Assembly: GCA_032718475.1 (NCBI GenBank)
Contig: JAUCBJ010001846.1
Location: forward strand, 186,001 to 250,000
Direction: 5' to 3'
Length of the DNA: 64,000 nt
Source: Nemertoderma westbladi
Lineage: Eukaryota > Animalia > Xenacoelomorpha
Shown here: piece by piece, positions 1 through 64,000 of the stretch
How the letters are laid out: each line of letters opens with the position of its first letter
Numbering within the stretch: position 1 is the stretch's first letter
Notes under the pieces: generated by a model
Databases searched by the model: none
What the model saw: the letters and a program-made list of their open reading frames with translations, nothing else
Told to the model about the DNA's origin: nothing
Position numbers and translations under genes: made by a program

Positions 1-1
1 C

Positions 2-322
2 CGTCCCTGCACTTTTATAAGCAATGAGATTATTTGGATGAGAGTAAATAACAAACAAGGTGCCATCCTCCAAAAAAATACCCATCTCTCTGATCTCATA
101 GGATTGATTACCTAAGAGTGTGGCACTTAGGGTAATTTGATCACCATTATATGTGTTTGAGGTAATGGCAATTCGATCTTGTTCGGCTTGAAGTGCGGTT
201 TCTGACCTTGTCGGCGTGTAACTACCTGCTCCAAAACCAATGTGAGCAATCACGGCAGCAAGACCATTGCTATTCGTGATAGCATCAATGCCTGCTTGTG
301 TATGGGTAAATACAATACTCAT
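2..322 (-). CDS. Phage tail fibre / tail-collar protein, N-terminal part (runs off window start)
   Basis: Not in the ORF track. ATG at 322 overlaps the stop of the tail protein I gene (ATGA). Translation MSIVFTHTQAGIDAITNSNGLAAVIAHIGFGAGSYTPTRSETALQAEQDRIAI...YEIREMGIFLEDGTLFVIYS resembles P2 gpH-type fibre N-termini. Confidence 0.7.
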   Translation of the reverse strand, partial: MSIVFTHTQAGIDAITNSNGLAAVIAHIGFGAGSYTPTRSETALQAEQDRIAITSNTYNGDQITLSATLLGNQSYEIREMGIFLEDGTLFVIYSHPNNLIAYKSAGT

Positions 323-829
323 GCAATACTTCCCTCAAGACTCAAGAATTGCTGAAACAAACCCACACTGGTGAGTTTAATGAGCTGATTGGTAAGAATT
401 TTAAAGGTAACTGAATAATGCACATGCAAAGGCTTAGTCGCATCTAAAATGTCTTTGATATCATCAGTAACTGATTCACTTAACCCTTCTTTAGAGAGAA
501 TGTTGATATCAATAGTGTTAGGGGTTCCTGTAGGTGTTTGATCAAACCACTCCACAATCTCAATCTCCGTATTAATCGCAGCAAGGGCTGTTTGAACGGC
601 ATGAAGCGTTCCTTTGTGTTTGTGCGCTTCAATAGAGGCAGCAATGATTAATCGTTTCTTCTGTACATCCCAATCATCACTCCAAAAATCAACGCTGAGT
701 TCCTTGGCAAGAAAGGGAAGCAAGGCTTCTGGTAGGGTCTGTGGGTTTTTATGGTGTTTTAAGGTAACAGGTAAACTATTCAAGCGTTGTTTCTATATTA
801 GTTGAATTTTGGGGTAATAGTGTATTCAT
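319..829 (-). pseudogene. P2 gpI-like phage tail protein I, frameshifted near the N-terminus
   Basis: ORF 319..783 has LLPFLAKELSVDFW...KRLIIAASIEAHKHKGT...IEIVEWF. The typical start MNTLLPQNSTNIETTLE begins at ATG 829 in another frame and stops right after LE. Confidence 0.75.
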
Positions 830-928
830 GTTCTCTAGTGTAGAGAAGATGACAGGGGGCGTTGAGGGGGTATTTTATGACAGGTAATTGGATGAAGGAT
901 TTTTGATGTCATTGAAGTTAAATAACCC

Positions 929-965
929 TTAAAAGGTTATTAACCCTCTATTAATGACCTTTTAA
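929..965. repeat. Imperfect palindrome, 15-bp arms and 7-bp spacer
   Basis: TTAAAAGGTTATTAA-ccctcta-TTAATGACCTTTTAA, 14/15 arm match, just upstream of the tail genes. Confidence 0.6.
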
Positions 966-1267
966 AAAGGTATCGAATGTTCGTTTTTGTTTCAAAAATG
1001 TTTCTTTTGGTGGAGAAAATGTATGGTTTTAAGCACATTTTATGTGTGTTTTACACTTGTTTTGAAACATTTTTTCCAAAATCAATGTCATTTTCTTTAA
1101 TAGATAAATCGCCGTGATTTTTTGGTGTGTTTGACGTTGGGGTGTTTTTATTGGATTTTAGTTTTTTTCGTTTCTTTGTGTGTCCTACAATAGGTCGGTA
1201 TTTATTATGCGTGTGCTTGGTAATGTATCGTGCGGGCGACCGGGTTGTTTTAGGATTGTTTAGTCGT

Positions 1268-2004
1268 CTAATTTGTTTTCTTTGAAAGAATAAAATTGTA
1301 TCTAAATTGACCAAGGATTTTGCCTATCAATTTTTTAAAGGGCAATCGTTTACATATTTTTGCCAGGCCACCACCCGCATGGTTAATGTAAAAATCCATG
1401 GGCGCTGAGTAGTGGCCAAATATTTTGATCAATAATTTTTTATATTTTCTATTCGGCCAATAACATAAGCCATGCTTACAATAATGAGCGTTTTGCTCAC
1501 ACACTTTTTTCCAAGGCAGGTTTTCTTGGCCTACAGCCCTTACACCAAGTATTGCAAAAACGATAAGATAAATTTTGGGAACATATGGCCATAATATGTT
1601 CATGAAGGGAATCCGCCGGTGAGGCTCGTAGGGTAGATAGTATTTTGATGGGTACAAATGAATCGTATACCCACCTTTTTTTAGTACGCGATAAATTTCA
1701 TCAAAGCATTCTTCCTTATTGTGAACATGCTCTAGTACGCCTGTGCTGATAACAGCATCGAAGGTATTGTCTTTAAAAGGCAAACGATAAGGTGTTGTAG
1801 AAATTTTAAATAGCTTGTCCTTAGAGGAGGCTGTGTTCGCCCAATATTCTTCAAGATCGCAACCATAAGCTTCATAACCCAACGCAGCTATTTGTTTGGC
1901 CAGAGTGCCTGTGCCGCATCCAAAATCTAGTACCTTACAAGTAGTCGCATCATTAAAATGGCATAGTTCTTTAAAGATAGGGTGAAAAATTGATCTGTAT
2001 TCAT
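1268..2004 (-). CDS. Class I SAM-dependent methyltransferase (5' end probably frameshifted)
   Basis: Motif I VLDFGCGTG lies in frame upstream of the called TTG at 1882. LPFKDNTFDAVISTGVLEHV and EIYRVLKKGG are present. One extra T in the T5 run (1985-1989) would join ATG 2004 to the frame. Confidence 0.7.
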
Positions 2005-2103
2005 CTAATAATTATTTTCTTCGATTGTTGATAAAATTTGTTTTTAAAATAACTCTCACTGAGCCATGATAAGATAAAACGATTCAAGAAGTCCATAGTA
2101 TCC

Positions 2104-2556
2104 ATGCAATTAAAACTAAAAATACTCAACCCAAAAATAAAAAAATGGGGTTTGCCAAAGCTCGCGACTTGTGGCTCAGCAGGTGTGGATTTATGTGCAT
2201 GCTTGGATGAACCGATCACCTTGGCTGCAGGGGAAACAAAGCTGATCGGTACAGGCTTTGCCATTTATATTAAAAACCCCAATTATGCAGGTTTTATCCT
2301 GCCCCGTTCAGGGTTGGGGCATAAGCATGGTGTGGTGCTGGGTAATTTGGTGGGGTTGATTGATTCAGACTATCAAGGGGAGATTAAAGTTTCATGTTGG
2401 AATCGAAGCCAAACAGATTTTGTGATTAAACCAGGGATGCGTATTGCACAACTTGTGATCCAACTGGTCATTCAACCTATGCTCGAGGTTGTCGATGACT
2501 TTGAAAAAACCCGTCGGGGTGATGGCGGTTTTGGTCATACTGGGGTGAATACATGA
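2104..2556 (+). CDS. dut: dUTP diphosphatase
   Basis: [23 protein letters not shown] and [10 protein letters not shown] motifs. Confidence 0.97.
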
Positions 2557-3416
2557 AACATTTAGGTATTACCCAATCAGATCGACAAAAGGTTTCTGTT
2601 TTAGCGGATGCCTTGCCTTACATTAAAAAGTTTTCAGGCAAGGTCATGGTCATTAAATATGGCGGTAATGCCATGCTAGATGAATCAATGAAAAACTCAT
2701 TTGCCTATGATGTGGCCATGCTTAAATATGTGGGCATTAAACCGGTGATCGTGCATGGGGGTGGGCCTGATATTGATCAGATGATGGTGCGTCTAAATCA
2801 GCCCATTGAGAAAAAAGATGGCATGCGGGTGACAAGCAAATCAGTGATCGAAACGGTTGAAATGGTGCTCACGGGTAAAATTAATCGACAAATTGTCTCA
2901 ATGTTGTGTCAGCAAGGCGTGAAAGCAGTGGGTTTATCAGGGCGTGATTCAAGCCTAATAACGGCTGATTTTATTGATCAAAAAGCATTAGGTTTTGTGG
3001 GGGAGGTGGTATCTATTAATACTGATCTGTTAAATACACTACTTGAAAAAGATTTTATTCCTGTCATTACCCCCATCGGTTGTGGCAAATCTGACCAGGT
3101 TTTTAATATTAATGCTGATTTGGTTGCAGGGCGCCTTGCTAGCCAAATGGTGTGTGAAAAATTAGTTTTAATGACTAATACTCTGGGTGTTTTAAGTAAA
3201 ACAGGTGAATTGTTCAGTCATTTGAGTTCAGATCAGTTGGTTGAATTGATTGTTGATCAAACCATCATCGGTGGCATGCTGCCCAAGGTTCGCTGTAGCT
3301 TAGATGCGATTAAAGGCGGGGTGAGATCAGTTCATATGATTGATGGACGAATCAAACATGCATTGTTGCTTGAACTTTTAACAGAAAAAGGGATTGGAAC
3401 ATTAATCAGTGCTTAA
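2553..3416 (+). CDS. argB: Acetylglutamate kinase
   Basis: [20 protein letters not shown] and GGMLPK motifs; overlaps the dut stop. Confidence 0.96.
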
Positions 3417-3500
3417 GCAAGGTGGCTATTTGTGCCAATATACTGAAAGAAAATACAGTTATAATTCTTATAGACGTTAGCATTTGATGATCAAATTTAA

Positions 3501-4250
3501 ATGAAACCTTTTTTTTCACCCCGCTATTTAATTCGCTTAGACGATGCCTGCTCAACCATGGATCAAAAAAATGGGTTCGGATTGAATCTATATTAAATGC
3601 TGCTAATCTAAAGCCCATGGTCGCTGTTATACCCGATAACCAAGACTCAAAGATGATGATCAATCCGGTCGATCCAAATTTTTGGGGAAAAGTAAGGGCT
3701 TGGCAAACCAAAAAATGGTGGATCGCGCTACATGGCCATACCCACCAAATGCGTGAAACAACCGCCAAACAAATTTTACCCTTTTATCCGCACAGTGAAT
3801 TTAGCGGGCTCTCTTACCGAAAGCAAGCCCAAAAAATTGACCAAGCCTTGGCTATTTTTAAAGCAAACAGAGTCAAGCCAACCCTTTGGATCGCCCCGGG
3901 TCATTGTTTTGATGAAACAACAGTTACAGTATTGCGTGATCGGACCAATATCAAAATAATTAGCGATTCAATTGCCCTAAATGTTTATTTTAAAAATGGC
4001 ATGTTTTGGCTACCCCAACAGTTGTGGGGTTTTAAAAAATGCCCTTTGGTTTATGGACGATTTGCCTGCACCCCAATACCATGCAGGAAAAATATTTCAC
4101 ACGCCTTGAGGCGTAAATTGCCCGCTACCGAAACTTATTTTTAAACCCTGAGGATGTTGAACTTAAAAAGCGGCGACGGGGGTTGTTGGATCGCTCAGTA
4201 CACGCCCTGTACTGGTTGAAAAAAAACAAATCATCACCGCGTTGTTTGAA
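3501..4250 (+). pseudogene. DUF2334 / polysaccharide deacetylase-like protein, disrupted
   Basis: Reconstructed YLIRLDDACSTMD..KW..IE..KPMVAVIPDN..IALHGHTH..APGH..PQQLW..MPFGLWTICLHPNTM. Needs +1 A at A7 (3565-3571) and at A6 (4034-4039), and has an in-frame TAA at 4114-4116. Confidence 0.7.
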
Positions 4251-4263
4251 TAAGGAGACACAA

Positions 4264-4953
4264 GTGATTAACCAACTGCACAGCTATTTTCACAACCCTA
4301 ACAAGGGATGGGACCCTGTTTCTAAAACGTACGCCGATGAATATGCGGCTTATATGTGGAGCAATCCACTGGATGAAGAAGCAATTGATCGGCTGGCATC
4401 ATGGTCGGGCGGTTTTGAGGGTAAAACAGTGTTAGATTTAGGGGCAGGCCCTGGTCAATACAGCGTGGAATTTGCCAAACGAGGGGCTAAGGTCACTTGG
4501 TTTGATATTTCTAAAAATTATCAAACCATTGCCATGCAAAAATCCAAAGCACACGGCGTTGATATTAATTTTTCAATGGGGTATTTAGACTATGCATATA
4601 GCATTTTACAACAACAGTTTGATATTGTGTTTAACCGAGTATGCTGGTATTACTGCTTTAATGATCGCGTCTTTGCCAATGTGTTTTATCAGTTAATTAC
4701 ATCACAAGGTGTGGGGTATGTGATTACCAATGTCTATCAAGTCGGTCAAAAAGGGGGTTTTTCCTCAAACATCAAGGCGATGATCAACCATCGATTGGGA
4801 CTTAAAATTGGTCATCCTTACCCACCAAGTGGGCGTGTGGCACAACTGCTTTCAACAAAAAAGATAAGTAGGCTATTAGCGGACTATCGGCAAAACAAAG
4901 CCAGTATTGCCCCTGCCCAATGGGCTGATCATGTGTTAGTGGAGAAATCATAA
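4264..4953 (+). CDS. Class I SAM-dependent methyltransferase
   Basis: VLDLGAGPG motif and FDIVF. Likely GTG start at 4264 after AAGGAG. Confidence 0.85.
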   Translation: MINQLHSYFHNPNKGWDPVSKTYADEYAAYMWSNPLDEEAIDRLASWSGGFEGKTVLDLGAGPGQYSVEFAKRGAKVTWFDISKNYQTIAMQKSKAHGVDINFSMGYLDYAYSILQQQFDIVFNRVCWYYCFNDRVFANVFYQLITSQGVGYVITNVYQVGQKGGFSSNIKAMINHRLGLKIGHPYPPSGRVAQLLSTKKISRLLADYRQNKASIAPAQWADHVLVEKS

Positions 4954-5347
4954 ATGAAAGTTAAGCGTCAAGAAACTATCGTTTTTATGATGGCTTTTTT
5001 TACTAACTGCTTGCAGTACAGGCACGACCTTATTTGGTTGATTCACCGCCCCGAAGCATTTATCAAAAACTATTAAAGATGATCAATATCAATGGCAATA
5101 TACCCGAATAAAAGAGGTGGAGCACCCATCACCAAATATGGGTAAAATAACAGTGGGTACTATCTTTGGGTCCGCTGTGTTTGGCACAAACTTATACAAT
5201 GCTGTGTTGACCATGCACGCAACAGGCATACTAAAAACTGAAAGGGTTAAAGGGATGTTTAAAAAACCACCCGCATTGGCAACCCTAAACAGCCGTTTTA
5301 TGAAACGTTTAAACTACAGGCAATACCGTGCATTACGCCGTTTATGA
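4954..5347 (+). pseudogene. Possible lipoprotein gene remnant
   Basis: Fragmented frames, one with a lipobox-like FLLTAC-STG followed by a stop. Confidence 0.25.
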
Positions 5348-5617
5348 AGGGGGCTCTAGGTACCAATATGCCCTCTTTTCGTTAGTTGATAAAGGGGATA
5401 AATTTTTTGTTGTAGAAGCCGACATTTGGCGAGATAGTGTTTACACCCCTTCAATTGATACACTGATTGCAAGAAAATGGAAACGATTTAAGTGATATTT
5501 GAATCCTGTAAAGTGAACAACAATCCGTCCAAAAAAAGCGATAATAGTTTTTGAGTATTTATCAGGAAATTAAAATGCGATAGACTACTTAGGTCATCAC
5601 AATTCCAATATTTCTCA

Positions 5618-6922
5618 ATGTTTGAATCTCTATTAATCACTTTACTTATTCTTGTGATCATCAACATTGCTATTGGGTTATTAAGGCGACCCACCGTTGA
5701 TTTGACGCCACAGTTAAAAAACATCATCACAGTCATCGAGCGCACAGAAAAATTAATCAAAGACGAATTTGGGCGCAACCGAGAAGAGGGCAATAAAATG
5801 GCCAAACAAAGCCGCGATGAACTCAACCAATCGCTTAACCAATTTAGCGAGCAGTTTTCCAAAAATGTGAAAACACTAAACGAATTGCTGCGAGAAAAAT
5901 TTGGGGATTTTTCAGCACAACAAACCAAAATTAATCAACAAAATATTGAACATATCAAAGAGATAAAGCAAACCATCGAAAAACAATTAAAAGACATACG
6001 TGACGACAACACCAAACAACTCAACCAAATGCGCATTACCGTGGATGAAAAATTACAAAAAACGCTAAACGATCGCCTAAGCCAATCGTTTGAGACCGTG
6101 AGTAAACAACTGCAATCTGTTCAAGTAGGATTGGGCGAGATGAAAAACTTAGCATCGGATGTAGGGGGTTTAAAAAAAGTGCTCAGTAATGTCAAAATGC
6201 GCGGAAGCATTGGCGAGTTGCAACTTGAAATGCTGCTTGAAAGTATACTCGCGCCTGATCAATATCAAGCCAATGTTAATACAAAACAAGGCAGTCAGGG
6301 TGTGGTGGAATTTGCCATCAAACTGCCCGGTAAGGGGGATAAAGCGGCTGCCCCTTGTTGGTTGCCCATTGATTCAAAATTCCCAAAAGATATTTACGAG
6401 CGCTTGGTCGATGCTCACCAGATCGGTGATACGGACGAAATAGCAGCTGCCAGAAAGAACATGGAAAACACCCTCAAAAAAATGGCCAAAGACATTTGTG
6501 ATAAATACATTGATCCCCCTAATACAACTGATTTTGGCATCATGTTTCTACCCTTTGAGGGGATATATGCTGAAGTAGTCAGAAATGTGACCTTATTGGA
6601 AACCTTGCAACGTGACTATAAAATTATTGTCACAGGCCCCACCACCTTGGCGGCTCTTTTAAACAGCCTACAAATGGGTTTTAAAACGCTTGGCATTGAG
6701 AAACAAAGTGCACAGATATTGCAGGTGTTAGGGGGCGTTAAAAAAGAGTTTGAAAATTTCGAAACCCTGATGGGTAAAGCTCACAAAAATATAAAAATAG
6801 GGCTGGGTCAGATAGATGATTTGATGAGTACACGTACACGTGCCATGACACGGCAACTAAAAGAGGTAGAGGTATTGAGCAGCCAGCTGCCAGATTCATC
6901 ATTAATAAGTGATAAGCCCTAA
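5618..6922 (+). CDS. rmuC: DNA recombination protein RmuC family
   Basis: N-terminal TM, coiled coil, RGSIGELQLE, LPIDSKFP, YIDPPNTTDFGIMFLPFEG and GPTTL. Confidence 0.93.
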   Translation: MFESLLITLLILVIINIAIGLLRRPTVDLTPQLKNIITVIERTEKLIKDEFGRNREEGNKMAKQSRDELNQSLNQFSEQFSKNVKTLNELLREKFGDFSAQQTKINQQNIEHIKEIKQTIEKQLKDIRDDNTKQLNQMRITVDEKLQKTLNDRLSQSFETVSKQLQSVQVGLGEMKNLASDVGGLKKVLSNVKMRGSIGELQLEMLLESILAPDQYQANVNTKQGSQGVVEFAIKLPGKGDKAAAPCWLPIDSKFPKDIYERLVDAHQIGDTDEIAAARKNMENTLKKMAKDICDKYIDPPNTTDFGIMFLPFEGIYAEVVRNVTLLETLQRDYKIIVTGPTTLAALLNSLQMGFKTLGIEKQSAQILQVLGGVKKEFENFETLMGKAHKNIKIGLGQIDDLMSTRTRAMTRQLKEVEVLSSQLPDSSLISDKP

Positions 6923-6982
6923 ACTTATCATTGATCGATCAGTTGATAGATGTACCCATTTTTCCCACTTGATTGAAAAACC

Positions 6983-7342
6983 CTAAATCAACACCACCAA
7001 CCAAACAATTGCAGCCATTAAAAGGGCAAAAAATACAGCACTAGAACCTAAATCTTTTGCTGCCCCACTGAGCGTGTGCTTATCATGGCTAATTCTGTTG
7101 ATCACTACCTCAATGGCTGTGTTGATGATCTCTACCAGCATCACAAACAGCCAACTTAGCACCAACAGCATGCGCTCATACAATGCCACATTAACAGAAA
7201 ATGCAATGACCAGCACAGGAACCAGTAGGCATGTTTCCTGACGAAATGCTACCTCATTTTTCCAAACAAAATGCAGTCCTCTTAGGGTGTTTTTAAATGC
7301 GTTATAAACGCGTACACTGTTGAATATTGAGTTTTTCATCAC
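6983..7342 (-). CDS. dgkA: Diacylglycerol kinase
   Basis: EVAFRQE, EIINTAIE and AKDLGSSAV motifs. Confidence 0.92.
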   Translation of the reverse strand: MMKNSIFNSVRVYNAFKNTLRGLHFVWKNEVAFRQETCLLVPVLVIAFSVNVALYERMLLVLSWLFVMLVEIINTAIEVVINRISHDKHTLSGAAKDLGSSAVFFALLMAAIVWLVVLI

Positions 7343-7406
7343 AGGCTCACAATTTTTTGCATTATAAACCCGTTTAAAAACCTCAACAATAAAGAAGGTG
7401 GTTATT

Positions 7407-8342
7407 TTAGTTGTTTAAAATTGCTTGCATATCATCAGGTATTACAGCGCGAAAACTTAGTGGCTGATTGGTTTGGGGGTGAAAAAATCTTAATCGCTTT
7501 GCATGCAAGGCTTGTCGAGCCAATTGTTGTATGTTTTTTTGGTGATTTAAGTCGGTTATTTTTGCCAGTGCGTGTTGTTTTTTATAAAGCGGATCGCCCA
7601 CGATCGGGTGGCCAATATGGAGCATATGTACTCTAATTTGATGCGTTCTACCTGTATCGAGTTTGCATTCTACATGGCTCAATCCTTCAAATTTTTTAAG
7701 GGTTTTGTAGTGGGTGATGGCCACTTTTCCATCTAAATCAATGGCTTGCTTTAGGCGATTTTTACTTGAACGACGCATGGGGTCATCAATAGTGCCAATG
7801 TTAGGTTGAATATATCCAAATACAATAGCGCTATAAATTCGCTCAACAGATCGGCTTTTAATTTGTGTGGTCAGGCTTTGGTGGGCTTGTAATGTTTTGG
7901 CTGCTACCATCAGACCTGTGGTGTCTTTATCTAGCCGATGAACAATGCCGGCTCGGGGCAGTTTAGCTTGCCCCTCAATTTTATTGATCAGGCCGTTTGC
8001 AACTGTATCGGTCAGATGCGCTGCGCATGGATGCACCACCAAGTCTTTTGGCTTGTTAATAACGATAATGTGTTGGTCTTCATATACAATGTTTAGTTCA
8101 ATGGCAGTGCCTTGCCAGTTGGTTGGGTCGTTGGGTGTTTGTATAAAGGCTTGATGAACTTCAATGACATCTCCTGTGGCGACAATTTTTTTTGGCAATA
8201 TTTTAGTATGATTAAGTAGTATTTGGCCTTTTCGTATGCCTTGGGTTAACATACTTCTTGAATATTGAGGTATCAATGATGCACAGGCAACATCAAAACG
8301 ATGGCCGTTTTCTTTTAATGTCACGATGTATTGATCGGTCAT
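7407..8342 (-). CDS. rluD: 23S rRNA pseudouridine synthase RluD
   Basis: S4-like N-terminus, VHRLDKDTTG, TGRTHQIRVH and GDPLY; divergent from bamD as is typical. Confidence 0.92.
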   Translation of the reverse strand: MTDQYIVTLKENGHRFDVACASLIPQYSRSMLTQGIRKGQILLNHTKILPKKIVATGDVIEVHQAFIQTPNDPTNWQGTAIELNIVYEDQHIIVINKPKDLVVHPCAAHLTDTVANGLINKIEGQAKLPRAGIVHRLDKDTTGLMVAAKTLQAHQSLTTQIKSRSVERIYSAIVFGYIQPNIGTIDDPMRRSSKNRLKQAIDLDGKVAITHYKTLKKFEGLSHVECKLDTGRTHQIRVHMLHIGHPIVGDPLYKKQHALAKITDLNHQKNIQQLARQALHAKRLRFFHPQTNQPLSFRAVIPDDMQAILNN

Positions 8343-9351
8343 GATTGTTCGTTTATTTTTATTATTATTTTGCTTATTGTTAGTGGGTTGTGATTCTATT
8401 CTACAAGAAGAGGATTTAACCCAGCCTATTATTAGCCCTGAAGACGACCCTCTGTCTTGGGATGTAAACCGCTACTACAGTGAGGCAAAATTGGCCTTTT
8501 CAACCGGTCGTTACGATGATGCCTTAGCGCATCATCAATCTATTGTAGGCTTATTTTCTAATACTGACTATGCTCGTCAATCATTGGTAGATATGGTTTA
8601 TATTAATCATTTTTTAAAAAATTGGGATCAGGTTAAGTTACTTTCAAAGCGCTTTCAAAAGCGATTTCCCAATACTAAAGCGAATGCTTATGTTTTGTAC
8701 TTAACAGCAGTGAGTTTACATGAAGAATTTAAGCATTTTTTTGATGATGTGTTGGAATTAGAACAGTCCGGTCGGGACCGAAGTACACTATTGAACGTAT
8801 ATTTTGCCTTTAAAAAAGTCGTTGATCGTTTTGGTAAAAGCGAATATGCACAAGATGCACGCAAGCAAATGTTACAAATTCACGATGCGTTGGCCAGCAA
8901 TGAAATGAAAGTTGCCATGTTTTATGCAAAAAGGCGCGTGTATTTAGCCGTGATTAACCGTATAAAATATTTGATTGAGCATTTCCCTACCTCAAAATTG
9001 CGATCAGATGCCATTTTTTTAATGGCTTACTACTACAATCGTCTAGAATTGACTGATCTCTCAGATGATGCCGAATCAGTCCTTCGCCTTAATTACCCAA
9101 GTTATCGACCTAGTGAGCAAATTGTTGATTTGATACAAGATGATATTGTGTATCAGACAGAAAATATCAAAACCCCAACGGTGTTTGACCAGCAGTTGCT
9201 TGGTTTTTTATCACAAACGGTTGAAAACCAAGAAGATACCGACGAAGTTGAAAATAGCAACACATCTGTTGAATTTGATGTTTTAGATGAGGATGATGAA
9301 AAACTTCAAACACCTAGCAATGAATTTGACCTTGATCAATTGGTTTTTTAA
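8341..9351 (+). CDS. bamD: Outer membrane assembly lipoprotein BamD with acidic C-terminal extension
   Basis: Lipobox LLLVGC, TPR-like helices, LASNEMKVAMFY..R..YLAVINR; conserved rluD/bamD synteny. Confidence 0.85.
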   Translation: MIVRLFLLLFCLLLVGCDSILQEEDLTQPIISPEDDPLSWDVNRYYSEAKLAFSTGRYDDALAHHQSIVGLFSNTDYARQSLVDMVYINHFLKNWDQVKLLSKRFQKRFPNTKANAYVLYLTAVSLHEEFKHFFDDVLELEQSGRDRSTLLNVYFAFKKVVDRFGKSEYAQDARKQMLQIHDALASNEMKVAMFYAKRRVYLAVINRIKYLIEHFPTSKLRSDAIFLMAYYYNRLELTDLSDDAESVLRLNYPSYRPSEQIVDLIQDDIVYQTENIKTPTVFDQQLLGFLSQTVENQEDTDEVENSNTSVEFDVLDEDDEKLQTPSNEFDLDQLVF

Positions 9352-9372
9352 TGGCTCAAAGCCCACTGATTT

Positions 9373-9402
9373 AAATAGCCTTTGATCAAAGGCTATTTTT
9401 TC
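9373..9402 (+). terminator. Rho-independent terminator after bamD
   Basis: Perfect palindrome AAATAGCCTTTGATCAAAGGCTATTT followed by Ts. Confidence 0.7.
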
Positions 9403-9403
9403 A

Positions 9404-10126
9404 ATGAATTCACTCAACAAACAACCCCTTCGAAAAATTCATACACTGCTCAATCAATCTAGGTTTTGTGTGGGTGATTTTAAAATTGCCTATGACGAAT
9501 CAGACCAATGCATTCGAATCACCTTTTTACCTCACCCAGATTATCAATGAATTATTTCAAATCGCCCGTAATTAAGGGTAGGGTTTTTCAGGGTATTGGG
9601 TTATTCACGTTCAGATAAATTACCAGCAATACCTTTTACCCTTGAAACACCGGGTGATAATGAGCATGTTTGTCGGGTAGAACACAAATCACCACATGAT
9701 TGCATTTCATGTATTATCCGTTGGTGTCAAAATATATCCGGTGAGCTGTCTATTAATGATGATATATCAACCCTTGATGATGCTCCATTTGACTTAGAAA
9801 AGCTGCAAGCCCAAATAAGCGAAAAACTAGGCGATGATAACACACGTTTCACTGAAAAAGAGATTGACAATATAGCCGATCGATTAAATGAGCTTGAAGC
9901 AAAGTTAAGTATACTCGAAAAAGAAAATATCCTCACACAGCAAAAATTTGAACGAGCCAAACAGGCTATTGAAGCAATCAAAAGTGATTCATGTCGATAC
10001 ACTAAAAAAGTGTGGTTAATGACCAATGCCAGTCGATGGACTCACCTAGTTAAAAAAATTGGGTATTCAAAAGAGATAAAAGCGCTTGCTTTGGGCATCA
10101 TTAAAAAAATGATTGGCTTGCCTTAA
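9404..10126 (+). pseudogene. Hypothetical coiled-coil protein, probably with two premature stops
   Basis: ATG 9404 (MNSLNKQPLRKIHTLLNQSRF...) is in the same frame as ORF 9596..10126, separated by in-frame TGA and TAA. Confidence 0.45.
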
Positions 10127-10208
10127 TTAAAGGTTAAGTGCTTTACAAGTTTATTTTGAGAAGTACCAAAAATATTCAATAATATTCTTTTTTACCCCAA
10201 GGAGAGAG

Positions 10209-10745
10209 ATGAAAATTTTAGCCTTTGCCGCTACCAGTAGCCGTGATTCAATCAATAAAAAACTTGTTACATACGCTGTTGATGTATTAAAAGCAGACAT
10301 TTTGGAAGATCCTGAAATTGAATTGATTGATCTCAATGATTTTGAAATGCCCCTATACAGCATCGACCGAGAAAACGAAGGGGGTATCCCCCAAAAAGCC
10401 CATCAATTTTTCCAAAAAATTGGCCAAGCTGATGTGTTGTTAATTTCGTATGCTGAACACAACGGTTCGTACACTGCCGCGTTTAAAAATTTATACGATT
10501 GGGCATCTCGTATTGACGCGAAAGTGTATCAAAACAAATCGGTTGTGCTGTTAGCCACCTCCCCAGGGCCCGGGGGCGCAGGTAGTGTTTTGGAATCAGC
10601 CAAACAATCAGCACCATTTTTTGGTGCGGATGTAAAGAGTACACTTTCTATTCCCAGTTTTTTTGACAATTTTGATACAAAAACGGGGCGCATCACGGGC
10701 GTCATTGATCAGCAATTAAGGGCAGCCCTCAGCACATTGAAATAA
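10209..10745 (+). CDS. NAD(P)H-dependent FMN reductase family protein
   Basis: ILAFAATSSRDSIN, AEHNGSY.AAFKN..DW and ATSPGPGG; GGAG RBS. Confidence 0.9.
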   Translation: MKILAFAATSSRDSINKKLVTYAVDVLKADILEDPEIELIDLNDFEMPLYSIDRENEGGIPQKAHQFFQKIGQADVLLISYAEHNGSYTAAFKNLYDWASRIDAKVYQNKSVVLLATSPGPGGAGSVLESAKQSAPFFGADVKSTLSIPSFFDNFDTKTGRITGVIDQQLRAALSTLK

Positions 10746-10955
10746 AAACTGCCATCAAGATTGATTGGATGCTTGTATTTTGAGGGGCTTTTACCAAAGC
10801 TAGGTCCTAATTGTTTTAATGCGCGAAAGCACTACCCGTTTAAGCGATGAAAGCCGATCTCTTTGCTAAGCTAACCGTCTTTAGAATCAATATGATCCTA
10901 TTGTTCCGTTGGCGTTGGTAGGGTTTTTGATTAAGCGTGAAGCGGTTAATTTAAG

Positions 10956-11640
10956 CTATTTTTTGTAAGGTAGCATTGTGTTTAGGGCATCAATATGTTC
11001 TTGCAATTGGGCTTTAATCGTACAATTTATAGAGTCTAGTATGAATTCAATACCTTCTCGTCTGGCTAATTTTGATGCAGAAACAAAGTCACTATCACCT
11101 GAAATAAGAACAATCTTTTCAACAATTTTTTTGTAGGCGAGCGTGGCAACATCCAAACCGACTTTCATATCAACGCCTTTTTGAGACGCATGGCATATCA
11201 CGTCTGACTCAGACAACGCTTGAATTGTTGATCGACCTGAGTGTAATGCTTTTTTTCTTAGTATCTTTGATTTTCCGGCGTGCGTTTTGATCGTCAAGAC
11301 GCTCCAATCGTAACGCCATGTTTCGGGTTGGGAGAAGTTGTTCATGTAAAGAATTTTGAAAAATGTAAAGCTTACTTTTTCCCAGATCGATGGGTTTTTT
11401 ACTCAATGGGTGTTCTAGCTTTTTATTCAAAGGCGGGAAGGGTAAAGAAGATTAGATATAAGCGGTCTTCCCCTCCTTCTGATCATCTTTACCCTTCCCA
11501 TTTCTCACATGCTTCAAACACAATGTGTGACTAAATTTTTTTCAACCTTTTGGGGTTCGTCCAAAGTGTGGAAGTGTTTTTTATAACCTTTAAGATAGAA
11601 ATCGCCGTCAACTACGATGGCCATATTTCTTTTTGATATA
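10956..11640 (-). pseudogene. NYN (LabA/DUF88, PIN-fold) domain protein, multiply frameshifted
   Basis: Fragments MAIVVDGDFYLK (ATG 11624), PLNKKLEHPLSKKPIDLGKS..ALRL and QKGVDMKVGLDVA..IVLISGDSDFV.A.KLARREGIEFILD lie in different frames. Confidence 0.8.
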
Positions 11641-11660
11641 TTCTCACTCCTATAAAGAAA

Positions 11661-11755
11661 ACCCAGAGGTTTGGCCAAAACCGAATGAAACGTTTTAACG
11701 TATTGCTCTGGGCTGTGAATGGATCTTAATCTAATTTAAAAATGGTTGTTGTCAA
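11661..11755 (-). promoter_or_regulatory. sigma70-like promoter plus structured leader RNA upstream of the NYN gene
   Basis: TTGACA (11755-11750), 16 nt, TAGATT. Then a stem GCCCAGAG...CUCUGGGU with a 37-nt interior, followed by UUUCUUU and RBS AGGAG. Confidence 0.5.
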
Positions 11756-11810
11756 TTTTTAATGAAAGGTCTACTTTAATAAGGTGATGGTGTATCTAAT
11801 ATTAAAAAAA

Positions 11811-13406
11811 CTAAGACTTTAGCTTGTGGCCGTTCTTGATTACTTTAACAGGACTAAATTGAAAAGTAACAGGCACATGGCGATCTTTACCAAACGATTG
11901 CTCGCTAATTGAAGGGCCTAAGGGCATTTGTGAGCGCTTGAACTCATTTTGATAGAGCCTTGTGGCTATCTTTTGAATATTTGGGGTTTGGATGAGGGTT
12001 TGCTTGTGTTCAACATGTTGATGTAAAAATTGGTCAATCAGGGCATAATCGGGTAGGGTATCTTGATCAGTTTGGTTGGGTGCAAGCTCAGCAGAGGGTG
12101 AAGCCTCAATAATAGATAAAAGGATGTGACAAGTCAGGCGCGTTTTTAGGCAACTAAGGTTATAGACTTGTGTTTTATACAAATCTTTCAAGGGAGCATA
12201 CCCACCACAACTATCACCATATAATGTGGAGTAACCCATGGCAATCTCGCTTTTGTTGCTGGTTGAAAGTAAAAGCGCACCCCTTTGATTAGACAAAGCC
12301 ATGAGTAAATTTCCCCGAATTCTGGCTTGTAAATTTTGGGCGGTGATTGAGCCATTATCTTCTAGACCCAGTGTTTCAAGAAAGGTTTTATAAATCGGTT
12401 CAATATCAATTGTTTCAAGGTTTACACCTAGTTTTTGACACAAAATATGGGCATCGTCTTTCGCGCGCAAGGAGTTATGCTGACTAGGCAGCCACAGTGC
12501 TTGCACATTTTCTGCCCCCACACCTTCACAGGACATGGCGAGTGTTAAGGCTGAATCAATCCCCCCTGAAATACCTAAAATAAGGCGTTTAAAGCCATTT
12601 TTTTTTGCATAATCATAGGTGCCTAACACGCAAGCATCGTATCGGTTTTCATCCATGGTTTGGTTGTAAGTTACAGGCACTCCACTCCACTGGTTGTTTT
12701 GTAGTTCAATGGTTTGAGTTTGTGTTTTAAAACGCTTGAGTGTGTAAGTGTTTGAAGTGTCAGCCACAAGCGATGCACCATCGAATATCATCTCATCCTG
12801 CCCGCCGACCATGTTGAGGTAAATAATGGGACAGTTAAGGGTTTGGGCGAGTTTTTCAATACGCTGGTGGCGTGTTTTGGGTTTTTGGTTATTAAAGGGG
12901 GAGGCGTTGATAATGATGAGCAAATCGGTTGAGCCGTTTAATTGTTCAATGGTTTGATCTTGCCAACATTCTTCACAAATAAGAATGCCAATATTGTAAG
13001 CACCCCACGTGTAAGTGCTAAGGTTTTTGCCTGTGCTAAAGTTTCGGCTTTCATAAAATAAACCCTGATTAGCCAAATGGGTTTTGTGGTAGGTAAACAC
13101 AATGTTTTGATTGTGTAAAATCAGTGCGCTGTTAAAAATTTGCTCATCATTCCATGTGGGTGCACCCAACACCACATGGCTTTTTTGAACGTGCTGGGTG
13201 ATTTTTTCAACAGCGTGTTGGGTTTGTTGTTGGAATTGTTTTAAATGTAGGTAATCATCAACTGGGTAGCCTGTGAGCGCCATTTCAGGAAACACAATCC
13301 AATCGCTTTGAGGGTTTGCTTGGATAATGTCGATAATTTGGGCAGTATTTTGGGAAATATCACCCACCGTTGGGTTGATTTGGGCAAGGGTGATGATTTG
13401 TTGCAT
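11811..13406 (-). CDS. nadE: Glutamine-dependent NAD+ synthetase
   Basis: Nitrilase domain (LAQINPTVGD, FPEM, K, ICE) plus GISGGIDS, NLQARIRG and SAEL...Q.D. Likely start MQQII at 13406. Confidence 0.95.
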   Translation of the reverse strand: MQQIITLAQINPTVGDISQNTAQIIDIIQANPQSDWIVFPEMALTGYPVDDYLHLKQFQQQTQHAVEKITQHVQKSHVVLGAPTWNDEQIFNSALILHNQNIVFTYHKTHLANQGLFYESRNFSTGKNLSTYTWGAYNIGILICEECWQDQTIEQLNGSTDLLIIINASPFNNQKPKTRHQRIEKLAQTLNCPIIYLNMVGGQDEMIFDGASLVADTSNTYTLKRFKTQTQTIELQNNQWSGVPVTYNQTMDENRYDACVLGTYDYAKKNGFKRLILGISGGIDSALTLAMSCEGVGAENVQALWLPSQHNSLRAKDDAHILCQKLGVNLETIDIEPIYKTFLETLGLEDNGSITAQNLQARIRGNLLMALSNQRGALLLSTSNKSEIAMGYSTLYGDSCGGYAPLKDLYKTQVYNLSCLKTRLTCHILLSIIEASPSAELAPNQTDQDTLPDYALIDQFLHQHVEHKQTLIQTPNIQKIATRLYQNEFKRSQMPLGPSISEQSFGKDRHVPVTFQFSPVKVIKNGHKLKS

Positions 13407-13407
13407 A

Positions 13408-14763
13408 TTAATTTGAAAGGGCTTGAAAGTGTTGAACCAATTCTTGAATGTTTTGGGCAGGATAGAGGGTAATGCCTGCTTTGATAGGTGCTTTGGGTTG
13501 ATTTGATGTGGGCAAAATGATGTGTTTAAAACCATGTTCAATGGCGGCTTTAATGCGCTCTTGCCCGTTGTGCACGGGGCGTATTTCCCCCGAAAGCCCT
13601 ACCTCACCAAATGAGGCAAGTTCTGTTTGAAGGGATTGTTCTTTTAGGCTTGAAAGAATGGCTAAAATCATGGGGATATCAATCGCGGTTTCTTCAATTT
13701 TAATACCGCCCACCACGTTGATAAATATGTCTTTTGTACTTAAGTCAAAATGCCCGTATTTGTTTAAAATGGCTAAAATCATATTCAATCGGGCGCTGTC
13801 TGCCCCTAAACACAAACGTTTATTTGAGCTGCCTTTGTCGTCCACCAAGGCTTGCACTTCAATCAGTAAAAAGCGTGAGCCCTCGGATGTAACAAGCACG
13901 GTATTGCCCAAGGTATTTTTTTTAAGGCCTTGTAAAAAAATAGTGGAAGGGTTAGTAACCGGCACAATGCGCTGGTCGGTCATCACAAAAATACCCAGCT
14001 CATTGACAGGACCAAAACGATTTTTAATGGCACGTATCATCCGATAACGCCCTGTTTTTTCCCCCTCAAAATAGAGCACCACATCCACCATGTGTTCCAA
14101 TACTTTGGGGCCTGCGATTTGCCCTTCTTTGGTCACATGGCCAATAATCCAAATGGCGACATTGTTTTTTTTGGCGTATCGAATCAACGCCAAGGCACAT
14201 TCTCGCAATTGGTTGGCACTGCCGGACAAACTACTAGATTGCTCGCTTTCAATGGATTGGATCGAATCAATGATCAATATTTTGGCTTGGCTTTTTTGGG
14301 CTTGAGTGAGGATGGTTTGAACACAGCTTTGGTTAGAAAGCTCAATGGCCGCATGTTGTAGTTTGAGGCGTTCTGCCCGAAGGGCAATTTGCTCAAGGGA
14401 TTCTTCACCACTAACATATAAAATGGGATGTTTTTGGTAAAGCTTTCCTGCCAATTGAAGCATTAAGGTTGACTTGCCAATGCCAGGATCACCCCCTAAT
14501 AAAATAACAGAACCTGGTACAATGCCTGTGCCTAATACGCGGTTGAGTTCGGTAATTTGGGTATCAACGGTGGCGTAGCTGATGGGGTTTTTGGCGATTT
14601 CACTTAGGTATTCAATGTTGGGGGTATCAGTGGCATAATGACTGTTACTAATTTGTATTTTTTCAAGGGTATTCCAATTTTCACACGACATGCACTGACC
14701 TACCCATTTAGGGTAAGTTTGCTTGCAACTTTGGCAAATGTAAGCATTTTTTGGTTTTGCCAC
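13408..14763 (-). CDS. radA: DNA repair protein RadA/Sms
   Basis: CxxC..CxxC zinc finger, GDPGIGKST, KNRFG and Lon-like C-terminus. Confidence 0.97.
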   Translation of the reverse strand: MAKPKNAYICQSCKQTYPKWVGQCMSCENWNTLEKIQISNSHYATDTPNIEYLSEIAKNPISYATVDTQITELNRVLGTGIVPGSVILLGGDPGIGKSTLMLQLAGKLYQKHPILYVSGEESLEQIALRAERLKLQHAAIELSNQSCVQTILTQAQKSQAKILIIDSIQSIESEQSSSLSGSANQLRECALALIRYAKKNNVAIWIIGHVTKEGQIAGPKVLEHMVDVVLYFEGEKTGRYRMIRAIKNRFGPVNELGIFVMTDQRIVPVTNPSTIFLQGLKKNTLGNTVLVTSEGSRFLLIEVQALVDDKGSSNKRLCLGADSARLNMILAILNKYGHFDLSTKDIFINVVGGIKIEETAIDIPMILAILSSLKEQSLQTELASFGEVGLSGEIRPVHNGQERIKAAIEHGFKHIILPTSNQPKAPIKAGITLYPAQNIQELVQHFQALSN

Positions 14764-14803
14764 CGGGTTAGCGCCTTGGATTTTTCATCAATTTTACGAA
14801 TGT

Positions 14804-16828
14804 ATGATAGCAGTTTTTAGCCAGTTTAAGCGTCACGTGGGTGATTTTATTAAGCCCACTGGTCGGCTATTTTGGATGGGGTTATTTTTGTTGATTGTTC
14901 CTTTAATTCCCGCTGTGGGTATGAAAGGGCTGATGCCGCCCGATGTGTTTAGAACCGTTTTTATACAACTGTTTAGCGCTTGGCTATTGGTGTTGTATTT
15001 ATCAGATGTTTTGTTCAAAGATTTGCCCAAGCTGAAGTTAGACAGGTATTTAGTGCTGTTTAGCTTGCTATTTTTGGCTTATGCGGCTTTAAGTTTGCTT
15101 TGGACAGCCAATGTTTTTCACGGTTTAACTATTTTGCTGCGCTGGTTGCCTGCACTTGTTTTTGGTGGGTTTATTTGTGTGTATTGGCAGCATTTCAAAG
15201 CCATTGAATTTGTTGTATTAGCAGTGGTTTTAAGCCTTGTGGTTGTCAGTATTTTAGGGCTGGCACAGTGGTATTTGGGGTTTGATGGGATTGATCAACA
15301 CGTTATACCAGCGGCGACTTTTGGGAATAAAAATATGGCCGTTCATTTTGTATCGGCTGGTTTTCCACTGCTTTGGGTGTGTTATTTGGGGGCAAAAAAG
15401 AATATCAATCGCAACTTAAATTTGGGGGCTTTGTTGTTGGTGCTGGCTTTTTTGTTGGTAACGGGGACGCGTGCAGGGTATGTATCGGTATTTATTAGCA
15501 CCACGTTGATTGGTTTTTTGTATTATCACGCTTCTAAAAGGGGTGAGGGGTTTGTGTTGTTAGATCGGCTAGGTCGTTTGCACTTGTTGTTGAGCGTGGC
15601 GTTTGTGTTGTTATTGATTATGACAGATGAGTCCGCCAGCCAAGGGGTTAGCGGGCTTTGGGGTGCTGTAAGTTTTGGCACTGTAGAGTCGCGCTGGGCG
15701 ACGTATTTGAACACGCTTTCAATGTTTAAAGATTTTTGGTTAAAAGGCTCAGGTTTGGGCAGTTGGGAAAGTATTTACCCACTTTATAGTTTTTCAATCG
15801 CCAGTGAGCTAGGGTTTGGAACACAGCGTTTATCGCACCACGTTCATAATGATTGGTTAGAGGTGTTTGCGACATTAGGTGTGATCGGTGGGGGGTTATT
15901 GATAGGAATGGTGTATTTGGTTTGTAGGCGTTTTTGGTATTTATTTGGCTTAATTGATCAGTCGCGCGTTTTGTACTTATTAGGGGTGTTTGGGGGGTTG
16001 GTAGGTTTAGGGGTGATTGCGCTTTTTAGTTTCCCGATGATGATGCCGATAGGGCCTTTGTTTTTGTGTGCACTGTTGGGTTTTTTGACATCTGATACGT
16101 GGTTGAATTCAGGTTCAAACAATAGCTTACTTCGGCCTAAAAAAAAGCGTTTTAAATGCATTGTTTTTTATACCTTGGTTGTGTTGGTGATGGGACCTGT
16201 TTTGTATCATGGGTATTTGCGTTTAAGTGCTCGCATTTATTATAGCCAAGCCTTGTTTTTTAAGGCGCATAAAAGTGCTGACTTATTAATTGAAGCCGCA
16301 ACGCTTGGGATTTCGGCCTATCCAATGGATTATCGATTTTTGGGGTTGTTGGGTGATGGGTATGGGAAAAGTAATTTAACCGGCAAGGCAGTGGATTATT
16401 ATAATAGGTTTTTAGCTTTTGAGCCCAATAACCCCCGGTATTTATGGAGTAGGTCGCAAGCGCTTTGGCGACTTAATTCGATTGAAAAAGCAAAAAAAGA
16501 TTTATTGCATTTGGTGAATATGATTCCTACCCATTTGAATGCACTGAAGATGTTGGTGTATTTATCAACAGATGTAGGGAATCAGGTGAAGTATTTATAC
16601 CAGTTAACGTCGCTTAGTTTTTCAAAACCGCATCTTAAAATTTTGGCGAATTTGGCCATTAAAATAAAAAATTGGGAAAAAGCTATTTGGGCGCTTGAAA
16701 ATTTATTACAATATGAACCCAATTCAGCCATTATTTATCAGAACTTATCGGCTATTTATCAACATTTGGGCGATCAAAAGGAAAGTAAGTTTTACCACGA
16801 TAAGTTTTTAGACTTGAAGAACAATTAA
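14804..16828 (+). CDS. O-antigen ligase/O-OTase-like (Wzy_C) membrane protein with C-terminal TPRs
   Basis: Many TM helices, ATFGNKNMA, TGTRAG, G.GLGSW, HVHNDWLE and TPR-like tail. Confidence 0.8.
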   Translation: MIAVFSQFKRHVGDFIKPTGRLFWMGLFLLIVPLIPAVGMKGLMPPDVFRTVFIQLFSAWLLVLYLSDVLFKDLPKLKLDRYLVLFSLLFLAYAALSLLWTANVFHGLTILLRWLPALVFGGFICVYWQHFKAIEFVVLAVVLSLVVVSILGLAQWYLGFDGIDQHVIPAATFGNKNMAVHFVSAGFPLLWVCYLGAKKNINRNLNLGALLLVLAFLLVTGTRAGYVSVFISTTLIGFLYYHASKRGEGFVLLDRLGRLHLLLSVAFVLLLIMTDESASQGVSGLWGAVSFGTVESRWATYLNTLSMFKDFWLKGSGLGSWESIYPLYSFSIASELGFGTQRLSHHVHNDWLEVFATLGVIGGGLLIGMVYLVCRRFWYLFGLIDQSRVLYLLGVFGGLVGLGVIALFSFPMMMPIGPLFLCALLGFLTSDTWLNSGSNNSLLRPKKKRFKCIVFYTLVVLVMGPVLYHGYLRLSARIYYSQALFFKAHKSADLLIEAATLGISAYPMDYRFLGLLGDGYGKSNLTGKAVDYYNRFLAFEPNNPRYLWSRSQALWRLNSIEKAKKDLLHLVNMIPTHLNALKMLVYLSTDVGNQVKYLYQLTSLSFSKPHLKILANLAIKIKNWEKAIWALENLLQYEPNSAIIYQNLSAIYQHLGDQKESKFYHDKFLDLKNN

Positions 16829-16844
16829 ATTAGCGAAGTTAAAG

Positions 16845-19091
16845 GTGAATTACATGCATTTGAAGTCAAAATTTTTGCAACGAAGTAATCGGTTTTTCTT
16901 GTTGGCTGTGTTGTTGGTGGTGGTGTTATCGCCCTTTAATTTTGAGAGCTCTTTTTTGGTGAAACCAGAGACCTTTAAAATGGTGATCGGTGTGCCGGTG
17001 GCTTTCTTTTTACTTTTGTGTTGGTTTGGGTTGCGCTTAAGTGGTACTCAGATTAGTGGGGCAGTTAAAAATTTGGTGCTTTTTAATGTGCCTAGCAATC
17101 GAATTGTAGCGGCCTTTATTATTTGGTGCACGTTAAGTTTATTGTGGGGTGATTATTTGTTAGATGGGGTGGTGGTGCTCTCTCATTATGTGGCGGCAGT
17201 GATCGCGTATTTTTTGGTTTTGCATAATGTACGAGATGAAAAGGATGTGCAGTTTTGGGTGAACAGTATTGTCTACATTGCCTTGTTGATTAGCATTGTT
17301 GGGATGTTGCAATATGTGTTTGATTTTAGCTGGATTCGCCAAGCGGTCAAGCCTTCAGCCATGTTTGGTAATAAAAATATGGCGGCTCATTTTATTACGC
17401 TCACAACCCCTGTGGTGTTGGCTTGCTTTTTAACCAGCAAAACACAGCGAAAGAGTTTGTTGGTGGGGCTTAGTTTGGCATTTTTATTGGCGTTTTTATT
17501 TATAACCAGAACCCGTGCGGCGTGGTTTTCCGTGTTTGTTGAGCTTGTGTTTTTCTTGGGGTTTATTGTGTATGAATATGTTCGGTATCGCAAGACAACA
17601 TTAAAGCGCCACCACTTATACGCTGTGGGTTTGTTTTTGGGTGTGTTTTTTGTATTAACCAATTTTATTCCCTATGGTCAGGGCAGTTGGTCGTTTACAC
17701 AAATGTACGATATCTTGGTGTCGCGCGTTAATTACACGGTTGAGCAATTCACACAATTTAACAGCCTAAGTAATGTTTACATTAATGAGCGAGTGCCCGC
17801 ATGGCTAAATACTGCCAAGTTAATTGGTAATAATCTTTGGACAGGCACAGGCATTGGCAATTGGTTGAACAGCTACGCCTTTTACCATGATGTGGTGGCC
17901 TCTGATGTGATTTACAATGATAAGGTTCGCTTGCGTCATTTGCATAATGACCATTTAGAGTTGTTTGCGATGGTTGGGATTGTAGGGTATGGCTTATTTT
18001 TGTGGTTGTTGGGGCGTGGGGTGTTTCAGGCGTGTCGATTCTTTTTAAAGAGTGATCAAGCAAGCCGTTATTGGGTGTTGGGTTGTGGGTCTGCCTTGAT
18101 TGGAATTTGTATCAATGCGTGGTTTAGTTTCCCGCTTAAAGTTTTTGCACCGCTAATTTATATGTTTGGCTATGTGGGTTTAATTGCCAATGTGTGTGCC
18201 CGTTTTCAATCCAAACAGACCACAACACCCCCTAGCGTTGGAAAAATTTATGTTTCAACTTACCCGGTGTTGAATGCTTCATTTTATCGTTATTTGTCGC
18301 AGCGATTTAATGTGGGGATTGTTTCAGTGGTATTCGTTGGGTTTTTGTTGGTTAGTTGGGGGGCTTATCGTTATTTGTATAGCGAGCATTTTTACCACAA
18401 GGGTTTGGGTACGTCACATGCCATTAATTCACAAAATATCAGTCGTATCAGTCGTGTGGCGATTAGCTATGCCAGAAACTCTATCCGATATAATCCCTAT
18501 TATTATGATGCGTGGAGTTTGCTTGGAACCGTTTATGTTAAAAATAAGCAGCATAAAAAATCGCTCAGGGTACTTGAAAGAGCGGTTGAGTTAAACCCAA
18601 ATGATTTTGGCCCTTCTATGAATTTGGCAACCACCTATTATCATTTAGGGAAGTTGGATGAGGCGATTGCGCTGATAGAACGTGTGCTGGTGTTATACCC
18701 TAATATGTTGAGTATTTGGGTGCGTTATGGCACTTTTTTGGTTAAAAAGCGAGCCGGCAATCGACTAAAAGAGGTGTTATATACGGCTATTTCATTGGAT
18801 CGTCGTTCAGGCTATAGGGCAGCGCCTTCTATTTCGGTTTTAGCAAGGCTTGTTAGTTTGGCAGCAGTTGTACTTCCTCATCTTTATCAAGCCATTGCGC
18901 TACGCCCCAATGATAGCGCCCTTTATTTAGAGATAAGTGCTAGTTATTTGTTGACAGGCAAGGGGCAGTTGGCTTATGACGCAGTTCAAAAAGCCATTGC
19001 AATTAAACCCAGCCTTGAGCAAACGCCATTGGTTCAGCAGATGTTAGCGGGTGCGAAGTCGTTGATTGCTTCAAAAAAGAAGCCTAAGTAA
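16845..19091 (+). CDS. Second O-antigen ligase-like TPR protein (paralog)
   Basis: AMFGNKNMA, TRTRAAW, GTGIGNW, HLHNDHLE and clear TPRs (AWSLLGTVY..ERAVELNP). Confidence 0.8.
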   Translation: MNYMHLKSKFLQRSNRFFLLAVLLVVVLSPFNFESSFLVKPETFKMVIGVPVAFFLLLCWFGLRLSGTQISGAVKNLVLFNVPSNRIVAAFIIWCTLSLLWGDYLLDGVVVLSHYVAAVIAYFLVLHNVRDEKDVQFWVNSIVYIALLISIVGMLQYVFDFSWIRQAVKPSAMFGNKNMAAHFITLTTPVVLACFLTSKTQRKSLLVGLSLAFLLAFLFITRTRAAWFSVFVELVFFLGFIVYEYVRYRKTTLKRHHLYAVGLFLGVFFVLTNFIPYGQGSWSFTQMYDILVSRVNYTVEQFTQFNSLSNVYINERVPAWLNTAKLIGNNLWTGTGIGNWLNSYAFYHDVVASDVIYNDKVRLRHLHNDHLELFAMVGIVGYGLFLWLLGRGVFQACRFFLKSDQASRYWVLGCGSALIGICINAWFSFPLKVFAPLIYMFGYVGLIANVCARFQSKQTTTPPSVGKIYVSTYPVLNASFYRYLSQRFNVGIVSVVFVGFLLVSWGAYRYLYSEHFYHKGLGTSHAINSQNISRISRVAISYARNSIRYNPYYYDAWSLLGTVYVKNKQHKKSLRVLERAVELNPNDFGPSMNLATTYYHLGKLDEAIALIERVLVLYPNMLSIWVRYGTFLVKKRAGNRLKEVLYTAISLDRRSGYRAAPSISVLARLVSLAAVVLPHLYQAIALRPNDSALYLEISASYLLTGKGQLAYDAVQKAIAIKPSLEQTPLVQQMLAGAKSLIASKKKPK

Positions 19092-19345
19092 GGCTAAGAG
19101 TTAGTAGAGGGCTTGTTTGTAGGTGGTTGTGGCTAGAGGCGGGGGAAAGTGTTTTGAAAAGCACTTTTCTATTTCGCTTTAAACTCAAGTCTAGCTAGCA
19201 ATTAGTAAACGCCCTGCTTATTGGTAAATTAGTAGCTAAATTCTTGCTTGTCCTTGCGTATTACATGCAAGCATTGAGTTCATTGCAAAGAACTTTTACA
19301 ACAGGTTTTTTGTTTTGGGCTGTTGGTTGTTAGATGCTGGTGATT

Positions 19346-19663
19346 TCATCGACGTTCAATGAGGCCAAGTTTTTTTAACGCTGAGCGAATAGCACCTTTG
19401 GTTCGTTCATGTTTTAGAGCGATCTCAGGTATGGAAGAGACAGCTTGGAAGGCGGATTGCAACGCTTCTGTTTCTTGGTCCGTCCAACGTATTCCAGCAT
19501 TTTTGGGAGGTTTACTTTTTTTAGCGGATTTTTAATGTGTTTGATAGCGCAAAAATAGCCCTGATAACATCCGCGCTATTATTATAGGGGGATTTGTTGG
19601 GAAGCAATTCCCCAGTCTATTGGCTGGCGCTTTTAGTGTTTTAATGCAGTATTCAATTTCCAT
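19346..19663 (-). pseudogene. Small conserved hypothetical protein with HTH-like C-terminus, degraded
   Basis: Not in the ORF track. GGAGG then ATG 19663. Fragments GELLP..SPYNSADVIRAIF and PKNAGIRWTDQETEAL...EIALKHERTKGAIRSALKKLGLI lie in different frames. Confidence 0.55.
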
Positions 19664-19812
19664 ATTGCCTCCCTTTGTAAAATATTTCTTTAAAAATCAA
19701 AAAGAATCCACTAAAGCGCCTTATAAGGCATTTTGAGAATGTGCTTTGAAATTTTTTAGGATGAAAAGCCCTTTAATCTAGGCTAACCAATGACAATTTA
19801 GCTCAACAAGGT

Positions 19813-20682
19813 TTAACGCATAACCGATTCAATCAACTGTCCAATTAGGGCAGGCGATTTAGCCACGCCAACGCCACAAGACTCTAAATGCTTAATTTTA
19901 TCCTGCGCGCTGCCTTGGCCGCCGCTAATAATTGCCCCTGCATGTCCCATTCGTTTACCTGGGGGGGCCGTTACACCTGCAATGTAAGCAACAACTGGTT
20001 TTGAAACGTTGGATTGAATAAAATCAGCCGCCTCTTCCTCAGCGCTGCCACCAATTTCACCCACCATGACAATCGCTTCAGTTTGGGCATCTTTTTCAAA
20101 CCGATCCAAACAATCAATAAAACTCAAGCCATGAATGGGGTCACCACCAATGCCAACACAGGTGCTTTGCCCTAGGCCGTTTTCAGTGGTTTGCTTAACG
20201 GTTTCATAGGTTAAGGTGCCAGAGCGAGACACAATGCCAATTTTGCCTACTTTGTGAATAAAGCCTGGCATAATCCCAATTTTACAAGCCCCTGGGGTGA
20301 TAATGCCTGGGCAGTTGGGACCAATTAAAATACTACCACTTGCTTGCAAGGCTTGTTTGACTTTTAGCATATCAAGCACGGGAATGCCTTCGGTAATGCA
20401 CACAATGGTTTCAATGCCTGCATCAATGGCCTCTAGTATGGAATCCGCCGCAAAAGGCGGGGGTACATAAATCACCGTGGTATTGGCACCTGTCTCGTGC
20501 TTAACCTGCAAAACGGTATTAAAAACGGGCAAATTTAGATGAGTTGAACCGCCCTTCCCCGGGGTCACCCCACCAACTAATTGGGTGCCGTATTCAAGGG
20601 CTTGTTCAGAATGAAAGGTGCCTTGTTTGCCGGTAAAGCCTTGACAGATAACTTTTGTGTTTTCTCCAACAATAATTGACAT
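19813..20682 (-). CDS. sucD: Succinyl-CoA synthetase alpha subunit
   Basis: [17 protein letters not shown] and RMGHAGA. Start MSIIVG at 20682. Confidence 0.98.
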
Positions 20683-20692
20683 GGGTTTCTCC

Positions 20693-21856
20693 TTATGAGG
20701 TGGCGATTTTAACGGATTTTTCAGCTGCAAGTTGTAAGTTTTCAGCCGTTACAATACTCAAACCTGAGTTGTTAAGCATTTCAAGGGCTTGGGTGGCGTT
20801 GGTACCCTCCAAACGCACCACTAAGGGGATATCTAGCCCAATTTCTTTCACCGCTTGAATGATCCCTTCAGCAATCAAGTTGCAGCGCACAATGCCGCCA
20901 AAAATGTTGATTAAAATAGCTTTAATGTTTTTTTCACTGCGAATAATCTTAAAGGCTTCTGTTACCCTTGCTGCGGTGGCCGTGCCCCCTACATCTAAAA
21001 AGTTAGCCGGCTTTCCGCCGTGAATTTGAATAATATCCATGGTTGCCATCGCAAGCCCAGCACCGTTTACCATACAAGCAATGTTGCCATCAAGGGAAAC
21101 GTAGTTGAGGTCATGTTTGGCAGCTTCCACCTCTTTTTGGTTTTCTTGGGAGGGGTCATACATGGCTTGAAGGTCAGCGTGGCGATACAGGGCGTTATCG
21201 TCAATGTTAATTTTGCCATCTAGAGCGAATATATCACCCGACTTGGTCACAATTAAGGGGTTTATTTCAATCAGTGATAAGTCTTTTTGAATGACCAAAT
21301 CGTATAAACGTTGCATCACGCCCACAAATTGTTTGAAGGTGTTGCCACTAAGTTTTAGAAAAAAAGCCGCTTGTCGTGCTTGAAAGGCTTGAAGGCCAAT
21401 GCACATGTTGATTTGAAGGGTTAGAATTTTTTCAGGCTCCTTTTCACTTACCTGTTCAATATCCATACCGCCTGCGGCTGAAATAATAAAAGCGATAGAT
21501 TTATTTTGCCGATCCACCAAGGCACTTAAATAAAGTTCTTGCTCAATGGCAGCACCACTTTCGATTAGCACTGAATTAATGGGTTGGGGTTGGCCTGCAC
21601 TTTGATAAGTTTCTAAGGTGCTACCCATGAGTTCATTGGTGGCCGCTTCAACCGCTTCAAGGGTTTTACATAACTTAATACCCCCTGCTTTGCCGCGACC
21701 CCCTGCGTGCACTTGAGCTTTAACCACCCAAATGTTGCTATCAATGCTTTGAGCGGCTACTTTGGCCTCACTAGCATTGGTAGCCAGTTTTGAAGCTAGG
21801 GTGGGGATGTTGAAGTTTTTAAAAAGGGCTTTGGATTGGTATTCGTGTATATTCAT
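20693..21856 (-). CDS. sucC: Succinyl-CoA synthetase beta subunit
   Basis: [30 protein letters not shown] and NIFGGIVRC. Confidence 0.98.
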
Positions 21857-21932
21857 GCTGGCTCAATTGTGTTGTAAATAGGGGTAGAAAAGATGCAAGT
21901 ATTGTATTTTTTTTACCCCCTTCGGTCAAAAA

Positions 21933-22616
21933 TTATTGATCCCCTATGTGATTTAAAATGTTTTCGAGTTGTTTGACAGGTTGTTTCGATTGAGTAATGG
22001 AACGGCCTATCACCAAATAATCGCTCCCACTTTCAAGGGCAACTTTAGGGGTGGTAATACGTTTTTGGTCGTGGCTTGAATCAGTTGGCAAGCGAATACC
22101 GGGGGTAATAATTTGAAGGCTGGGGTAGTGTTTTTTAATCAAGGTTGCTTCTTGTGCGCTGGCCACCACGCCCGCACAATTGGTCATTTTTGCATTATAA
22201 GCCCGCTTGAGAATTAAGATTTCTAAATTGGCATTAATGCCTAAACTTGTTAGGTCGTCTTGATCTAAACAGGTTAGGACCGTCACACCCAATATGCCCA
22301 TGTTGGTACTTGCTTGGGTAGCGGCTTCTAGTATTTTTTGGTGGCCGTGCACGGTGCAAAATTCAATGGGGTATTGGTTAAGTTGGGTGATGGCACCATA
22401 AACTGTTTGGGGTACATCATAAAATTTAAGGTCCGCAAATATTTTTTTACCGCGATCAGCGAGTGCTTCGATGGTGGAAAAATACTGGCCACTGCCTAAA
22501 AGTTCTAACCCAATTTTATAAAAATTAATTTGATCCCCTAGGGTTTCAACAAGTTGTAGGGCTTGGGTTTGGTTGGGGTAATCTAATGCCACAATCAGTT
22601 TACCTTTAATGTCCAT
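21933..22616 (-). CDS. pyrF: Orotidine-5'-phosphate decarboxylase
   Basis: IVALD, DLKFYDVPQT, TPGIR and VIGRSI. Confidence 0.95.
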   Translation of the reverse strand: MDIKGKLIVALDYPNQTQALQLVETLGDQINFYKIGLELLGSGQYFSTIEALADRGKKIFADLKFYDVPQTVYGAITQLNQYPIEFCTVHGHQKILEAATQASTNMGILGVTVLTCLDQDDLTSLGINANLEILILKRAYNAKMTNCAGVVASAQEATLIKKHYPSLQIITPGIRLPTDSSHDQKRITTPKVALESGSDYLVIGRSITQSKQPVKQLENILNHIGDQ

Positions 22617-22683
22617 GTTTGCTTGGTAATGAGTGTTAATTAGGGTTTATAATAAGCCATTTTTAATCAATACAACTTTTGTG

Positions 22684-22884
22684 ATGAATATAACACTCAA
22701 TGGCAACTCAACCACAATTGAGTCACAAAGTACCATTGCCCAGCTTTTAGAAAAAATAGAACTCAACAATCACCCTGTGGCGGTTGAGGTAAACCAACAA
22801 ATTATCAAGCGCTCCTTGCATTCAGCGCATTTTTTAGCGCCCGATGATCGGGTTGAAATTGTACAAGCCATTGGCGGGGGGTAG
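22684..22884 (+). CDS. thiS: Sulfur carrier protein ThiS
   Basis: MNITLNG...VAVEVN...[10 protein letters not shown]-terminus; upstream of thiG. Confidence 0.93.
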
Positions 22885-22886
22885 CG

Positions 22887-23657
22887 ATGTTAACAATTGG
22901 AAAATATGAACTACACTCAAGACTTTTGGTCGGAACAGGTAAGTACCAAGATTTCACCCAAACAAAAGCAGCGGTTGTTGAAAGCGGGGCGCAAATGGTC
23001 ACCGCCTCGATTCGCCGAACTAACATTGGGCAATCAAATAATGAACCCAATTTGTTAGATTACCTGCCGCCTGAAAAATTTATTTTACTGCCCAACACCG
23101 CGGGTTGTTACACAGCAGAGGATGCCATTCGCACCTGTCAGCTCGCGCGCGAACTACTAGGCGGCCACAACCTAGTAAAACTTGAAGTGTTGGGGGATGA
23201 AAAAACCCTCTACCCCAATGTGGTTCAAACCATTCAGGCGGCCAAGGTGTTGGTGGAAGATGGCTTTGATGTGATGGTCTACACTAGCGATGACCCGATT
23301 GTGGCCAAAGAATTAGAGGCGATGGGTTGTAAAAGTGTCATGCCCTTGGCAGCACCGATTGGCTCTGGCTTAGGGATGCGCAATCCCTTTAACTTAATGA
23401 TGATTATCGAGCAAGCAAACGTGCCGATTATTGTTGATGCAGGCGTTGGTACCGCCTCTGACGTTTCAAAAGTAATGGAACTAGGCTGCGACGGAGTACT
23501 ACTCAACACCGCCATTGCCGGGGCCAAACACCCCATTCAAATGGCACGCGCGATGAAACATGCCGCCATTGCAGGAAGAGAGGCCTATTTAGCCGGGCGT
23601 ATTCCTAAAAAATTATACGGCTCGGCTTCATCGCCAATTGACGGGTTATTTTTTTAA
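22887..23657 (+). CDS. thiG: Thiazole synthase
   Basis: [31 protein letters not shown] and DAGVG. Confidence 0.98.
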
Positions 23658-23660
23658 AAA
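23623..23660 (+). repeat. 38-bp direct repeat, copy 1 (thiG 3' end)
   Basis: CGGCTTCATCGCCAATTGACGGGTTATTTTTTTAAAAA. Confidence 0.85.
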
Positions 23661-23854
23661 CAAGGAGCAGCACACCCTCCACACCCCTGCAAATAATGAT
23701 AATCATGCAACGAGGGCACAAAAACACATTGAAAAATCCTTAATTTTTACATAGACTGCCAGCTGGGGTTAACATTTAATCAAAACAAATACCACTGATT
23801 TAATAGAGTTTTATTCCACAAGATTTCGCTACATTAACACAAGGGGTACATGAC

Positions 23855-26137
23855 ATGACATTTTCACACCGTATTTTTCAATTTCTTAAAGCGCTCACGG
23901 CTATATTGTTTTGTGGGTTTTTTCCTGTTCAGTTATTGGCGGTGGATGTACCTGCGACAATGACGATAACTACTAGTAATGCAGGTGATCTGCTGAGTAG
24001 TGCAATATTTCATGACATCAGCCGTGATGGGAAGGTGGTGGTAGGTAATCATAATGGTAGTGCGCTTCATTTTGCTTTAGCGGATAGCGCTCCCACAGGA
24101 ACAATAACAGCCCTACCCAGTACCCTAGGCCAAACTAGCTCAGGCGCATATGCCACCAATCAAGATGGTAGTGTGATTGTAGGCTGGGCTCATAATATTC
24201 ATGGGAGAAAAAAAGCCTTTCGCTTGGAAACTACCCCCAATAACCCAAGCAACGCAGGCATGCAAAACTTAAGTTCAGCGTCGCCAAATGATTCAGAAGC
24301 CTTAAACGTTAGTGCCGATGGCAATGTGGTGGTGGGTTGGTCACATAAAGCTGACTGGTCTGAGAATGCGTTTCGCTGGCGGGCGGATATTGGTATGCAA
24401 GAGTTAGATATGAGTTCAATACTTTACAATCCTGCCTACTACTCAGAAATAAATAAAAAATCAAGAGCCTTGGCCGCCAGTGAGGATGGCAAGTCCATTG
24501 TGGGTTATGTACGCACTGTTGGCGTGAACGGAAATCTTGTGCAGGGAACAACGTTTCCCACCCACAAACAAACCTCGATCGAGAGAGAGTTACTTGCCTT
24601 TTTTTGGCGCGAAGATCCTTTTGATAATACAAAGGGAACGGTGTACACGTTGACCAACACCATTGGGAATATTGAAGATCAATCCGTTGCCTATGACATC
24701 AGCTCTGATGGTAAGGTCATTGTGGGCTGGGCCTATAACAGAGCCTTGGGAAATGACAGAGCCTTTCGCTGGGTATTAGCTGATGCTACTGATCCGCATA
24801 GCTCTGCAGGTATGGAAAATTTAGGTGCAATAAATTTAACGCTTGGCTCAAGAGCCTATGGCGTTAATGGGGATGGAACAGTGATTGTGGGTCAAACAAT
24901 TAATTCTCTCAATATTTCAATAGGCTTTCGCTGGGAAGAAGGTGGCGGAATAGAATATGTTGGAAATTGGCTTATTCGTAAGGGTATAAATCCAGCAGAT
25001 GTTTACAATTTGAATGATGCAATCGCTGTCTCCAACGATGGCAACACCATTATAGGTACAGAATACATCGCGCGTTTCGTCCCCACCAGCACAATCGTAT
25101 CCCCACCACCCGTTGATCCAGTTGATCCACCACCAACCACCATAACAAACCCCGCCCCCAACGCCGGCCAAGCCGCTGCTATCAGCATGTCAGCCTCTCG
25201 CGAGGCCAGCTTTTTCATTGCAAGCGGCCTGTTATATGCCCTAGCTAATGATGCGTTTGATGGTTTTTTCCTCCCGCCTTTTTGTGATGATGAGGATGAA
25301 AACAACAAACGACACGCCTCCATCCACCTATTGGGTCAGCTGGATAAAGAAAAAGAAGATTGCTTTAATGCATCAAGGCATTCAAACGGTGCTTATCAAC
25401 TCAGTTTTAATCACCAAAGCTCACAAGGTTTGAGTTATGGTTTGGGCTTTAATGTTGGAAAAACGCAACATCAATTGGCGAATTTGGCCTTTAATTCAAG
25501 TGCGAACCGCCCCGAGTTTTCTGCCCATATTCGCACCCCTATTTTGCCCAACACCTACCTCACGTTATCAGCCAATCAGCATGATCGAGCCTATCAAATT
25601 CATCGTCATTCCATCAAAGGGGTCGAAAATGCCCATGGATCGCTCAGCGCACAAGGGCAAACCTACAATGCCTTGCTAACCCACCCGTTTAGTATTGGGG
25701 ATATTCGTTTTTCACCGATGCTGGGTTTGAGCTACCAACAATTAAATATTTCAGCTTATGATGAGCGCACCAGTCGAGCTGTTTTCCCTTTTCATCTATC
25801 CGCTGGCCATAACAACGTTATGCGAGCGCAAGCAGGTATACAGGCCAAAGTTGCTTTGAGCCAGTTGACAAAACTCTCCCTTAAATTTAATGCACTACAA
25901 GACATTCATCGCGACATAAGCCCCATCAATGCCAGTGCAGGGGGGTTCACCATGCTTAGTAATTTTGATCCAAACGCTGTATTGGACGATCAAGATTATG
26001 CCACGGCTTTGAATTTGAACTTCACTCATCGCGTTGATCAGCATCATCGGCTTGGGTTTAATGTTGAGTTGAAAAATCCGTTTTATCAGCAGGGCAATGA
26101 GTTTCAAGTAAGCCTTGAGCAGGTTATTGAGTTTTAA
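23855..26137 (+). CDS. Autotransporter-like outer membrane protein with HAF-type beta-propeller repeats
   Basis: Signal peptide; repeats S.A...S.DG.VIVGW....AFRW; Pro-rich linker (PPPVDPVDPPP); beta-barrel-like C-terminus (FSPMLGLSY....AYDE) ending in F. Confidence 0.8.
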   Translation: MTFSHRIFQFLKALTAILFCGFFPVQLLAVDVPATMTITTSNAGDLLSSAIFHDISRDGKVVVGNHNGSALHFALADSAPTGTITALPSTLGQTSSGAYATNQDGSVIVGWAHNIHGRKKAFRLETTPNNPSNAGMQNLSSASPNDSEALNVSADGNVVVGWSHKADWSENAFRWRADIGMQELDMSSILYNPAYYSEINKKSRALAASEDGKSIVGYVRTVGVNGNLVQGTTFPTHKQTSIERELLAFFWREDPFDNTKGTVYTLTNTIGNIEDQSVAYDISSDGKVIVGWAYNRALGNDRAFRWVLADATDPHSSAGMENLGAINLTLGSRAYGVNGDGTVIVGQTINSLNISIGFRWEEGGGIEYVGNWLIRKGINPADVYNLNDAIAVSNDGNTIIGTEYIARFVPTSTIVSPPPVDPVDPPPTTITNPAPNAGQAAAISMSASREASFFIASGLLYALANDAFDGFFLPPFCDDEDENNKRHASIHLLGQLDKEKEDCFNASRHSNGAYQLSFNHQSSQGLSYGLGFNVGKTQHQLANLAFNSSANRPEFSAHIRTPILPNTYLTLSANQHDRAYQIHRHSIKGVENAHGSLSAQGQTYNALLTHPFSIGDIRFSPMLGLSYQQLNISAYDERTSRAVFPFHLSAGHNNVMRAQAGIQAKVALSQLTKLSLKFNALQDIHRDISPINASAGGFTMLSNFDPNAVLDDQDYATALNLNFTHRVDQHHRLGFNVELKNPFYQQGNEFQVSLEQVIEF

Positions 26138-26908
26138 GTGGGTTGGTTGCTTAGCAACGGATTTATACACGGATGTTTAGGACAACGCCAGCGAGTTCGA
26201 ATATTTTCAAGCCACAGCCGATGGCACAGTCGACTCTGCCATGGGTCATCCTAATAAAGCGGCTTTATCGCCCATTGTGATAGATGGGTTTGATCTTGAC
26301 AAGAACATCCTTAAATATTGTTCACTGCGCTGCGCGCGGGCATGTATTAAGTCATGAAGCTGATGTTGTAACTGCCAGTGTTGGGGTTTTGAAGGTAACA
26401 TGGCCTTTTGCACCCGTCAGGCGATTATTAAACCTGCGCTTGATAAAGGGGCGGCGATAGAATATACAGCGGGCAGACAACAAACACCGAAGAAGCGCCA
26501 AGAATGGATTATGACCCACTTTATGATGGATGATCAAATAGATTCTAGATTTAGAGAGATCGGACGAGACGGCAGAAAAGGTTAAGAAGAAAACTGAGGA
26601 AGCCGCTCAAACCAACACTCAAACGGATGGGTTTTGCGGGCGCCTGCTGTGAGTTAAATAATTCTTAATCAGTTTTTAAGCCTTATTTAAGTATGAGTTA
26701 TTTCTACGTTTGTTTTAGAGGTTATTTTTCATTTTACATTTTAAGGGGTTTTTAAGGTGGGTTTTGGTTTGTATATCCAGAATTAATTACGTTTAGACCA
26801 GAATATACAGCTATATTGCTTTTTATTTTTGCGATATCTTGCGGATTTTTATTCAGCTACAGCAAAAAGATGTTTCTGATGAAAAACCAAGCGACTGCAA
26901 TTCCTAGC

Positions 26909-26946
26909 CGGCCTCATCGCCCATTGACGGGTTATTTTTTTAAAAA
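26909..26946 (+). repeat. 38-bp direct repeat, copy 2 (duplicate of thiG 3' end)
   Basis: CGGCCTCATCGCCCATTGACGGGTTATTTTTTTAAAAA, 36/38 identical to copy 1. Confidence 0.85.
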
Positions 26947-27097
26947 GCGCAGCGACACACCAAAAATGCAGTGTTTGGAATGGGGAGTTTGCTTTCACTA
27001 AATTTAAGCGTTATCAACCAAGTGTTTGATTGACAATTCATGTCCACTAAATACAAGATAATAGCGGAAGAATTAACGATGTTTGGGAAAACAAATT

Positions 27098-28140
27098 ATG
27101 AGAATAGAAGCCATTGGACTTAGCCTGCCCACGTGGCAGGTGTCAAACGAAGAGGTGATCGATTACATCAAACACCATTCAAAACCCGTGTTTTCGGGTG
27201 ATTTAGATAAAACCTTGAGAAAAATCTCTATTTTACTTAAAAAAACAGGGGCGAAAAATCGCTACTGGCTGAATCGCTAAAAAGGTGAACGCCCCATTGG
27301 CCATATTATAAAAGCAGCGGAAAGTGCGCTTGCCCAAAGCGTGTTTGAAAAAGGCGATATCGACCTATTAGTCTATGTGGGCATTGGCAAAGGCTTTATT
27401 GAACCGGGTAACAGTTATTTAGTGGCCCAAGCCTTGGGCATGGATAAAGTACGCTGTTTTGACCTCACCGATGCGTGTATGAGCTGGACAGCGACCACAC
27501 AAATTATTGACAGCCTATTTAAAACCAAAGCCTATCAAAATGCCATGATTGTCAATGGGGAATTTATCGTACATGGGGGGCATTGTTTAAAAATTATGCC
27601 TTAACAAATGAGGATCAACTGCCTTACACCTTCCCCAGCTTTACGGTGGGCGAGGCAGCCACCTGCACCCTTTTAAGCCCCACGGATCCGGCTAATTTTG
27701 AATTTAAGTTTTCATCACGCGCCGATTTGGCCGATTTATGCGTCATCCCCACTCAAGAATTTAAAGATTATTGTGAAATAACAGAAAAAACCGCCACCCT
27801 AGGGGCGGATCGGTTTACCTCCTATGGGTTTGATTTGCATAAAACAGCAGAAGTTGAAGCGGTTAAATTATTTAAATTATTATCGCTTGAGCGCGACCGT
27901 GTTGATATTGTATTCACCCATGCCTCCGCTCAATCAGAGTGGCATAAATACGGCCAAAAGGTGGGCATGAATCAAAAAATTTATCATATTTACCCCCAAA
28001 CGGGCAATTTAATCTCCGCTTCCATTCCCGCGGCCATGGCCTTGGCGAAAAATGAGGGGGCATTAAAAAAAGATGATCAGGTGTTATCATGGGTGGGCAG
28101 TGCGGGCATGTCGTTTAGTGCCTGCCTTCATCAGTTTTAG
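27098..28140 (+). pseudogene. OleA/KAS III-like (thiolase-fold) condensing enzyme, with one nonsense codon and one frameshift
   Basis: Joined frames give about 347 aa with FIEP, FDLTDAC, FTVGEAA, VFTHAS, GNLISASIP and GSAG. TAA at 27278-27280; -1 in G6 run 27575-27580. Confidence 0.85.
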
Positions 28141-28158
28141 ATAACCTTAGGAGGAGGG

Positions 28159-29405
28159 GTGATTTGGTCATGGTTTAAAAGGGTTGTATCTTATGATGCT
28201 AAGGTTTCGCGCTTCAATATTATTACACTTGGTATTGTTGGGTTTTTCGGCCACCCTTTGTATTGGACGATTTGGACATATCTATTCCCCCAACCGTACG
28301 ATAGCGCCGCCTTACGCTTTTTGGGAGCATTGGTGTGCTTCTTTTTTATCATCAAAGATGACTGGCCCAAGCCCTTAAAGCCCTATTTTCCGTGGTATTG
28401 GTTTTGGGGTGTTTCGTATGTTTTGCCCTTTATTTTCACCGTTCATTTAGTGATGAATGACTTTTCCACCATTTGGCTCATGTGTCAGGTGGTTATGATT
28501 TTTATAGTCGCAATTTTCACGTCTAATTTTTTTTAATGCTGGTCAGCATAACTTTAGGTGTTATAGGGGCAGCTCTATATTGTGCGTTGCTCTACCCTGA
28601 GAAAGTATTTTTCAGTGTGGAATATATTCAATACATCCCAATATTTATTTTTGGAATATTTTTTGGTTATTTGTTTAGTCATAATAATGCCAGAGGATTC
28701 TTTTTTGAGGCCAAAACCCACCTCCTAAAAGCCTTGGCCGGCTCCATTGCGCATGACACCAAAGCCCCCATTGCCAACATTAGCCTAGCACAGGCTTTGA
28801 TTGATGATCATTTAAAAAAAGATAATTATCACAATCCAACCGTTTTAAAAATGATTGAAGCGATTAAATATTCCGCCAACAATGCGCTGACAGTGATCAA
28901 TGTGTTGCTTGAAAACATTCGCACCCAAAAGATTAATACCAGCAGTTTTAAACCCATCAACATCAACCAAGCCATTGACAATACCCTAACCCTGTACCCT
29001 TTTTGGGATAAACAGCGCGAACAAATAAGCGTTGAGATTGAGCAGGATTTTGACTTTTTAGGCTCAGCGGTATTGTTTCAGTACGTGTTATTTAACTTGC
29101 TGAAAAATGCCTTGTATCATCAGGGTGATTCAATCACCATAACGGCTGTAAGCAACAAAACGGATAACGTACTCTTTTTTAAAGACACAGGTGGTGGCAT
29201 TGACCCTGATAAAATAGGGCGCATATTTGATGATTTTATGACCACCAGCAAAACCGAGGGCACAGGCTTGGGGCTACCCTTTTGCAAACGGGTCATGCAT
29301 GCTTTTGGTGGGGATATTACATGCCACTCTACAAAAAGTGAGTATGCTGAATTTAGACTTTCTTTTCCCAAAAAACCTACAACTGAGCCACATATCAGGG
29401 AATGA
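28159..29405 (+). pseudogene. CqsS/LqsS-family membrane sensor histidine kinase without receiver domain, single frameshift
   Basis: GHPLYW.IW.YLFPQPYD...LR, LPFIF...MNDFSTIW, YIPIFIFG, H-box AGSIAHD, NLLKNALY, DTGGGI and GLGLPFCKRVM.AFGG. One extra T in T8 (28527-28534) gives about 415 aa. AGGAGG RBS. Confidence 0.85.
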
Positions 29406-29558
29406 GGCCATGGTCGGTTGAAAAACAATTATTGAATTTTATCGCTTAAGTGGCACAGATAGGGGCATGAAAATAACCCTTTTGGTTTGAAATTTTGGTG
29501 ATATTTTAACCGTTTTCATTTTACACTGAGGCTTTTAAATAAAGCGACTGACCAATCA

Positions 29559-30221
29559 ATGCAGCATATTGAAAGTTTTGCGCGCCGGTCAGGGCGTATG
29601 ACAAGCGGCCAAAAACACGCCCTTTTACATTACCGCGTTCAAATGCATTTGTGTTCAACTAATTTAGTTGGCGTACTTGATTGGCTAACCCACCCGAATG
29701 TGGTGTTAGAAATTGGGTTTGGTAATGGGGAGAGTTTGCTTGAAATGGCCAAACAATCCTCAAATGATCGCTTTTTAGGGGTGGAAGTGCACTTGCCTGG
29801 CGCTGGGCATTTGATGAATGAAGCGCATCAAATAGGGCTTGGGAATTTAAAAATTATGACCGAGGACGTGTATTTGTTGTTTTTTTCAGGGTTATTGGGT
29901 AGCGCCCAATTTAAACGGATTCAAATATATTTTCCTGACCCATGGCACAAAAAACGCCATGCCAAAAGGCGGCTGCTACAACCTTCGTTTATTTCAAAGC
30001 TGGACATTTCGCTTCAAAAAGGTGGGGTGTTTCATTTTGCAACCGATTATCAGCCCTATTTTTTAGACGTTGAACGAGATATGAAACGGTTTAACTACAC
30101 ACAACATCACACAAGTTCTGATGGGGTAGATTATGTGCGCCCCACCACCAAATTTGAACGCCGTGGGATTGACTTGGGTCACAACATTTATGAGGCGGTG
30201 TTTAGAAAACCAATGGTTTGA
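29559..30221 (+). CDS. trmB: tRNA (guanine-N7)-methyltransferase
   Basis: SFARRSGRMT.GQ, LEIGFGNG, FPDPWHKKRH.KRR and TKFERRG. Confidence 0.96.
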   Translation: MQHIESFARRSGRMTSGQKHALLHYRVQMHLCSTNLVGVLDWLTHPNVVLEIGFGNGESLLEMAKQSSNDRFLGVEVHLPGAGHLMNEAHQIGLGNLKIMTEDVYLLFFSGLLGSAQFKRIQIYFPDPWHKKRHAKRRLLQPSFISKLDISLQKGGVFHFATDYQPYFLDVERDMKRFNYTQHHTSSDGVDYVRPTTKFERRGIDLGHNIYEAVFRKPMV

Positions 30222-30301
30222 TCAAAGCGCATGCATTTGAGCTTGTATTAGTGGACTTGTTTTGTTAAATAGTAGTTAAGTGTATTTTTAGGAGTTGCTT
30301 A

Positions 30302-31288
30302 ATGGGTATTAGAATATTGATTGTTGTTTTAATTGCATTGTTGGTGTATTTGTGGCTGCGCTATCGAGCACGTATGCGTGTTAGCCAGTCAATTGTCATA
30401 AATGCTCCCATTGATCAAGTGTTTCAAAACGTTTTAGATTTAAAAAAATGGCCCATTTGGTCGCCATGGTTGGTGGCTGAAAAAAATGCCTTACACAGTG
30501 TATCTGCTGAGGGTAAAAAATTTTGTTGGTCAGGTCTTGCCATTGGCAAGGGGGAGATGAGCATTGTAAAGGAGGTGTCGAACCAATCCATCGACCAAGC
30601 TTTGTTATTTTTAAAACCCTTTCGTTCACGTGCCAAGGTGCGTTGGTTATTTGAAGCACAAGAAGATGGCGTGCGTGTGCAGTGGAACATGGCCTCCAGA
30701 ATGCCCTTTTTTTTGTTTTGGCTAGCCCCTGTGATGAGCGCCTATGTCCAAAATGATTATGATCGAGGGTTACGCCGCCTGAAACAATTTATTGAGACAG
30801 GCAGCATTGATCACCAAGTTGAGGTAACCGGTGTGGTGGATTTTTCAGCCACCTCTTTTATTGCCAAACGCAGCGCAACCAAAAAGGCGCAGCTTTCAAC
30901 TAAGATGAAAAAGGATTTTCAAGCCTTGATGAGTTATTTAAAAACCCATCAACTTGAAGCTAAAACAGGGTTAAGTATTTATGAAAAATTTGATTACCTA
31001 TCAGGTGATGTGGTGTATTTAGCAGGGCTTTTGGGTGATTTTAGTACTGTTGAGAATGATCAGTTTAGCGTTCATAGTATGCCTTCAATGAAAGCCTTTA
31101 AAGTGATTTATCGAGGGGAATATACTAATTTAGACAACGGCTGGGCAGCGCTTATGGTCAATGTTCAGGCACGAAAATTTAAGCCCATGAAAGGCTGCTT
31201 TCCATTTGAACGTTATGTCGTTGGCCCCAACACAGAGCCTGACCCCAAAAAATGGGTGACCGAGATTTATTTCCCCGTGCATGTGTAA
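30302..31288 (+). CDS. SRPBCC (START-like) plus GyrI-like small-molecule-binding protein
   Basis: N-terminal TM, W..WSPW, G.GEM, DYDRGL..LK; C-terminal GEY.NL..GW, FE.Y...P and W.TEIYFP. Confidence 0.8.
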   Translation: MGIRILIVVLIALLVYLWLRYRARMRVSQSIVINAPIDQVFQNVLDLKKWPIWSPWLVAEKNALHSVSAEGKKFCWSGLAIGKGEMSIVKEVSNQSIDQALLFLKPFRSRAKVRWLFEAQEDGVRVQWNMASRMPFFLFWLAPVMSAYVQNDYDRGLRRLKQFIETGSIDHQVEVTGVVDFSATSFIAKRSATKKAQLSTKMKKDFQALMSYLKTHQLEAKTGLSIYEKFDYLSGDVVYLAGLLGDFSTVENDQFSVHSMPSMKAFKVIYRGEYTNLDNGWAALMVNVQARKFKPMKGCFPFERYVVGPNTEPDPKKWVTEIYFPVHV

Positions 31289-31295
31289 TGTTTAA

Positions 31296-32399
31296 GTGGC
31301 ACAGCGCTTTGTTCATATCATTAGCGGCTTATCAGTCGGGGGGGCGGAACATCAACTGCTTCGCTTAATTGAATTCCAAAAGGATCAAGCATCATCTCAT
31401 GTGGTTGTAGCCCTTAAAGGGTGCGCTTTGGCACCTGCTTTTGAGGCCACCGGGTGTGAGGTAATTTTGTTAAAACTCAATCGATTTTGGCAAAGTGGCA
31501 AGGCTTTTAAGCGGTTGTGCCAATTATGCCAACAAACACCTGTTAAACGAATAGATTGTTGGCTGTACCACAGCCATGTATTGGGCAGTTTGTTGCGTTT
31601 TATCTTTAGGTTAAAAGCCCCCTTGGTATTTCATGTTAGAAGCGGTTTGCATGGGGGGTCTGGGATGAAGCGTTTAACCAGGGGCGTGCTTTATTTAAGT
31701 CGGGGGCTGTCTTATCGAGCCAATCGGGTGGTGTTTAATTCTGATGAGGTTTTTGTACAACACCAACAATTGGGTTTTTGTATGAAAAAGGCGTGTGTGA
31801 TGCACAATGGCTTTAATGTTGAAGCCCCAGTTAAAAACTTAACGTTGTATGAGAATTTTCGAAAACAAAAGGTTCCTCAAAATACCTTTTTAGTCGGGAT
31901 GTTGTGTCGTTTTCATCCCGTTAAGGGATTGGATGTTTTGATCAAAGCATTATCAATTGTTTTTCAACAAAACGACACCGTATGTGGCGTGATCGCAGGG
32001 CCAAGGGTAGCTGAAAACCGCCAGCACATTTTAGCGCCGCTAGAGGCTGTTTTTCATCACCGTATTTTACTACTACCCCCAATGGACTCAGCGCAGTTTC
32101 TACCCGTGCTGGATGTGGGTTGTGTGCCTTCTTACAGTGAAGCGTTTTCCAATGTGTTAGTGGAGATGATGTTATCTGAACTATTTGTGCTTTCAACTAA
32201 TGTGGGGGCAGCAGGGCAATTGTTAGGGCCTGATCATTTATTAGAGGTAGGCGATCACCAAGCGCTGGCTAAAAAAATTGAGCAGGCTGCTAACTTAGAT
32301 GAAAAACAGCGTTTAAAGGTGGGGGCGGCTATGCGAAAGCGGGTGTTTGAGCAGTTTAGCATGCAAGCGATGAATGAGCGCTACCAAGTTTTGGTTTAG
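31296..32399 (+). CDS. Glycosyltransferase family 4
   Basis: HIISGLSVGGAE, W.YH, RFHPVKG and EAFSNVLVEMM. Confidence 0.88.
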   Translation: MAQRFVHIISGLSVGGAEHQLLRLIEFQKDQASSHVVVALKGCALAPAFEATGCEVILLKLNRFWQSGKAFKRLCQLCQQTPVKRIDCWLYHSHVLGSLLRFIFRLKAPLVFHVRSGLHGGSGMKRLTRGVLYLSRGLSYRANRVVFNSDEVFVQHQQLGFCMKKACVMHNGFNVEAPVKNLTLYENFRKQKVPQNTFLVGMLCRFHPVKGLDVLIKALSIVFQQNDTVCGVIAGPRVAENRQHILAPLEAVFHHRILLLPPMDSAQFLPVLDVGCVPSYSEAFSNVLVEMMLSELFVLSTNVGAAGQLLGPDHLLEVGDHQALAKKIEQAANLDEKQRLKVGAAMRKRVFEQFSMQAMNERYQVLV

Positions 32400-32971
32400 G
32401 GAGCGTTTAGGAAATTCTCAAGCAATTGGTGGCCGCATTCGGTCAGTATTGATTCTGGGTGAAACTGCACTCCAAATATGGGCAAGGTTTTGTGCTGTGT
32501 GGCCATCACAGGCCCGGTTTGTTTGTCATTTGTGTAGGCGGTGGGGATAAGAAAATCGGAGAGTTGGGTTTTTTCGCTCGACCATGAATGGTAGCGGGCG
32601 GCCAAAAAGGGGGTGGGCATGTTTTTAAATAATGAGCTGTCATCGTGATAAATGGGCGAGACTTTGCCATGCATGATAGGCAATTTAATGGATAATTGCC
32701 CGCCAAACGCTTTAATGATGGATTGATGACCCAAACACACCCCCAATATAGGTGCATATTCACCTAAATATTTTGCCACCTCAATACAAACCCCAGCCGC
32801 TTCAGGTACCAAAGGGCCTGGGGAGAGAACAATATAGTGGGGTCGTAAGGTTTTAATTTGGGTAAGGGTTATTTCATCGTTTCTTTTAACCAATACATTT
32901 TGACCTAAGGTTTTAAAGTACTGTGCTAGGTTGTAAACAAAAGAATCGTAGTTATCAATTAACAAAAGCAC
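32396..32971 (-). CDS. Anthranilate/aminodeoxychorismate synthase component II (TrpG/PabA)
   Basis: IDNYDSF, SPGP, GVCLGHQ, RYHS and QFHPES. Confidence 0.93.
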   Translation of the reverse strand: MLLLIDNYDSFVYNLAQYFKTLGQNVLVKRNDEITLTQIKTLRPHYIVLSPGPLVPEAAGVCIEVAKYLGEYAPILGVCLGHQSIIKAFGGQLSIKLPIMHGKVSPIYHDDSSLFKNMPTPFLAARYHSWSSEKTQLSDFLIPTAYTNDKQTGPVMATQHKTLPIFGVQFHPESILTECGHQLLENFLNAP

Positions 32972-32986
32972 GGTTGATCAGGTGTG

Positions 32987-33670
32987 TTAGGGGGTGTTGA
33001 GCAAACTTCGCATCTGCTTAATGGCTTTGGCGTAATCGGGTGTGCCAAAAATGCCTGAACCGCTAATAAAGGTATCAGCCCCTGCTTTGGCCACACTTGC
33101 AATGGTTTTAGCATTAATGCCCCCATCAACACCTAAACGAATGGGGTAGGGTTTGATCAGTTGTTTGGCCGCTTGAAGGGTTTGAAGGGTTTGGGGGATG
33201 AACTTTTGGCCGCCAAACCCAGGGTTTACGCTCATGATTAGCACATAATCGAGTAGGGGTAGTACGGGTTTGATCAGCTCAAGGCTTACCCCAGGGCTTA
33301 GCACAAGGCCTGCCTGAATGCCTAGTGATTTAATAAGGGTAAGGGATCGGTGGGTGTGGGGGTTAATTTCAGGGTGAAAGCAAATTAAACTTGCCCCTGC
33401 TTTGGCAAATGATTGGATGAGTGTATCGATGTGATAGGTCATTAAATGGACTTCATAAAAGGCGTTGGGGCAGTGGTTGGCAAGGCTTTGGAACACCACA
33501 GGGCCTAGTGTTAGGTTGGGGACGTAGTGTTGATCCATTACATCGACATGAATGCGATCTACCCCTGCGCTTAGTACGTTTGTAACTTCATTGCCTAGTT
33601 GGGCAAAGTTGGCGGCAAGTAGGGAGGCGGATATTTGATAAGGGGTTTTGTTAGGGGTGTTTATTTTCAT
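32987..33670 (-). CDS. rpe: Ribulose-phosphate 3-epimerase
   Basis: HVDVMD.HYVPNLT, VHLM, MSVNPGFGGQ and VDGG. Confidence 0.97.
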   Translation of the reverse strand: MKINTPNKTPYQISASLLAANFAQLGNEVTNVLSAGVDRIHVDVMDQHYVPNLTLGPVVFQSLANHCPNAFYEVHLMTYHIDTLIQSFAKAGASLICFHPEINPHTHRSLTLIKSLGIQAGLVLSPGVSLELIKPVLPLLDYVLIMSVNPGFGGQKFIPQTLQTLQAAKQLIKPYPIRLGVDGGINAKTIASVAKAGADTFISGSGIFGTPDYAKAIKQMRSLLNTP

Positions 33671-33753
33671 GGTTTAGGGGTGATTTTTTGATGTCATTTT
33701 CCAACTTATTGAACACTGTAATCAGATAGTGAAGGTCTGTAATAGTGTTTTGA

Positions 33754-34777
33754 TTATAGGTGCCTTCTGGCTGGATTTTGTTGATCCATTCTTGACAATA
33801 TTTTCGACCTGCTTGGATTGATTGGCCACATCAATATGTGCTTTGCGTTCGTTTTCATATACAGTTTCGCAGACATTGATGTGTAGTTGTGCGAACCTGA
33901 AATGAAGTATACCAAAACCGATTTGAATTCGGACTCATCTTTTGGGCTGTTTAAATACAATTGAAAGGCTTTTTCGTAAGCATACTGGGCTTGGACATAT
34001 TCCTGAAGTCTTTGGTAGTCAATCCCCTTTTTGATGCAGTATTCAGCATCTTTTTCAACAATACGGTGGGCGGTGTTGTTGCAAGTGGAAAAGCCGTCGA
34101 TATCTTGAAACAGGGTGCGCTCATGAATGTTAAATAATTGTTGTAATTCTTGTTTAATTTGGGGTTTATGGCCTGCCTTAATGTTTAGTGTTTTAAAAGG
34201 TTTAAGGGGTTGGTTGGTTAAAATAAACACCCCTTTTTGGGCAAATAAACGTTGGGTGCTTTTAAAGGTGGGTTGAATATACGTAGGATTTTTTGCCGCA
34301 CTTTCTAATATGTTACCTGCAGTTACCTATGATTTCTTGAAGTGCCTTCATAGGGGTAGTATCCATCATCAATAGCTTTCCGTCACGTTCTTGGTCGCCT
34401 TGGCAGGCAAAATAAAGCGCCACTAAACAATCGGTTGAAAAATCAATCAGCCCTGTGGCCGTACCATCATGTTGAAGTTCGACCAGTATTTCAATATCTT
34501 TTAAGTTTTGATCACTTTGGTAGTGGTGGTCTTTTACCTCATTTAATAAATCGAGGTGGTAGTCGATAAATGCTTCCTTGCTGGGGGTTTGTTTTTCTTG
34601 GTCTTCCCTTCCTAGGTTAAAACGCCGATAATAGGTACTTTCAAGTGTCCACACAGCATTAAATTGCCCGCGATAAATCCATGCGCTACCTAAAGCCAAA
34701 GGGTTTTGTGAGTCGTTATTAGTCGCTTCAGATAATTGGGCTAGGTAGTTTGCAACCATACTCATATTATTTTTCAT
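33754..34777 (-). pseudogene. FRG-domain protein with TPR-like C-terminus, frameshifted
   Basis: YRGQ, LQHDG..T.LIDFS....VALYFAC, then in another frame QRLFAQKGVF and LF.DIDGF. Break at a duplicated GTTACCT (34312-34328). Confidence 0.8.
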
Positions 34778-34821
34778 GTCTTGATAGGTGTTTTTTCAGC
34801 AGCTAAAGACATTATAAAACA

Positions 34822-35517
34822 TTACAACACTTGAGTATTTTGGTGGTTTGCTTGGCGTTTTAGCGCGCAGTCAATTTGGATGCTGGCCATGTCATAACTA
34901 TTTTTACATACCTTTTGTGCCGCAATTGAAAGCTCTGTGCAGCTAATAACAACAGTGTTGTTTGATTGGTATTTTGTTAGCAAGGCGTTAAATTTTTTAA
35001 TGAGTGAGTCGTTTTCCCTGTAATGGTAGGTTTTTTGTCTGACCTCATCTATTAGGTTTATTTCTTGTTGGGTGGGGTGGGTAATAACAATATTGTTGGC
35101 TTTGAATATTGAGGGTAAGTAGTTTGAGCACATGGTGTGCATGGAGCCAAAGATAACAATGTTTTTGATGCTGTTGGCCTTTAGCTGATCAATTGTGGCA
35201 TGTATTGGGTGGATTAGCGGGGTTTTGATTTGACAGGTGATTTGATCAAGGGTTTCGTGTAGGGTGATGTTTGGAATAAGTAAATATTTTATATCAAGGT
35301 TTATTAGTGAATGAATGTAGCCAAGCAGTATGGGTTTTAGTTTTTCAACGTTATTGGGTAGGTGAGAGTTGATGTGGCAAAAGTTGGTGTTTAACAGTTT
35401 AAAGGGGAAGGTGTTGTCTGCCCTGTAAAGCTTGCGGTAGCGTTTATTGAGTTGTTCTATATAAAACGTGGTTGACCTAGCCCCAAGGCCGAGTAAGCCA
35501 ATGCTTGCTTTGATCAC
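34822..35517 (-). CDS. Aspartate/glutamate racemase-fold protein with one catalytic-position Cys
   Basis: IGLLGLG..ST.FY, IPNITLH (where C-N-T is expected) and ISCTELS; GTGA overlap with egtD. Confidence 0.75.
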   Translation of the reverse strand: MIKASIGLLGLGARSTTFYIEQLNKRYRKLYRADNTFPFKLLNTNFCHINSHLPNNVEKLKPILLGYIHSLINLDIKYLLIPNITLHETLDQITCQIKTPLIHPIHATIDQLKANSIKNIVIFGSMHTMCSNYLPSIFKANNIVITHPTQQEINLIDEVRQKTYHYRENDSLIKKFNALLTKYQSNNTVVISCTELSIAAQKVCKNSYDMASIQIDCALKRQANHQNTQVL

Positions 35518-36464
35518 CTGTTTTGATTGAGCAGGTAGTTGGCAAAGTATTGTTGGCTGTCACTAAATTTGTTGGTTATTTCAAACCCTGTGTTTTGTAG
35601 GATGTTGGCAATGATTTGATCGTCATATTTTCGTGAGATTTCAGTCAACATTTTTTCACCCCTTTTAAATAAAAATGATTGATCTAGGGCTTCAATATGA
35701 ACTGTTTGTTTTTGACGGCTTTTTAGGTAACTTTTAACAATCCCTGATTGTTCACAGTATTGAGGTTCGTAGCTAAACGATTGAATGTCGAAATTTGCCC
35801 CTAGTTGCTTGTTGATTCTACTCAGCAAATTTAGGTTAAAGGCTTTGGTAATGCCTTTTTGATCGTTATAGGCGGGTAACACAATTGAGGTTGGTTTGAT
35901 CAAGTCAACCCCTAAAAATAGCTGATCATTTTTGTTTAGATAGGTGCTGAGATTTTCAATAAAATTGCCAGCCTCTTTATCGCTTAAATTACCCAAGCTA
36001 GACCCTAAAAATAAAACAATTTTGAGGGCGTTAGATGGTATTAAGTTTTTCAGCACTTGAAAATATTCACCGCACTTTGGTTTGACCGAAAGGGTTGCAA
36101 GCTCGGTTTTTAGCGATTGCTCAAGGCCGTTTAATGCGTTTTTGGAGATATCAACTGGAATATAACTAAAGTTGTAATTTTTTTTAGTGAGTGCTTCAAG
36201 TAGTCGCTTGGTTTTTAGCCCATTCCCTGCGCCTAGCTCAATTAATTCAAAATAAGTGTTGGTATTCAGACCAAAGGCATTAATGATCAACTTGATTTGC
36301 GTTTGGAAAATTTCTAACTCTGATCGGGTTAAATAATATTCATCCAATTGCATAATTTGGGTGAAAAGCAAACTCCCTGTTTCATCATAAAGGTATTTTG
36401 AAGAAACCGATTTGGGAACAGCACTTAAGCCCGCGTGTATGTCTTGTTTAAATTGTTGTGTCAT
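35514..36464 (-). CDS. egtD: L-histidine N-alpha-methyltransferase
   Basis: KYLYDE.GS.LF.QI..L.EYYLTR.E, ELGAG.G.KT, FLGSSLGN, AYND..GIT.AFN.N and TEISRKY. Start MTQQF at 36464. Confidence 0.93.
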   Translation of the reverse strand: MTQQFKQDIHAGLSAVPKSVSSKYLYDETGSLLFTQIMQLDEYYLTRSELEIFQTQIKLIINAFGLNTNTYFELIELGAGNGLKTKRLLEALTKKNYNFSYIPVDISKNALNGLEQSLKTELATLSVKPKCGEYFQVLKNLIPSNALKIVLFLGSSLGNLSDKEAGNFIENLSTYLNKNDQLFLGVDLIKPTSIVLPAYNDQKGITKAFNLNLLSRINKQLGANFDIQSFSYEPQYCEQSGIVKSYLKSRQKQTVHIEALDQSFLFKRGEKMLTEISRKYDDQIIANILQNTGFEITNKFSDSQQYFANYLLNQNR

Positions 36465-37615
36465 ATTGATTGAACCAGTCGAATACCTGTAAATTGCCAA
36501 CGTTCATCGGGGTGAAAAAAATTACGATAAGTGTTGCGGCTGTGACCTTTGGGGGTCGCAACCGATCCCCCGCGAAGCACCATTTGATTGATCATAAATT
36601 TTGCGTTGTACTCACCTACCGCCCCTTCGCACTTTTTAAACTTTGGGTAAGGCAGATAAGCGCTGTATGTCCATTCCCACCGCACACCCCAAGCTAGTTT
36701 TAGTGCAGCCACTTCCCACTCAAACTCAGTGGGCAGTCGCATCTGCTTGTACTGGGCATAAGCGGCTGCCTCATAAAAACTTACATGTCCAACCAAAGCC
36801 TTGGGGTCAATCTTTTTTAAGCCTGATAGGGTGTAGTAGTGCCATTCACCCTTTATTTGGTGCCAGTATAAGGGGCACTTGATTTGGTGCTCTTTTCGCC
36901 ATAACCAGCCTTCTTCTAGCCAAAAGTTAGCCTCCTCATAACCGCCTGCTTCTATAAAAGCGATAAACTCCTCATTGGTAACTAGATGATTGTTAATTTC
37001 ATATTCATCCAAATAAATTTGATGGGCGCCTCGCTCATGGTCGTAACAAAAACCGTCCCCTTTATAGCCCACCTCGTAAACACCACTGTTAATTAAAACC
37101 GTATTTGATGACGCATTTCTTGCAGCCATTAAGTTGGAATGCTTTTGATAGATAGGAAAAGTGGGCTGATGACCCAAAATGTATTTGATGTCCGTGAGTA
37201 AAAGCTCTTGGTGTTGTTGCTCGTGGTTAATGCCCAAAATGACTAAATCGATCAACACTTGGCTGTTGTTTTGATCAAGCAGATCCAAAATTTTGTGGGT
37301 GATAAAGTCTCTGTAAGCGTAAATTTTTTCCAGCCCTGGGCGTGTCATATCACCTCGTTTAGCGCGAAGGGTTCGCTCGCCTAACGCGTTGTAATAGCTG
37401 TTAAAAAGATAGAAAAAATCCTGATTGTAAGGTTGATAATTTGCGACATATTTTTCCAGTATAAATGCCTCAAAAAACCAACTAGTATGTGCCAAATGCC
37501 ACTTTGGGGGGCTTACAAACTCAACAGGTTGCGCCACACAATCTTCAAAATTAAGTGATTGACAAAGCTGCTTGGTGAGCGCTCTGTTTTTAAGAAAAGT
37601 CTGCTGGATATCCAT
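36461..37615 (-). CDS. egtB: Ergothioneine sulfoxide synthase EgtB
   Basis: SPPKWHLAHTSWFFE, FNSYY, HEQQHQEL, FGE-sulfatase RLPTEFEWE, EYN.KFM and YRNFF...RWQFTGIR. Confidence 0.92.
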   Translation of the reverse strand: MDIQQTFLKNRALTKQLCQSLNFEDCVAQPVEFVSPPKWHLAHTSWFFEAFILEKYVANYQPYNQDFFYLFNSYYNALGERTLRAKRGDMTRPGLEKIYAYRDFITHKILDLLDQNNSQVLIDLVILGINHEQQHQELLLTDIKYILGHQPTFPIYQKHSNLMAARNASSNTVLINSGVYEVGYKGDGFCYDHERGAHQIYLDEYEINNHLVTNEEFIAFIEAGGYEEANFWLEEGWLWRKEHQIKCPLYWHQIKGEWHYYTLSGLKKIDPKALVGHVSFYEAAAYAQYKQMRLPTEFEWEVAALKLAWGVRWEWTYSAYLPYPKFKKCEGAVGEYNAKFMINQMVLRGGSVATPKGHSRNTYRNFFHPDERWQFTGIRLVQSI

Positions 37616-37902
37616 TATAAAGTTTCTCTATGTAGAGTAGGCCATCAAAATTAAGCATTCAATGAAAAGGTTAAAATTGCTGAAAAAACTCACCAACAGT
37701 CAGTTTTGGTTTAAAGCATTAATAACAGTATTAAGTAGCTTGGCACGTTAAGCGTGGTGATTCCTAAATTAAAAACTAAAAAACTACAACAATATTGGAT
37801 TGTGTGCAACCGCTTGGTGGTGCATTCACCCAACGGGTCAACATGTGTGCAAAAATATGAAAAACACTTTCTGTCATAAGATGATTCTTGCCGTTTATTG
37901 AT

Positions 37903-38361
37903 ATGAGTTATTTATTAGGAATTGATTATGGCCTAAAGCGGATGGGGGTATCGGTTGGACAAACCATTACGTGCCGTGCCCGTTCACTGGGGGGGCTTTA
38001 CACCCAGCCTGAAAAACAGCGCTGGAAGCAGCTAGATGCTTTGATCAATCGTTGGAAGCCTGTGGGGCTGGTGTTTGGCAAGCCTTTGGATAAAGACGGC
38101 GGCATGCAGCCGATGATGTATACAGTGTTTGATTTTGTTTGGCTGTGTATTAAGCGCTACAATACGAAAGCCTACTGGATTGATGAGCGCTACACCACCT
38201 TAAGTGCCAAGTCAGACTTGGGTTGGCGATTTTCTAGCCAACAGGCTAAAAGAGACCGATTATTGGTGGATGGGCAATCAGCAATGCTGATTTTATCAGA
38301 CTGGCTGGCCTTAACCGATCAACAAAAGGAGCAAAGCATTGTCCCAAATTCAATCACCTGA
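37903..38361 (+). CDS. ruvX: Holliday junction resolvase-like / pre-16S rRNA nuclease YqgF
   Basis: LGIDYGLKRMGVSVG, DERYTT and D..SA.LIL. Confidence 0.9.
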   Translation: MSYLLGIDYGLKRMGVSVGQTITCRARSLGGLYTQPEKQRWKQLDALINRWKPVGLVFGKPLDKDGGMQPMMYTVFDFVWLCIKRYNTKAYWIDERYTTLSAKSDLGWRFSSQQAKRDRLLVDGQSAMLILSDWLALTDQQKEQSIVPNSIT

Positions 38362-38833
38362 TCACTTAATTAATCAGCTGGCTTTGGTTTTAGAACAGCA
38401 ATTTAGCCCGCTTGAAGATCACCTAATTGTTGGCATTGAGCGGGGGGGTTTGTATGTAGCCAAACAACTAAAAACACAGTGCGCTGGCATTGCAAATGTA
38501 TACTCACTAAATATTAATTTTTACCGAGACGATTTTCAAAAAGTAGGGTTATTACCCAACACCGGGCCTTCAAATTTACCCGCAAGCATTGATGATCGGC
38601 GCATTTTATTAATTGATGATGTGTTATATACTGGGCGTACCATACGCGCTGCAATGAATGAATTATTTGATTATGGAAGGCCCCACTCAATTGCTTTGTG
38701 TGTGCTTTATAGGCGCATGGGTCGAGAGCTCCCTATTGAACCGGATTGGGCAGGCCAAACCCTTCAATTGCCAAACACTCAAAATATTCGCTTGTATCAG
38801 GCAGATGAAAACCTCCAAGCACAAATTGTATGA
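38339..38833 (+). CDS. pyrR: PyrR / uracil phosphoribosyltransferase-like protein
   Basis: FYRDDF, LIDDVLYTGRTIRAAMNELFDYGRP and RELPI. Confidence 0.92.
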   Translation: MSQIQSPDHLINQLALVLEQQFSPLEDHLIVGIERGGLYVAKQLKTQCAGIANVYSLNINFYRDDFQKVGLLPNTGPSNLPASIDDRRILLIDDVLYTGRTIRAAMNELFDYGRPHSIALCVLYRRMGRELPIEPDWAGQTLQLPNTQNIRLYQADENLQAQIV

Positions 38834-39816
38834 ACGATTCCATCCAAAGTGATGTCACGTGTTTTGATTCATCCTTCACCCATTTTTTAACCACTAAGGG
38901 GGTAACAATTGGTGAAGTTGAAAAAATTTTACACCTCGCACAGTCTTTTTTTGATCCCAACAGTAACACCTTAAAAAAAGTACCCTTGTTACGGGGCTTG
39001 ACTGTGGCCACGTTATTTTTTGAACCCAGTACGCGCACAAGAACCACCTTTGAGTTAGCGGCCAAAAGGCTTTCAGCTGATGTCCTCAATATTGATATTG
39101 GTTATTCATCCAGCAAAAAAGGCGAAACGTTATTAGACACGGTGCGTAATTTAGAAGCCATGCAGGTCAATATGCTAGTGGTTCGTCATTTTGAAGGCGG
39201 TGCACCACATTTTTTAGCTCAACAGGTTGGCAAAAATGTATCGATCATTAATGCAGGTGATGGTTGTCACCAACACCCCACCCAAGCACTTTTAGATGCC
39301 CTAACCATTGCCCAACACAAAGGGGGGTTTAGTAAGTTGGTTATTGCAATTTTGGGGGATGTTGAACATTCCCGTGTTGCACGTTCCCAGCTGCATGTTT
39401 TTTTAGGCTTGGGGGTTAAGCAAATCAGAATTGTAGGGCCTAGTACACTTTTTAGCGCACACACACTAGATCGGCGCATCAAACATTTTAGTTGTGTGGA
39501 AGAAGGCTTAGCAGGCGTGGATGTGGTGATTGTACTTCGCTTACAAAAAGAGCGCATGGTGCACACCTATTTGCCTAGTTTTGAAGAATACTTTAAGTTT
39601 TTTGGCTTAACGAAGAAGCGATTATCTTATGCCAAGCCCGATGCCATTGTGATGCACCCAGGGCCAGTTAATCGATCGGTTGAAATTGTATCAAACATTG
39701 TTGATGGCACACGTTCGGTCATATTAGAACAAGTAACCAACGGCATTGCTGTTCGCATGGCCGTGATGGCCTTGCTTGCTCAGTCTCAATCAGCAAAAAA
39801 GCGTGATGCAGTATAA
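38830..39816 (+). CDS. pyrB: Aspartate carbamoyltransferase catalytic subunit
   Basis: FFEPSTRT, NAGDG.HQHPTQALLD and MHPGP.NR. Confidence 0.97.
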   Translation: MNDSIQSDVTCFDSSFTHFLTTKGVTIGEVEKILHLAQSFFDPNSNTLKKVPLLRGLTVATLFFEPSTRTRTTFELAAKRLSADVLNIDIGYSSSKKGETLLDTVRNLEAMQVNMLVVRHFEGGAPHFLAQQVGKNVSIINAGDGCHQHPTQALLDALTIAQHKGGFSKLVIAILGDVEHSRVARSQLHVFLGLGVKQIRIVGPSTLFSAHTLDRRIKHFSCVEEGLAGVDVVIVLRLQKERMVHTYLPSFEEYFKFFGLTKKRLSYAKPDAIVMHPGPVNRSVEIVSNIVDGTRSVILEQVTNGIAVRMAVMALLAQSQSAKKRDAV

Positions 39817-41035
39817 AGCAATATTAATTCAGTCAATTCAAGTATTTAATGCGGCGACTCAGTCGCTAGAATTAAAAGATATTTATGTTGAAAATGGGCA
39901 TATTCAGTCGCTAGATCAGCGCAAGGTACTTGATGATTGTTTGGTGATAAGCGGCGAGTCTCGCATCGCCATGCCAAGGCTGGTGGATTACTCGGCTAAG
40001 ATCGAATCATTTGATCAGCTTAAACCATTAAACAAAACGCTCCAATCAGCTGGGGTGGGGACAACTTATGTTAATTTTAGCGTACAGGCATATCTGCAAC
40101 ACCAACATTTATTAAGTAGTTGGTCAAATAATCAAAGCAGTGATTGCTGCATTTTGCCTGTTTTACCCCTAGCAGAATCAGGTCAAATGTCTTCCATTTT
40201 ATCCCTTCAATTGGCGGGGGCTCGGGCATTTTCAAATGCAGGTGCATGTGGTTTAACTTTGAGTGCGATGATCAATATATTTCGTTATATTTCAGACACA
40301 AAGCTTCTTGTCATTATTGATGTAAGCCACCATGCTGAACACAAAGGTGCCCTTCATGCGGGTAACACGGCTTATTGGATGGGGGTAAAGCGTTCACCTA
40401 CCATTGAAGAAAGTATGTGGGTGAGCTATTACATTGAGCTAGCATTACTGACACAAGTACCCATTCATTTTCGATCCATTAGTGCTGCCCGTTCAGTTAA
40501 GCTAATCGAACAAGCCAAGGCATGTGGTATGAAGGTGAGCTGCGATACTTCAATTCTACATTTGCTCTTCACCGACCAACAAACCCAAGGGTTTGGTGAT
40601 TATTTTCGTATTCAACCCCCCCTTCGCTCATCCGCTGATCAGCTAGCCTTAATCGAAGGACTTCAAACTGGGGTGATTGACTCAATCAGCTCAATGCACG
40701 GGGCGGCCTCCTATAATGTGCTGTGTGCACAAAAACATTGGCAGGTGTTGGGGGATTTTTGGCCCCTAGTCTATCACCTTGTTTCGGCTAATCAGCTAAG
40801 TTTGGTACAAGCGATCAATTGTGTGACCCGTCGCCCAGTCACTTTGGTTACGGTGGTTGATGCACCAACCGTTGAAGTTGGTCAACCCGCTAGTTTTTGT
40901 ATTTTCAGCCCCACAGGCTCTCACCTAATCACATCATTGGTGCCAGAGGTGATAGAGAAAATTGGGCATGAGACACTAGCTGGTGGTTTGGTTGAATATG
41001 TAATCGCAGGTGGCTGTGTGTTTAGCCATGCGTAG
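39806..41035 (+). CDS. Dihydroorotase-like protein, probably inactive PyrC'
   Basis: Amidohydrolase fold (PPLRS..D..ALIEGL.TG.ID), but the metal-binding HxH is replaced by LVDYSAK; follows pyrB. Confidence 0.8.
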   Translation: MQYKAILIQSIQVFNAATQSLELKDIYVENGHIQSLDQRKVLDDCLVISGESRIAMPRLVDYSAKIESFDQLKPLNKTLQSAGVGTTYVNFSVQAYLQHQHLLSSWSNNQSSDCCILPVLPLAESGQMSSILSLQLAGARAFSNAGACGLTLSAMINIFRYISDTKLLVIIDVSHHAEHKGALHAGNTAYWMGVKRSPTIEESMWVSYYIELALLTQVPIHFRSISAARSVKLIEQAKACGMKVSCDTSILHLLFTDQQTQGFGDYFRIQPPLRSSADQLALIEGLQTGVIDSISSMHGAASYNVLCAQKHWQVLGDFWPLVYHLVSANQLSLVQAINCVTRRPVTLVTVVDAPTVEVGQPASFCIFSPTGSHLITSLVPEVIEKIGHETLAGGLVEYVIAGGCVFSHA

Positions 41036-41915
41036 CCCCTCTATTTTCAGTACAACAAGCAAAATTGTCAGCCAAAACGCTTGTTCAGATAGCCAGTATG
41101 TCATGCGTTTGGAAATGCCCCAAATTGCACAAGTGGCCAAGCCTGGTCAGTTTTTACATATTCGTTGTGATCAATTGCTTTTAATGCGCAGGCCTCTTTC
41201 AATTATGCGCTGTGATCAAAAACAAGGCTATGTTGATATTTTATATAAAGCAGTGGGTGAGGGCACAGCGCTTTTAAGCCAAAAAAAAGCAGGCGACACC
41301 TTAGCGGTTCTAGGCCCCATTGGTAATGGCTTTGATGTTGAAGATGTGCAAAGATCACTTTTAATTGGTGGGGGATTGGGGATGCCACCGATGATTTTTT
41401 TGGCCGAATATTTAAAGAAACAAAATATTGAATACTCGCCCATATTAATGCTTGGTTCTGAAATTGCATTTCCATTTAAAGTTGAACCTTCAAAGCTACT
41501 GACAAAAGAACTACCTGCCAATGTGATGGCTAGCATGCCATTGATGGAGGATTTAAAAATACCCTGTCGTTTGGGTAGCCAAACACTTGATCAAGCAGGT
41601 TTATATAAGGGGTTTGTTACCGAGTTGGCAGCGCATTACTTAGCAAACTTGTTGCCTGAAATTACCCAAACAGTTCGTATATTTGCTTGTGGGCCGAGCG
41701 TGATGTTAGCGGCGGTTGCAAAATTGGCTGATCGTTTTAACTTAGATTGCCAACTATGTTTGGAAGAACATATGGCCTGTGCGGTAGGGGGTTGTGCGGG
41801 TTGTGTTGTGTCCGTTGATGTGGGGGGTAAAAAAATAATGAAACGGGTATGTGTGGACGGGCCAGTATTTTGTGCCAAGCAAGTATATAGTCAAAAGTTT
41901 GTGGAAGTAGGATGA
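41028..41915 (+). CDS. pyrK: Dihydroorotate dehydrogenase electron transfer subunit
   Basis: PGQF, RRPLSI, GGGLG.PP, ACGP, EEHMACAVGGCAGC and RVCVDGPVF. Confidence 0.9.
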   Translation: MRSPSIFSTTSKIVSQNACSDSQYVMRLEMPQIAQVAKPGQFLHIRCDQLLLMRRPLSIMRCDQKQGYVDILYKAVGEGTALLSQKKAGDTLAVLGPIGNGFDVEDVQRSLLIGGGLGMPPMIFLAEYLKKQNIEYSPILMLGSEIAFPFKVEPSKLLTKELPANVMASMPLMEDLKIPCRLGSQTLDQAGLYKGFVTELAAHYLANLLPEITQTVRIFACGPSVMLAAVAKLADRFNLDCQLCLEEHMACAVGGCAGCVVSVDVGGKKIMKRVCVDGPVFCAKQVYSQKFVEVG

Positions 41916-42718
41916 AGATGGGTTTGATTGGTGCGGGAAATATGGGCAGGAGCATGCTTCAAGGTTGGGTGAGTTGTAACATCAACCCTTCATCCATTTT
42001 TTTAGCTGAGATCAACAGGGATGTTCAGGCTATATTAGTGAGAAAATGGGGCATTAGGGGTGCTTCGATTGAGCAAATTGCCAAGCACTGTGATGTGATT
42101 GTGCTGGCCGTTAAACCTATTTTTATTATTGAAGTTTGCCAAAAGATCGTGCAAGTTTTAAGCACTCAAACACCTGTGGTGCTTTCAATTGCGGCGGGTG
42201 TTCGTTTAAGCACACTAAGTGATCATTTAGGTAAAACCTTACCAATAGTACGCGTGATGCCTAATATTGGTGCACAGGTTCAACATGGCATGTCAGTGTT
42301 GTGTGCACAAACAAATGTTAAAAAGCCGCATCGTGTATTGGCTGAGAAACTAATCAGTGCCATCGGTGATTGTTTTTGGGTGGAAGATGAAAATTTAATG
42401 AATATTGTCACTGCTTTGTCAGGTAGTGGTCCCGCATATTTTTTGCTGATGGCCGAGATGATGATTAAAGCAGGTGTAAAAAAAGGACTCAGTCCTGATC
42501 AAGCCAAGCACCTTGTAACTCAAACATTGATAGGTACAGCCAAATTACTTGAAAAAGGTGATTCACCTCGGCAATTGCGAGCAGCTGTGGCCTCAAAAGG
42601 GGGCACCACTGAGCGTGCAATTGGTGTATTTTTATCAGGTGGTTTTGACAAGTTATGTGATGATGCAGTCAGCAGTGCTTATGATCGTTCCGTTGAAATC
42701 GAAAAACAGATCACATGA
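41912..42718 (+). CDS. proC: Pyrroline-5-carboxylate reductase
   Basis: IGAGNMG, LAVKP, RVMPN, SGSGPAY and SKGGTT. Confidence 0.96.
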   Translation: MKMGLIGAGNMGRSMLQGWVSCNINPSSIFLAEINRDVQAILVRKWGIRGASIEQIAKHCDVIVLAVKPIFIIEVCQKIVQVLSTQTPVVLSIAAGVRLSTLSDHLGKTLPIVRVMPNIGAQVQHGMSVLCAQTNVKKPHRVLAEKLISAIGDCFWVEDENLMNIVTALSGSGPAYFLLMAEMMIKAGVKKGLSPDQAKHLVTQTLIGTAKLLEKGDSPRQLRAAVASKGGTTERAIGVFLSGGFDKLCDDAVSSAYDRSVEIEKQIT

Positions 42719-44232
42719 AAAATTTTAATATCGAAAGCGTTATCAAAGCGCTGCGAATTTATCAGTTTGTAGAACAAACCCCTTTGCAATTAGCCAACAA
42801 TTTAAGTACGCAATACAACAACCAAATTTTTTTTAAACGAGAAGACCTTCACCCGATTTTTTCATTCAAAATTCGAGGGGCTTGCAACAAAATGATGTTG
42901 CTAAATAAAGCACAACGCCAGCAAGGTGTTGTAGCCGCTTCAGCGGGTAACCATGCACAAGGGGTGGCCTACATTGCCGAGAAGTTGGGAATAGCGGCAA
43001 CGATTGTGATGCCTGTTTCTACCCCAACGATTAAAGTACAATCAGTTGAGAAAATGGGGGCTAAGGTTGTAATTACAGGCGATAACTTTGACCAAGCCTA
43101 TGCGCATGCCAAGCAGTTGGTTGAGGCCTCGAATCAAACCTTTATTCCCCCATTCGATGATGATGATATTATCGCTGGGCAAGGCACCATTGCCTTAGAG
43201 CTTGTCAAGCAACTTCAAACCATTGATTATGTGTTTGTCCCCATTGGTGGTGGGGGCTTGGCAGCCGGCATATCAGTTTTTTTAAAACGTTTTCATCCCA
43301 CCATTAAAGTGATAGGGGTGGAAACCAAAGAATCGCCTACTTTGTATGAAAGCATGATAAAGAGAAAGCGTATTGTGCTTGATGCAGTGGGGCTTTTTGC
43401 AGAGGGGGTGGCGGTTAAACAAATTGGCAAGCGCAATTATCCGCTTTTAACCGAGCATGTTGATCAGGTGTTATTGGTGGATGAAGATGAAACATGTGTT
43501 GCCATTAAAGATATTTTTGAACAAACCCGTGTGGTAGTAGAGCCTTCAGGGGCAATTGCCACAGCCGCCGTTAAGCGTTACATTAAAACGCGTCAGCTAA
43601 CAGGTCAGTCTATTGTTAGCCTTGTGACAGGGGCGAATATGAATTTTGACCGATTTTCTTATATTGCCCAGCAAGCCAACCTTGGTGAAGGGGGTGAGGC
43701 GATTTTAGCGGTGAGTATCCCTGAAAAAAAAGGGAGTTTCTTACAGTTTGTTACTTTACTTGGTCAGCATGCGATTACCGAATTTAATTATCGGTTTAAT
43801 GAAAATAAGGTAGCCCGGATTTTTCTTACCATTAAACTTAAAAATTACGCCACCCAAATTGATGAGTTACTGACACTGCTAAAAAATGAAGGTTATCAGG
43901 CATTGAATTTAACCAAAGATGCACTTGCTAAAACTCATGTTCGACATATGGTCGGGGGGCGTGTGAACCGAGCCATTAAAGAGCGTATTTATTCATTTTA
44001 TTTTCCTGAAAGGCTAGGTGCTTTGTTGGAATTTTTGCAGTGCTTAGGGTCGGCATGGAATGTGACTTTGTTTCATTATCAAAACCAAGGCTCCGGCCAT
44101 GGTCAGGTGCTAATTGGTTTTCAAATTGAAAAGGCGTCTGATGTAGCTCGGCTTGAAAAAAAGTTTGAAGCGGTTGGGTTTTCGTTTGAAAATGTTTCAA
44201 ATAATAAGGCGTATCGTTTATTTTTGTCGTAA
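42715..44232 (+). CDS. ilvA: Threonine dehydratase, biosynthetic
   Basis: KREDL..IFSFKIRGA, SAGNHAQG, GGGGL and two ACT-like regulatory domains. Confidence 0.96.
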   Translation: MKNFNIESVIKALRIYQFVEQTPLQLANNLSTQYNNQIFFKREDLHPIFSFKIRGACNKMMLLNKAQRQQGVVAASAGNHAQGVAYIAEKLGIAATIVMPVSTPTIKVQSVEKMGAKVVITGDNFDQAYAHAKQLVEASNQTFIPPFDDDDIIAGQGTIALELVKQLQTIDYVFVPIGGGGLAAGISVFLKRFHPTIKVIGVETKESPTLYESMIKRKRIVLDAVGLFAEGVAVKQIGKRNYPLLTEHVDQVLLVDEDETCVAIKDIFEQTRVVVEPSGAIATAAVKRYIKTRQLTGQSIVSLVTGANMNFDRFSYIAQQANLGEGGEAILAVSIPEKKGSFLQFVTLLGQHAITEFNYRFNENKVARIFLTIKLKNYATQIDELLTLLKNEGYQALNLTKDALAKTHVRHMVGGRVNRAIKERIYSFYFPERLGALLEFLQCLGSAWNVTLFHYQNQGSGHGQVLIGFQIEKASDVARLEKKFEAVGFSFENVSNNKAYRLFLS

Positions 44233-44241
44233 GCAATGCGT

Positions 44242-45090
44242 TTAGTGACCAAATTTGAACATTTTTTGAAGTTGCATTAAACTTTCTTGTTCAATTTGGC
44301 GAACTCTTTCAATCGATACTTGGTATTTTTTGGCTAACTCTTTTAAAGTCACTTTTTTATCAGTTAGCCAACGTTTTTTAATAATTTCTTGGCTTTTAGC
44401 ATCTAGTTTTTGTAGGTTGAATTCAAGTTTTTTAACCTGTTCGGCTAGGTGGTAATTGTCCACAACTTGTTTTTCAGAGCTTGGCTCACCGCTTGAAAGG
44501 GTATTGGCCGGCAATTCAGCTGTGTTGCTATTGGGTGAAGGGGGGGTATCAAATGTGCAATCTTTGGCGCTGAGGCGTTTTTCCATCTCCAACACGTCTT
44601 TAACACTTGTATTCAAATCTTTGGCAATTAATAGGGCTTCTTCTTTAGTTAACCAGCCTTCTTGTTTTTTTTTGCTTCTTAATTTGAAAAAAAGTGAGCG
44701 CTGGGCTTTGGTGGTGCATATTTTAACAATGCGCCAGTTGCGTAAAATAAACTCATGAATTTGGGCTTTAATCCAATATACGGCAAAGGTCACCAAGCGA
44801 ATATTTTTAGTGTGGTCAAATCGTTTGATGGCATTCATTAAACCAATGGCACCTTCTTGAACAAGATCGTTCATATCCAGCCCATAGCCCTTGTAGGTTT
44901 GGGCGGTGTAGTAGACGAATCGCATATTAGAGATCACCAAAAGTTTGGCAGCGTCTAGGTCATTTTGCTCGCGGTAACGTTTAGCTAGCTCGTATTCTTC
45001 CTCTTTTGTCAGAACTGGGTAGGTTCGAATTTTGGCAAGACCCGAAGATAGTGTTAGATTTTGAAAAGTTGCAAGTGTTCTATTTGTCAT
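44242..45090 (-). CDS. rpoH: RNA polymerase sigma-32 factor
   Basis: [34 protein letters not shown] (RpoH box) and ERVRQIE. Start MTNR at 45090. Confidence 0.93.
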
Positions 45091-45322
45091 TCGTTTTTGG
45101 TTTGTTGAATTCTCTATAAACAATACGACCTTTGGTTAAGTCATAAGGGGTCATTTCTATTTTAACGGTATCACCGGGTAGAATTTTAACGTAATTTTTC
45201 CTAATTTTACCCGAAAGATTAGCAACAATCTCATGCTTATTTTCAAGCATCACTTTAAACGTAGTGTGGGGTAATTTTGACGTAATAACGCCCAGCATGG
45301 TGATGATATTGTTTTTTGACAT
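45080..45322 (-). CDS. infA: Translation initiation factor IF-1
   Basis: LP...[20 protein letters not shown] and [12 protein letters not shown]. Confidence 0.96.
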
Positions 45323-45413
45323 TGCTTGTACTTACTTGAATTTATAATTATTATGCTTATTCTTACTTTCTAAAAAGTAGGGCGTAATTATAGCATGTTG
45401 TGAGGTAGATAAA

Positions 45414-45956
45414 GTGAGTAAATCAAAAAAAGGCATTGAAGAAATGAAAGAAAACTTAAAAAAAGCTGAAGGTGATCAAAAAGATGAAGATATAACGTCG
45501 GTTGAAAATGAATCAATTGAATCAACCGAGCAGGCGGTATGTGAAAGCTGTGAAGAATTAAAGGATAAATTATTGCGACTTCATGCTGATATGGACAATT
45601 TACGTAAAAGAACACAGCGTGATGTTGAAAATGCTTATAAATTCAGTTTAGAAAAGTTTGTTAAGTCGCTACTGCCTGTTTTAGACACCTTTGACCTAGC
45701 CATTAAAAATACAAAAAGTCAAGAAAGCCTAGAAGGGATTCAAAACATTCAAACCATGTTTTTAACCACTCTAAAAAAAGAAAATATTGAAGTCATTAAC
45801 CCACAAGGTGGATTATTTGACCCAGCTCTACACGAAGCAGTTACAACCCTTGAATCAGCCGATCACACAAAAGACCAAATTGTTGATGTTTTGCAAAAAG
45901 GATACCAACTAAGTGGTCGCTTAATTCGACCTGCCATGGTGTGTATTGCAAAATAA
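45414..45956 (+). CDS. grpE: Nucleotide exchange factor GrpE
   Basis: RLHADMDNLRKR, LLPVLD, FDPALHEA and QKGY.L.GRLIRPAMV. Confidence 0.96.
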   Translation: MSKSKKGIEEMKENLKKAEGDQKDEDITSVENESIESTEQAVCESCEELKDKLLRLHADMDNLRKRTQRDVENAYKFSLEKFVKSLLPVLDTFDLAIKNTKSQESLEGIQNIQTMFLTTLKKENIEVINPQGGLFDPALHEAVTTLESADHTKDQIVDVLQKGYQLSGRLIRPAMVCIAK

Positions 45957-45958
45957 AA

Positions 45959-45987
45959 CTTGAAATTCTCCATCATCAACCCCATAA
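45959..45987 (+). promoter_or_regulatory. sigma32 heat-shock promoter of dnaK
   Basis: CTTGAAA-N14-CCCCATAA matches the sigma32 consensus, directly upstream of dnaK. Confidence 0.85.
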
Positions 45988-46041
45988 AAAAGACACGCAA
46001 CATTAAACCATACCAGAACTGTTTGAAGGAGATAAAAAATA

Positions 46042-47967
46042 ATGGCTAAAATTATCGGCATAGACTTAGGTACAACCAACTCATGCATGGCCTTGTTTGA
46101 AAGCGGTGAAACACGGATTATTGAAAATGGCGAGGGCGCCAGAACCACCCCCTCTATCGTTGCCTTTTCAAAAGATGACGACCAAGTGCTAGTGGGTCAA
46201 GCCGCCAAACGACAAGCCGTCACCAACCCTGAAAACACACTATTTGGCATTAAGCGCTTGATCGGTCGTCGCTTTGAAGAAGATGCTGTCCAAAAAGACA
46301 TTGAAGTAGTGCCGTTTAAAATCGTCAAAGCCGATAACAACGATGCTTGGGTTGATATTAAAGGTAAAAAAATGGCACCTCAAGAAATATCCGCCAAAAT
46401 ACTAGGTAAAATTAAAAAAGATGCTGAAGCCTTTTTGGGTGAGCCTGTCACCGAAGCGGTGATCACAGTGCCTGCTTACTTTAATGATTCCCAGCGTCAA
46501 GCCACTAAAGATGCCGGGCAAATTGCAGGCTTAACGGTTAAGCGTATTATCAACGAACCCACCGCCGCCGCCCTTGCTTATGGCATGGATAAGGTGGATC
46601 GGGATTGTAAAATTGCCGTTTATGACTTAGGTGGGGGTACCTTTGATGTCTCCATCATTGAAATGGCCAAAGTCGATGGCGAAATGCAGTTTGAAGTGCT
46701 TGCCACCAATGGCGATACTTTCCTAGGGGGTGAGGATTTCGATCAACGCTTGATCAGCTACTTAATTGACGAATTTAAAAAAGAACAAAGCACTGACCTA
46801 TCGAAAGACCCAATGGCCTTACAACGCTTAAAAGAAGCCGCTGAGAAAGCCAAAATTGAACTATCCTCCAATCAACAAACCGACCTAAACCTGCCTTATA
46901 TCACAGCGGATGCAAGTGGCCCTAAACATTTAAACATGAAATTAACACGGGCAAAACTGGAATCACTGGTTGAAGATTTAGTTGAAAAAAGCCTAAAGCC
47001 TTGCCAAATCGCCCTAGACGATGCTGGCCTTTCAAGTAGTGAAGTCAACCACGTTATTTTAGTGGGCGGTCAAACACGCATGCCTAAAGTACAACAAGCT
47101 GTTTCCGACTTTTTTGGCAAAGAAGTCCGCAAAGATATCAACCCCGATGAGTCCGTCGCAATGGGGGCTGCTATTCAAGCCGGTGTTTTAAGTGGTGATG
47201 TGAAAGACATATTATTGATGGATGTCACCCCCCTATCATTGGGGATTGAAACCCAAGGTGGTGTTATGACCAAATTAATTGAGAAAAACACCACCATCCC
47301 CACCAAAAAATCACAAGTTTTTTCAACCGCGGAGGATAACCAACCCGCCGTTAGTGTGCACGTACTTCAAGGGGAGCGTGAAATGGCAACGCATAACCGC
47401 ACCTTGGGGCGTTTTGAGCTAACTGGCATTGACCCAGCACCGCGTGGCATGCCTCAAATTGAGGTGACCTTTGATGTGGATGCAAACGGCATTATTCATG
47501 TATCCGCCAAAGACAAAAAAACCAACAAAGAGCAAAAAATTCAAATTGAATCCTCTTCTGGTTTATCCAAAGAGCAAATTGAAAAAATGGTTCAAGAGGC
47601 CGAAGCCAACGCCGAGGGCGATAAAAAACTAAGAACACTGATTGATGCCAAAAACAGTTGTGATACCTTAGTTCACAGCACTAAAAAGTTATTAGCTGAA
47701 AATGGAAAAGATATTGACAGTGCTGAAAAAGAAAAAATAGACGAAAAGATTAAATCGCTTGAAGAGGCGATCAAAGGTGATGACTTAGAGCGTATTGAAA
47801 GCGCCTCAAAGCAGTTGAGTGAGGCCAGCGCTAAGCTAATGGAGAAAAAATACGCCCAGCAGGCTCAGGGGGCTGATTCCGCTCAAAACCAACCAAAAGC
47901 AGATAAAAAGGCGGATGAAGAGCACGTGGTAGAAGCCGACTACCAAGAGGTAGACGATAAAAAATAA
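46042..47967 (+). CDS. dnaK: Chaperone DnaK
   Basis: [25 protein letters not shown] and GGQTRMP. Confidence 0.99.
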
Positions 47968-47989
47968 CCGCTTACTTAAGATAAATGAA

Positions 47990-48033
47990 ACAAAATAGGC
48001 TGGGGTGTGTGAAAATAACGTGGCCTGTTTTGT
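47990..48033 (+). terminator. Possible hairpin between dnaK and dnaJ
   Basis: ACAAAATAGGC...GCCTGTTTTGT arms with a 22-nt loop. Confidence 0.35.
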
Positions 48034-48089
48034 ATTATCAAGGTTATCTAAACTAAACAATATGCTCATTAAACGCGTCAAGATCAACC

Positions 48090-49211
48090 ATGTCTAAAGA
48101 TTATTACCAAATACTAGGCGTTGATAAAAATGCCACAGCCGATGAACTGAAAAAAGCCTATCGCCGCTTGGCGATGAAACACCACCCCGACAGAAATCCC
48201 GATAACCCCGAAGCTGAAGCCAAATTTAAAGAATTAGGTGAGGCCTACGCCGTGTTATCAGATGATAACAAGCGTCGGCAATACGACCAATTTGGAACCA
48301 CCGCAGGCATGGGCGGTGCTGGGGGTTTTCAGGGTGACTTTGGCGACATATTCGGTGATTTATTTGGCGATATATTTGGGGGTGGGCGCCGCAGTGGTCA
48401 GGCAAGTAGACAAGCCCAAAAGGGCAGTGATTTGTTGCTTCGCATGCGTTTATCGCTTGAGGAAGTCGCCCAAGGCCTTGGGCGCAATATTGAAATTAAA
48501 CGCACAAGAAGCTGCAAGCCCTGCAGGGGTTCTGGCGCCAAGCCTGGTACTAGGCCCCAAACTTGTACTCGTTGTAATGGTGCAGGCCGCGTGCAAGTGC
48601 GCCAAGGTTTTTTTGCAGTGCAAACTGAATGCGGGGCGTGCTCAGGTACTGGGCAGGTTATACAAGAAAAATGTAGTGGTTGTCGTGGATCAGGCGTTGA
48701 AAATGAGAAAAAACGCTTGGTGATCAAAATACCTGCAGGTATTCATCATGGCGATAGAATGCGTATATCAGGTGAAGGCAATGCGGGTAAAAATAATGGC
48801 CCGTCGGGTGATTTGTATGTAGATATTGAAGTCAAACCACATGATATTTTTAAACGACAAGATAATGACCTGCATTGTGAAATACCGGTCAGTGTTATTA
48901 CCTTAACCGTGGGTGGTGCTGTGGATGTGCCCCTACTTGGTGGGGGGCAAATTAATTTAAAAATTCCCGAAGGTACACAAACTGGTAAAGTATTTCGTGT
49001 GCGCACCAAGGGGTTAAAAGAAGTGCGTCGCCATAAAACAGGCGATTTATTAATTCACATCTTAGGGGAAACACCTGTGGGCTTAACCGATGATCAAAAA
49101 AAGATTTTATCTGATTTTGACCAAGCCCTTTCTAACTGCAAGCAAGAACACAATCCCCAGTCAAAAAGTTGGCTCAAAAAGGTGAAGTCTATTTTTATGA
49201 ATGATGGTTGA
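48090..49211 (+). CDS. dnaJ: Chaperone DnaJ
   Basis: J domain HPD, G/F region and four CxxCxGxG repeats. Confidence 0.98.
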
Positions 49212-49321
49212 GTGGTTATTTTATCATTTGGCCTTTTTAAAGGCTTAAACATAAAAAACATTCACCTTAATTAATTCAAACCACCCCAACATGATAGATA
49301 CTTAAAAATCAAATAGTTTCA

Positions 49322-50560
49322 GTGGGGTTTGAGCTTGCAACAAATGAGGTAAAATACCTCCCGCTTAGTTCTGACCGCTCATTACTTGATTGGGATATTA
49401 TTCTTTTTAGGGCAGATGACTACATTGCCAGTAGTGCTAATCACTGGCCGCTAGAAATAAATGATGCCCTTGAAATGGGGAAAATGGTCATTGCTTATCT
49501 TTGTGAGCAAACACCTAACTATTTAAATATTGAGAAAGTTGATTTTCGTAAGGGCAACTGCATCAAGCTTGCCACTACTAAGCACGCACAGATCATCGCC
49601 GATTATTGGGCTGAATTTGGTGAACTTTCAACCTATAAAGTTATTTTAGACAAAAACTGCGGCTCACCCATTCTGTTAACACAAAGTGGTGATAAAATTG
49701 TTGGTGGAATCAGAAAATTGCAATCAGGCAAGGGCACCATGCTGTTGTTGCCTGATATTGATTTTAATTTAGAAGGCTTCTCGGAAACTAACCTTGGTGG
49801 AAATTGGAAGGATAAAGCACATAATTTTTCATCAAAATTAATCAAACACATTGTTTCAATCCACAAGGCGCTCACTAGCAACTGCACACCACCAGAGTGG
49901 GTTACTAACCCAAATTATGTCTTACCAAAAGAAGACAAACTGCTTGCAAATTTAGAACAGGTCGAACAACAAATCAAAACACTCCAAATACAAAAAAATA
50001 AACTACAACCCACTATTAAAAAGGCGGGAAGATTACGCGGTTTGTTATATGAGAAAGGCAAAGCATTAGAGCTTGCCATCCTAGATGCCCTAAAAATTCT
50101 AGGTTTTAAGGCAGTTTCTTTTGAACAAGGTAACTTAGCGTTTGATGTGGTTTTTACCTCCCAAGAAGGTCGGTTTATTGGTGAAGCCGAAGGTAAAGAC
50201 CATAAAGCCATCAACATCGACAAATTTAGGCAGCTTGAATCAAATATTTCTCAAGACTTACAGCGCGATGAAGTTAAAACATCTGCCAAAGGGGTTTTAT
50301 TTGGTAATGCTTTTAGGCTTGCGCCAATACAAAATCGCGTGGATCCTTTTACTGAAAAATGTAAGGACTCATCCCAGAGAAACTCAACAGCATTGGTTTT
50401 TACACCTGATTTGTTTGTTGTGGTGTGGTACCTTTCTAGGTATGAAGATGCAGCCTTTGCAAAGCAATGCAGAGCTACTATTGCAAGTACAATTGGTTAC
50501 GTTTTGTTCCCTGAGATACCCAATAAAGGCAAAGCAGCTAAAGCGAAAAAAGAACTCTAA
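49322..50560 (+). CDS. Hypothetical protein with coiled coil and C-terminal PD-(D/E)xK-like nuclease motif
   Basis: LE.AI..AL..LGF...FDVVF......IGEAEGKD...I.IDK.RQL. Start codon uncertain. Confidence 0.6.
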   Translation: MGFELATNEVKYLPLSSDRSLLDWDIILFRADDYIASSANHWPLEINDALEMGKMVIAYLCEQTPNYLNIEKVDFRKGNCIKLATTKHAQIIADYWAEFGELSTYKVILDKNCGSPILLTQSGDKIVGGIRKLQSGKGTMLLLPDIDFNLEGFSETNLGGNWKDKAHNFSSKLIKHIVSIHKALTSNCTPPEWVTNPNYVLPKEDKLLANLEQVEQQIKTLQIQKNKLQPTIKKAGRLRGLLYEKGKALELAILDALKILGFKAVSFEQGNLAFDVVFTSQEGRFIGEAEGKDHKAINIDKFRQLESNISQDLQRDEVKTSAKGVLFGNAFRLAPIQNRVDPFTEKCKDSSQRNSTALVFTPDLFVVVWYLSRYEDAAFAKQCRATIASTIGYVLFPEIPNKGKAAKAKKEL

Positions 50561-50795
50561 AAGACATAACCAATCAACCAGGTGCGAAAATAAATTACCA
50601 CACTGCAATTTTTTTGGTCAGCAAAACAAAAGTAGAAATATAGGTTATTCATCAAATTTTTTATGTGTAAATTTTTGTATCTTGATCATTAAAAAATGAG
50701 GCAATACTTAACCTGCCAAGCAATTTTGGCACTTGCAGTACCCCCCTATTTATAGTAATTTTTGACCACCCAAGACCTAATTAAATAAATTTTTA

Positions 50796-52307
50796 ATGAA
50801 AAACCTTCTTAAATCGCTTGAAAAAGGCAAAGCACAGTTATCCGCTCACCCCTTTTACCACTGGGTGAAAACAAGCCCAATTCCCTTTGAAAAAAAGCTG
50901 ATGTTCATCCCCATCATGATCCACTTTGTGATGAACTTTCGAGACATGAACCGTTGGGTTATTCGCTTTGAAAACGACCAAAAAAACCCCTTTAAACAAA
51001 CCATCAACAACCACACCTTGGAAGATGAAACCCACTCCAAACTATTTTTAGAAGACTGGCACAAACTACATATGGACGATAAAACAAACTGGCAACCAAA
51101 AGACCTACTATGGTGGCTATTTTTAGCACCCAATACCGAAACCATCAGGCAATGCGGTGCAGAATATATTCGCCTAGCCGTCGAAGATAGAGGTGATCCC
51201 TTGGTTCGCTACGCCCATGCTGAAACGGTTGAAATATGTGGCCGTGTATTTTTTGAGTGCATATCGCCCTTGGCCGATGCCCTTGGTAAAGCAAAAAAAC
51301 TAAATTATCGCTACTTTGGCCTATATCACTTTGCGCGTGAAAAAGGCTCAATGATTGATTCAGAAGCCCTTTTCCACCAACAAACTCTGACTCTCACCCA
51401 ACAAAAACGCGCCCAAAATTTAGCTCATCGCATGTTTGAACTTTTTTTTATATTGCACGACGCCTTTTTTGACTACATTCAGCAATATGTCGAAACCAAC
51501 ACCTTGCCCCGCCCTTCTACTGCACCAAACATCCAAATTCAACCAATCACCAAAATTGAAGTACCAAACATTAAAACCGCCTTTCATCCCAATCAACAAA
51601 CCCTTCAAACACAGCTAAACAACTGCAAAAAAAAGGCCGAAGCCCACCCCTTTTATCAACACCTGCGAACAAATCCCCTACCCGCCAAACAAAAACTACA
51701 GCGCTTCATCCCCCTATGGGCGTTTGACATATTAGGCTATCGAGACCTAAACCAATACGGCTTTCGTTACCCAAACCCGCAAACCCACCTTGAGTACCAC
51801 ATCAACCAACAGGTGGATAACTTCATCACCCACAGCCAACTATTTTTAACCGACTGGGAAGCCTTGGGCATGGATAAAGCTCTATGTTGGGTGCCTAGCC
51901 AGCTGCTTGATTTTTTATACTTTGATCATGGCATGAACGTGCACCGAAAGCATTTAATTGGGTTTATGAAACTAGCCATTGAACATGATGATCCTGTTGA
52001 GCGGTTGTACTTCATTCAAGCCCTAGAGGCAAGCGGTGAAGCCTTTTTTAACGCTACTGCCACCCTGGCCAAAGCCTGTGAAAAAACCGACGGTATCGTA
52101 CTCAATTACCTAGGTAATCAACACAGCATTTATCACCCACATCCGCACGTGCAACCTTTAGAAATTTTACAAGACCAACCTATCAACAAACAGCAGTGTA
52201 CTCATATTCAAAAACTGATCGAAACCGTATTTCAAGCACTGGATCAAAACTTAAACCTATCTTTTGAGGCAGTCTTAACCAACAAATTTGCAATTCAATA
52301 CCACTAA
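50796..52307 (+). CDS. Tandem-domain heme-oxygenase-like diiron oxidase (AetD-like)
   Basis: Internal duplication (AHPFY, FIP, RD.N, HS.LFL.DW..L.MD, E..G..FF, NY...G..H). Domain 1 has NFRDMNR and INNHTLEDETH. Confidence 0.75.
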   Translation: MKNLLKSLEKGKAQLSAHPFYHWVKTSPIPFEKKLMFIPIMIHFVMNFRDMNRWVIRFENDQKNPFKQTINNHTLEDETHSKLFLEDWHKLHMDDKTNWQPKDLLWWLFLAPNTETIRQCGAEYIRLAVEDRGDPLVRYAHAETVEICGRVFFECISPLADALGKAKKLNYRYFGLYHFAREKGSMIDSEALFHQQTLTLTQQKRAQNLAHRMFELFFILHDAFFDYIQQYVETNTLPRPSTAPNIQIQPITKIEVPNIKTAFHPNQQTLQTQLNNCKKKAEAHPFYQHLRTNPLPAKQKLQRFIPLWAFDILGYRDLNQYGFRYPNPQTHLEYHINQQVDNFITHSQLFLTDWEALGMDKALCWVPSQLLDFLYFDHGMNVHRKHLIGFMKLAIEHDDPVERLYFIQALEASGEAFFNATATLAKACEKTDGIVLNYLGNQHSIYHPHPHVQPLEILQDQPINKQQCTHIQKLIETVFQALDQNLNLSFEAVLTNKFAIQYH

Positions 52308-52311
52308 TTTC

Positions 52312-52331
52312 TCGCCTTTAAAGTAAGGCGA
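52312..52331 (+). terminator. Hairpin after the diiron-oxidase gene
   Basis: TCGCCTT-taaagt-AAGGCGA; no strong U tract. Confidence 0.4.
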
Positions 52332-52393
52332 ATGGCTTCAACTTATGTGAAAGATTCGTTACAATCAGACCCTATTGTTAGAGTGGAGTTAGT

Positions 52394-53671
52394 GTGCAAA
52401 TTATCGACATACAAGGGTTAGAGATTTTAGACTCACGAGGCTTTCCAACCGTTGAAGCAACCGTTACATTAGCCGGAGGACACGTGGGGCGAGCCGCTGT
52501 GCCTTCAGGCGCATCAATAGGGGATAAAGAGGCGTTAGAAAAACGAGACGGTGGCACACGCTTTTTAGGCAAAGGGGTTAGTCAGGCTGTTTCAGTCATC
52601 AACCAAACCATTGCAAATCATCTTGTGAGCCAAACATTTGATGACCAAGTCGCTTTAGATAATTGCCTAATTCACTTAGATGGCACACCGAATAAAGAAA
52701 ACTTAGGCGCTAATACTCTATTGGCTGTTTCACTTGCCTTTGCGCACGCATTGGCTAAGGCACGTGGCATATCCCTTTATCAGCAAATGGCTTGGCAACC
52801 GAAACGACTTTTACCCGTACCGATGATGAATGTAATTAACGGCGGCACCCATGCTAACAACCAGCTAGATTTTCAAGAATTTATGATCATTCCTGTGGGA
52901 GCAGTAAGCTTTAGTGAATCGCTTGAAATGGGCGGGGCTGTTTTTCAACACCTTAAACAATTGTTGAACCAAAAAGGCATGGCAACCTCGGTGGGTGATG
53001 AAGGCGGGTTTGCCCCTAATCTTTCTAGCAATATTCAAGCACTTGATTTCATCATGCAAGCCATTGAGCGTGCAGATTTAAAACCAGGCGCTGATGTGTA
53101 TTTAGCCTTGGATGTTGCCAGTTCAGAATTTTATCAAGATGGGCAGTATCATTTGCAATCTGAAAATAAAACACTCAGTGCTGAAAAGCTTTGCGCATTT
53201 TTAAATAGCTGGGTGACTCAATACCCTATTATTTCCATTGAAGATGGTATGGATCAAAACGATTGGGCAGGCTGGCAGCACTTAACCCGTTTATTGGGCA
53301 GTAAAATACAAATTGTGGGCGATGACTTATTTGTCACCAACACCCAACTACTTCAAAAAGGCATTGATCAACAAGCCGCTAATGCTATTCTGATTAAACC
53401 CAACCAAATTGGCTCGCTGACTGAAACCATCGAAACCATTCGTTTAGCGAAGCGCTCGAATTATTCAGTGGTGATATCGCACCGTTCAGGCGAGACCGAA
53501 GATACCACCATTGCAGATTTAGCCATCGCTTCTAATGCCATGCAGATCAAAACAGGCTCAATGTGTCGAACGGATCGAGTCGCCAAATACAACCAACTAC
53601 TTAGAATTGAAAAAGCTTTAGGCGCTCAAGCGAAGTATGCAGGTCGCCAAGCATTTCCTTGTTTAGTATAA
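52394..53671 (+). CDS. eno: Enolase
   Basis: [34 protein letters not shown] and KYNQLLRIE. Confidence 0.98.
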
Positions 53672-53956
53672 ATGCGGCTGCTTTCTAACTTGGTGATTGT
53701 TTTGCTCCTATCGGCCATTGTGTATGTACTAGGCCTTTTGGGGGGTCAGTATGGTTTTAAAGAATATATAGCCATCAGAGCATCGGTGAAATTAAGGCAA
53801 CAACAAAATGAAGTATTGTTTCTTCATAACCGCAACTTAAAACAGTTATCTCAAAAGCGGCTATTGCCTAGCTATTTTGAGCATCAAGCCAGAGAACACT
53901 TAAAATTAATCAAAAAAGGCGAACACTACCACACATTCACGCAAAATAACCCATGA
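53672..53956 (+). CDS. ftsB: Cell division protein FtsB (septum formation initiator)
   Basis: TM plus coiled coil and E..ARE.L.LIK.GE; eno-ftsB-ispD-ispF synteny. Confidence 0.8.
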   Translation: MRLLSNLVIVLLLSAIVYVLGLLGGQYGFKEYIAIRASVKLRQQQNEVLFLHNRNLKQLSQKRLLPSYFEHQAREHLKLIKKGEHYHTFTQNNP

Positions 53957-54651
53957 AAGTATGGGTCATTATTTTAGCAGGGGGTCAGGGGCATCGGTTC
54001 AGGTCAGCTACTTTAAAACAATTCACCAATTTATGTGGGCAACCTGTCGTCGCCTATTCTGCTCGCGTACTGAGCCAAATATCTAACATTGGGGGGGTAG
54101 TGTTTGTACTACCGAAGGGTCACATTTGGGGTGATTATGTTCAATTACCATCCACTTTCTCTGTGCACCAAGCCCAAGCGGGTCAGTCTAGGGGGCATTC
54201 ACTCTTCAATGGATTTGGTGTGTTAAAACAGCACTTTGAAGCGGGTAAAAACGATTGGGTGTTAATTCACGACGCCGCCCGCCCCAACATTTCACTTCAA
54301 ATTGTTCAAAAATTACTAAACGCGGTGGAACATGAGCCGTATGGGGGCATTTTAGGCTTACCTATTGTGGAAACCATTAAGCGCATTAATCAAGCAGGTC
54401 GAGTGATTGATACCGTTGACCGAGCAGCGCTTTATGTTTCGCAGACCCCACAGATGTATCGTTTAGGGGTGCTTAATCAATTGTTAGAAAAATATTATGA
54501 TCAGCTATCAAGCATAACCGATGAATCCATGTTATTTGAACGCGCTAAATACCCCATTGCGTTGGTAGAAGGGGATAAAAACAACATTAAAATCACCACT
54601 AAAGCGGACCTAAAATGGCTAAAGCACCAAATCAAGCAACCTATCGCATAG
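53953..54651 (+). CDS. ispD: 2-C-methyl-D-erythritol 4-phosphate cytidylyltransferase
   Basis: ILAGGQG.RF, KQF, HDAARP, QTPQ, TDE and NIKITT..DL. Confidence 0.94.
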   Translation: MKVWVIILAGGQGHRFRSATLKQFTNLCGQPVVAYSARVLSQISNIGGVVFVLPKGHIWGDYVQLPSTFSVHQAQAGQSRGHSLFNGFGVLKQHFEAGKNDWVLIHDAARPNISLQIVQKLLNAVEHEPYGGILGLPIVETIKRINQAGRVIDTVDRAALYVSQTPQMYRLGVLNQLLEKYYDQLSSITDESMLFERAKYPIALVEGDKNNIKITTKADLKWLKHQIKQPIA

Positions 54652-55127
54652 GGTTTGGGTACGACCTACACACCTTTGATGCACAAAGCAAAAAACCCCT
54701 AATGCTTGGGGGCGTTTTAATCCCCAATCATTATGGTGTACGAGCGCATTCCGATGGGGATGTAGTGCTTCATGCTATTATTGATGCGCTTTTGGGGGCG
54801 GCTGGTTTGGGCGATATTGGGCAGTGTTTTCCAGACACCGATCCAAAATGGGAAAATTGCCCCAGTACGCACATGCTTTTAGCGGTGAAAGAAAAAATTC
54901 AAGCACACGGTTACACCATTGAAAATATTGATACCACCATTATCACCGAAACCCCTAAAATTACCCCCTATCGATCATTAATCCAAAAAGCCATTGGCAA
55001 ATACTTATCGATTGGTAATGATCAAATCAGCATTAAATCAACTACTCATGAAGGCGTGGGGGCGATTGGTGCCAAAAAAGCTATTGCCGTGCATGCAGTT
55101 TGTTTGCTCATACGTCAATCAGAATAG
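54615..55127 (+). CDS. ispF: MEcPP synthase
   Basis: RIGFGYDLH and HSDGDVVLHAIIDALLGA..LGDIG..FPD. Confidence 0.96.
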   Translation: MAKAPNQATYRIGFGYDLHTFDAQSKKPLMLGGVLIPNHYGVRAHSDGDVVLHAIIDALLGAAGLGDIGQCFPDTDPKWENCPSTHMLLAVKEKIQAHGYTIENIDTTIITETPKITPYRSLIQKAIGKYLSIGNDQISIKSTTHEGVGAIGAKKAIAVHAVCLLIRQSE

Positions 55128-55130
55128 CGC

Positions 55131-55159
55131 TTGAAACATCAACGTGATTGGATCATAAT
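55131..55159 (+). promoter_or_regulatory. Putative sigma70 promoter of ppsA
   Basis: TTGAAA-N17-CATAAT. Confidence 0.45.
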
Positions 55160-55188
55160 AAAACCCATTTAATACCCTAGTTAACCCG

Positions 55189-57570
55189 ATGCATATAGTT
55201 GATTTAAAAGATGTCACAATCAGCGATATATTGTCTGTGGGCGGGAAAAATGCGTCCATTGGCGAGATGCTCAATCACCTATCTACCATAAGTGTTCGCG
55301 TGCCGGGGGGTTTTGCGGTAACAGCGCAAGCATTTGATTATTTTATTGAACAAAACCAACTGAGTGATTTAATTGATTCACAAATTAAGCACTTAGATGC
55401 CACCAACCTAGAACAGTTGGCCAAAACAGGCAAAACCATCCGCCAAGCCATTATGGATGCTCGGTTCCCCACTGACCTTGAACAACACATTACCCAAGCC
55501 TATCAAACGTTAAGTCAAAACAATGATTGTTCATTTGCGGTACGTTCATCAGCAACCGCTGAAGACCTGCCCGATGCTTCCTTTGCAGGGCAACAAGAAA
55601 CCTTTTTAAATGTAGCTGGGATTGATGATATCCTGCATTCAATTAAGGCGGTTTTTGCCTCACTTTACAACGACCGCGCCATCTCATATCGCATACATCA
55701 AGGGTTTGATAAAGTTAAAATCTCCATCTCTGTGGGCGTTCAAGTAATGGTACGAAGTGACATGTCCGCATCAGGGGTCATGTTCACCATTGACACCGAA
55801 TCAGGCTTTGAAGATGTCATCTTCATTACTGCCAGCTACGGGCTGGGTGAGATGATTGTTCAAGGGGCTGTTAACCCGGATGAATTTTATGTGTATAAAC
55901 CTAATTTAGAAAGCGGTAGGCCTGCCATCCTAAAACGTGTTTTGGGATCTAAACAACTGAAAATGGTGTATCAAGATGCGCCAAAAGCTGGCGTGTCTTC
56001 TGTGAAAGAAATGCCTGTTTCCCTCGACGATCAAACCCATTTTTGCATTAGCGACCAAGACATTCAAACCCTTTGCGATTACGCCTTAAAAATTGAACAA
56101 CACTACAAATGCCCAATGGATATTGAATGGGCAAAAGATGGAATAACGGGTGAAATATTTGTGGTACAAGCCCGCCCTGAGACCGTTAAAAGCACCAGTA
56201 AGGGTAGCCAAAGCTATGAACGCTACACCATCGATTCAAAAGGCGCCAATGTACGTGTAACAGGCCGTAGCATTGGGCAACGCGTTGGTTCAGGGACTGT
56301 GAGAAACATCGATAACATCAGCCAAATTAGCGAAGTGCAAGCAGGGGACGTGCTGGTGACCGATATGACAGACCCTGACTGGGAGCCGATTATGAAAAAA
56401 GCATCGGCCATTGTCACCAACCGTGGGGGTAGGACTTGTCATGCCGCCATTATTGCACGCGAACTAGGCGTGCCAGCGGTTGTCGGTTCAGCAGATGCAA
56501 CCGAAGTGCTTCAAACCGGTGAGCAAGTAACCGTTAGTTGTGCCCATGGCGATACCGGCTTTGTCTACGATGGGACACTCAGTTTTGAAAAACAATCAGT
56601 TTCAATGGCAACCATGCCTGCTATTCCGGTGGATATCATGATCAATATTGCCAATCCTAATTTGGCATTTTCTTTATCCAACCTACCCAACTGTGGGGTT
56701 GGCTTGGCGCGTTTAGAATTTATTATTAATCAAGTCATTGGGATTCACCCCAAGGCATTAATCAATTTTGACGAGCTCCCCTCACCCCTAAAACAAACCA
56801 TTGGCAAAAAAATTGCTTGTTATGACTCTCCCGAGGATTATTTTATTCAACAACTGAAAGGGGGAATTGCAACCATTGCGGCGGCCTTTTTTCCCAAGCC
56901 TGTTATTGTACGTTTTTCAGACTTTAAGTCCAATGAATATGCCAGTATATTGGGGGGTGAGGGTTTTGAGCCTGAAGAAGAAAACCCCATGCTAGGGTTT
57001 AGAGGCGCTGCCCGTTACCTAGACCCGAAGTTTTCAAAATGCTTTGAACTAGAATGCGAGGCCATCAAACAGGTCAGAAACCAAATGGATTTAACCAATG
57101 TGAAGGTCATGATCCCCTTTGTTCGCACCTTAGATGAAGCAAAATCAGTGCTCAAATTGTTAGAAAAAAATGGACTAGCACGTGGACTCAATGGCTTGGA
57201 AGTGATCATGATGTGTGAACTGCCTTCTAATGTTTTGTTGGCTGAAGAATTTTTAGACTATTTTGATGGCTTTTCAATTGGCTCAAACGATATGACCCAA
57301 CTCACCCTTGGGTTAGATCGAGACTCTGGTATGATCGCCCATCTGTTTGATGAGCGTGACCCAGCGGTTAAAAAGATGATCTGTCTTGCCATTGAGGCTT
57401 GCCGAAAAAGGGAAAAATATGTGGGTATATGTGGACAAGGCCCCTCAGACCACCCCGCATTTGCACACTGGTTAATTGAACAAGGGATTAGCAGTATTTC
57501 ACTGAATGCTGATACCGTTGTTCAAACTTGGACCAAAATTGATACCATGTTAAATAAAAGGGAGACCTAA
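55189..57570 (+). CDS. ppsA: Phosphoenolpyruvate synthase
   Basis: VGGKNAS.GEM, AVRSSATAED, GGRTCHAAIIARE and FSIGSND.TQ. Confidence 0.98.
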   Translation: MHIVDLKDVTISDILSVGGKNASIGEMLNHLSTISVRVPGGFAVTAQAFDYFIEQNQLSDLIDSQIKHLDATNLEQLAKTGKTIRQAIMDARFPTDLEQHITQAYQTLSQNNDCSFAVRSSATAEDLPDASFAGQQETFLNVAGIDDILHSIKAVFASLYNDRAISYRIHQGFDKVKISISVGVQVMVRSDMSASGVMFTIDTESGFEDVIFITASYGLGEMIVQGAVNPDEFYVYKPNLESGRPAILKRVLGSKQLKMVYQDAPKAGVSSVKEMPVSLDDQTHFCISDQDIQTLCDYALKIEQHYKCPMDIEWAKDGITGEIFVVQARPETVKSTSKGSQSYERYTIDSKGANVRVTGRSIGQRVGSGTVRNIDNISQISEVQAGDVLVTDMTDPDWEPIMKKASAIVTNRGGRTCHAAIIARELGVPAVVGSADATEVLQTGEQVTVSCAHGDTGFVYDGTLSFEKQSVSMATMPAIPVDIMINIANPNLAFSLSNLPNCGVGLARLEFIINQVIGIHPKALINFDELPSPLKQTIGKKIACYDSPEDYFIQQLKGGIATIAAAFFPKPVIVRFSDFKSNEYASILGGEGFEPEEENPMLGFRGAARYLDPKFSKCFELECEAIKQVRNQMDLTNVKVMIPFVRTLDEAKSVLKLLEKNGLARGLNGLEVIMMCELPSNVLLAEEFLDYFDGFSIGSNDMTQLTLGLDRDSGMIAHLFDERDPAVKKMICLAIEACRKREKYVGICGQGPSDHPAFAHWLIEQGISSISLNADTVVQTWTKIDTMLNKRET

Positions 57571-57576
57571 ATTTTA

Positions 57577-58797
57577 ATGACTAACTTTAAACAAAAAGCA
57601 CTGAACTATCACACAACTCCCACCCCTGGTAAAATTGGAATTCGTTTAACCCGCCCCTTTGAAACACAAGAAGAACTAAGCCTTGCGTACTCACCCGGTG
57701 TGGCCGAACCCTGTTTAGAAATTCAAAAAGACCCTAATTGCGCTTATCAGTACACCAATAAATCCAATTTATTGGCTATTATCTCCAATGGCACAGCCGT
57801 GTTGGGCTTGGGTGATATTGGCGCTTTGGCTAGTAAACCGGTGATGGAAGGTAAATCAGCCTTATTTAAAAAATTTGCAAACATTGATGTTTATGATATT
57901 GAACTAGGCAGCAAAAACACAGACGACATTGTACAAACAATCGCAAACATTGCCCCCACCTTTGGTGGCATTGTGCTAGAAGATATCGCAGCACCTGCTT
58001 GTTTTGAAATTGAAAAAAAATTGATCGAACGTCTTAATATTCCTGTGTTTCATGACGATCAACATGGCACTGCCATTATCATTGCTTCAGCTTTGCTAAA
58101 TGCGCTAGAAATCCAGGGCAAAACATTGCCAGATGCACGCATTGTTTGTTTGGGAGCAGGGTCTGCCGGCATTGCAGCATTGAATTTACTATGTGAGTGC
58201 GGTGTGAAAAAACAAAACATTGTACTGATTGACCGAGAAGGCGTTATTCGAACTGACACAACAGGTGCATCGCCCTACAAAAAGGCCTATGCTACTGATC
58301 AAAACCTGTATCAACTAGATGATGCCATTGAAGATGCAGACGTATTTATTGGCGTGGCGGCAGCTAATTTATTGAAAGAATCTATGCTGAAAAAAATGGC
58401 ACCCAAGCCAGTTGTATTTGCCTTATCCAACCCCAACCCTGAAATTGACCCCAATGTGGCCAAAGCCTGCAGGCCCGATGCGGTGGTCGCCACTGGTCGA
58501 AGCGACTACCCTAATCAGGTTAATAATGTATTGTGTTTCCCCTTTTTGTTTCGAGGTGCATTAGATGCACATGCTTGTGAAATTAACCTAGCGATGAAAA
58601 AAGCATTTATTTATGGGTTGGCAGCTTTAGCAAAAGAACCCGTTATTGATTCAGTTAAAACCATTTACAATGATCAAACGCTACAGTTTGGTAAAGATTA
58701 CATTCTCCCCAAACCATTTGATTCAAGGCTTGGACAAGTGCTACCAAAACTGGTTGAAAAAGCGGCTATTGATTCGGGTGCAGCACAAAAAAGATAA
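57577..58797 (+). CDS. NAD(P)-dependent malic enzyme (short form, no PTA domain)
   Basis: AYSPGVAEPC, KPVMEGK, FHDDQHGTAI, GAGSAG and TGRSDYPNQVNN. Confidence 0.94.
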   Translation: MTNFKQKALNYHTTPTPGKIGIRLTRPFETQEELSLAYSPGVAEPCLEIQKDPNCAYQYTNKSNLLAIISNGTAVLGLGDIGALASKPVMEGKSALFKKFANIDVYDIELGSKNTDDIVQTIANIAPTFGGIVLEDIAAPACFEIEKKLIERLNIPVFHDDQHGTAIIIASALLNALEIQGKTLPDARIVCLGAGSAGIAALNLLCECGVKKQNIVLIDREGVIRTDTTGASPYKKAYATDQNLYQLDDAIEDADVFIGVAAANLLKESMLKKMAPKPVVFALSNPNPEIDPNVAKACRPDAVVATGRSDYPNQVNNVLCFPFLFRGALDAHACEINLAMKKAFIYGLAALAKEPVIDSVKTIYNDQTLQFGKDYILPKPFDSRLGQVLPKLVEKAAIDSGAAQKR

Positions 58798-58829
58798 TGA
58801 GGAAATGTTGATAATCAAAAGGAATTCAT

Positions 58830-59219
58830 ATGTTACAAAAAGATAATCGACCCATTTTTTTAGATTTATTTAAAATTCATTTCCCTGTTACTGCCATTGT
58901 GTCAATCTTGCATCGAATCAGCGGTATTGTATTGTTTTTAGGGGTGCCGGTTGGTTTATATTTGCTTGATTATTCAACCTTGAGTATTGAACATTTTAAA
59001 CACATTCAATATGTTTTAATTGACAAGTCATGGATGATTCAGTTGATTTTATCTGTACTAACATTATGTGCTAGTTTTCATTTAATTTGTGGTATTAAAC
59101 ATTTGCTGACAGATTGTGGAATTGGCAAAAGTTTATTACATGGCCAACAAAAAGCGTGGTTTGTTATTATTTCGACGGTTTTGGTCACTGTTTTTATCCT
59201 ATTTAATTACATACTTTAG
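58830..59219 (+). CDS. sdhC: Succinate dehydrogenase cytochrome b556 subunit
   Basis: RP..LDL....FP.TAIVSILHRISG and FH...GIKHLL.D. Confidence 0.93.
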   Translation: MLQKDNRPIFLDLFKIHFPVTAIVSILHRISGIVLFLGVPVGLYLLDYSTLSIEHFKHIQYVLIDKSWMIQLILSVLTLCASFHLICGIKHLLTDCGIGKSLLHGQQKAWFVIISTVLVTVFILFNYIL

Positions 59220-59241
59220 TTAAGACATAAGGAAATTTGCT

Positions 59242-59571
59242 ATGTATAATTTATTTGGTTCAGGCGTTAGAACGTGGGTGCTTCAACGATTATCTGCTTT
59301 GTATTTAGCACTTTATTTGGTGGGTCTAATTATTTATTTAAACGCAAACCCCATTGAAAATTATCTAACATGGCGACTTTTTTTAAGTAATTTTTGGTTT
59401 CAAATCAGTACCATTATTTTTCTAATAAGCATTTTTTACCACAGTTGGGTTGGTATTCGGGATGTATTGTTAGATTACTTATCCAATAAAACCACCAAAC
59501 TATTTGCTTTGACAGCACTGATGGCAGTGATTATAGCTGGGCTTATTTGGGGCATTTATATCGTGGTGTAA
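59242..59571 (+). CDS. sdhD: Succinate dehydrogenase membrane anchor subunit
   Basis: G...W.LQR.SA and HSWVGIRDVLLDY. Confidence 0.92.
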   Translation: MYNLFGSGVRTWVLQRLSALYLALYLVGLIIYLNANPIENYLTWRLFLSNFWFQISTIIFLISIFYHSWVGIRDVLLDYLSNKTTKLFALTALMAVIIAGLIWGIYIVV

Positions 59572-59598
59572 CTTTTTTTGAATAATTAGGAACTTAAA

Positions 59599-61392
59599 AT
59601 GGCAGTATCGTTAGACATCCACAACATTAAAAAAGAACAATTTGATGTGCTGATCATCGGCTCTGGAGGTGCAGGTCTTCGCGCGGCACTTGAATTATCA
59701 CAGGCAACCAAACGGATTGCGGTAGCCTCTAAAGTGTTTCCCACCCGTTCTCATACTGTGTCTGCCCAAGGGGGCATGAATGCAGCGCTTGCCAATGTAG
59801 TGCCTGATAACCCTGACTGGCACACTTACGACACCATCAAAGGGGGTGATTATTTAGTGGATCAAGATGCAGCTGAATTTATGTGTCGGGAAGCAGCTGA
59901 GGTGGTCTATGAAATGGAACATTTCGGTGTACCCTTCTCACGGCTGGATAATGGTCGAATTTACCAGCGTCCTTTTGGGGGGCAAAGCCAGGAATTTGGC
60001 GGCGCTCAGGCTGCCAGAACTTGTGCAGCCGCTGACAGAACAGGGCATTGTATTTTACAAACTTTGTATCAAAAAAGTTTGCAAGAAAAAGTGTTTTTTT
60101 ACAATGAATACTTGGCCATTGATCTGTTTAGAGATGATGAAGGCCGTGTGTTAGGGGCACTGTTGATGGGCATTGAAAAAGGGGATTTAATTGCCGCTTG
60201 GGCCAAAGTAACGATGCTGGCGACCGGCGGTGTGGGGCGTTTATATAAAACCACTTCAAATGCGCATAGCAACACTGGAGATGGCATTGCTATGGCGATG
60301 CGAGCAGGCATTCCTGCACAGGATATGGAATTTTTCCAATTCCATCCAACCGGTATTGCTGGCAAAGGCATGCTAATTTCAGAAAGTGCCCGCGGTGAAG
60401 GGGGTTATTTAATTAACAGTGAAGGTGAGCGTTTTATGGAGCGTTATGCGCCTAACGCTAAAGAACTGGCTAGCCGAGATGTGGTGGCCAGGGCTATTGC
60501 CATTGAAATTAGAGAGGGTCGGGGTTGTGGGCCTGATAAAGACTATATCAATCTTAAACTGATGCATTTAGGGGCTGAAAAAATCAAAAAATATTTACCC
60601 AGCATCCGTCAATTGGGCATTACCTTTGCAGGGGCAGATATGATAAATGATTTTATACCCGTTGCCCCCACCAACCATTATGCTATGGGTGGTATACCCA
60701 CTGATTTAAATGGCCAAGTTATTTTAACTAATAAATATGGGGAAAGCACACCTGTGTCAGGTTTATATGCCATCGGGGAATGTGCATGTGTTTCTGTTCA
60801 TGGTGCTAACCGATTAGGTGGGAATTCATTGTTAGATATTGTAGTGTTTGGTCGTGCTGCAGCTAGGCATATTAGTGAGACGATTGCAGATCAAAAACAT
60901 GGCCTATTGGATGAAAGTTTAATTAAAAATGCAGCCAGTCGGTTGACAAGGTGGGTGGAGAAACACGTTTATTCTAATGATTCAGTGAGTGTGGATACAT
61001 TAAAACAAGAGCTTGCAACTTTAATGGAGCGATATTGCAGCGTTTTTAGAGATGCAGACACTTTAGAACGAGGTTTGCATGCGTTGACTGAGCTTGAGAA
61101 GAAATTTGAGCGGGTTGTTATTAATGATTACAGTCAAATTTTTAATACCGCGCGTGTTGAAGTACTAGAGCTTGAAAATTTAATTCAGCTTGGCTTTGCC
61201 ACCATTCATTCAGCCATTAACCGAACAGAAAGTCGCGGTGCCCATACCCGTGAAGATTACCCTGATCGAGATGATGAGAATTTTTTAAAGCACAGTTTAT
61301 TTGCTTGGGAGGACCGCTCGGTTGCTTATAAGCCCGTTCGGATGAAGCCCTTAACACTAGACACTTTTCCGCCTAAAAAGCGCGTATATTAA
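59599..61392 (+). CDS. sdhA: Succinate dehydrogenase flavoprotein
   Basis: [36 protein letters not shown] and ESRGAH. Confidence 0.98.
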
Positions 61393-61408
61393 TTCAAACG
61401 AGGTTGAT

Positions 61409-62113
61409 ATGAAGTTTTTAATTTATCGATATAACCCAGAAAAAACCCCCAAGCCGCATATGCAGGCGTATGAAATGCCTGAAGCTGAAATAACCCCTGG
61501 TATGATGCTTTTGGGTGCATTGAAATTTCTAAAATCTCAAGATGATTCCTTAACCTTTCGACATTCTTGTGGCGAGGGTAATTGTGGGTCAGACGGGGTG
61601 AATGTGAACGGTAAAAACTGTTTAGCTTGTATCACGCCTGTTAGTGATTTTAAGGGTAATCTTGTGGTGATTCGACCCATGCCGGGGCAGCCAGTGATTC
61701 GTGATTTGGTAGTGGATATGACCAACTTTTATAAACAGTATGAATCGGTTGAGCCTTACCTTCAAAACACTCAACCTACCCCTGCTGCAGAACGCCTACA
61801 ATCGCCAAAGGATAAAGCCAAGCTTGATGGCATGTATGAATGTATTTTATGTGGCTGTTGTTCAACCGCCTGCCCCTCTTTTTGGTGGAACCCCGATAAA
61901 TTTAAAGGGCCTGCTGCCCTGCTTCAGTCAGCCCGTTTTATTTTTGATAGTCGGGATGATCAAAAACAAAAACGCTTGGATCAACTCAATGACAGTTTCT
62001 CGCTATATCGTTGTAAAAACATCATGAATTGTGCCAGTGTTTGTCCTAAAAATTTGAATCCATCTGAAGCCATTGGCAACATTAAACGCGAGATGATCAA
62101 AGATTCCGTTTAA
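61409..62113 (+). CDS. sdhB: Succinate dehydrogenase iron-sulfur subunit
   Basis: SCGEGNCGSD, CILCGCCSTACP and C..IMNC..VCPK. Confidence 0.98.
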   Translation: MKFLIYRYNPEKTPKPHMQAYEMPEAEITPGMMLLGALKFLKSQDDSLTFRHSCGEGNCGSDGVNVNGKNCLACITPVSDFKGNLVVIRPMPGQPVIRDLVVDMTNFYKQYESVEPYLQNTQPTPAAERLQSPKDKAKLDGMYECILCGCCSTACPSFWWNPDKFKGPAALLQSARFIFDSRDDQKQKRLDQLNDSFSLYRCKNIMNCASVCPKNLNPSEAIGNIKREMIKDSV

Positions 62114-62421
62114 TGGAAGATTACACCAATTGGCATAAACGCTTAAGTTGGCGCGTTAAGCGTGGTTATTTAGAAGTCAACACCATCTTAATTGCCTTTT
62201 TAAAAGCCAATCATCTTGACCCAGAAAGTGTATTAAAAACAGATGCGTCAAAAAGAGAAAAGTTTGAAAATCTTTTAAATCAATACTCAGATCAAACACT
62301 TTTTAATTATTTAGTGAAATTAGAATTTGATGATCAAAACCAAGCGATTGTTAAATATTGTCACCACATTGTTCACATAGCTGCCCATTATTTAGCCCAT
62401 CACCCTCAAAGCACGATATAA
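62113..62421 (+). CDS. sdhE: Succinate dehydrogenase assembly factor SdhE-like
   Basis: KRLSWR.KRGYLEVN..L..F (RGxxE motif); directly follows sdhB. Confidence 0.7.
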   Translation: MEDYTNWHKRLSWRVKRGYLEVNTILIAFLKANHLDPESVLKTDASKREKFENLLNQYSDQTLFNYLVKLEFDDQNQAIVKYCHHIVHIAAHYLAHHPQSTI

Positions 62422-63339
62422 ATGAATGAAGGTGCTGCGCTCTCAATTTTGGCAGCCCTTGCAGTTGATTACTTATTAGGCGAGCCCCCCAACCGTTTTC
62501 ACCCGTGGTATTGGGTAGGGCATTTAGCCAGTGAATTTGAAAGATTATTTAATCGTTCGTTGAAAAAAGGGTGGGTAATTTTTTTAGGAGCGCTTGCATC
62601 CTGTTTGTTATTTTTAATCGTTTTTGTATTCGTGGGTGGTTTTTTAAGTGTGTTACCACCTGTGGCACAAGCTATTGTGGTGTTATATTTTTGTGTGGGG
62701 TACAAAAGTTTGGTCTCACATGTGACTTGTGTGAAAAAAAATTTAGAACATAACGATATTCAAGCCGCCAGAAAATCGGTCAGCTTGATTGTTAGTCGAA
62801 ATACCAAACAAATGGATCAAGGGGCTTGCATACGTGCCACGGTTGAATCCTTGGTTGAAAATTTCAGCGATGCGGTTACAGCTAGTTTATTTTGGTACTG
62901 TATAGGCGGGTGGCCGCTTGTTCTGCTTCATCGTTTGGTGAATTTATTAGATGCCATGTGGGGGTATAAAACGCCACAATTTTTATATTTTGGGCGATTT
63001 GTTGCCTATTTGGATGATATGCTCAACTACATGCCAGCACGGCTAACGGTGCTGAGTTATTTATTAGTGGGCTCAGGTACTAAAGGCATGAGCGAAATTC
63101 GTTTGCATGCTAGAAAGTGGGCGAGCCCAAACGCCGGGGTTTTAATTGCGGCAGCGGCTGGGAGTTTTAAAATTCGTTTGGGTGGTTTAGCATATTACTC
63201 AAATGGTATGGAACACAGACCTTATATTGGCACTAATAGGCATAATTCAATTAAAGATATTGATGCCGCCCTTGTCAAAATATGGCAGGCTTTTTTAGTT
63301 TGGTTGGTAGTGATCATGTTGTTATTAGCGGTGGTGTAG
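62422..63339 (+). CDS. cbiB: Adenosylcobinamide-phosphate synthase CbiB/CobD
   Basis: D.LLGEP...HP, IVSRNT, ES..EN.SDAV, NLLDAMWGY, DD.LNY.PAR and SPNAG. Confidence 0.92.
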   Translation: MNEGAALSILAALAVDYLLGEPPNRFHPWYWVGHLASEFERLFNRSLKKGWVIFLGALASCLLFLIVFVFVGGFLSVLPPVAQAIVVLYFCVGYKSLVSHVTCVKKNLEHNDIQAARKSVSLIVSRNTKQMDQGACIRATVESLVENFSDAVTASLFWYCIGGWPLVLLHRLVNLLDAMWGYKTPQFLYFGRFVAYLDDMLNYMPARLTVLSYLLVGSGTKGMSEIRLHARKWASPNAGVLIAAAAGSFKIRLGGLAYYSNGMEHRPYIGTNRHNSIKDIDAALVKIWQAFLVWLVVIMLLLAVV

Positions 63340-63999
63340 ATGAAAAATTTAGATGAATTAAAAATTGCGGTGATTGGTTTGGGTTATGTTGGTTTGCCAC
63401 TTGCTGTTTCTTTTGCTAAGCGATATGACGTGGTGGGTTTTGATACCAATAAACAGCGAATACTAGATTTAACAGCACACCTCGATATCACAAAAGAAAT
63501 TAGTACTGAACAATTGCAGACATCATCTGCCATTTATACGGCTGACCCTAAGCAAATCAAAGCCTGTAACTGCTATATTATGACAGTTCCCACCCCCATT
63601 GATTTGCACAAAGTCCCAGATTTGTCTGCTTTAAAAAAGGCCAGCGCTTTGGTGGGTCGTTTTCTAAAGTCTAAAGATATCGTGGTGTATGAGTCTACCG
63701 TGTATCCGGGGGCGACCGAAGAGGTATGTGTGCCTATTTTAGTTGAACAATCAGGACTCAAGTTCAATCAAGATTTTTTTGTGGGCTATAGCCCTGAACG
63801 TATCAACCCAGGGGATAAAATACACCGACTAGAAACCATCAAAAAAGTGGTATCTGGCTCAACACCCAAGATTTGCAGCTTGTTAGCGAGATTGTATGGC
63901 TCAATTATTCAGGCGGGCATTCACGAGGCTAAAGACATTAAAACCGCTGAAGCCGCCAAAATTATTGAAAATACACAACGTGACATTAACATTGCACTG
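63340..63999 (+). CDS. Nucleotide-sugar dehydrogenase (TviB/WbpO-like), runs off window end
   Basis: Not in the ORF track. [22 protein letters not shown]...VPTP...[11 protein letters not shown]...[11 protein letters not shown]...[18 protein letters not shown]. Confidence 0.9.
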
Positions 64000-64000
64000 A

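Follow-up and report, generated by a model that had tools for sequence, protein, structure and literature searches.

The 64-kb stretch of DNA analysed here (the window) appears to carry a broken copy of a conserved two-gene cassette, in which the gene of a stand-alone ketosynthase (KS) immediately precedes that of a CqsS-type sensor histidine kinase. Judging from the relatives of both proteins, we consider it likely that the KS makes a lipid signal and that the kinase senses it. The pairing is real, is conserved in alpha-, beta- and gammaproteobacteria, and is apparently undescribed. Both the receptor family and the enzyme family are known, and it is apparently their pairing that is new. This is of interest because a single chemistry and a single family of synthases have so far been linked to CqsS-type receptors, and with a second such family bacterial communication would gain a class of signals. 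The case for the cassette stands on its intact relatives, and the window copy is a decayed member.

The two genes have the same orientation, with the KS stop codon ending at position 28140 and the GTG start codon of the kinase at 28159, as an earlier sequence-only reading of this DNA had it when it described two co-oriented genes 18 bp apart. The motifs cited in that reading are all present, namely FIEP (E102), DAC (C127), FTH and GN in the KS, and FPQPYD..LR, LPF.F, MND.STIW and YIPIF.F in the kinase, which also has an H-box and an HATPase_c domain and has no receiver domain (Table 1). The absence of cqsA and of a response regulator from the window is likewise borne out. Pfam searches of 8 + 51 ORFs found no receiver-domain or CqsA-like gene within the 64 kb, and when two receiver domains and CqsA were compared with the window by tblastn, the best E value was 0.08. 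Promoter and terminator scans gave matches at chance level only, and no RNA run is among those listed as containing the stretch.

Table 1. Features of the gene pair, in window coordinates.
Feature	Positions	Strand	Basis
NocG/PpyS-family stand-alone ketosynthase gene, ~347 codons, broken	27098..28140	+	KAS III domains, homology, tree
In-frame TAA, ketosynthase codon 61	27278..27280	+	
Glu102 of the ketosynthase (equivalent to catalytic base E100 of NocG, E105 of PpyS and E117 of OleA)	27401..27403	+	numbering from PMC9486936 (in part), Table 1
Cys127, equivalent of the active-site nucleophile, ketosynthase	27476..27478	+	
G run, frameshift site of the ketosynthase	27575..27580	+	
His of the FTH motif (H275 equivalent), ketosynthase	27919..27921	+	
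Asn of the GN motif (N304 equivalent), ketosynthase	28006..28008	+	
AGGAGG, ribosome-binding-site-like, inside the 18-bp gap	28149..28154	+	
Broken gene of ~415 codons for a CqsS-type sensor histidine kinase with six helices and no receiver domain	28159..29405	+	
T run, frameshift site of the kinase, between helices 4 and 5 and upstream of the kinase core	28527..28534	+	
Phospho-acceptor His of the kinase; H-box HDTKA, HE[ML]RN in relatives	28752..28754	+	
HATPase_c domain of the kinase	29070..29375	+	Pfam E 1e-20

There are three lesions in the pair, a stop codon and a frameshift in the KS gene and a frameshift in the kinase gene. We read this as a pseudogene pair, and in the source genome the circuit is very likely dead. 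There is a slim chance that the lesions are sequencing or assembly errors and that the window copy, to which alone this question applies, is intact. Two of the three breaks do fall in homopolymer runs and the catalytic residues are retained despite the breaks, but the remaining break is a nonsense codon, the H-box of the kinase has drifted, and long housekeeping genes near the pair match at full length. The letters are also identical over the stretch in the only public run that has it (a 90-kb contig at depth 30), although this contig is not independent because it may itself be the source of the window sequence.

Upstream of the pair, at 23855-26137, a gene encodes a 760-amino-acid autotransporter that has HAF repeats. 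Elsewhere in the window, fragmentary accessory genes are found among intact housekeeping genes at 33754-34777, 1-783 and 10956-11345 (a split FRG-domain gene, a phage-tail remnant and a partial NYN domain). Gene order may point to a gammaproteobacterium as the source of this DNA. Three ORFs of 419, 412 and 503 amino acids (39776-41035, 49322-50560 and 50796-52307) have no Pfam match at E 0.01.

By homology, the window KS belongs with the NocG/PpyS head-to-head ketosynthases and is neither OleA nor FabH. With the C-terminal piece as query there are 113 relatives of ~345 amino acids, the best at 70% identity, and 81 of these were aligned. The window KS is 69% identical over two frames to the intact KS of locus L002 and, with X at the breaks, 42% identical to the NocG orthologue of the Trichormus noc cluster. 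A glutamate and a Cys-His-Asn triad are present on a KAS III fold (E102, C127 and the equivalents of H275 and N304), and all five cyanobacterial KSs examined have E100, C125 and N304. The spacing between Glu and Cys is 25 residues in NocG and in the window KS family and 24 in PpyS and PyrS. Burkholderia homologues sit outside the PpyS group according to PMC4578411, and the spacing in the KS is of the NocG type.

The synthase had been described as OleA-like on the strength of its sequence. The glutamate base and the fold agree with this, but the closest characterised enzyme is NocG, followed by PpyS and PyrS, and not OleA. The best full-length PDB sequence match is OleA (E 7e-32), and the fold is equally close to FabH and OleA (TM 0.79-0.82), with ~19-21% identity to either. 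The KS family scores 112 bits against a cut-off of 285 with the PRK09258 model, which we take to represent OleA, and 78 bits against 292 with TIGR00747 (fabH). At the position of the base, FabH has Phe87 whereas the window KS family has Glu.

In a tree of 83 thinned KSs (quick IQ-TREE without bootstrap, FabH outgroups, seven rows with too little flank omitted), 27 sensor-paired KSs including that of the window form one clade with a single unpaired KS (SH-aLRT 95). This clade adjoins the NocG clade (SH-aLRT 98) and is not inside it, in a tree that contains no authentic PpyS, PyrS or OleA sequences. As the sequence-only reading required of its proposed synthase, the KS stays apart from the FabH outgroups and falls far under both the FabH and the PRK09258 cut-offs. 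Three identities were considered and rejected. For FabH, the grounds were the score, Glu in place of Phe and the position in the tree. For OleA, they were the identity of ~19%, the score and the lack of conserved oleBCD-like neighbours. For the NocG clade sensu stricto, they were the separate neighbouring clade and NocH and NocF homologues at none of 81 paired loci. Of the 120 matches listed from a profile search based on distant relatives, none was named PpyS or PyrS. A search of 201 Xenorhabdus-family genomes matched only the starting genome, and a search of plasmids for an OleA outgroup found only FabH-like sequences and one other KS.

KS relatives that lack the sensor are often located beside a fatty acyl-AMP ligase-ACP gene and an ABC1-kinase/aminotransferase fusion gene, which is the nocuolin layout. 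NocH-like ligase and NocF genes are found at 34 and 40 of the 70 other loci, respectively, versus 0 of 81 paired loci. There are noc-like clusters with this gene content (ligase-ACP, KS and fusion) at L043, at many of L049-L080 and at L068, and their hosts are Nocardia, Streptomyces, Nonomuraea, Xenorhabdus and a planctomycete. Those of Nocardia have already been noted (PMC9486936, in part). At three further loci (L134:569-4495, L138 and L151), a KS of the NocG clade has the genes of a 7TM-GAF histidine kinase and of a receiver protein behind it, which is a separate recruitment of a NocG-type enzyme in front of a different receptor family. Two loci (L130:6001-10624 and L133:1721-5427) have two tandem KS paralogues before one receptor, and these possibly form a heterodimeric enzyme.

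The pairing was assessed at 160 loci, made up of the 80 best of 387 matches in genomes and the 80 best of 342 in metagenomes, and each locus was assigned to a KS clade by best match to the rows of the tree. There are 90 KSs of the sensor-paired clade among these best-matching loci, and a CqsS-type kinase is directly downstream in 86 of the 87 that can be assessed, the other three being too short. Split by source, this is the case at 44 of 45 genome loci and 42 of 45 metagenome loci. The sensor starts 0-177 bases downstream of the KS (profile start). KSs outside the clade are never followed by such a sensor (0 of 70, with 64 judged and six too short). Conservation of the gene neighbourhood, which the sequence-only reading had proposed as a check, is therefore upheld among these 160 loci.

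The 44 paired genome loci are from Paraburkholderia/Burkholderia (31), Ramlibacter, Hydrogenophaga, alphaproteobacteria (five), gammaproteobacteria (four) and unclassified records (two). The genes flanking the pair vary between loci, and adjacency persists with changing flanks from 81% down to 45% KS identity. One pair is found on a P. caribensis plasmid, where it is annotated merely as a KAS III domain protein and a response regulator. In 101 Paraburkholderia genomes there are 21 full-length KSs of the paired type, all of them directly before a receptor, along with one broken pair and two KSs of another cluster that lack a receptor. Both genes of the broken pair are frameshifted (L232:4361-7447), and it is located ~16 kb from the cqsA locus in genome G049. 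Among 400 gammaproteobacterial genomes, 33 have CqsS-type receptors, and of 30 receptor loci only that of the starting genome has a KS. Thus, KS pairing is a rare subclass of CqsS-type receptors. In Legionella, a KS is found in one of 60 genomes, unaccompanied by such a sensor, and the sensors are found in 33 of 59.

Intact copies of the pair are under purifying selection, with a median dN/dS of 0.05 for the KS and 0.14 for the sensor domain (66 pairs from 12 Paraburkholderia loci). The distances among KSs and among receptors are correlated (Mantel rho 0.53), with 10 of 23 splits shared in 26 pairs and three of 11 strong KS splits conflicting with the receptor tree. Linkage alone could produce this co-divergence, as adjacent genes co-diverge regardless of function. 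A receiver-kinase gene is located downstream of the pair at only 10 loci and an LqsR-like gene at two of 81, and the pair has no conserved output regulator.

The window kinase has a six-helix sensor homologous to CqsS and a core formed by the HisKA histidine and HATPase_c, which are the features of the CqsS/LqsS family. Its N-terminal half is 33% identical to V. campbellii CqsS over 97 amino acids and the remainder is 34% identical over 264, where the reference is called CqsS because cqsA adjoins its gene. There are six membrane-length helices in the AlphaFold model of the nearest intact relative (L085, pLDDT 91). A crude hydropathy scan gave only four of six, and the helix count thus rests on the alignment and the model. 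Searches of the PDB by sequence and by fold gave no solved structure of the CqsS type.

In the receptor tree (quick IQ-TREE without bootstrap), all 36 thinned KS-paired receptors are found in one clade of 49 rows (SH-aLRT 98-99). Outside this clade are the cqsA-linked receptors, those of Legionella called LqsS-like or LqsT-like from score band and length, and 28 of 28 receptors from the 400 gammaproteobacterial genomes. The clade does not equal a ligand, because its other rows include six unpaired, four KS-less and three reductase-paired receptors. Among the 70 complete paired kinases there are 57 long hybrids, three intermediate forms and 10 short ones like that of the window, two of which seem truncated. 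Hybrids that carry two receiver domains and probably an Hpt tail predominate, and ACD20572.1 of P. phytofirmans DSM 17436 is a close relative of the hybrid kinase. Thus, the claim that the sensor has no receiver domain holds for the window kinase but describes a minority form. The phospho-acceptor histidine is missing in three of the 36 KS-paired receptors (L082, L107 and L121).

Pocket positions, in V. cholerae numbering, were mapped via the V. campbellii sequence and anchored on H194. In CqsS, W104 and S107 act on the head group of the ligand and C170 on tail length (PMC3376566 and PMC3285556, both in part). Ser occupies the S107 position in 15 of the 16 cqsA-linked or LqsS-like receptors versus three of 36 KS-paired receptors. 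The next position is Glu, His or Gln in 30 of the 36 and in none of the 16, and a helix-1 His is present in 32 of the 36 and in two of the 16. KS-paired receptors have W104 in 25 cases and R in the other 11, and position 170 is Phe in 31 of 36, a residue that in Vibrio selects C8 tails (same sources, in part). From these residues we infer a pocket for a different head group and a short tail.

The KS-paired receptor is a separate paralogue from the receptor beside cqsA, both in the Paraburkholderia genomes and in the receptor tree. This result does not refute the sequence-only reading, which had named as a refutation a receptor that responds only to CAI-1/LAI-1 from a cqsA elsewhere. A cqsA above the family cut-off is found in 38 of 101 Paraburkholderia genomes, each ~2 kb from its own short receptor. 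Among the 21 paired genomes, 11 show no cqsA (their completeness is not given) and 10 have it as well. At the 81 paired loci cqsA is found once, there with its own receptor. At L112:722-5862, a cqsA-cqsS pair is located directly upstream of a KS-receptor pair, and the two receptors belong to different clades. There are five Paraburkholderia receptors of the KS-linked class without an intact KS, and at three of these part of the KS 3' end survives (E 1e-7, 4e-4 and 0.018), as would be expected after the loss of a signal maker.

There are 38 copies, assigned by score band, of a second class of receptor in the 101 Paraburkholderia genomes. At all six loci examined (L210:8307-9560, L222:5411-6637, L223, L224, L225 and L226:7631-8854), these follow a gene of ~400 amino acids that belongs to no Pfam family and is weakly acyl-ACP-reductase-like (TIGR04058 E 6e-6, with Atlas matches to Rossmann/AAR-like clusters). 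It is a candidate for a second new synthase. Heme-oxygenase-like genes (PF14518) are located directly upstream of CqsS-type receptors of different clades, at three Paraburkholderia loci (L227:8053-9163, L228:6281-7358 and L229, where a small upstream ORF looks GNAT-like by eye and has no Pfam match) and three tested gammaproteobacterial loci (L297, L298 and L299). Co-oriented methyltransferase or radical-SAM genes are found just upstream of other CqsS-type receptors (L208:6658-7572, L288:565-1485, L211:5377-6849 and L293:492-1496), and these may be further synthases or chance neighbours. Sister receptor classes with other predicted lipid-type enzymes support the logic of a synthase followed by its receptor.

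By analogy with NocG and PpyS, the KS would bind one acyl chain on its Cys, use the Glu as base, and condense two acyl thioesters of medium chain length head to head in a non-decarboxylative reaction. Since the cassette has neither a ligase nor a carrier protein, the acyl-ACP pool of housekeeping metabolism would supply the substrates. NocG (E100, C125, H275, N304) condenses hexanoyl-ACP with octanoyl-ACP, and the resulting C13 beta-keto acid loses CO2 to give 6-tridecanone. It is closest to PpyS, and it depended on its own ligase and on substrates tethered to ACP or SNAC (PMC9486936, in part). The acyl-CoA substrates suggested by the sequence-only reading must give way to acyl-ACP as the likelier choice, because NocG gave no product from two acyl-CoAs (same source, in part). 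On this analogy, we narrowly favour as the product a 2-alkyl-3-oxo acid, or the dialkyl ketone that forms from it by decarboxylation, an alkyl-pyrone is possible but doubtful, and the remaining probability falls to something other than these. CAI-1 is a C13 ketone (PMC3285556, in part), and the products of PpyS are signals (PMC4578411). On the model of CqsS, the membrane domain with its six helices would take up the product, which would shift the balance between kinase and phosphatase, and phosphate would pass to the receiver domains of the kinase itself or to a separate regulator. Several observations count against this account, namely that the cassette includes no ligase, tailoring or export gene and has no conserved output regulator, that some receptors lack the phospho-acceptor histidine, and that 31 of 44 genome loci (from the best 80 of 387 matches) are from Paraburkholderia/Burkholderia.

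Sensor genes frequently adjoin the genes under their control. The kinase might instead sense an outside cue, such as a host lipid or a foreign alpha-hydroxyketone, and control a KS whose product is an antibiotic or surface-active lipid and not a signal. This common arrangement of sensors and targets lends the idea some weight, as do the antimicrobial pseudopyronines made by PyrS (PMC4578411), the receptors without lqsA in many Legionella species (PMC8023197, in part) and the additional cqsA in 10 of the 21 paired Paraburkholderia genomes. We nevertheless find it unlikely, as each Paraburkholderia cqsA has its own receptor and the other 11 genomes show none, the pocket residues are unlike those of alpha-hydroxyketone receptors, and sister receptor classes are each located behind a different lipid-type enzyme. 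Moreover, the KS gene comes first in what looks like a single operon that contains no DNA-binding regulator, which is the layout of a synthase and its receptor (PMC3376566, in part).

It is quite unlikely that the pair is a gauge within the cell, in which the KS turns acyl-ACP into a membrane-soluble reporter and the cell's own kinase reads fatty-acid supply or confinement in a host. Retention of the receptor after loss of the KS in five Paraburkholderia genomes fits listening to a signal made by others, and the known ligands of the CqsS-type family are shared extracellular signals (PMC3285556, in part), even though the cassette has no export gene and many of the bacteria that carry it live as symbionts or probably inside cells (Rickettsiales, Ca. 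Thiosymbion). It is very improbable that the KS serves olefin synthesis as OleA does, or is a redundant FabH, and stands next to the kinase by inheritance with no functional link. The top PDB match and the shared fold invite this thought, but the low identity and bit scores given above oppose it, there are no conserved oleBCD-like neighbours, and the adjacency outlasts the change of flanking genes. Our preferred reading remains a KS that makes a lipid signal for the kinase beside it.

There is perhaps an even chance that the picture is broader. The six-helix fold of CqsS might be a general receptor for fatty-acyl signals, with alpha-hydroxyketones as one dialect and the cassette with a NocG-type KS as a new autoinducer class. 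At least two more classes (with acyl-ACP-reductase-like and heme-oxygenase-like synthases) would then exist, and up to three or more parallel CqsS-type channels of different chemistry per Paraburkholderia genome. A second synthase family would also provide a function for the PpyS-like enzymes of Burkholderia that had no assigned role in 2015 (PMC4578411), and it would suggest unrecognised partners for many so-called orphan receptors. Intact pairs are found in about one-fifth of sampled Paraburkholderia (21 of 101), a plant-associated culturable genus, and the proposal is thus directly testable.

The sequence-only reading knew of no description of this pairing, and we found no such paper among openly accessible full texts, to which subscription articles (the photopyrone paper of 2013 is one) do not belong. 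The supplement text of the NocG paper does not mention a histidine kinase, HATPase, response regulator, Burkholderia or Paraburkholderia, and that of the PpyS paper does not mention a kinase; in both, the neighbourhood figures are images and outside this scope. Burkholderia homologues of PpyS were placed in a second group with their role left open (PMC4578411) and were noted without a receptor in the consulted portion of PMC7154725. CqsS-type receptors are treated without a ketosynthase partner in the corresponding portions of PMC8023197 and PMC4821796.

The cassette resembles CqsA/CqsS of Vibrio, LqsA/LqsR/LqsS of Legionella and JqsA/JqsS in having a six-helix sensor kinase and an enzyme gene adjoining the receptor gene. 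W104, F162 and a bulky residue at 170 are mostly retained in KS-paired receptors. However, the partner is a thiolase-fold ketosynthase where these systems have a PLP enzyme, and the KS-paired receptors form a separate clade that has lost S107 and gained polar residues in helices 1 and 4. Unlike Lqs, the cassette has no LqsR, and in most members the kinase is a hybrid that bears two receiver domains and probably an Hpt tail. With OleA of oleABCD, the KS has in common the fold, the Cys-His-Asn triad and the Glu base, but it is ~19% identical, far below the family cut-off and without conserved oleBCD neighbours. PpyS/PluR and PyrS (PMC4578411; PMC7154725, in part) are alike as stand-alone head-to-head ketosynthases with a catalytic Glu, and the PpyS product is a signal, whereas their Glu-Cys spacing is 24 and not 25, a pyrone is a known product only there, and PluR is a LuxR solo where the receptor of the cassette is a membrane kinase. 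Among characterised enzymes, NocG from the nocuolin A cluster (PMC9486936, in part) is the nearest. It has the same 25-residue spacing and belongs to a sister clade, of which the Trichormus noc-cluster KS, with the E100/C125/N304 numbering of NocG, is 42% identical to the window KS, yet the cassette has none of the NocH ligase-ACP, the NocF aminotransferase or the tailoring genes of that cluster and carries a receptor gene instead.
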